A DNA stretch of 32,000 nt from Candidatus Electrothrix sp. GW3-4 (GCF_037902255.1 NZ_CP147990.1:90001-122000); one strand, 5' to 3'. Shown: positions 1 through 32,000, numbered from the stretch's first letter. Translations and numbers: made by a program. The notes: generated by a model from the letters alone, not told the origin.

Positions 1-473
1 GATCAAATATTGACAAGACTGGCATATATGTTAAGTGCAAAGATGGAAAAGAATATGCTGGCCTTGCTTCGCCCAAAACCCCTTTTTACCTTGAGGCAGT
101 TGCCGGGGACTGTACGATATCTGCAAGCCGGGAGGGGTATAAGGACGTGACCCAAACAGCCACCCTGCCCGGCGAAAAAGATATTTCCGTTCACCTGGTC
201 GCTGACCTACAAGAACACACGCTGAAACCAACAAAAAAGAAACAACAGGCCAAGAGACTTCAGACGGAACTTGAAACGGAATCGGAAACAAAATCTGCTC
301 CGAAAATTGTTCCGAGGCCTCTACCGACAAGGTCTACACCCAAGCCCGCATCAAAGTCAAAAAAGCAGCTTACTCGGGCAGCAAAGCCGAAACCGGACCC
401 GCTCCCGATAAAGACTGAGAAGAAAGGCTGTCAGGATGAACTCAGTGTCGGCATGCCGGAGTTATGCGATTGA
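1..473 (+). CDS. C-terminal part of a PEGA-like domain protein with a K/P/T-rich basic tail (5' end lies outside the window)
   Basis: Frame 3 is open from the window edge to the TGA at 471-473. The translation ...AGDCTISASREGYKDVTQTATLPGEKDISVHL fits the PEGA-type beta-repeat pattern (GY..., v.v..g....v.L). A low-complexity Lys/Pro-rich tail follows. Confidence 0.45.
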   Translation, partial: SNIDKTGIYVKCKDGKEYAGLASPKTPFYLEAVAGDCTISASREGYKDVTQTATLPGEKDISVHLVADLQEHTLKPTKKKQQAKRLQTELETESETKSAPKIVPRPLPTRSTPKPASKSKKQLTRAAKPKPDPLPIKTEKKGCQDELSVGMPELCD

Positions 474-534
474 TGAATAACCTACTCTGCCCCCTTCAGG
501 TCATGCAGAGACAATGTTTTTAAGGAGAAACCTC

Positions 535-1704
535 ATGTTGTCCACAGGAAAGACCACTCTCTTCACCCTGCTCCTCCTCCTTGCTGTCGCTCTGTCTGCC
601 TGTGCATTCAAGACAGGGCCTGGCAAGCGCCAAAACAAAAATCAACCAACCACCTTAAAGAAAGGCATTCCGGTCCTGGGGCGTCGTATCCTGAACAACA
701 TAGCAGAGAAAAAGGCCCTTATCCTCCTGGAGCCCTTTAAAGAAGCCACCCTCTACGATGAAATCAAGGCCAGTGCAGAAATAGAACGACTACTCCTCGG
801 GCTTGGCAGCCGAAAAAAATACACAGGTATTCGTTTAATAAGCACTGCTGATGCCTCTGACAGAGAGCTGGAACAGGCTGATTACATCCTGAAAGGTGTT
901 ATCAGTTACTCCCCCTGGCCCGAGCATCCCACCCAAAAATATTACCGTATCCTGGCTTCCCTGGCGGATCGAAAAACCGGGACATTAACTGCCCGTGCAT
1001 CAATCTGGGTGTACTCGGTGCCTTACGGGAAGCTGGAACTCCCTGTCATAACCGCAGATCCAACAGCAAAGCGTAAGGTGACAGAAATCATCAACAAACA
1101 AAAAATCTCTGTAAAAGATATCAAGACCGATGCCCGAATAGCCAAGGCAAAGGCTGCGTATCGACGCGGACAATATCCAGAGGTTCTCCAGATCCTTGAG
1201 CAACTCATCACGTCTTCCGGCAAGGGGGTCTTAGATGCCTATCGTATGCTCTATCTGGCCTCGCTCAAAATAAATGATTTTTCCGCAGCAGAAACGGCCT
1301 TTTTCAACATGATCAAACTCGGTTTTAAAAACACCTATAAAATGCCGCTGCTCTTTTTGTTTGAATCAAACAGCACCGAGTTTGCCCCAAACCGGGTCCA
1401 GGAATACGATATCTGGATCAGACAGCTGGTTGCCTACCTGCAGGAGAACGAAAAAAAATGTATGCACATCATCGGCCACACAAGCAAGCAGGGGGAATTC
1501 CAATATAATATGGCGCTTTCAGGAGACCGAGCCGCATATATCAAAAACCGGCTGGTTCAGGAATCAGCCGCTCCTGAGCTCGGCGAGCGCATCACGGTGG
1601 AAGGAAAAGGAGAAACAGCCACAAAAGACGGCAGCGAACCGGACAGCGATCAAAATATGATTGATCGACGAGTTGAATTTGAGCTGTTCAACTGTTCCCT
1701 GTGA
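535..1704 (+). CDS. OmpA-family (peptidoglycan-associating) lipoprotein with an N-terminal LpoB/FlgO-like region and a helical repeat region
   Basis: AAGGAG at 522-527 lies 7 nt before the ATG at 535. There is a signal peptide with a lipobox (LLLLAVALSAC). The C-terminus HIIGHTSKQGEFQYNMALSGDRAAYIKNRL...IDRRVEFELF matches the OmpA/MotB C-terminal domain signature. Confidence 0.75.
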   Translation: MLSTGKTTLFTLLLLLAVALSACAFKTGPGKRQNKNQPTTLKKGIPVLGRRILNNIAEKKALILLEPFKEATLYDEIKASAEIERLLLGLGSRKKYTGIRLISTADASDRELEQADYILKGVISYSPWPEHPTQKYYRILASLADRKTGTLTARASIWVYSVPYGKLELPVITADPTAKRKVTEIINKQKISVKDIKTDARIAKAKAAYRRGQYPEVLQILEQLITSSGKGVLDAYRMLYLASLKINDFSAAETAFFNMIKLGFKNTYKMPLLFLFESNSTEFAPNRVQEYDIWIRQLVAYLQENEKKCMHIIGHTSKQGEFQYNMALSGDRAAYIKNRLVQESAAPELGERITVEGKGETATKDGSEPDSDQNMIDRRVEFELFNCSL

Positions 1705-1875
1705 ATCCTTGAACGAAAAAAAACATTTCCTACAATTCCGGGCTGAAACTCATGCTGAAACAAGGTATAGTATTCCAGGCAAAAAACAAGGGCTTCCCGG
1801 CAAGGACGGGAATTGGCTGCGGAAGAGAGCGCGGAGCAGCGAGAGCGGCGAAAATCATGGCAAAAACAGTGAAGA

Positions 1876-2592
1876 ATGATGCAGCAGCCTTTTGACCTCA
1901 AAGGATCATCCTTTACGATCCCCATGCTTTCCCTGCGGGAGGGCGGCAGCATGGAGACGATAGCAGCCCATCTGAGGATGAAGGTGCAGCAGGCCCCCTC
2001 ATTTTTTTACAAGGCACCGCTTGTCCTCAATCTGGGTTCTCTCGCTGAGCCTGAACGATTTGATCTCAATAAACTTGTGGAGCTGGTGCGTGGACAAGGA
2101 TTTATTCCTGTCGGCATAACCAATTGCACAGAGGAACAACAGCAGCAGGCCGGAACAATGGGTCTGGCAGTACTGACTACACGCGGAAAGGGGAGGCAGG
2201 AGGAGGAGCCAGAAGGAGAACAAGAGGAGATACTCCCAGAGGCACCAGCGGTTGAGCAGAACCCCGCTACCACCGTCATCACCGACCCCATACGGTCCGG
2301 GCAGCGGGTCGTGGTGGAGCAAGGTGATCTTATTGTGCTGGCCTCGGTTAGCTCCGGGGCAGAGGTGACGGCAGCTGGTAATATCCACGTCTACGGGGCG
2401 CTGCGCGGACGCGCCTTTGCCGGGAGCGCAGGCAACAGCCAAGCTCGAATATTTTGTCAGCAGCTGGAGGCGGAGCTCGTCGCTGTGGCTGGGGTCTACT
2501 TGGTCAATGAAAATTTCCCTGACAGTCTCCGCGCTCAACCCGTCCATATCCGGCTCCAGGCAGAGAGAATACGTATTACCCCATTAAAATGA
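1876..2592 (+). CDS. minC: Septum site-determining protein MinC
   Basis: The N-terminus is FDLKGSSFTIPMLSL. The C-terminal beta-helix is GDLIVLASVSSGAEVTAAGNIHVYGALRGRAFAG...ARIFCQQLEAELVAVAGVY. It lies directly upstream of minD and minE. Confidence 0.85.
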   Translation: MMQQPFDLKGSSFTIPMLSLREGGSMETIAAHLRMKVQQAPSFFYKAPLVLNLGSLAEPERFDLNKLVELVRGQGFIPVGITNCTEEQQQQAGTMGLAVLTTRGKGRQEEEPEGEQEEILPEAPAVEQNPATTVITDPIRSGQRVVVEQGDLIVLASVSSGAEVTAAGNIHVYGALRGRAFAGSAGNSQARIFCQQLEAELVAVAGVYLVNENFPDSLRAQPVHIRLQAERIRITPLK

Positions 2593-2652
2593 GAAGCAAC
2601 AAACCATCGCAGTATCTTCAGAAAACGACCTGTCATCCAGGAGGACATAGAG

Positions 2653-3528
2653 TTGACGAGAATAATAGTAGTTACCTCCGGTAAAGGAGGCGTTGGCAAA
2701 ACCACAACCAGTGCGGCCTTTGCAACCGGCTTAGCATTACAGGGATACAAAACCGTGGTCATAGATTTCGATGTCGGTCTCCGCAACCTGGACCTGATTA
2801 TGGGCTGCGAACGCAGGGTTGTCTATGACTTTGTCAATGTGATCAACAAAGAGGCCAGTCTGAACCAGGCACTCATCCGTGACAAGCGCGTAGAGAACCT
2901 CAATATCCTGCCAGCATCCCAAACACGGGATAAAGAAGCCCTGACCATGGAAGGGGTTGAGGCGGTTATCAACGAGCTCAAAGAGACCTTTGACTACATT
3001 GTCTGTGATTCTCCGGCAGGGATTGAACATGGGGCCTATATGGCCATGTACTTTGCCGATGAGGCCATTGTGGTTACAAACCCGGAGATCTCCTCGGTGC
3101 GGGATTCGGACAGAATCATTGGCCTGTTGGCCAGTAAGACCAAGCGGGTTGTGGAGAACAGAAGCCCGGTCAAAGAACATCTGCTCTTGACCAGATATTC
3201 TCCAGAGCGGGTAAAAAACGGAGAAATGCTCGCGGTCGAGGATATTCAGGAAATCCTCTCTATCCCGCTCCTGGGAGTCATCCCCGAATCACAAGCAGTG
3301 CTCACAGCATCAAACCAGGGCATTCCTATTATTATGAATAAAAACAGCAGAGCTGGCTTGGCCTATAATGACTGTATCGGACGTTTTCTCGGAGAGGAAA
3401 TTGACCTCCGTTTCATTGACACCAAAAAGAACAGCATCTTTGGCAAGCTTTTCGGGGGAGATAAATGGGGTTATTTGATTATTTCCATGCAAACCGCAAG
3501 TCTGCTGATGTGGCCAAGGAGCGCCTGA
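2653..3528 (+). CDS. minD: Septum site-determining ATPase MinD (3' end probably aberrant, see findings)
   Basis: A TTG start follows GGAGGA (2639-2644). MTRIIVVTSGKGGVGKTT carries the deviant Walker A motif. The conserved C-terminal amphipathic helix ...SIFGKLFGG is followed by 22 extra residues that overlap minE by 64 nt. Confidence 0.9.
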   Translation: MTRIIVVTSGKGGVGKTTTSAAFATGLALQGYKTVVIDFDVGLRNLDLIMGCERRVVYDFVNVINKEASLNQALIRDKRVENLNILPASQTRDKEALTMEGVEAVINELKETFDYIVCDSPAGIEHGAYMAMYFADEAIVVTNPEISSVRDSDRIIGLLASKTKRVVENRSPVKEHLLLTRYSPERVKNGEMLAVEDIQEILSIPLLGVIPESQAVLTASNQGIPIIMNKNSRAGLAYNDCIGRFLGEEIDLRFIDTKKNSIFGKLFGGDKWGYLIISMQTASLLMWPRSA

Positions 3529-3731
3529 GCATCCTCATCGCCCGGGATCATTTTCATAGAAATCAGCCCTCTTTTTTACCGGCCTTGCAAAATGAACTTC
3601 TTGAAGTTATTAAGAAATATGTTGATATTGACCAGGATGATGTCACGGTCTCTCTGGATAGAGAAGAGGACTGCGAGATCCTGGAACTGAATATCGCGCT
3701 CCCGGAAAAGGGGCGTTATAAGGAAGCGTAG
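3465..3731 (+). CDS. minE: Cell division topological specificity factor MinE
   Basis: MGLFDYFHANRKSADVAKERLSILIARD... is a typical MinE N-terminus, and the product is 88 aa. A TAA sits immediately before its ATG (TAAATG). Confidence 0.9.
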   Translation: MGLFDYFHANRKSADVAKERLSILIARDHFHRNQPSFLPALQNELLEVIKKYVDIDQDDVTVSLDREEDCEILELNIALPEKGRYKEA

Positions 3732-3812
3732 TTTGCCAGTTGACGCACGGGAAGGTGAGCCACACCTTCTCAAAAAAAGCACAACAATAACTCTCTAAAA
3801 AAGGAAGTTACC

Positions 3813-4256
3813 ATGAAAGCACTACAGATTATTACCGTCTTCTTATCTCTTTCCCTGCTCTCATCCTGCATGATGGCCAATAAGGGGCAGATGGGTGCCG
3901 CAGGCGGGGCCGCAGGTGGCGCCCTTCTTGGACAGGCGATCGGAAACGACACTGAATCCACCTTGCTTGGCGCAGCTATCGGCGGCATGCTCGGTTATAT
4001 TGTCGGCAACGAAATGGATAAATATGACCGACAGATGCTGAATCGTGCCTACGAGTCCACCCCATCGGGTCAGACCTCAACCTGGGTCAACCCTGATCAC
4101 GGGAACAAGTACCAGGTTACTCCCCAACCTGCCTATGCAGGACCCAACAATCAGCAATGCCGCAAAGCAGAAATCCTTGCGGTTATTGATGGCAGAACAG
4201 AAAGAACCTACTCTACCGCCTGTCGCGACATGAATGGTCAGTGGCAGCTTCAGTAG
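3813..4256 (+). CDS. Lipoprotein with a glycine-zipper segment (17-kDa surface-antigen-like) and a C-terminal Cys-pair domain
   Basis: The signal peptide plus lipobox is LSLLSSC. The Gly-zipper is GAAGGAAGGALLGQAIGN...GAAIGGMLGYIVGNEMD. The C-terminus is TSTWVNPDHGNKYQVTPQPAY...CRKAE...ACRDMNGQWQL. Confidence 0.7.
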   Translation: MKALQIITVFLSLSLLSSCMMANKGQMGAAGGAAGGALLGQAIGNDTESTLLGAAIGGMLGYIVGNEMDKYDRQMLNRAYESTPSGQTSTWVNPDHGNKYQVTPQPAYAGPNNQQCRKAEILAVIDGRTERTYSTACRDMNGQWQLQ

Positions 4257-4272
4257 CACTCCCTTTTTTGTT

Positions 4273-4298
4273 CTCACAGCCCAGTTATGGGCTGTGAG
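4273..4298 (+). terminator. Perfect 11-bp stem / 4-nt loop hairpin after the lipoprotein gene (no clean U-tract)
   Basis: The hairpin is ctcacagccca-gtta-tgggctgtgag. It lies 17 nt after the stop at 4254-4256. A T-run precedes the stem rather than following it, so the terminator function is uncertain. Confidence 0.35.
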
Positions 4299-4363
4299 AT
4301 ATCTTCGCAGGCAGACAAAATGTACCAGCTGTGCAGAAGTCCCTCTCAACAGGACCACAAGGC

Positions 4364-4822
4364 ATGAACAGAAAGAAAAAACATAGCGCAGCCCTCCTTG
4401 CCCTCCTCTTGCTTGTCTCCTGTGCATCTCACCCAACAGGAAAAAATACTCGGGGCAAGAAAAAAAGCAAGGCGATCAGGACCCAGGCTGTTGGCCATGA
4501 CCTTGAAGTTTCTTTACGAGAAGACGCCAAGAAAAGCGGGCTCGCCCTTCTTGTGAACAAAGAGATGGACAGATATGATCGTGAGCAAGTCAACCATGTC
4601 TTTGAACGCGGCCTTTCCGGCCGGACCTCCTCCTGGACCAACCCAGACAAGGGCAACCAATACCGCATCACCCCCTTGCCTGCCTATCAAACCATTGGCA
4701 AGAGTGTGTGCAGGAAGGCACGAATGGAGGCAATGCTCAACGGCAACGACCAACTCGAAACAACCAATACCAAGGCATGCCGCGCCAAGAACGGCCAATG
4801 GCGACTCAGCGAGGAGAAATAG
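4364..4822 (+). CDS. Lipoprotein, paralog of the 3813-4256 product lacking the glycine zipper
   Basis: The ATG at 4364 gives MNRKKKHSAALLALLLLVSC (lipobox). The C-terminal half aligns residue-for-residue with the upstream gene (EMDRYDR...TSSWTNPDKGNQYRITPLPAY...CRKAR...ACRAKNGQWRL). Confidence 0.7.
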   Translation: MNRKKKHSAALLALLLLVSCASHPTGKNTRGKKKSKAIRTQAVGHDLEVSLREDAKKSGLALLVNKEMDRYDREQVNHVFERGLSGRTSSWTNPDKGNQYRITPLPAYQTIGKSVCRKARMEAMLNGNDQLETTNTKACRAKNGQWRLSEEK

Positions 4823-4824
4823 GA

Positions 4825-5226
4825 ATGCATTCCGGCAAATTTTCAGTCAGTACCAAGGCCCATATGCAGTTTGTGGATATCACTCAGCAGGTCCAGCAGG
4901 TGGTGAGCGAATCCGCTCTTACCGATGGCGTCGTCTCCCTGTTTAATCCTCATACCACAGCCGGGCTGACGATCAACGAGGGCTGCGACCCGGATGTGCA
5001 GCATGACCTGCTCGGCGTGTTCCGCACAATTATTCCCAGCTCCTACCCCTATCGGCATGCTGAGGGCAATTCACCCTCCCACATGATGGCGACCCTTACC
5101 GGGAGTTCCCTGACTGTTATCATCACAAATGGTAAACTTCAATTGGGCACCTGGCAGCGCATCTTTTTCTGTGAATACGACGGTCCCAGAAGCCGTAACG
5201 TGATCTGGAAGGTCATAGCAGGATGA
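4825..5226 (+). CDS. yjbQ: YjbQ/UPF0047 family protein (secondary thiamine-phosphate synthase-like)
   Basis: An internal ATG at 4825 gives a product of family length (133 aa). Motifs are FVDITQQVQQVV, NPHTTAGLTINE, YPYRHAEGNSPSHMMATLTGSS and LGTWQRIFFCEYDGPRSR. Confidence 0.8.
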   Translation: MHSGKFSVSTKAHMQFVDITQQVQQVVSESALTDGVVSLFNPHTTAGLTINEGCDPDVQHDLLGVFRTIIPSSYPYRHAEGNSPSHMMATLTGSSLTVIITNGKLQLGTWQRIFFCEYDGPRSRNVIWKVIAG

Positions 5227-5471
5227 CACAAGAAAAAAAAATACCTTTTGAGCAGATCTGTTTTGGTCTCAACCGGCAACTGGACGAACAATCGCTTGCC
5301 CTTTTTCTCGGCCTCTTCACCCAGGAACAACTCCTCAACATCCTGATCCCACGTTTAGAAGAAGAGGACGTAACAGGACTCGTCCAACACCTGACCGAGC
5401 TGCTCCATAAGCATTTGACAGAAAAAGAATACCATGAACTCTTTCTTGGTGATGAGGATCATTTGCATTGA
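5223..5471 (+). CDS. Small acidic hypothetical protein (82 aa)
   Basis: An ATGA start/stop overlap with yjbQ suggests translational coupling. I recognise no family. Confidence 0.45.
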   Translation: MTQEKKIPFEQICFGLNRQLDEQSLALFLGLFTQEQLLNILIPRLEEEDVTGLVQHLTELLHKHLTEKEYHELFLGDEDHLH

Positions 5472-5827
5472 GATCTTGACAAAAATGGCTAAGAAGGACA
5501 AAATAGCATTTTATGGAGATATTTCGCCAGCTCCCTCAATATCCCTGTCGTACAAGGGATAAGAAGGGGAACCTCCTCTCATGATCGGGAAGCAACGCAG
5601 GATGTCACGAGGATCGAACAGAAAAAGGCTGTTCAGCACGTCGTCCCTGATTCTGTCTGCGACAAGATAATCTCACATGACGCACTTCACGGCCTGAACG
5701 TTCCCGCCCTAGGGCGGCAATATATCACAATAGAATCACAGTAGAAAGATAGAAAGAAAATTACAGGATACACCGCAGCCAGCGGGTATCGAAGCCAGAA
5801 GCTTTGCAAGAAAAAAAAGGAAGGCCT

Positions 5828-6976
5828 ATGAAAACCAACACTTTGTTCAAACCATTCATTCTTTCAGTGCTTATACTCGTGTCGTTCAGCACGCTGCTTT
5901 ACCTGATCACAGGCAGCCCTGAAGCAAGTACATGCGGCGCTGTAATGAGTTCTTTAGGAATGATCGTTCTGGGGATACTCAGAGCCATCCAGTGGATTAT
6001 CGCCATGACAGTGGCTCTCCTTTTCTGCCTGGCCTTTCTTATTGCTCTTTTTTTAGGAGCAATCGCCCTGTCTAACCGGAATGCAGCCGCCAAGATGTAT
6101 GGTAGTTTAAAAACACTCCTGCTCAGCTGGTTACCCTCGTTCTCAGGGAGATGCTGTACCTCCACGCAGGCTCCTCAGGAAGAAGCAGAGACAGCTGTTC
6201 AGAAACAACATGAGGTTCTGCAAGCTGAAATAAACGGGGTGCAGGAGCACCTGCATGCGACCCGGCAGGTCCTGACCGATAAAATCGAGCAGCTCACGGC
6301 CCGCATCGACAACCTGGAAGCAATGACGACTGACATGGCCACGAAACAGCAGCTGGACGATATGAGCCATGAAGTGCAGGATGCAGTGGATGCACTGAGC
6401 GGAATCCAGTCTGCGGTTTCAGCCATGCAAAGCTCTGTCGATCAAACAGCGAACCAGCTCCAGGAACGTTCTCCAGAGAAGATTCTCGGGGATCTTCCTC
6501 AACGGGTCCAGGGCCTGGAGGAACAGCAAGGTGCGGGGCAAACGGCTGAACCTGTTGACATCAGCCCGCTCCAGGATGATATCAAGGCCATGCAAAGCGA
6601 GCTGAGCCACGTCAAAGAAAAGGCAGACAAGGCCCTCCAGACGGCAGCAGACAGCACTGCTACGCCAGCTGTCCAGGAAAAAGCCCAGCAAGACAAACCT
6701 GCCGTCCCGGCTCCCCCGGAAAAACAGGCCGCTGCGCCCGAACAAGAGCAGGAAAAGGAAACAGAAGAAGAGCACCGCATCTTTAGCTATTTTGATGCAC
6801 CTGCTGATAAAGAAAAACTGGCAGAGCTGGTGGCATCGACCTTGGGGAAAGATATGAGCTATAAACAGGTCCTGAACTTTCTTGTCAAAGAATTTGGCTC
6901 AGACAAGGGCAAGATTATCAGCTCCCATCCCTCGCTGAGCAAGGACTATATCCGTCAATGCCGTAAGAGTCGCTAA
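5828..6976 (+). CDS. Membrane-anchored coiled-coil protein (three N-terminal TM helices, long Q/E/A-rich coiled coil, small basic C-terminal domain)
   Basis: AGGAAGG lies 5 nt before the ATG at 5828. Hydrophobic segments span residues 10-90. Heptad-like polar repeats follow (LQAEINGVQEHLHATRQVLTDKIEQLTARIDNLE...). The C-terminus is SYKQVLNFLVKEFGSDKGKIISSHPSLSKDYIRQCRKSR. The family is unknown. Confidence 0.6.
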   Translation: MKTNTLFKPFILSVLILVSFSTLLYLITGSPEASTCGAVMSSLGMIVLGILRAIQWIIAMTVALLFCLAFLIALFLGAIALSNRNAAAKMYGSLKTLLLSWLPSFSGRCCTSTQAPQEEAETAVQKQHEVLQAEINGVQEHLHATRQVLTDKIEQLTARIDNLEAMTTDMATKQQLDDMSHEVQDAVDALSGIQSAVSAMQSSVDQTANQLQERSPEKILGDLPQRVQGLEEQQGAGQTAEPVDISPLQDDIKAMQSELSHVKEKADKALQTAADSTATPAVQEKAQQDKPAVPAPPEKQAAAPEQEQEKETEEEHRIFSYFDAPADKEKLAELVASTLGKDMSYKQVLNFLVKEFGSDKGKIISSHPSLSKDYIRQCRKSR

Positions 6977-7144
6977 CAGCGCGACCTCCCCTTCTCCTTT
7001 TTGTATGTAAGGTGTTGCGGTTTTTCCTCTCTTCTTTTCAGGGCGAGGAGCCGCAACATTTTTCTTAACCGCTCTCTTCTCCGCTGGCCTCTCCGGCCAC
7101 ATCCCCGGAACATCCTGGGCGACTTTTCATCTTTCACAAAGTTC

Positions 7145-7651
7145 ATGAAAAACAAACACATACTTCTCTCGATCCCGGCCCTTCTTTTTCTGATCTGGCT
7201 GGCCTGGTACTTCTCGGACAAACAGGTCATCAAACGTCAACTGACCGAACTCACCTGGAACATCAATAAGGAAAAGAAGGAACCCACCTTGGAAACTGGC
7301 CTCAAGCTCCGTGAGGTCAAACGGATGCTGGCCTCGGATGTCCAAGGCGTTATCCCTCAACGCAACTACCGTAAGACTCTGGACCGCGATATGGCTATCC
7401 GTTACCTGATGTACTATCGCGACCAGTACGAGACGTTGACGGTCAGCTTTTCCGATCTCCTCATTGAACTGCCAGCAAAGGGAGAGGCCACGGCGACGGC
7501 CACCGCGCTTGTGGAGAAGAAAAAGCCGCAGCATGATCTTGAGGAGCTCAGTGACCCCATAGAGATTCTCCTCAAGAAAGACAAAGAGGAAAAAGGGGGC
7601 AGGGAGTGGCGGCTGGTTCAGGCGACCATACCAGCAACCTTGGTGGAATAG
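7145..7651 (+). CDS. Membrane-anchored hypothetical protein (168 aa)
   Basis: This is the first ATG of the ORF. MKNKHILLSIPALLFLIWLAWYF is a signal-anchor, followed by a mixed alpha/beta-looking soluble part. There is no clear SD. Confidence 0.55.
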   Translation: MKNKHILLSIPALLFLIWLAWYFSDKQVIKRQLTELTWNINKEKKEPTLETGLKLREVKRMLASDVQGVIPQRNYRKTLDRDMAIRYLMYYRDQYETLTVSFSDLLIELPAKGEATATATALVEKKKPQHDLEELSDPIEILLKKDKEEKGGREWRLVQATIPATLVE

Positions 7652-7666
7652 GAAGACGATCTTTCA

Positions 7667-7705
7667 GCCTTTGCTCCCCCTTTGTAGCAGGAGGGAAGCA
7701 AAGGC
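7667..7705. terminator. Stem-loop between convergent genes (12-bp stem with one bulge)
   Basis: gcctttgctccc pairs with gggaagcaaaggc. It lies between the stop of the 7145-7651 gene and the stop of cvpA. Neither side has a strong U-tract. Confidence 0.35.
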
Positions 7706-7717
7706 GTGGCGTGCTGA

Positions 7718-8389
7718 TTAATGGGTGATGATCTCGGTGCTGCTTGCCGGATCATCGCCAGCACGAGACGGTTGAGGCGACTGACGAGGCTGCGCTGGCG
7801 CAGCAGGAGCAGGGACCGCCTGCTCCTGCTCTTGCTTGTCAGTGACCTTTTTCTGCACAGATGGCTTATGAGCTTCCTTACGGGGTGTTAAGGCCTTTTT
7901 GATCCCTGCATCCCGGATAAGACTGCGTGCCATGCCCGCCCCCTGCTCAAGATAGGATGCGGTGAGTGAATCACGGAAAAAATGGTCTGCTGGCGGCAGG
8001 CTCGCAGCCCAGAACATCACGACAAGCACCACAAGCATAACTGCCTTGGCCAAGGCAAGAGGCGCACCGAGAAAGATCCTGTTGCCCCAGCCCACCACCT
8101 TGACCTGGATGATCTTACCAATCAATTTTCCGATCAGCTTAAGAAGCAGGGTCGCGATGATCAAGAGTACTAGAAAGCTGACGCCAAAAACGATCTTGGG
8201 ATTCTGGGTGATTTGGGCAAGGTGGGGCATCAGGTCGCCAGCATATTGTCCAGCAGCCCAATAGCTACCGACCAGGGAAATGGCAAAGGGCAGCTGCCGC
8301 AAGAACCCTACCCAGAGCCCATGCACGACAAAGAGGATCAGAACAGCGAGAAGAATATAGTCAAACAGGGCGATACTGGCGAGGTTCAT
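7718..8389 (-). CDS. cvpA: CvpA (colicin V production) family membrane protein with a P/A/Q-rich C-terminal tail
   Basis: The ATG at 8389 is preceded by GGAG. MNLASIALFDYILLAVLILFVVHGLWVGFLRQL is a typical CvpA N-terminus, and there are four TM segments. The ORF could extend to a TTG at 8404. Confidence 0.75.
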   Translation of the reverse strand: MNLASIALFDYILLAVLILFVVHGLWVGFLRQLPFAISLVGSYWAAGQYAGDLMPHLAQITQNPKIVFGVSFLVLLIIATLLLKLIGKLIGKIIQVKVVGWGNRIFLGAPLALAKAVMLVVLVVMFWAASLPPADHFFRDSLTASYLEQGAGMARSLIRDAGIKKALTPRKEAHKPSVQKKVTDKQEQEQAVPAPAAPAQPRQSPQPSRAGDDPASSTEIITH

Positions 8390-8533
8390 AGCAACAATCT
8401 CCAAAACAGGTTGATGAAAAGAACCCCTCTCCAGAACACGACCTTTTTTTGAGTGGCTCCTTTTTCTTGCAGGTCACTTTATTATACCGTTTGCTCATTA
8501 TTTGACAAGTACCACTCACCCTTGCAACAAACT

Positions 8534-9304
8534 ATGGACATTTGTTCTTTTTTTTTCGTTCAACAGAGCTATAACGACGTGCCCGTTCGCCTCCGGCAGG
8601 AGGCGCGCCAAACCCTCAGCCTGGTTGACCTTGACCTGATTGAGCAGATCTTACAAAGGGATGAATCCCGTCTCCTGCACCAGCTACTCTCTCCAGCTGA
8701 GCTGTGCTATTTTCAACGCTTCAAATACATGAAGCGGAAAAAAGAGTGGCTGGGCGGGCGTATTGCTGGCAAGGCAGCCATCCTGGCCCCTTCCCATGCC
8801 AACCTTGCTGCTCAGGAGCTGCTCAGCAGCATCGCCATCCTGCCCAATCGGTACGGACGCCCCATTGCTGAACAACTCCCTGCCTCCCTGGCTGGTCAGG
8901 GAGACGAACCTGTCATCTCCCTTTCCCATAGTGATGGTTTTGCCGTGGCCTTGGCGAGAAAGGGAAGGAACTGCGGGATTGATCTGCAAGAAATCTCTCC
9001 CCGGCTTGTGGGCCTGACCTCCCATTTTGCCAGAGAGGCGGAGTTGCAGCGTCTTGCCGAGCAGGTGGATTACAATGAGGACACACACCTGACCATGCTC
9101 TGGACCGTGAAAGAGGCCCTGAAAAAGGCCCTGCTCCACGACCAGTCTGTGATTTTTTCCGAGACCGAGCTCCTGGAAATCTCCAGGGTCAACGAATCTG
9201 TATGGCGATTTACCTGCGCGGTCCAAGAGAAGAACCAATCGGTTCTGGTCCACTTCTTCTCTCCCTATATTTTATCCATCACAGAGGAGGAAAAACATGC
9301 CTGA
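8534..9304 (+). CDS. 4'-phosphopantetheinyl transferase (Sfp-type)
   Basis: Motifs are KEWLGGRIAGKAAIL, ISLSHSDGFAVALA, GIDLQEI and LWTVKEALKKAL (PPTase motifs 1-3). The start is uncertain: the ORF is open from 8453 and the first ATG is at 8534. Confidence 0.7.
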   Translation: MDICSFFFVQQSYNDVPVRLRQEARQTLSLVDLDLIEQILQRDESRLLHQLLSPAELCYFQRFKYMKRKKEWLGGRIAGKAAILAPSHANLAAQELLSSIAILPNRYGRPIAEQLPASLAGQGDEPVISLSHSDGFAVALARKGRNCGIDLQEISPRLVGLTSHFAREAELQRLAEQVDYNEDTHLTMLWTVKEALKKALLHDQSVIFSETELLEISRVNESVWRFTCAVQEKNQSVLVHFFSPYILSITEEEKHA

Positions 9305-10142
9305 ACTGCCAGAGGTTGAAGTTACCTGCCGAGGGCTGCGCCTCCACCTCCTCGGGCGCACTGTTGTTACGGTTCGCAGCTCGGGGAAGTCCTTACGTCA
9401 GCCTATTGCCGAGGATCTCATCCGGCATTGCCTTTGCGCTAAGGCCATTCACGCTGTTGAACGGCGGGCAAAATACATTCTCATCCGCTTTGAGGGCAAA
9501 GCTGTGCTGGTGGTCCATTTGGGGATGACCGGTAAGCTGGGTGTTTTTCCAAGAGATGGGGAAGCAGCCAAGCATGACCATCTGGCCTTATCCCTGGATA
9601 ACGAGAGCGAGCTGCGTTTCAACGATGCCCGTCGCTTCGGCAGCGTCGTGGTTTGGCCTGGGGATGAGGCTGAGGAGTTAGAGCAGACCTTTCTTGCTCG
9701 TCAGGGGCTTGAGCCCTTCAGTGCAGAATTCACCGGGGAGAACCTATATGAGCTCGCCCGGCAATGCCGGTTACCGATCAAGAGCTTTCTCATGGACAGC
9801 CGCCGCATCAGTGGGATCGGCAATATCTATGCCAATGAGACCCTCTTTGCTGCGGGCATCCATCCTCTTTGTCCGGCCAATAGCCTGAGTACCGAGCAAT
9901 GGCAGGACCTGGCGACCTGCGCGGTCCGCATCCTCAAACAGGCCATCGCAGCTGGCGGTTCCACTATCTCAGATTTTCTTGGGGCCAGCGGCCAGCCCGG
10001 CTATTTTCAGTTGCAGCTGGCGGTGTACGGGAAAAAGGGGGAGGAGTGTTCGCAATGCGGGGAGGAGATCGAGAAAGAGGTTATTGGGGGACGAGCGACG
10101 TTTTTTTGTGCGAGATGTCAGAAGAGAAGGCACCAGGGTTGA
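9297..10142 (+). CDS. mutM: Formamidopyrimidine-DNA glycosylase
   Basis: The N-terminus is the catalytic MPELPEVE. The H2TH region is present. The C-terminal zinc finger is CSQCGEEIEKEVIGGRATFFCARCQ. It overlaps the PPTase gene by 8 nt. Confidence 0.9.
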   Translation: MPELPEVEVTCRGLRLHLLGRTVVTVRSSGKSLRQPIAEDLIRHCLCAKAIHAVERRAKYILIRFEGKAVLVVHLGMTGKLGVFPRDGEAAKHDHLALSLDNESELRFNDARRFGSVVVWPGDEAEELEQTFLARQGLEPFSAEFTGENLYELARQCRLPIKSFLMDSRRISGIGNIYANETLFAAGIHPLCPANSLSTEQWQDLATCAVRILKQAIAAGGSTISDFLGASGQPGYFQLQLAVYGKKGEECSQCGEEIEKEVIGGRATFFCARCQKRRHQG

Positions 10143-10295
10143 AACCTTGGGCTATGTTTGACGCCGTTCCTCAGGGACAGGTTTTTTCTTTGTCCCGATG
10201 GGAGAGCCGATTAGAGCCCCGTGATTGTACGCGGGGCATGAATGCGGAAGTTTGATTGTCGGATCCTCACATCCGACCAGCTGCAAGGTTCGCCC

Positions 10296-10562
10296 CTACC
10301 GTTCCTCGTCGGCGTCGTCCTGTTCAGGCAGGCGAAAACCATTTGCCCAGGCAATCAGCAGGGCTGCCAGGGTGAAATCATCCACAATGCCGAGAACCGG
10401 CAGCGTTTCCGGGAGAAGGTCCCAGGGTGAAATAATATAGAGTAGGCCGAGACCCAGGATGATTTTCACGTAGAGCGGTGTTTCCTTTGCTTTGAACACG
10501 GCAACCGTATGGCGGGCCATGCCTAAGAGGCGGGACAGGAGGTTTGCCCTGTCTGGAGCCAT
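10296..10562 (-). CDS. YkvA/DUF1232 family membrane protein
   Basis: The core YVKIILGLGLLYIISPWDLLPETLPVLGIVDDFTLAALLIAW matches the DUF1232 signature (SP.DLIPD..P..G..DD). The start overlaps the fabI stop (TGATG). Confidence 0.65.
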   Translation of the reverse strand: MAPDRANLLSRLLGMARHTVAVFKAKETPLYVKIILGLGLLYIISPWDLLPETLPVLGIVDDFTLAALLIAWANGFRLPEQDDADEER

Positions 10563-11362
10563 CAGCCCACCACCTTGCTGATAATGGCCTTGTCGAAATA
10601 ATTGGAGCCCATGCCAGCATCCACCACAATGGTCTGGCCATTGATTCCGGAGGAGCGTTCGGAAAGAAGAAAGGCAGCAGTGTTGGCCGCCTCCATGGTT
10701 TTCAGGGCCTTTTTGCGTGGGATGGCCTGTTCGGCAAAGAGGTAGGAGTCAATATAGCCAGGGATCCCGGCTGAGGCGGAGGTCTTGAGCAGGCTGGGAC
10801 CAACGGCATTAAACCGAACCTGGGAAAAGGCAGAAAAGGATTTGGCAAGAAAACAGAGCGAGGAATCTAAGGCCGCTTTGACCGGTGCCATATAGCCGTA
10901 GTTCTCCGCAGCCATGCGGGTGGTGGAGATGGAAATGGTGACCAGAGAGGCATCGGGAGCGAGCAGCTCTTGAAAATGATTAGCAATGGAGATAAAGGAA
11001 AAGCAGGAGATATCCACGGCCTGGAGAAAATCTTTTTTCACGGTACCGTGAAAGGGCGTTAGGCCTTCAGAGTAGTTGGCAAAGGCTATGGAATGAACAA
11101 TGCCAGCAAGGGGGGCGCCGATCTGCTCGGCGATCTCGTCCCGGACCCGGATAATATTCTCCTCTTCCTCTGCATCGCAGCAGAAGACCGGGCTGGCAGG
11201 AAAGAGCTTTTGGCAGGCCTTGGCTCGTTTCTCGCTCCGGACCACATGGATGACCTCTGCCCCGGCCTCCACCAGTACCTTGCCAATGGCACAGGCCACG
11301 GACTTTCTGTTGGCAAGGCCAAAGATAACGATTTTTTTTCCTTCAAGGCGAAGAAAATCCAT
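10562..11362 (-). CDS. fabI: Enoyl-[acyl-carrier-protein] reductase, FabI-like SDR
   Basis: [25 protein letters not shown] parallels the E. coli FabI N-terminus. The catalytic Tyr-x6-Lys is present in [15 protein letters not shown]. The start at [10 protein letters not shown] (11362) is preferred over 11380. Confidence 0.7.
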
Positions 11363-11846
11363 GTACTCTCCCCTGTTCATCTTCTTTTAAGGCACAGGCA
11401 AATTCGACCTGTACAGCCATCTTCCCTTTGATTCGTACACTGCCCTTCATGAACCAGGCCGGGCCGAGCCTTTCCTTGAGGCCTGCCTGGATTTCAACCG
11501 TATCACCAGGACCCACCTCTCGTTTGAATTTGGCTCCAAGAATCCGGGTCAGTACAGGGACTCCCTTTATTTTCTGTTCTCCGCGTAAGGTCTCGCTGAT
11601 CAGCAGGGCACCGGCTTGGAAGACTGCCTCGCAGAGCAGTACGCCGGGCATAATAGGATAGTCAGGATAATGGCCTTGAAAGACCTCCAGATCCGCAGGG
11701 AGTAATTTTTCCGCCCGGATGGTTGTTTCATCCAGCTCCAGGATCCGGTCCAGCCAGAGAAAAGGGGGGCGATGCGGGATGCGCTCCTGTATAAAATCCT
11801 GGCCCATTGGTTCGTTACTTTCGCTAGCTTCCATAGTCGCTTCCAT
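11343..11846 (-). CDS. fabZ: 3-hydroxyacyl-ACP dehydratase, FabZ-like hotdog protein
   Basis: [15 protein letters not shown]...[27 protein letters not shown] is the FabZ/FabA active-site region. The start overlaps the fabG stop (TAATG). Alternative internal Met starts are possible. Confidence 0.65.
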
Positions 11847-12601
11847 TACAGGCCTCCTGTTACTTCCAGAACTGAGCCGTTGATATAGGCCGCGTCCTTA
11901 CCAGCAAGGAAAAGGACGGCATTCGCCACCTCCTCGGGGGTGCCGAAGCGCCGCGCAGGCACCATTTTCTTATAGGCCTTGACCTGCGCCTCACTGAGGC
12001 CGTTAAGGAAATCTGTGCCGATAAAACCGGGAGAGACGCAGTTTGCCGTGATCTTCCGCTTGGCCACCTCTTTGGAGAGGGATTTCATCATCCCGACCTG
12101 GCCTGCCTTGGAGGCGGAATAATTGGCCTGGCCAGCAAAGCCAAGCTGGCCCATGGGTGAGGTAATAAAGATAATCCGCCCGTATTTTTGTTTCATCATC
12201 AAGGGGACGGCGAATTTGGTCATGTTGTAGCCCCCTGTCAGGTTGACCGCAATGACCTGGTTCCAGTCTTTTTGATGCATCATGGCCAGGGCTGCATCAC
12301 GGCGAATGCCAGCATTGTTCACCAGGATGTCAATGGTATCAAACTGCTCTTCCACCTGCTGAAAAAAAATTGCCACCGCCTGATAATCACTGACATCGAC
12401 CTTATGGAGATGGAGGCGTTCAGGCGTAGGGCAGTTCGAGGTAAGCTCTTCTGCCGCCTGCTCATTCCCGCTATAAAGCCCGATCACGGTTGCGCCTTTT
12501 GCCAGCAGGGCCTCTGCAATTGCTCGCCCGATACCTCGGGTGGCCCCGGTGACCACAGCTTTTTGTTCTGTAAAGGTATTCACTCCTCTCCCGGTGTTCA
12601 T
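11846..12601 (-). CDS. fabG: 3-oxoacyl-[acyl-carrier-protein] reductase
   Basis: Motifs are AVVTGATRGIGRAIA (TGxxxGIG), NNAG, and YSASKAG (YxxxK). There is no SD before the ATG at 12601, and a GTG at 12583 preceded by GGGAGAGGA is an alternative start. Confidence 0.8.
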   Translation of the reverse strand: MNTGRGVNTFTEQKAVVTGATRGIGRAIAEALLAKGATVIGLYSGNEQAAEELTSNCPTPERLHLHKVDVSDYQAVAIFFQQVEEQFDTIDILVNNAGIRRDAALAMMHQKDWNQVIAVNLTGGYNMTKFAVPLMMKQKYGRIIFITSPMGQLGFAGQANYSASKAGQVGMMKSLSKEVAKRKITANCVSPGFIGTDFLNGLSEAQVKAYKKMVPARRFGTPEEVANAVLFLAGKDAAYINGSVLEVTGGL

Positions 12602-13342
12602 GATTGTTGTTTATTCGCGGAAACGCCAGCCCGTTATTCGATTCCCAGCGCCAGTTTTTTTGCCGTGGCTTTCAACTCGACCTCTTCTGTTTCCTGCTGG
12701 AGGAGGTCTTACCTTGCTTAATCTTTTTGGTCAGAGCTCTGGGGTTGTTCCGCGACCTTGCTACGTGTCATTTTTTTCTGTTGTTAAGAGCAGGGCTTCC
12801 GTACCATGAAGTCTCTCTCACTTGATTCAGAAAAAATGATCTTTGTTTTCCTGTTAACTGTATGCACTTTATAAATAATAGTCTGTTATCGGCAAGGCGT
12901 CAAATAACAATCCAAAGATGTGTGGGTAGAAAGAGGACAGGTAGTGCGGGGAGGTGATTTTTGGGAGTGAATTGGAAGAGGGGTAAAGATAAATAATTTT
13001 ATTCTGTTGAGTAGAAGAGGGGGACTGGACTGTGTAAATAATTGTACCACGGCGTAGGGGAGCGGGTAAGGTGTATACAGTATTGATGTTGTTATATGTC
13101 TTGAAGATGGTGTTCAGGTGCTGGGAGAGAGAGGGGGAGACATAAGGCAAATGTTGATGAAATATGTTGTCGTTCCTATTTATACCTTGCATTGCGCTCC
13201 AGTAAGGCGTTGACGATGACCTGTTGATCGTGCTTGCAAGAGGGGCTAGGCTGTTTTTCCGGCATATTTTATGCAACTGTTTAAACTGGAAGACATTCTT
13301 GTGTGAAAAATGTGTAAAATTGTACCCTAGAAGAGGTTGGTT

Positions 13343-13543
13343 ATGTTGCTGGAAAAGATGAGCCACGGAAAAAAAACGGGAAAAGGCATGCTGGCAGATT
13401 ACTCAAGTGAGTATATTCTGCTTTTGTTCATGTGTTTATTTTCCGCGACTTTTTTAGTTGCAACCTTCCTCTTTTTGACAACAGGGGATGAGATGATTTT
13501 TTTGCAAGATATGCAGCTCCCTTTTCTCTCTTCCAGTTTTTAG
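13343..13543 (+). CDS. Possible small membrane protein (66 aa)
   Basis: AAGAGG lies 7 nt upstream of the ATG at 13343. There is one clear TM helix (YILLLFMCLFSATFLVATFLFL). It is an AT-rich island ORF with no recognisable family. Confidence 0.25.
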   Translation: MLLEKMSHGKKTGKGMLADYSSEYILLLFMCLFSATFLVATFLFLTTGDEMIFLQDMQLPFLSSSF

Positions 13544-13811
13544 TGTTGGAAAGTGGAGTATGGGTTCGAACAGACTGGTTTCGATTTGTTTTCTTGCCTG
13601 AACTCTTACGAGAAGAGTTGGTTTGAAAAGTTTTGCGATTATGCTATTTGAAATGGTGGACTCTTCTGGCTGCCCAGGCGGGTCGGGCATTTTGCCCGAA
13701 AAAATGAGGCGAGCGCCTTATTGTCAGGGGAAACGTTTGTATGGTTAGATAGGAAGAGTTGAGGTGCGTGGCTTTCTGGAAAACGAGCAACTAACGACAA
13801 GGAGTGGCAAG

Positions 13812-14039
13812 ATGAGTGCAAAAACACAAGCTATGATCAAAAAAGAGTACGATTGCCCCCTGACCCATCAGCATGTTCAATTGAAAATCAAGCAGAGTGC
13901 TTACGAGATGCGTGCGGAGCCAGAATGCTGCTCATGTGTTGGGCAATGCGGTTGTGATGTTGTGCAGATTATTTATGGCATGAGTTATACGGTAGATTGG
14001 AAAAAATGTTCTTTGTACTCCTCCTTCACAGAGCATTGA
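13812..14039 (+). CDS. Small cysteine-rich protein (75 aa, 7 Cys, including ECCSCVGQCGC)
   Basis: AAGGAG (13799-13804) lies 7 nt before the ATG at 13812. The product is MSAKTQAMIKKEYDCPLTHQHVQLKIKQSAYEMRAEPECCSCVGQCGCDVVQIIYGMSYTVDWKKCSLYSSFTEH. I recognise no family. Confidence 0.5.
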   Translation: MSAKTQAMIKKEYDCPLTHQHVQLKIKQSAYEMRAEPECCSCVGQCGCDVVQIIYGMSYTVDWKKCSLYSSFTEH

Positions 14040-14069
14040 TTTCCATTTGCCTTTATTGTAGTACTATTT

Positions 14070-16000
14070 CTCCCCATTCGCTCATTTGAAATAGAGTATT
14101 TTTAATTTTCAAGACCATAATAAACAAATGTATCCAACTCTAGCCTTTGTATTATTTCTATTTGTAAATTCGACAATGGTTTTAGTGAGCGAACAACAAC
14201 ATTCCTTGCTTGATCAAAAATAATGGTGAGATTAATTCTTGAAAAAGCCTTCAGAATCCTCTCTGCGGACGGTTTATCAGTAATTTTTTTTCGGTTCTCA
14301 GGATGCATACCAGACAGCCCGGTTTTTTCTTCCTTCAATGAACGCCGAACAACAAACTCTATCAACGTCATAACCCTGACACACAAGGTCAACAAGTAGG
14401 TCATACCTTGAATTTGATCGTCTTTTCGAACAAATAACGGAGCGATATTGAGTCGACTTTTTAGTCTTCCGAAAATGCATTCAACCCGATATTCATTTCG
14501 GTATGACAGTACAGCATCGTGCAATGACAGTTTATCCGCAGCGAGCTCAGTCACAAATGCTTTCCAGCCAAACCGAGTGCTTTGCTCTGCAATGGCCTCT
14601 TGGTTCTTTTCAATAGAGGTGATTTGATAACGGACTGTTTCGACAGTGACTTTTTCTCTATTGGCTGCCCCCCTGCCTCTGCCAACATATTTTGTTTTCT
14701 GCTCGATCTGTTTTTCGTATTGAATGTTCAGTAACCCATCAACCCTTTGAGCTTCTGTTATTTTAGTGACAGCCGCAAGCAGTTCTGCTTCATCGCTTAT
14801 CTGACGCCTGCCTCGCCCTCGCGGAGGAGTCAATGCTTCAATTTTTTCTTGGGCTTTTACCAGTCGAGCCTCAAGTCCCGCAGTTTGTTGCCTGGCATGG
14901 GCAGGGGAATGGACAACCAAAACACGTTCATCCCATTCCATTTTTTCGACGTCTTTTTCAAAAACCTGAGTACGATTAAACTCATAGCCTTTAGCTGCAA
15001 AAATCAATTCGCCCTTATAATTTTCTCTGAAAACAGAGACCAAATCATCTTCTTGATCTTTGGCAATACCTGTATTAATCCAATCAGTTATTTCATGAGA
15101 AGTTTTACCGGTCAACGGCAAGGGGCACAAATAGTGCTGCCTGGAAGAGACCAAGTAAGCCCAAGTCTCCAATGCACTCATTTTGCAATCACCTGAGAAC
15201 AATAATCCGGATTTTTCAAGGCTCTCATTGACCCGGGCTATCAAGGGAATATAGAGACCGTCGTCTGCCTTTTCACCGGAAACAACATCAGAAGCCAATG
15301 GCATTCCCAGAGGATCCAGAGCAGCACTCATCAATTTTATTTGTGGTAACTTGGCATTGTCTTTGCTGTGACCGAATTGTACCAATCCATCTTCCGTGAT
15401 TTCTTGATCTGCAGAAACTGTAGTTGCATCACATCGGATTGTTTCCGGCTCCAGATTATATACCTCTATCGTCTGTTGATTGAGATCCGCTTCTATCTTT
15501 GACCAGCATGTGTTATTGCTTAAATGTCTGAGAAGATGGGCCAAACGGTCATCACTGAAATCTAGTGGCACTACCGGCTGATCCGCCAAAAAGCTCAATG
15601 TGTGTTGCATTTCCTGGACATACTCACTCATCGAGACTTTGCGATGATCCCCTTCAGTTATGATATGGGCCATCCATATGACGGTGGTCCATCCCCAGCT
15701 GAGTTGTCTCTGATTTCCATGTTGAGGAATATGCCTGTCGATGATTTCCCGAAGGCCCATCCTGATCATTTGTGCTATAAGCAGAGGGATATCATCCACT
15801 CGCTCTGTGATGATTTGAAGTTTGTCTTTGTCGAAAACGCCTTGCTCTTCTGATGTCAAATTCGCTATCATTTCAGTGTCATTTATGATTATAGAAAAAG
15901 GAGTTTCAACTCAATCTCATACCAAAATAGGGTCTGTTTGAAATTTTACAAGCCCGATTCAGAATTAATTTTTCCAAATTTAAAATGAGCGAATGGGGAG
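14070..16000 (-). mobile_element. Intact insertion sequence, IS4/IS1634-type (most consistent with the IS1634 family), 1931 bp
   Basis: The terminal inverted repeats are ctccccattcgctcatttGaaat (14070-14092) and the reverse complement of atttAaaatgagcgaatggggag (15978-16000), a 22/23 match. It is flanked by a perfect 6-bp direct repeat CTATTT (14064-14069 and 16001-16006). It carries a single 589-aa DDE transposase ORF. Confidence 0.85.
14102..15871 (-). CDS. DDE transposase (IS1634/IS4-like)
   Basis: The 589-aa ORF fills the element. The N-terminal region DDIPLLIAQMIRMGLREIIDRHIPQHGNQRQLSWGW...DFSDDRLAHLL and the later RCDATTVS, FGHSKD and LFSGDCKMSA blocks are typical of this transposase group. 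Confidence 0.8.
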   Translation of the reverse strand: MIANLTSEEQGVFDKDKLQIITERVDDIPLLIAQMIRMGLREIIDRHIPQHGNQRQLSWGWTTVIWMAHIITEGDHRKVSMSEYVQEMQHTLSFLADQPVVPLDFSDDRLAHLLRHLSNNTCWSKIEADLNQQTIEVYNLEPETIRCDATTVSADQEITEDGLVQFGHSKDNAKLPQIKLMSAALDPLGMPLASDVVSGEKADDGLYIPLIARVNESLEKSGLLFSGDCKMSALETWAYLVSSRQHYLCPLPLTGKTSHEITDWINTGIAKDQEDDLVSVFRENYKGELIFAAKGYEFNRTQVFEKDVEKMEWDERVLVVHSPAHARQQTAGLEARLVKAQEKIEALTPPRGRGRRQISDEAELLAAVTKITEAQRVDGLLNIQYEKQIEQKTKYVGRGRGAANREKVTVETVRYQITSIEKNQEAIAEQSTRFGWKAFVTELAADKLSLHDAVLSYRNEYRVECIFGRLKSRLNIAPLFVRKDDQIQGMTYLLTLCVRVMTLIEFVVRRSLKEEKTGLSGMHPENRKKITDKPSAERILKAFSRINLTIIFDQARNVVVRSLKPLSNLQIEIIQRLELDTFVYYGLEN

Positions 16001-16031
16001 CTATTTTTCTCCTTTTTCTTTTTTTCCTCCG

Positions 16032-16080
16032 CAACGATCCTGATAGTAGCTTGGTTATTTTGTCAGGATCGTTGTTTTCT
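16032..16080 (+). terminator. Terminator-like hairpin (12-bp perfect stem, 19-nt loop, TTTTCT tail)
   Basis: caacgatcctga (16032-16043) pairs with tcaggatcgttg (16063-16074), followed by ttttct. It lies just beyond the IS insertion point, so it was probably the terminator of the 13812-14039 gene before insertion. Confidence 0.4.
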
Positions 16081-16411
16081 GAATAGCTCAGTCGATGCTC
16101 CCTGTCTTGGGCATTGCTGATTTTCTTCTGGTACGATCTTTCCTGTTGATACGTTTGGAATACTCCTTTGCAGGATGTTTTTCAGGCTTCTGCAATATTG
16201 CTTGCCGAGTTTGCTGATGCCTTCATGAAAAAGCAGGGTGGAAAAGGGTCAGGAGGGCGGGCCTGGTTACGTACGTCGGGAGGGTACAGGCTATCCTGTG
16301 GTGCCGTTTACATTACAAATGGAATTTAAAAGGGATAAGCCTCTCTGACCCCATTTTTTTGTGTTTGAGAAATACCCTCTTTGTAGAGGCAGTCCCCTTA
16401 CATATGATCTT

Positions 16412-16597
16412 TCACCCCCTAAGTCGTTTTTGTATCGTTATCTCTGAAACTTTTATAACTGCCTTCACTGCTACCCTGTTAAAGGATGAATTCAAAAGGA
16501 ATATAGACACAGTGAGCAGGAGTGCCACAAGGAGAAGCTCTCTTCGTTCACGACTATTTATCTTCAATTCCCAAAAATTCTTTTCTGATCTGTCCAT
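16412..16597 (-). CDS. Possible small membrane protein (61 aa)
   Basis: It starts 25 nt after the stop of the 16622-16894 gene on the same strand. It has one TM helix (LLLVALLLTVSIFLL). There is no SD, so it is weak. Confidence 0.25.
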   Translation of the reverse strand: MDRSEKNFWELKINSRERRELLLVALLLTVSIFLLNSSFNRVAVKAVIKVSEITIQKRLRG

Positions 16598-16621
16598 ATA
16601 GAAGTCTGAAAGGGTAGGTGT

Positions 16622-16894
16622 CTATTTTGCTGTATTAATTGATAAAGTTTGTTGATTTTGTCGGCATACGATTTTGTCTTGTGCTTGATGCTCAGAAAAA
16701 CAATTTGTGTGATATTGATATATTGTTTTTTTTGTTGCAATGGACAAGTTGCAAAGCCATTTCATCTTTTCGTAAAGATTTTTTAACCTAACGTCTTTCA
16801 GTGGACAATTCACATTGTCTATATAGAGCGGGCATTCATATGCTAAACTGATAAGAATTGCATTGTATTGCTCTTCTGTTTTTACTTGTTCCAT
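16622..16894 (-). CDS. Small Cys-containing hypothetical protein (90 aa)
   Basis: The product is MEQVKTEEQYNAILISLAYECPLYIDNVNCPLKDVRLKNLYEKMKWLCNLSIATKKTIYQYHTNCFSEHQ... The CPL motif occurs twice, and HTNCFSEH could be a metal ligand set. It lies downstream of the two-CW gene on the same strand. The SD is weak (AAGAG). Confidence 0.45.
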   Translation of the reverse strand: MEQVKTEEQYNAILISLAYECPLYIDNVNCPLKDVRLKNLYEKMKWLCNLSIATKKTIYQYHTNCFSEHQAQDKIVCRQNQQTLSINTAK

Positions 16895-17076
16895 CTTTGC
16901 TCTTTTTTTCTAGAATAAGGATGATGGTTTCGTAAAAAGTCCAATTTTGCGAAAAATCGTGTTGTAACTCGTTGAGTTGCCGTTAGCGAATTACTGTTTT
17001 CTGACTTTTTACCAGGCCATCAAGGATAAAAAAAACGGGGCGCGGCCAATATGTGCCCAACGGCGGGCTAAACTAA

Positions 17077-17427
17077 TCAAGTATAGCTGTGCTGAGGAGA
17101 ATCAGTTGGCTCAATCCTTTTCATCTTTTTGCGAGCCAGAATAACAGAAGTTACGCTAAATAATGGGATTTCCTCCTCTCTAACCAACTGGTAGAAATTA
17201 CAATATAGGCACCCCTCACGCTTTTCTTTATAGTCTCCCTGTCGTTGACCGTCACAAAGCGTACCAGCTACGACCCAACATGAACGCCCAGCGTTTTCGC
17301 CTTCATGAACACCGTCGAGATCACGGTCAACAGCAGCTGGACAAACTCCTTCAGAGGCATTCTTTCCACCAGCCTCACGACCACATTTTTTGAATTCCCA
17401 ACAATTTATTTTTATTTCGTTCATCAT
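17077..17427 (-). CDS. Standalone two-CW-domain protein (Cys-rich, putative metal/redox-cofactor binding)
   Basis: GAGGA lies 4-7 nt before the ATGATG. NCWEFKKCGREAGGKNASEGVCPAA...GENAGRSCWVVAGTLCDGQRQG...CLYCNFY matches my memory of the two-CW domain (two CW motifs plus conserved Cys). That domain is usually N-terminal to sensor proteins in anaerobes. Confidence 0.65.
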   Translation of the reverse strand: MMNEIKINCWEFKKCGREAGGKNASEGVCPAAVDRDLDGVHEGENAGRSCWVVAGTLCDGQRQGDYKEKREGCLYCNFYQLVREEEIPLFSVTSVILARKKMKRIEPTDSPQHSYT

Positions 17428-17687
17428 GCTTCCTCAATTTACCTATCTGCTTGTTGTAAAATATGAATTAACGTTTCCTCATATTATGAAGTATAATACT
17501 TTTTTCGGCGAAAAATTCAATATTTATGTTTTATAACAAATGGATAAAGTCTTTTTTTCGTTGCGTGAGAAGGAAAAATATAAATTTGTGTTTTTTTGAC
17601 TAGTGCTCTGTAAAATCTAAATTTTAGGGTAGCGTATTTAAAATTAATGTAGCATGTTGTCCGAAAAAAAAATTGAAAGAGGATTTC

Positions 17688-18131
17688 ATGCCAAAAAAAT
17701 ACATTGTCCAATTGACTCCAAAAGAACGCTGTCATTTACAGGAGGTTATCAAAAAGCTTTCGGGGGGCAGCCAGAAAGTCCGTCGTGCTCACATCTTATT
17801 GAAAGCTGATGCAAATGGCCCCTGTTGGAAAGACAGCAGGATAGCAGAAGCATTCAACTGTAGGACAAAAACGGTTGAGAACATCCGTCAAAATTTTGTT
17901 TTGCACGGTTTTCAACAGGCTCTTGACGGAAAAAAACGTGCAACCCCGCCTACTCCGAAACTATTGAATGGGGAGCAGGAGGTTAAAATCATTGCCACTC
18001 GTCTTGGTTCACCTCCGCCGGGATACGCAAATTGGTCACTGCGCCTTTTAGCCCGACATGTTGTTGAATTGGAAATAGTTCCGTCGATCAGCCATGAAAC
18101 TATTCGCCAAGTAATAAAAAAAACGGGATGA
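17688..18131 (+). CDS. IS630 transposase OrfA (HTH DNA-binding part)
   Basis: AGAGGA precedes the ATG at 17688. MPKKYIVQLTPKERCHLQEVIKK...VRRAHILLKADANG...NWSLRLLARHV is a typical IS630 N-terminal HTH/winged-helix region. It ends ...RQVIKKTG*. Confidence 0.8.
   Translation: MPKKYIVQLTPKERCHLQEVIKKLSGGSQKVRRAHILLKADANGPCWKDSRIAEAFNCRTKTVENIRQNFVLHGFQQALDGKKRATPPTPKLLNGEQEVKIIATRLGSPPPGYANWSLRLLARHVVELEIVPSISHETIRQVIKKTG
18116..18123 (+). promoter_or_regulatory. A8 slippery run: probable programmed -1 ribosomal frameshift (or transcriptional slippage) site joining OrfA and OrfB
   Basis: A AAA AAA lies in the OrfA frame, 6 nt before the OrfA stop. A -1 shift yields ...RQVIKKKNGMNNRKIQYWVIPPK, which restores the conserved KKxx...W.IPP junction of single-ORF IS630 transposases. 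Confidence 0.6.
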
Positions 18132-18823
18132 ACAACCGGAAAATCCAATACTGGGTTATTCCACCAAAACACGATGCGGAATTCGTGGCCAACATGGAAG
18201 ATGTGATAGAGGTTTATGAAAGACCGTATAATCCTAATCATCCTTTTCTTTGTATGGACGAACAACCAGTTCAGCTGATAAAGGAAACTCGTTTACCTAT
18301 CCCGGCAACTAAAAATCATGCTAAACGCGTTGATTATGAGTATGAGCGTAACGGAACAGCCAGTATTTTCATGTTCACCGAGCCTCTTTCAGGCTGGCGT
18401 GAAGCCACAGCTCGTCCTCGGCGGACTAAAACAGATTGGGCGATCGAAGTGGCTCGCCTCCTTGAAGGTCGCTATGCAGAATGTGAAAAGATAACGTTGG
18501 TTTGCGATAATCTCAACACCCATACAAAGGGAGCTTTTTATGAGGCTTTTCCTCCTGAACGTGCTCGTGCATTAGTACGCCGGATTGAATTTTGTTACAC
18601 ACCGAAACATGGTAGCTGGCTCAATATAGCAGAAAACGAATTGAGCTCCATGACTCGACAATGTCTTGCCAATCGTCGTATAGGAGATATCGAGACGTTA
18701 CAGAAAGAGATTGCCGCATGGTCAAGCGATGTGAATAACACTCAACGTGGTGTTGAGTGGCAAATGAAAATTTCTGATGCCCGGTGCAAATTAAAATCCG
18801 TTTACCCTAAAATTAAGTCGTGA
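18128..18823 (+). CDS. IS630 transposase OrfB (DDE catalytic part)
   Basis: Conserved blocks are YWVIPPKHDAEFVANMEDVIEVY, LCMDEQPVQL, VCDNLNTHT and TPKHGSWLNIAENE, which carry the DDE residues. The stop lies inside the right IR. Confidence 0.8.
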   Translation: MNNRKIQYWVIPPKHDAEFVANMEDVIEVYERPYNPNHPFLCMDEQPVQLIKETRLPIPATKNHAKRVDYEYERNGTASIFMFTEPLSGWREATARPRRTKTDWAIEVARLLEGRYAECEKITLVCDNLNTHTKGAFYEAFPPERARALVRRIEFCYTPKHGSWLNIAENELSSMTRQCLANRRIGDIETLQKEIAAWSSDVNNTQRGVEWQMKISDARCKLKSVYPKIKS

Positions 18824-19450
18824 CAGAGCACTAGCGCGGTAATTCAGAAAAAATGATGGAGGAATTATTCACACATGTTGACGGCGTTCATGACGGCCAA
18901 TAAGGGGGAATGGTGAAAAAAGTTGGTTGGGGGGAGCGTAAGGAAGGAGAACCATTTTGTGCAACTGCTGTGAATCCGGCCATCTTAATCAGTCTAAAAT
19001 GGTCATTTTTTACGGCCTCTCACGTCGTAAACAGAAACAAGAAAAGTAAGCGCATTGCTAACACACCCCAAAATCAAACCGGGCAGTGATGCGGATTACA
19101 GCGTGGGGTTGCGGGTTCGAATCTCCTGGGTAACAATCTTTCCAGGCATTATTGCCGGATCTCGTACCCTGATTTTGCAGAAAGAGGTCCGAAGATCGGT
19201 TTCGCTGATCCAGCACTTCAATAAAATGATCCAAAGATTGGACAAAAAAGCCCAGATCCTGGATAAAAAAGGCCACACATTGGACTTCCTTATCAAAAGA
19301 TTTGATTGGGAAAAGGAGATTTATCCTGTGCCTTCAAGATAATACGTCGGATTGACTGCGCTGAGAGCATTGCTCGGAATTATTGAAGAGCAATCCCCCT
19401 TTTCTCCAAATTGGTAATGCTTGAAAAAGAAAGAGACAAGGCAGAAAAGA

Positions 19451-19524
19451 TGGCTGGGGGACAGGGATTCGAACCCCGATAAGCGGAGTCAGAGTCCGCT
19501 GTCTTGCCATTAGACCATCCCCCA
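19451..19524 (-). tRNA. tRNA-Gln (anticodon CUG)
   Basis: I folded the reverse complement UGGGGGAUGGUCUAAUGGCAAGACAGCGGACUCUGACUCCGCUUAUCGGGGUUCGAAUCCCUGUCCCCCAGCCA by hand. It gives a 7-bp acceptor (U1-A72), a D arm GUCU/AGAC, an anticodon arm GCGGA-CUCUGAC-UCCGC, a T arm CGGGG-UUCGAAU-CCCUG, G73 and an encoded CCA. It resembles E. coli tRNA-Gln2. Confidence 0.9.
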
Positions 19525-19606
19525 GTCGATTGGAAGGTTGGAGCAAATATAAAGAGAGGGGCGGTGAATGTCAAGAAAAAATGGTGCTCCCTTTTGTAAA
19601 TTAAGC

Positions 19607-20530
19607 TCACTCTTCCTTATCTCCTCGTTTCTTGGCCTGGGGGTGGGCATCATCATAGACCTTGGTCAGATGTTCAAGGTTGAGATGGGTGTATTGTTGG
19701 GTGGTGGACAGGCTTGCATGTCCTAGGAGTTCCTGGACCATCCGGAGGTCCATGCCCATTTCCAGCAGATGGGTGGCAAAGGAATGGCGCAGGGCATGGG
19801 GAGTCACCCGGACAGCGATCCCAGCCCGCAGGCCGTAACCGGCAACCATCCGCTCCACACTGCGCACCGTGAGTCGTGTTCCCCGGTTATTGAGGAATAA
19901 AGCCTCCCGCTCTGGTTCGTCGCCCCGAGTGATGCGATCGGCGATCAGGCGATTGCGTTCCGGTAGCCATAGTTGCAGGGTCTCACCAGCCGTGCTGCCA
20001 AAGGGGACGAGCCGCTCTTTCCTTCCTTTTCCCTTCACCTTGATCAGTTCAGCGGAAAAATCGGCATCAGCAAGATCAGTGGCAACGGTTTCAGATACCC
20101 GCATGCCGGTGGAGTAGATCAGCTCCATAATGGCCTTATCTCGGAGAAAGAAGCGGTCTTTTTTCTTGGGCTCTTCCAAAAGGCTGAAGACCTCATCCAC
20201 GGTGAGATAGGTGGGGATATGGCGGGATCGTTTTGGTCCTGCTATCCCGGCCAAGGGATCAATCGAGATATGTCCCTGTCTCAGGCAGTACCTGAAGAAG
20301 GTGCGCAGGGCAGACATCTTGCGGGCTACAGAGGAGCCAGTGTTGATAAGGTAGAGCGAAGAGATATACGTGCCAACGTGCTCCCGGCTGATCTCTTCGG
20401 TCGTGATCTTTTTTTTTATACTCTGAAAGAATTCGATGACATCACGAGAGTAGCACTCAACAGTATGGGGGGAGTAACCACGTTCGATTTGTAACCAATC
20501 GGCAAAAGCAGGTAAATGGGGTGCATTCAT
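19607..20530 (-). CDS. xerC: Tyrosine recombinase XerC
   Basis: Motifs are WLQIERGYSPHTVECYSRDV and the catalytic region HALRHSFATHLLEMGMDLRMVQELLGHASLSTTQQYTHL. The C-terminus LEHLTKVYDDAHPQAKKRG parallels E. coli XerC. Confidence 0.8.
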   Translation of the reverse strand: MNAPHLPAFADWLQIERGYSPHTVECYSRDVIEFFQSIKKKITTEEISREHVGTYISSLYLINTGSSVARKMSALRTFFRYCLRQGHISIDPLAGIAGPKRSRHIPTYLTVDEVFSLLEEPKKKDRFFLRDKAIMELIYSTGMRVSETVATDLADADFSAELIKVKGKGRKERLVPFGSTAGETLQLWLPERNRLIADRITRGDEPEREALFLNNRGTRLTVRSVERMVAGYGLRAGIAVRVTPHALRHSFATHLLEMGMDLRMVQELLGHASLSTTQQYTHLNLEHLTKVYDDAHPQAKKRGDKEE

Positions 20531-20664
20531 AAATCAGGTATTGAAAGCCTTTTTCATCCGGTTTACAATAAAAAATTTCTTTGAAGAAACTTTGAAAAAA
20601 ATGAGCTGCCATTGTACTCCTGATGGAAGATGGTGCAACCGTGATTTGTTAATCGGAACGGCGT

Positions 20665-20919
20665 ATGGCCAAAAGAACATTTGAAAATGCTCTGACAAAA
20701 TTGGACCGGATTACCGCAGAACTGGAGCAGGGCGATTTGGGGCTGGATAAGAGCTTGAAGACATTTGACGAGGGGGTTCAGCTGGTCAAATTCTGTAATG
20801 AAAAACTGGAAGAGGCACGTAGTCAGGTGGACTTGTTGCTTAAAAAAAATGATACATTGACATCGGTGCCCTTTTCAGAAGGACCAGCAGCGTCATCAAA
20901 TAATGATGAGAGCGTGTAG
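20665..20919 (+). CDS. xseB: Exodeoxyribonuclease VII small subunit
   Basis: FENALTKLDRITAELEQGDLGLDKSLKTFDEGVQLVKFCNEKLEEARSQV is the XseB helical hairpin signature. It sits in the usual position upstream of dxs. Confidence 0.85.
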   Translation: MAKRTFENALTKLDRITAELEQGDLGLDKSLKTFDEGVQLVKFCNEKLEEARSQVDLLLKKNDTLTSVPFSEGPAASSNNDESV

Positions 20920-21039
20920 CCCCAGCTTCGCATTGGCCAACGTTTTTTTATAACCAGTCGGATACACCACAGGAAGTACATGGCGGAATACGCAAGCAGC
21001 TGTCCGGACAGCCGGTCGGCAGAAGGAAAGGACATCATC

Positions 21040-22941
21040 ATGGCCCCGACACAGAGCCCTGTACAGGGCGGCGACCTGCTGGACAACATTGATAGTCCGG
21101 ATGATCTGCGTGGATTTAATCTTAGGGAGCTGGAGCAGCTTGCTGGCGAGATACGCGAGGAAATTATCTCCACGGTTGCGGAAAACGGGGGCCATCTTGC
21201 TCCCTGCCTTGGGGTGGTCGAGCTGACCCTGGCCCTGCATTATGTCTTTGATACACCCAAAGATAAGCTGGTTTGGGATGTGGGGCATCAATGCTATGCC
21301 CATAAATTGATCACCGGACGTCGGGAGAAGTTCCATACCCTGCGCCAGTATCAGGGCATAAGCGGCTTTCCCAAACGCTCTGAGAGTGAATATGATGTGG
21401 TGGAAAGCGGGCATAGTTCCACCTCTATCTCCTATAGTCTGGGCATCGCTGCTGCCAAAGAGCTGCAGCTGGATGACAGCAAGGTTATCGCCATCATCGG
21501 GGATGGCTCCATGACCGCAGGGATGGCCTTTGAGGCCCTGAATCATGCCGGTGATGTGCATAAAGATTTGATTGTTATCCTCAATGATAACGAGATGTCT
21601 ATTTCCCCAAATGTGGGGGCTATGTCCAGTTTTCTGAGCAGGAAACTCAACTCCAAAACCATGCGTAATCTCAAGGATCACGTGGAAGAGGGCTTGAAGT
21701 CCATGTCCTCGGTGGGAGAGAATATCCTGAACCTGCTCCGGAAATCCGAAGAGAGCCTCAAGGCCTTTTTTACGCCGGGTATGCTTTTTGAGGCCCTGAA
21801 ATTTAAGTATATCGGTCCGATCCCCGGCCATAACCTGGAAAGCCTCATTGCAACCTTGAGGAATGTCCGGGATAATACCCACGGTCCCGTGCTCATCCAC
21901 GTCTTGACCACCAAGGGTAAGGGTTATCTGCCTGCGGAGATGAACCCGGGCGAGTATCACGGATTGGGCCCCTTCACCATTGCCACAGGCAAGCCCCTGC
22001 CATCCTCTGGGCCGATTTCCTATACAGCGGTCTTTGGTCAGACCATCTGCTCCCTGGCTGAGCAGGATAAACGGGTCTGCGGCATCACCGCTGCCATGCC
22101 AGCTGGCACTGGTTTAAGCGAGTTCAGTCAGCGCTTCCCAGACCGTTTTTTTGATGTGGGCATTGCAGAGCAACATGCCGTGACCTTTGCTGCCGGTCTT
22201 GCTCTGGACGGCCTCCGTCCGGTGTTAGCGGTTTATTCCAGCTTTATGCAGCGTTCCCTGGACCAGTTGATCCACGATGTCTGTTTGCCGGACCTGCCGG
22301 TGACCTTTGCCCTGGATCGGGCCGGGGTGGTGGGGGATGATGGTCCTACCCATCATGGCGTCTTTGATATCTCCTTTCTTCGTTTCGTCCCCAATCTGAC
22401 GGTGATGGCCCCCAAGGATGAAAATGAGTTGCAGCACATGCTCTGTACCGCAGTGAATAGCGACGGTCCCAGCGCGATTCGCTATCCCCGGGGAGGGGGA
22501 GAGGATGTTGCCCTGGATCAGGAGTTCAAGGCCCTCCCTATCGGGCAGGGTGAGTTGCTCCGTGAGGGCCGGGACCTGCTCTTGCTGCCTGTGGGGAATC
22601 GGGTCTATCCCGCCTTGGAGGCAGCTGAGGGGCTGGCCCGACTCGGTATTGATGCGGCTGTGGTTAACCCACGTTTTATTAAACCCCTGGATAACGAGCT
22701 GATCAGCGATTGGGCAAGGACCTGTGGCCGGGTCTTGACGGTGGAAGATAATGTGAAAAAGGGGGGCTTTGGCAGCGCCGTCCTCCAGATGCTGCATGAG
22801 TTACATCTGTTGGTTCCGGTTCGTATCCTGGGGTATGGTAATAAGTTTATTGATCAGGCACCGCAGCAGATCCTGTGGAAGAATGCTGGCATTGATGTTG
22901 CCGGAATTATCAAGGGGGCCCTGGAGGTTATGAAGCAGTAG
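21040..22941 (+). CDS. dxs: 1-deoxy-D-xylulose-5-phosphate synthase
   Basis: Motifs are LLDNIDSPDDLRGF, GGHLAPCLGVVELTLALHYVF, GHSSTSISYSLG and GDGSMTAGMAFEALNHAG (ThDP motif). The ATG at 21040 with an upstream AAGGAAAGGA is preferred over 20980. Confidence 0.9.
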   Translation: MAPTQSPVQGGDLLDNIDSPDDLRGFNLRELEQLAGEIREEIISTVAENGGHLAPCLGVVELTLALHYVFDTPKDKLVWDVGHQCYAHKLITGRREKFHTLRQYQGISGFPKRSESEYDVVESGHSSTSISYSLGIAAAKELQLDDSKVIAIIGDGSMTAGMAFEALNHAGDVHKDLIVILNDNEMSISPNVGAMSSFLSRKLNSKTMRNLKDHVEEGLKSMSSVGENILNLLRKSEESLKAFFTPGMLFEALKFKYIGPIPGHNLESLIATLRNVRDNTHGPVLIHVLTTKGKGYLPAEMNPGEYHGLGPFTIATGKPLPSSGPISYTAVFGQTICSLAEQDKRVCGITAAMPAGTGLSEFSQRFPDRFFDVGIAEQHAVTFAAGLALDGLRPVLAVYSSFMQRSLDQLIHDVCLPDLPVTFALDRAGVVGDDGPTHHGVFDISFLRFVPNLTVMAPKDENELQHMLCTAVNSDGPSAIRYPRGGGEDVALDQEFKALPIGQGELLREGRDLLLLPVGNRVYPALEAAEGLARLGIDAAVVNPRFIKPLDNELISDWARTCGRVLTVEDNVKKGGFGSAVLQMLHELHLLVPVRILGYGNKFIDQAPQQILWKNAGIDVAGIIKGALEVMKQ

Positions 22942-22977
22942 GGACACGGCATGCCGTGCACCTACTGTTTTTTGGGT

Positions 22978-23640
22978 TCAGCTTTGCCCCATCTGGGCTA
23001 TAAAGGCGTTGGACTCCTGAATCGCCTTATTCATTCGCTCAATCAGCAGATCAATATCCTTTTCCAGCCCGGAAAACTGGCCCTGCAGGGAGCCAATGGC
23101 CTGGGCATTGAGATTATGCTTGAGGAAGAGGACATTATCCTCAAAGGTTTGCAGGACCGGGGCCATGCTCCGCTCCGCTGCCCGCATGGAGGAGAGCATA
23201 TCCCGGTAGCGGGACTGGGTCTCCCGCAGCTGCCGTTTACTGTTCGCCTGATAGGTCTGATTTTCGTAGAGATCCAACTCCTCTTCCCACTCCTCAAACA
23301 GGTCCTCAGAGACCTGTTCCACCTTATCAATCCGGCCCGAGACCTCCTCGCTGGCCTTTACGCAGTTCAGGTACTCCTCGTTCAGCTTATCATAGGCTAT
23401 TTTCAGGTCCGTTTCTTTGAGGGCAACCACAGAGGCGAACTGTTCCAAGGCGGATTTGAACTTCTCCTGGGCATCTTGTTGGGCATCCCTGGCCCCTTCC
23501 ACCCGGTCAACCATAATGTCTCGTTTATGGACCCCGACCTTTTCCATGGCCGAATAATAGGCGCCTGAGCAGGCACTGAGCAGGAGGGTCGCAAAAAACA
23601 GTGAGATGAGGGAAAATAAGGGCTGTCTTGAGGATGACAT
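22978..23640 (-). CDS. Lipoprotein, DUF2959-like
   Basis: The lipobox is LLLSAC, followed by SGAYYSAMEKVGVHKRDIMVDRVEGARDAQQDAQEKFKSALEQF and LFLKHNLNAQAIGSL. This matches my recollection of DUF2959 proteins, but I have not checked it. Confidence 0.55.
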   Translation of the reverse strand: MSSSRQPLFSLISLFFATLLLSACSGAYYSAMEKVGVHKRDIMVDRVEGARDAQQDAQEKFKSALEQFASVVALKETDLKIAYDKLNEEYLNCVKASEEVSGRIDKVEQVSEDLFEEWEEELDLYENQTYQANSKRQLRETQSRYRDMLSSMRAAERSMAPVLQTFEDNVLFLKHNLNAQAIGSLQGQFSGLEKDIDLLIERMNKAIQESNAFIAQMGQS

Positions 23641-23810
23641 GGTTTTTCTCCGTTTGAGGTTACGTTGTACCCGGCATTAAAACGCCGGTCTATTGATGTG
23701 CTGTCCCTTTGGGGCGCTTTTTTTCGCCCTGGAGGGGGCGAGGAAGAGGAAGAAAATAGATTTATTCCGGTGTTGTGATTTTGGTGAAGTGATGCTTGTT
23801 TTACGCAGAG

Positions 23811-24683
23811 TTAGTTCTTTTGCAGAGCAGCGATCCGTTCTTCCAGGGGCGGATGGCTGCTGAACAGGGCCTTCACGGTGCTGCCAGCAATGCCGCTGGC
23901 CGCCATCTCTTTGGGAAGCTCGCCAGGATGCATGCCGCCAAGGGCCTGCAGGGCCTCAATCATGGGGCGGCGATCATCCATCAGGGCGGCAGCGCCTGCA
24001 TCAGCCTTGAACTCCCGGATGCGGGAGAAGTACATGACAATGATGCTTGCCAGGATGCCAAAGAGGATCTCAAACACGATGCTGGTGATGAAGTAGCCGA
24101 TACTAAAGCCGCCTGCGTCCTCATCGTCGCCGCGCAGGAAATTGTCCACGGCATAGGCGGCAACCCGGGAAAGGAAGATGACAAAGGTGTTAATAATGCC
24201 CTGGATCAGGGTCAGGGTAACCATATCCCCGTTGGCTACATGGGAGATTTCGTGGGCCAGCACGGCCTCCACTTGGCGTTTTGTCATACTTTGCATGAGC
24301 CCGGTAGAAACGGCAACCAGGGAATTGGAGCGGCTGGGGCCAGTAGCAAAGGCGTTGGGTGCGCCCTGGTAGATGGCAACCTCCGGTATGCCCAAGCCCG
24401 CCCTGGAAGCAAGTTTGGCCACCGTGTCCAACAGCCAGCGTTCTTCCTGGTTGCTCGGCTGCTTGATAACCTGGGCTCCGGTGCTCCACTTGGCCATTTT
24501 TTTCGACATCAGCAGGGAGATGAAGGAGCCGCCAAAGCCGATCAGGGCGGAAAAGGCGAGCAGAAAGGTCATATTCAGCCCATTGCTGGTCAGGAAACGA
24601 TCTATGCCCAGGATGCGCGCGCTGATGGACAACACCACCAGGATTGCAAAGTTGGTCAGCAAAAACAAAAAAATTCGTTTCAT
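23811..24683 (-). CDS. htpX: Membrane zinc metalloprotease HtpX (M48 family)
   Basis: [19 protein letters not shown] is the N-terminus. The [11 protein letters not shown] HExxH motif is present, and the TM topology and length (290 aa) are typical of HtpX. Confidence 0.9.
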
Positions 24684-25053
24684 CGCAATGCTCCTTTTTT
24701 TCAGTATATTCTTTTGATTCGGATAAAGAAGGGGCTCAGGTTGCCTGGGAGGTCGGATCAGCAGGGGGCTTTGAGCCGTTTTTTTAAAGAGTAGGGATTG
24801 GATGGGAAAATGTAAAGGGTGTGAGGGTATTTTTGCTGCACGTTACGGTGAGTTGCAAAAAAACTTGTGGGTTTTCAGTTGCTTTTTTGTTGGAAGTAGT
24901 GGTAAGTTCTTGTTGTTGTGTGTGGAAAACTTGTAATACCGGGGTAAGAGGAATGTTGTGGAATCTATTGCTAGCAACAGAATGGAAAGATTCCGCTTAT
25001 TGATACGTTGGTACACTTAACCTGTACTGTATCGTTAAAAATTCGTCCCGGAA

Positions 25054-25220
25054 GAGGAAAATACCTCGCTGTAACGGGAGAAACTCTTGCCGAAGCGGCG
25101 AAAATCATCCTGAAGCAGGAGAAACTCATTTTGTACCAGGAAAAAACAGTATTGTAGCAGGAAAAAATCGTTCTGAAGCGGGAGAAAGTCGTCCTGTAGG
25201 AGGAGAAAATGGCTCTGCAG
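25054..25220 (+). repeat. Tandem array of eight 21-bp repeats (one unit is 20 bp), consensus about CRGGARAAA-N6-CTGNAG
   Basis: The units are 25054-74, 25075-95, 25096-115, 25116-36, 25137-57, 25158-78, 25179-99 and 25200-20. They are contiguous with no spacers. GGA is retained in 7 of 8 units. Confidence 0.9.
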
Positions 25221-25300
25221 CACTACATGGCCATTTCCGCCCCCTCCGCCCGCTTATCCTCTGGGAGATTCTTCCCTTCAACCCAACGTAGGAGAACGCC

Positions 25301-25945
25301 ATGCCCGCCTCATACCATTCCATCGAAGATCGTCTGAACCGCTACCAAACTGGACTCACCAATGCCCGCAATGTTCCTGAGTTGCAAAGCCGGGTTGCCC
25401 TGTTCGGCTATACCCCGGATAAGCTCAATCAGATTCTGAGCCAGCGGCAGCAGGCGTTCGAGCTCTACCTTGCCCAGAAAAGCGAATACAGCGAGCAGTA
25501 TACTGCCACCGAAACCTTTGACAAGGCCTGGAAAACCGCCCATGGGGCCTACATGCGCTTGGTTCGCTTGGGGCGAATCCTGTTCCGGGACGATCATGCC
25601 ATCTTTATTAAGCTGACCCTTAACGAGGAGCGCAAACGGACCTTTTCCGGCTGGTTGGCCCAGGCTAACACCTTTTTCAGCAACCTCCTGGCTGATCCGG
25701 TTGTTTTGGAACAATATGGTCAGTATAATACGTCAGAAGATGTGATCAAGGCGGCAAAGGCTCTGGTAGATGCAGCTGAAGTGGCAAATATCATTCAGGC
25801 AAAAGAAACAGGAGAGGCCCGGCAGGCCACCCAAGATCGGGGTGCGAAGATGGAAGCCCTGGATAAGGCTATGTCGGAGTTCTATGCCTTGGCCGAACTG
25901 GCCTGCGAAGATGCACCGGATCTGCTGGATATGCTTGATCGGTGA
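25301..25945 (+). CDS. Hypothetical all-helical protein (214 aa)
   Basis: AGGAG lies 6 nt before the ATG at 25301. The ORF is clean with normal composition, with no TM or signal sequence. I recognise no family. Confidence 0.6.
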   Translation: MPASYHSIEDRLNRYQTGLTNARNVPELQSRVALFGYTPDKLNQILSQRQQAFELYLAQKSEYSEQYTATETFDKAWKTAHGAYMRLVRLGRILFRDDHAIFIKLTLNEERKRTFSGWLAQANTFFSNLLADPVVLEQYGQYNTSEDVIKAAKALVDAAEVANIIQAKETGEARQATQDRGAKMEALDKAMSEFYALAELACEDAPDLLDMLDR

Positions 25946-26056
25946 TAAATCGAATGTAATGCCATAATATATTCATTCCCCCAGCCTTTTTTGCTGTACA
26001 GCCAGTACGGCGTTCGATAACAACAAAAACAAGGTTTGCAGGCTGGGGGGATTTGT

Positions 26057-26563
26057 CTATTCTTCTGAAGGAAGGGGTGAGGGCTCTGCAGCCGCTTTTT
26101 TTTCATCCTCAAAGATCTGCAACAACAAAAAGATCCCCACCCCGACAGAAATCCCTGAATCCGCCACATTGAAGGCAGGCCAGTGGTAGCCCTTGATATA
26201 GACATCCAGGAAATCCACCACAGAGCCGTACAGGACCCGATCAATCACATTACCCACAGCTCCGCCCCCGATACAGGCGAAGGAGAGGGTGTACCAAGAG
26301 TTCTCTTTCCCCATCTTGCGTTGCATAACCACCAGGGCCACCAGGGCCACCGCCGCAATGCTGATGAAAAAGATCTGTCGCCAGAGCGGTGGCATCCCGG
26401 AGAGCATGCCAAAGGCCGCCCCGGTATTGCGGAGAAAGGTGAGATTGAAAAAGCCAGGAATGATCACCTGGGACTCATAGAGTGCGAAGTTGTCCAGGAT
26501 CCAGAGCTTGCTCAGCTGGTCGCCCACCACGACCAGCACCAGGATAAGAAAGAAACGGATCAT
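26057..26563 (-). CDS. lspA: Lipoprotein signal peptidase (signal peptidase II)
   Basis: MIRFFLILVLVVVGDQLSKLWI...NTGAAFGML...VGNVIDRVLYGSVVDFLD...WPAFNVADS are the conserved LspA blocks. The start lies 2 nt after the ileS stop, giving the classic ileS-lspA operon. Confidence 0.9.
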   Translation of the reverse strand: MIRFFLILVLVVVGDQLSKLWILDNFALYESQVIIPGFFNLTFLRNTGAAFGMLSGMPPLWRQIFFISIAAVALVALVVMQRKMGKENSWYTLSFACIGGGAVGNVIDRVLYGSVVDFLDVYIKGYHWPAFNVADSGISVGVGIFLLLQIFEDEKKAAAEPSPLPSEE

Positions 26564-26565
26564 AA

Positions 26566-29373
26566 TCAGCCTGCCAGCTCCTTGACCACAGCAAGGCAAC
26601 GGCTGCACAGGGCCGGATGCTCGCTGTCTTCACCTACTGTGGGGGATATGGTCCAGCAGCGTTCACATTTATTGCCCGGCGCAGGCCGGACCGCGATCTG
26701 TAGATCCTTCATTTCCTCGCCAGCAACAAAGCTGGCATCGCCTGCCTCGGTAACAACCTGCAAACTGGATATGATACAGAGTTCCTGTAGCAGGGCCAGG
26801 TTGTCATTGAGAAAGGCGGTGGTCTCGGCATCTGCCTGGAGGAGCACCTCCGCATCCAGGGAGAGGCCAATGGTCTTATCCCGACGCGCTGCCTCCAGCA
26901 CCCTGGTGATCTCGCTGCGTAGGTCAAGCAGCTTGCTCCAACGGGCATCCAGCTCCGCATCCTGGGCAATATCGTCTACCTTGGGGAAGTCAGCAAAAAA
27001 GACTGATTCCTCAATAGGGGATTTTTGATCAAGCCCGTGTAGATGTTCCCAGGCCTCGGCAGCGGTCACGCTGAGGATCGGGGCCATCAGGCGGAGCAGG
27101 CCGTCCAGAATCCGGTAAATGACCGTCTGGGCTGCCCGGCGCTCCGGTGCATTCGGGGCGGAGCAGTAGAGCCGATCCTTGAGCACGTCCATATAGAGGC
27201 TGGAGATGGTGGTACCGCAGAAGTTGATCAGGCTGTGGTAGATGGCATGGAACTCATATTCGTTGTAGGCTCGCTCCACCCGCCGGACCAGATCGGCAAA
27301 ACGGGCCTGGGCCCAACGATCCATCTCACTGAAGGCTTCCGAGCCGACGCTATCTGTGGCTGGATCAAAATCATTGAGATTAGAGAGGAGAAAGCGGATA
27401 GTGTTCCTGATTTTGCGATAGGAATCAGAGACTCGGCGAAGGATCTCCTCGGAGACCTTGACGTCGTCCCGATAATCTTCGCTGGCTACCCAGAGGCGGA
27501 GGATTTCTGCCCCGAATTTATCGATCCCCTCCTGGGGAGCAATCACGTTGCCGATGGATTTGGACATCTTCTTGCCCTTGCCGTCCACCACATAGCCGTG
27601 GGTGAGCACGCCCTTGAACGGTGCGCAGTCACGGGTGCCCACTGAGGTCAGCAGAGAGGACTGAAACCAGCCCCGATGCTGGTCACTGCCTTCCAGGTAG
27701 AGATCCGCCGGAGAGCGCAACTCGTCTCGCGCCTCCATAACCGCAGCATGGCTGACCCCGGAGTCAAACCAGACATCCAGGATATCTGTTTCTTTCTCAA
27801 AATGGGTTGAGCCGCAGGAGCATTGTACCTCGTCCGGGAGAAAGTCCGCTGCCTCATGCTTGAACCAGGCATCAGCTCCTTCTTGTTCAAACATGGCCTC
27901 AATATTTTCACAGACCGCAGCATCCTTGAGGATCTCGCCGCAGTCTGCGCAGGTCAGCACGGTCAGCGGGACACCCCAGGAACGCTGGCGCGAGACACAC
28001 CAGTCCGGTCGACCTTCCACCATGCCGTAGATGCGTTGCTGGCCCCAGGCCGGGGTCCACTTGACCTCGTTGATGGCCTGGAGGGCCTTGTTGCGCAGGT
28101 CATTATTCTTCATGGAGATGAACCACTGCTTGGTGGCTCGGTAGATCACCGGTTTTTTGCAACGCCAGCAATGGGGATAGGAGTGATTGATCTCGCTCTC
28201 CTTGACCAGGGAGCCGTCTGCTGCCATATCATCGTTGATCTCCCGATTGACAGCCGGGATTTGGCGACCTGCGTATTTGCCTGCCTCTTCCGTGTATTGG
28301 CCTGCATCATCCAGAGGTGAGAGCACATCCAGATCGTAGCGCAGACCGGTGATGTAGTCGTCTGCACCATGTCCGGGTGCGGTATGGACACAACCGGTAC
28401 CGGCCTCAGTGGTGACATAGTCGGCCAGGACCATCAGGGAGTTCCGATCCAGGAAGGGGTGACGGCATTTTTTGCCCTCCAGACCCTTGGCCGAAAAGGT
28501 GGTCAGCACCTTGTACTCACTGATGCCGAAGTCCTCAAAGCATTTTTCCACCAGCTCCTGGGCCAGAATCCAGACCTCGTCCTTGACCGCCACAGCGGCA
28601 TAGACAAAATCAGGATGAAAGGCCACCCCCATATTGGCGGGCAGGGTCCAGGGGGTGGTAGTCCAGATCAGCACCCGGAGGTTTTCCATGCCTGCCAGTT
28701 CAGGCACGGCCTCTTTCAGATCCTCTGCCACAGGAAATTTGACATAGATGGACGGTGAGGTGTGATCATAATATTCGACCTCAGCTTCGGCCAGGGCCGT
28801 GCGGCAGGTGGAGCACCAGTAGACCGGCTTTTTGGAGCGCACCACGCCATCGGAGAGGAGAAAACGGTTGAACTCCCGGGCAATGGCGGCCTCGTAGGCG
28901 AAATTGATGGTCAGATAGGGATTATCCCAATCGCCCAAGACCCCTAAACGGCGAAACTGTTCTTTCTGGGTCTTGATCCATTTTTCAGCATAGTTGCGGC
29001 AGGCACCGCGCTTTGCCAACACCGGGATGGTTTCTTTTTTCTTGCCCAGCTCCTTGTCCACATTATGCTCAATGGGCAGACCGTGGCAGTCCCAGCCCGG
29101 AATATACGGGGCCTGGAAACCGGCCAGTCGGCGGGACTTGAGGATAATATCCTTGAGTACCTTATTAAAGGCCGTACCGAGATGAATATTGCCGTTGGCA
29201 TAGGGAGGGCCGTCGTGGAGAATGAACAGGGGCCTGTCCGCTGCTTTTTCCTGAAGCTTCTGATAGAGTTTTTCCTTGTCCCAGTGTTTCAGGTATTGCG
29301 GCTCTTTCTGGGTCAGATTGGCCTTCATCTTGAATTTGGTTTTGGGCAGATTCAGGGTATCCCGGTATTCCAT
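26566..29373 (-). CDS. ileS: Isoleucine--tRNA ligase (type 1, with C-terminal zinc finger)
   Basis: The start MEYRDTLNLPKTKFKMKANL is at 29373. The HIGH motif is PPYANGNIHLGTAFNK and the KMSKS motif is KKMSKS. The C-terminus is CERCW...CSRC. Confidence 0.95.
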   Translation of the reverse strand: MEYRDTLNLPKTKFKMKANLTQKEPQYLKHWDKEKLYQKLQEKAADRPLFILHDGPPYANGNIHLGTAFNKVLKDIILKSRRLAGFQAPYIPGWDCHGLPIEHNVDKELGKKKETIPVLAKRGACRNYAEKWIKTQKEQFRRLGVLGDWDNPYLTINFAYEAAIAREFNRFLLSDGVVRSKKPVYWCSTCRTALAEAEVEYYDHTSPSIYVKFPVAEDLKEAVPELAGMENLRVLIWTTTPWTLPANMGVAFHPDFVYAAVAVKDEVWILAQELVEKCFEDFGISEYKVLTTFSAKGLEGKKCRHPFLDRNSLMVLADYVTTEAGTGCVHTAPGHGADDYITGLRYDLDVLSPLDDAGQYTEEAGKYAGRQIPAVNREINDDMAADGSLVKESEINHSYPHCWRCKKPVIYRATKQWFISMKNNDLRNKALQAINEVKWTPAWGQQRIYGMVEGRPDWCVSRQRSWGVPLTVLTCADCGEILKDAAVCENIEAMFEQEGADAWFKHEAADFLPDEVQCSCGSTHFEKETDILDVWFDSGVSHAAVMEARDELRSPADLYLEGSDQHRGWFQSSLLTSVGTRDCAPFKGVLTHGYVVDGKGKKMSKSIGNVIAPQEGIDKFGAEILRLWVASEDYRDDVKVSEEILRRVSDSYRKIRNTIRFLLSNLNDFDPATDSVGSEAFSEMDRWAQARFADLVRRVERAYNEYEFHAIYHSLINFCGTTISSLYMDVLKDRLYCSAPNAPERRAAQTVIYRILDGLLRLMAPILSVTAAEAWEHLHGLDQKSPIEESVFFADFPKVDDIAQDAELDARWSKLLDLRSEITRVLEAARRDKTIGLSLDAEVLLQADAETTAFLNDNLALLQELCIISSLQVVTEAGDASFVAGEEMKDLQIAVRPAPGNKCERCWTISPTVGEDSEHPALCSRCLAVVKELAG

Positions 29374-29678
29374 TGTTTTTTCTCGTGGAGTAAATATGTT
29401 TGTTGAGGATTCAGGCATTGTACAGCATCGTGCAGCGTTGTACATTTGCGATGCTGGACATGTGAGGAGGGCGTGCTCCGTACTTCTACCTGGACAAGCT
29501 CTTTTTCTTATTGTAATAACAGATTAATGTCTAAAGATATTCAGCATGCCCTTGTCTGGCCCAGGCTGCATCTGCGAAAACAAAGATAAAAAATGCAGAA
29601 TTTTACTCCGATCGGGAGAAGATGCAAGGGAAATTGCCTGATTTCGAGTATTACATCCCATGTAAGGAGAAAGAAGAA

Positions 29679-31253
29679 ATGAACGTTTCAGTCATAGGAT
29701 CCGGCTATTGGGGAAAGAATCTGGTACGCAATTTTTACGCCTTGGATGCCCTGCACAGTATCTGCGACAGCAATCCAGACACCCTGGCCTTGTTCCGACA
29801 GGATTATCCTGATGTTAGCTCGTGTTTGTCCTTTGCTGAGGTGATCAATAATCCTGAGGTGACGGGCGTTGCTATCTCCACCCCTGCAGTGACCCACGCC
29901 ACCTTAGCAAAAGAGGCCTTGCTTGCAGGCAAAGATGTCTATGTGGAAAAACCGCTTTGCCTCTCGGAAAAGGAGGGCAGGGAGCTGAATACGATCGCCA
30001 GGGAGCAAGGGCGGATCTTGATGATCGGGCATCTCCTCTGGTATCATCCCCTGGTGCTCAAATTGAAAGAGCTGGTGGACAGAGGTGAGCTGGGCAGGAT
30101 TCAGTACATCTACTCCAACCGACTCAATCTCGGTAAGCTTCGGCGGGAAGAGAATGTCCTCTGGTCCTTTGCCCCCCATGATATCTCTGTCATCTTAGGG
30201 CTCACTGGAGAGATGCCGACAGCGGTCTGCGCCCAGGGTGGAAATTTTCTCCACCGGCAAATAGCGGATACCACGGTCACTCTCCTGGATTTTCCCTCAG
30301 GAACCCGAGCGCATATCTTTGTCTCCTGGCTTCATCCCTTTAAGGAGCAGATGCTGGTGGTTGTCGGCGATAAGCAGATGGCGGTATTTAATGATACTGC
30401 CCCCTGGGAGGAGAAATTACAGCTTTATCCGCACTCCGTAAAATGGGAAGACAATATCCCCGTGGCTGATCGGGCAGAGGCAGTGCAGGTACATGTTGAG
30501 CAGGAGGAACCCCTACGAGCAGAATGTGCTCATTTTCTTGATTGCATAGCGGCCCGCAAGCAACCCAGAACCGATGGCGAAGAGGGACTGAGGGTATTGA
30601 CGGTCTTAAATTGTTGCCAGGAATCCCTGGAAAAAGGCAATGCCTCCCTTATTCAGGTTGCTGGCCGAGAGGCTGGCTTCGATATTCACGAGACTGCTCA
30701 GGTTGACGAGAATGTGCAGATTGGAGAGGGAACAAAAGTTTGGCATTTTTCCCATATCCTTTCCGGGAGTATTATCGGTGAATCCTGTTCCATCGGGCAG
30801 AATGTGGTTATTGGGCCGGATGTGCGAATTGGCTCGGGGTGTAAAATCCAGAATAACGTTTCTGTCTATAATGGGGTGGAGTTGGAGGATGACGTTTTCT
30901 GTGGTCCTTCGATGGTGTTCACCAATGTGTTTAATCCGCGCTCTGCTGTTTCCAGGAAAAAAGAATTCAGAAAAACCTTGGTCCGGAAAGGGGCAACCAT
31001 TGGCGCGAATGCAACCATAGTCTGCGGAGTGGAAATTGGTGAGTCAGCCTTTATCGGCGCAGGGGCGGTAGTTACTCATGATGTTCCGGCTTTCGCCTTA
31101 ATGACCGGCAACCCTGCCCGGCAAACCGGGTGGATGAGCAGGCATGGGGAGAAGTTGGGTCTACCTTTACAAGGGGAAGGGGAAGGGGAAGATGTTTGTC
31201 CGCATACCGGTGAAAAGTACGTATTGAAGGATGGTAGAGTCTGTATTCATTAA
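29679..31253 (+). CDS. Bifunctional Gfo/Idh/MocA oxidoreductase + left-handed-beta-helix N-acetyltransferase (WbpB/WlbA-like fused to WbpD/WlbB-like)
   Basis: AAGGAG precedes the ATG at 29679. The N-terminal part has [19 protein letters not shown]...VYVEKPL (Rossmann dehydrogenase). The C-terminal part, [31 protein letters not shown]...[27 protein letters not shown]...[45 protein letters not shown], has hexapeptide repeats of the WlbB/WbpD type. Confidence 0.75.
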
Positions 31254-31401
31254 TACGTTCAAGATGTTATTTGGGAAGTTGTGATGAAGACGGTGTGGGG
31301 CGCTGCATGGTCTTTTGAAATTGTAGAGGTAGTTGTTGCAATTTGCCTTCAATCGTGCTTTTTTATGTTTTGTAGCTTTCAGAAATTTTTAAAAGTTGAA
31401 A

Positions 31402-31914
31402 ATGGATTCCGTCGATAATATTGCCGCAGCACGAAAGAACCTTATTGAGACAGGAGGGCGCACAAGTCAGGATTTGGGCTTGGGCCGCATTGTCGGGCAG
31501 GTGCTGGTGTATCTTTACCTCCAGCCCAAGGAATGCTCACTGGATGTCTTAGAGCTGGACCTAGGCTTGAGTAAGGCATCCGTCAGTGTCGCAGCTCGCC
31601 AGCTTGAGGCCTTAGGGCTCATTCAACGCGTCTGGATAAAAGGAGAACGGAAAAAATATTACCGGAGTGCAGAAAACATTGCCAGTGCCTTGCAGCAAGG
31701 TTTGTTGTCAATGCTCCGCCATAAGGTGCAGCATTTTGGCGATGAACTTGAAAAGAGTCTTCAGTTGCTGGAAATAGCTTCTGTATCGACCAATAAAGAA
31801 GAGCTGGGGTTTATGCAACAGCGAGTACATCGGGCAAAAAAACTGCAGGAACGCCTAGGAACTATATTAGGTAATCCCCTCGTTCGCCTTTTGGCAAAGA
31901 TGAATAGCAATTAA
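31402..31914 (+). CDS. GbsR/MarR-type winged-helix transcriptional regulator
   Basis: GGRTSQDLGLGRIVGQVLVYLYLQPKECSLDVLELDLGLSKASVSVAARQLEALGLIQRVWIKGERKKYY matches the GbsR-like wHTH pattern. The ATG at 31402 lies two codons into the TTG-started ORF. Confidence 0.6.
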   Translation: MDSVDNIAAARKNLIETGGRTSQDLGLGRIVGQVLVYLYLQPKECSLDVLELDLGLSKASVSVAARQLEALGLIQRVWIKGERKKYYRSAENIASALQQGLLSMLRHKVQHFGDELEKSLQLLEIASVSTNKEELGFMQQRVHRAKKLQERLGTILGNPLVRLLAKMNSN

Positions 31915-31937
31915 TACATACGGTACAGAGATAGAGT

Positions 31938-32000
31938 ATGAGTAATGAGGAACAATGGGATCTGGTGATTAAGCCGAAAATAGGGTGGTTTGATATCCAT
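31938..32000 (+). CDS. N-terminus of an ABC-2 type (Wzm/KpsM-like) polysaccharide export permease (3' end outside window)
   Basis: MSNEEQWDLVIKPKIGWFDIH resembles the conserved ...I.P..GWFD(L/I)... N-terminal motif of O-antigen/teichoic-acid ABC-2 permeases. Only 21 codons are visible. Confidence 0.4.
   Translation, partial: MSNEEQWDLVIKPKIGWFDIH

Follow-up and report, generated by a model that had tools for sequence, protein, structure and literature searches.

A tandem array of 21-nt units in the cable bacterium Candidatus Electrothrix sp. GW3-4 forms the non-coding half of an apparently undescribed module that recurs in unrelated bacteria. The other half is a gene of the PQLLE protein family, and array and gene may together constitute a new RNA-protein partnership. 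In the libraries searched, neither the array nor its link to PQLLE genes was represented by an Rfam family, a Pfam, PADLOC or PHROG annotation or a paper. Literature searches on 21-nt or 21-bp repeats and on repeat RNA plus protein returned nothing relevant.

Tandem repeats upstream of PQLLE genes

The window, that is, the whole stretch of GW3-4 DNA that we analysed, is 32 kb long. Within it, eight tandem units occupy positions 25054-25220 on the plus strand, seven of them 21 nt and one 20 nt in length (25096-25115). An earlier reading of the bare sequence (hereafter the sequence-only reading) had listed eight phased units, which, when joined head-to-tail, equal positions 25054-25220 exactly. 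The unit consensus is CAGGAGAAAATCGTTCTG followed by NAG and has an A-rich core on the strand of the gene. A repeat search added a degenerate ninth unit, the first in order, at 25033-25053 on the plus strand (cgttaaaaattcgtcccggaa, 12/21 identity to the consensus), and it is at this unit that sequence conservation among relatives begins. TRF reported a period of 21 with 6.4 copies, 71% matches and a score of 91 at 25077-25210, and the 21-nt spacings were also given by a second, independent repeat search. The lag-21 self-match reached 0.643 over 126 nt at position 25064, the top value for any lag of 5-69 in the whole window, whereas the maximum in 200 first-order Markov simulations of 32 kb each was 0.46. 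That is, the array is the strongest periodicity within the 32 kb. Allowing up to three mismatches, the unit consensus matched the window four times, always within the array (versus 0.02 matches expected). The exact coordinates, TRF and autocorrelation thus confirm eight phased tandem units that are real and non-random and precede the gene on its own strand.

The downstream gene (25301-25945, plus strand) encodes a protein of 214 aa. The sequence-only reading took it for an orphan, which is wrong. Its product belongs to NCBIfam NF052641, "PQLLE family", with 200 bits (E 3.7e-59) against a curated cut-off of 80 bits, and the alignment of residues 5-212 to profile positions 2-209 of 211 spans the full length of the profile. 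A profile search of a representative library assigned 2,940 50%-identity clusters from many phyla to this family. The entry NF052641 itself carries no functional annotation. A hypothetical protein listed for Candidatus Electrothrix sp. GW3-4 matches the 25301 product at 100% identity, and 57 close homologues were found in Electrothrix, Electronema, Ca. Kentrum and Chloroflexota. In the literature searched there was no paper on the PQLLE family and none using that name for it, and the supplements of the Kentron paper have no entry for the PQLLE homologue.

The AlphaFold2 model of the PQLLE protein is all-alpha (pLDDT 93.8), and a helix pattern of 26 + 56 residues occurs in it twice over. The N-terminal and C-terminal halves match each other in a profile-profile comparison (HHalign probability 99.6%, E 9e-24), so the protein consists of a helical module of ~107 residues that has been duplicated in tandem. 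Each half carries the motif E-x-G-E-(Q/A)-x-x-A-T. The family is acidic, with a median pI of 5.2. Searches with the protein gave no Pfam, no PADLOC and no significant PHROG match and no sequence match in the PDB; the best Foldseek hit in the PDB had an E-value of 0.035 and pointed to generic coiled coils, beyond which no solved or viral structure resembled the protein. Sequence and structure comparisons likewise revealed no likeness to any nucleic-acid-binding or RNase fold.

Array and gene are associated across the PQLLE family. We compared 14 genomic and 65 metagenomic loci with PQLLE homologues down to ~23-30% amino-acid identity, originating from Desulfobulbaceae, Chloroflexota, Bacteroidota, Ignavibacteriales, cyanobacteria and Ca. 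Kentrum. A TRF-independent autocorrelation was applied to the 64 loci with at least 300 nt upstream of the PQLLE gene, and in 58 of these the best upstream lag was 21, 41/42 or 62/63. As a control, the same autocorrelation gave such a lag in only one of 59 loci in the 700 nt downstream of the gene and in none of 69 gene bodies. TRF found arrays upstream of the homologues with a period of 21 (or 41/42/63/84) and 3-18 copies, and the distance from array to start codon was mostly ~50-300 nt, with a maximum of ~520 nt. Spacing is strictly 21 nt in most arrays, and 21 and 20 nt alternate in a few. Two loci (L012 and L016) contain insertions of 200-400 nt between array and gene.

A two-unit super-period was the best lag in 33 of the 58 arrays. 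It parallels the two-fold internal repeat of the PQLLE protein, and we infer a link between the super-period of the array and the duplication of the protein.

In the window, the neighbours are housekeeping genes, namely dxs, a DUF2959 gene and htpX (23811-24683, minus strand) as well as lspA and ileS (26057-29445, minus strand), with minC, minD, fpg, fabI and an IS transposase farther off. Elsewhere the flanking genes of PQLLE loci vary from genome to genome in unrelated contexts, and an all-against-all comparison of flanking ORFs detected no conserved partner gene beside the PQLLE gene. In one MAG there are two paralogous modules, L007 and L011, whose units differ in sequence. Because the association holds in 58 of 64 loci, no neighbour is conserved, the contexts vary and paralogous modules occur, we regard array and PQLLE gene as a self-contained two-part module. 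In our best reading, this module is passed on and moves as one unit.

Strand polarity, terminal palindrome and leader

The array has strand polarity. An AAAT[CG] core was present in at least half of the units on the gene's strand in 19 of 41 arrays, and on the other strand in none of the 41. For AAAA, the corresponding figures were 22 on the gene's strand and 1 on the opposite strand. The A-rich core often reads GAAAAATC[AG]T, while the remainder of the unit differs by lineage. On the sense strand the arrays are A-rich, G-poor and weakly structured, and some are almost devoid of G. Their fold energies are ordinary (z ~ -1) and equal on both strands. Across the family no unit-internal RNA stem rose above shuffled controls, and no pseudoknot-like structure was detectable in the array. 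In the predicted unit stems of the cable-bacteria clade, sense-strand G-U pairs numbered 47 versus 17 A-C pairs. Many units contain short palindromes with centres of 0-1 nt, such as CTGCAG, TTGCAA, GGATATCC and CTTGGTNACCAAG. In short assemblies, inspected for transcript-like contigs, the contig ends were random or broken within the repeat.

At its 3' end the array runs into a palindrome (25198-25245, plus strand), whose arms are the last unit (25198-25220) and an inverted copy of it, an "anti-repeat" (25223-25245), with a small inner hairpin between them. The 23-nt arms are 74% complementary, the palindrome appears in both the minimum-free-energy and the centroid fold, and it is conserved, with some double changes, in 10 relatives. 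The suggestion that a C-rich tract downstream of the array could pair with the GGAG-containing units was thereby borne out for the last unit, by the inverted repeat and by the folds. The sequence-only reading had also seen no terminator between array and gene. This stands in that no canonical U-tail follows the palindrome in this genome, but the palindrome itself is present and its counterparts in relatives are terminator-like. A hairpin with a U-run lies at the 3' junction of the array, on the gene's strand, in 12 of 41 loci, versus 3 of 41 upstream of the array, none inside the array and 1.8 expected from shuffles; palindromes are thus enriched at the 3' end of the array. Inverted unit copies (at least 12/14 matches) occurred downstream in 9 of 42 loci versus upstream in 4. 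The palindrome of the cable-bacteria clade folds more stably on the minus strand and has A-C mismatches on the sense strand.

In ten relatives among the cable bacteria, non-coding conservation is highest from the last units up to the ATG. Besides the long hairpin of the terminal palindrome, two further helices are predicted there by RNAalifold from 10 sequences. The first is a leader hairpin, CCCG-N9-UGGG, at 25249-25265 on the plus strand (helix 5, 95% of cells paired). The second would be an anti-Shine-Dalgarno helix at 25272-25295 on the same strand (helix 6, 94% of cells paired), in which a CU-rich segment (25272-25276) is predicted to pair with the Shine-Dalgarno sequence GGAGA (25291-25295); AGGAG lies at 25290-25294. 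One U-G pair of this helix is invariant in 10 of 10 sequences and would be a C-A mismatch on the other strand. Taken together, 93.7% of cells in the leader structure of the clade are paired, compared with 46-58% when the partners are slid, and five pairs show double changes, a number reached by 3 of 500 shuffles. The cable-bacteria clade thus has a conserved leader structure that is predicted to mask the Shine-Dalgarno sequence. Because of the leader pairing, the double changes, the invariant U-G pair and the excess of G-U over A-C pairs, we favour an RNA of the sense strand.

The sequence-only reading had proposed a weak sigma-70-like candidate promoter, TTGATA-N17-TGTACT (25000-25028, plus strand), which would place the start at ~25035, within the first, degenerate unit. 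A consensus scan missed this candidate and relatives have not kept it. At some other loci, such as L016 (TTGGCA-17-TACAAT), a sigma-70-like sequence stops just 5' of the first unit. In consensus scans, the density of sigma-70-like matches was no higher upstream of the arrays than in the spacers between array and gene. One Bacteroidota-like clade has a conserved block between array and gene, possibly a promoter; the conserved spacer of cable bacteria is C-rich and has no promoter-like hexamers.

A possible repeat RNA ligand of PQLLE proteins

Our working model, which we hold tentatively and at somewhat less than an even chance, is that a sense-strand repeat RNA is transcribed with or just ahead of the gene and acts as a multi-site ligand of the PQLLE protein, with sequestration or autocontrol as the result. 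A promoter closely preceding the array would drive its transcription in the direction of the gene. The resulting RNA would be A-rich and weakly structured, would repeat one short motif at 21-nt intervals, often paired into 42 nt, and would end in the hairpin formed by the last unit and its inverted copy. Read-through would yield the PQLLE mRNA, in which, in cable bacteria, the CU-rich segment would mask the Shine-Dalgarno sequence. The pseudo-dimeric helical PQLLE protein would then bind the repeats. As outcome, either the array would sequester the protein, as in type III toxin-antitoxin (TA) systems, or the protein would act on its own mRNA and govern both the hairpin and the SD-masking helix. 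We infer the transcription of the array, the binding of the protein to it and the outcome; consistent with them are the association of array and gene, the stand-alone nature of the module, the non-coding array with its polarity, the junction hairpins, the leader, the tolerated insertions, the matching symmetry of protein and array, and the overall layout.

By analogy, the closest known kind of system is a type III TA locus. Such loci are recognised by a repeat array, followed by a palindrome that serves as transcriptional terminator, followed by the gene, and the paradigm ToxI comprises 5.5 copies of 36 nt (PMC3401426). ToxIN, CptIN, TenpIN and AbiQ/antiQ share with the PQLLE module the succession of array, palindrome and single gene on one strand. 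A repeat array is found at 25033-25220 of the window and in 58 of 64 homologous loci. As to the terminator, the palindrome at 25198-25245 is devoid of a U-tail, and a hairpin with a U-run is present in 12 of 41 loci versus ~2-3 in controls. Further points of likeness are that the two-part module stands alone in contexts unrelated to each other, that a single genome can hold paralogous modules whose repeats differ, and that each unit has an A-rich motif. Type III toxins cut their own arrays at A-rich sites.

The differences are equally clear. PQLLE arrays consist of 5-18 copies of 21-nt units, often in 42-nt pairs, as opposed to the 5.5 copies of 36 nt in ToxI, and they show no detectable pseudoknot-like structure. 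An endoribonuclease of the ToxN/AbiQ/CptN/TenpN type was not found: the model of the PQLLE protein is all-alpha and there is no PADLOC or Pfam match. The protein is an acidic all-alpha duplication with neither sequence nor fold likeness to ToxN-type endoribonucleases. Moreover, PQLLE modules were found neither on plasmids nor on phages and have no relatives in PLSDB. Given a protein without relationship to ToxN-type toxins and units that are shorter and lack structure, we do not place the PQLLE module within the type III TA families.

The autocontrol branch of the RNA-ligand model resembles attenuation leaders with reiterated motifs, such as the TRAP-trp leader, HutP-hut and PyrR-pyr. Here, too, a short motif is reiterated in a 5' leader, directly before and overlapping a hairpin, with a predicted SD-masking helix downstream. 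The last unit is the 5' arm of the hairpin, and a repeat-bound protein could therefore decide whether the hairpin forms. However, systems of the TRAP, HutP and PyrR type rely on proteins with known folds, rings or dimers, and on either 3-nt motifs at a spacing of 2-3 nt or a single binding hairpin, whereas PQLLE arrays have a 21-nt period and a length of 100-400 nt, and the regulated gene would encode the putative binder itself.

If the RNA-ligand model is true, a family of thousands of proteins with no known function would gain a defined nucleic-acid partner, and a recurrent non-coding element absent from Rfam would gain a context. The principle of "repeat RNA plus protein", so far that of type III TA systems with one toxin fold, would extend to an unrelated all-helical protein and would reach groups with hardly any known systems of this kind, namely Desulfobulbaceae including cable bacteria, Chloroflexota, Bacteroidota, Ignavibacteriota and cyanobacteria. 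The module measures ~1 kb and is self-contained, and is therefore directly testable in a heterologous host. A bolder version, which we regard as rather unlikely, would make it a new phylum-spanning class of repeat RNA and protein, in which a pseudo-dimeric helical rod lies on RNA with a 21/42-nt period, one half-protein per unit. Such a class would be either a fourth, structurally unrelated type III-like toxin-antitoxin or defence system or a periodic ribonucleoprotein (e.g. a filament or scaffold), and would contain a new RNA-recognition fold.

Alternative readings of the array

The main rival to the RNA-ligand model is a function at the DNA level. The array would then consist of helically phased duplex sites, operator-like or iteron-like, for the PQLLE protein or a host factor, and an adjacent promoter would be autoregulated via the direct repeats and the terminal inverted repeat. 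If true, PQLLE proteins would represent a new family that binds DNA arrays and has a new fold. We consider it unlikely. Several observations weigh against the RNA-ligand model, speak for duplex sites, or do both. The period of 21 bp (20.5 in the 41-nt arrays) equals two helical turns and is strict across phyla, and this exact phasing, together with the short palindromes with 0-1 nt centres in many units, suits sites in double-stranded DNA equally well. Fold energies are ordinary and without strand bias, and a unit stem common to the family is missing. Promoter-like matches are equally dense on both sides of the array, and in one clade a possible promoter block follows it. The terminal inverted unit copy recurs in several clades; in cable bacteria its palindrome has A-C mismatches on the sense strand and is more stable on the minus strand, and in this genome it is devoid of a U-tail.

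On the other hand, duplex sites do not account for the strong and consistent strand polarity, the sense-specific G-U pairs in the unit stems and the SD helix, or the enrichment of sense-strand hairpins with U-runs at the junction. The spacer of cable bacteria, C-rich and free of promoter-like hexamers, and the tolerated insertions of 200-400 nt between array and gene also argue against them. The protein cuts both ways, as it is acidic and all-alpha and has no known DNA-binding domain, and its acidity and its missing likeness to nucleic-acid-binding or RNase folds count against the RNA-ligand model as well. The sequence-only reading had offered phased, iteron-like protein-binding sites as one of its hypotheses; phased sites are still viable in a modified form, in either RNA or DNA.

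Autoregulatory modules of iterons and a Rep protein are known from theta-replicating plasmids, e.g. pPS10, F, P1 and R6K. Like these, PQLLE modules have direct repeats at about two helical turns directly upstream of one gene and, in several clades, a terminal inverted repeat copy beside the gene. Iteron spacing (~17-22 bp, about two turns) is matched by the 21 nt of most arrays and the 21/20 nt of a few. In contrast to Rep, the PQLLE protein is no winged-helix protein and has no Pfam match, its context is chromosomal, between housekeeping genes, and the array is strongly polar with an RNA-like leader. Within 150 nt, the only DnaA-box-like sequence was a single 9-mer with one mismatch (24921-24929), and the missing DnaA-box cluster and plasmid context count against DNA-level sites. 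We also considered a replication origin or the iterons of an integrated plasmid, and rejected both, since a Rep protein, a DnaA-box cluster and plasmid relatives were all missing.

The array might instead be a cis-acting leader that has no dedicated partner. It would enhance translation, provide a standby site (via ribosomal protein S1 or Hfq ARN motifs) or stabilise the mRNA, and the protein would be one required in large amounts. The A-rich, G-poor and weakly structured sense strand fits such a role, as do the SD-like GGAG in the units of this window, which, by competing, could open the anti-SD:SD helix. However, this would leave unexplained why a 21-nt array is confined to, and near-universal in, one family across phyla with different initiation mechanisms, why units are divergent and paralogue-specific, and why more than 350 nt and a hairpin lie between some arrays and their gene. 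We therefore regard it as quite improbable.

The sequence-only reading had proposed a leader or sponge that titrates CsrA. Deltaproteobacterial lineages often encode CsrA, and in this window seven of the eight units carry GGA in a CAGGA-like context, so that the putative RNA, like CsrB and RsmZ, would hold many GGA-containing units. This likeness is limited to the window: of 41 related arrays, only 8 have GGA in at least 80% of their units, and 11 have it in at most 20%. Unlike in CsrB and RsmZ, GGA is neither conserved nor placed in loops; in this clade it forms the 5' arm of the predicted unit stem. Against Rfam, the window had no match above the gathering threshold, a search of 24684-25320 at E<=10 produced nothing of relevance, and 20 homologous loci had no match either, and thus no Csr/Rsm family was found. 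Moreover, the arrays track the PQLLE gene, a single downstream protein family, across phyla rather than a lineage. A CsrA sponge is accordingly very improbable and was abandoned.

Equally improbable is a small protein of heptad repeats, (LQxDFFL)n, read from the minus strand (ORF 25223-25035), which the sequence-only reading had raised as well. Its frame stays open both in this window and in close relatives, some of the differences between units look synonymous (CTN, CAR, TTY), and the consensus units of several distant arrays also read xDFFxLQ on the minus strand. But no SD precedes the GTG with which the ORF starts, and the reading frame breaks at the 20-nt unit, a unit that L007 has kept. 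Among related arrays, several contain stop codons in each of the six frames or have a period of 41 nt, which would shift the frame at each unit. Variability within arrays has no 3-base periodicity, and substitutions between orthologous arrays of the cable-bacteria clade fall 21/17/16 by codon phase. Translated arrays yield unrelated heptads from locus to locus, and this is also what the N-terminal "extensions" of PQLLE proteins in some gene calls turned out to be. Six-frame stops, 41-nt periods and phase-neutral variation rule out coding on either strand; the array is non-coding.

Finally, a functionless, slippage-prone minisatellite (VNTR) would agree with copy numbers that differ among relatives from 3 to 18 units and with the common block duplications of two to three units, but comparative sequence data already contradict it and leave it barely plausible: across phyla, 58 of 64 loci have an array, invariably on one side of the gene and of one polarity, the array sequence is identical across three independent assemblies of strain GW3-4, and both the leader and the units nearest the gene are shared between genera.

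Grouping and position of the arrays

Array units are often grouped as alternating pairs or triplets. Among loci L004-L073, 58 had an upstream region with a best self-match lag of 21, 41/42 or 62/63; this lag was 42 (or 41) rather than 21 in 33 arrays and 63 (or 62) in nine, which points to such grouping. In the array of L043, for example, ATCAT cores alternate with ATGAT cores.

Displacement away from the PQLLE gene is tolerated by the array, as two homologous loci illustrate. Gaps of 357-517 nt separate array and gene in L012 (2484-3000) and L016 (2644-3000), and these gaps hold palindromic, MITE-like insertions (ccccctctcaagagggg...). L070 (contig Ga0114975_10109096) alone has a period-42 array on the 3' side of the PQLLE gene and lacks one in the 559 nt upstream. 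This downstream array may belong to a next paralogue past the contig end.

In four further loci (L063, L064, L068 and L072), the spacers share a conserved block, (T)TTGTAAC[AT]AAAATTAAAAAA[TC]AGAGTATA, about 60 nt 5' of the ATG, while the array units differ among these loci. The block may represent either a promoter of the Bacteroidota type (TTTG ... TAnnTTTG-like) or an element acting as RNA.

Internal duplication of the PQLLE protein

The PQLLE protein (window 25301-25945) is an internal tandem duplication. HHalign matched the N-terminal half (residues 1-107) to the C-terminal half (108-214) with an E-value of 9e-24 and a probability of 99.6%; BLASTP detected no similarity between the two. 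An E-Y-G-E-Q-x-x-A-T-like motif is present once per half and, among the glutamates, two of each pseudo-symmetric pair are nearly invariant.

Gene calls

For some PQLLE-family members (P0027, P0150, P0182), the public gene call overruns the protein by 100-130 aa, since the ORF was carried on upstream across the repeat array. The resulting array-derived N-termini consist of spurious heptad repeats, such as APSEVVG repeated three times. Within the window, the longest lspA ORF (26057-26608, minus strand) begins with a GTG at 26608 and shares 43 nt with the end of ileS (26566-29445, minus strand). Since the public assembly calls lspA from a later start (168 aa), the true start probably lies 3' of the ileS stop.

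Other features of the window

DnaA-box-like 9-mers (TTATCCACA, at most one mismatch) occurred 20 times in the whole window versus 6.0 ± 2.6 expected; they were scattered, with no cluster near the main array. At 19237-19285, about 170 nt from tRNA-Gln(CTG) (19451-19524), there is another short repeat of period 21 (2.3 copies, ATTGGACAAAAAAGCCCACAC), whose sequence is not related to that of the main array. Between 13000 and 19000, GC content falls to 0.39-0.45 versus about 0.52 elsewhere. This stretch, which contains a DDE transposase ORF (PF01609; 14102-15871, minus strand), is probably an insertion sequence or small island.
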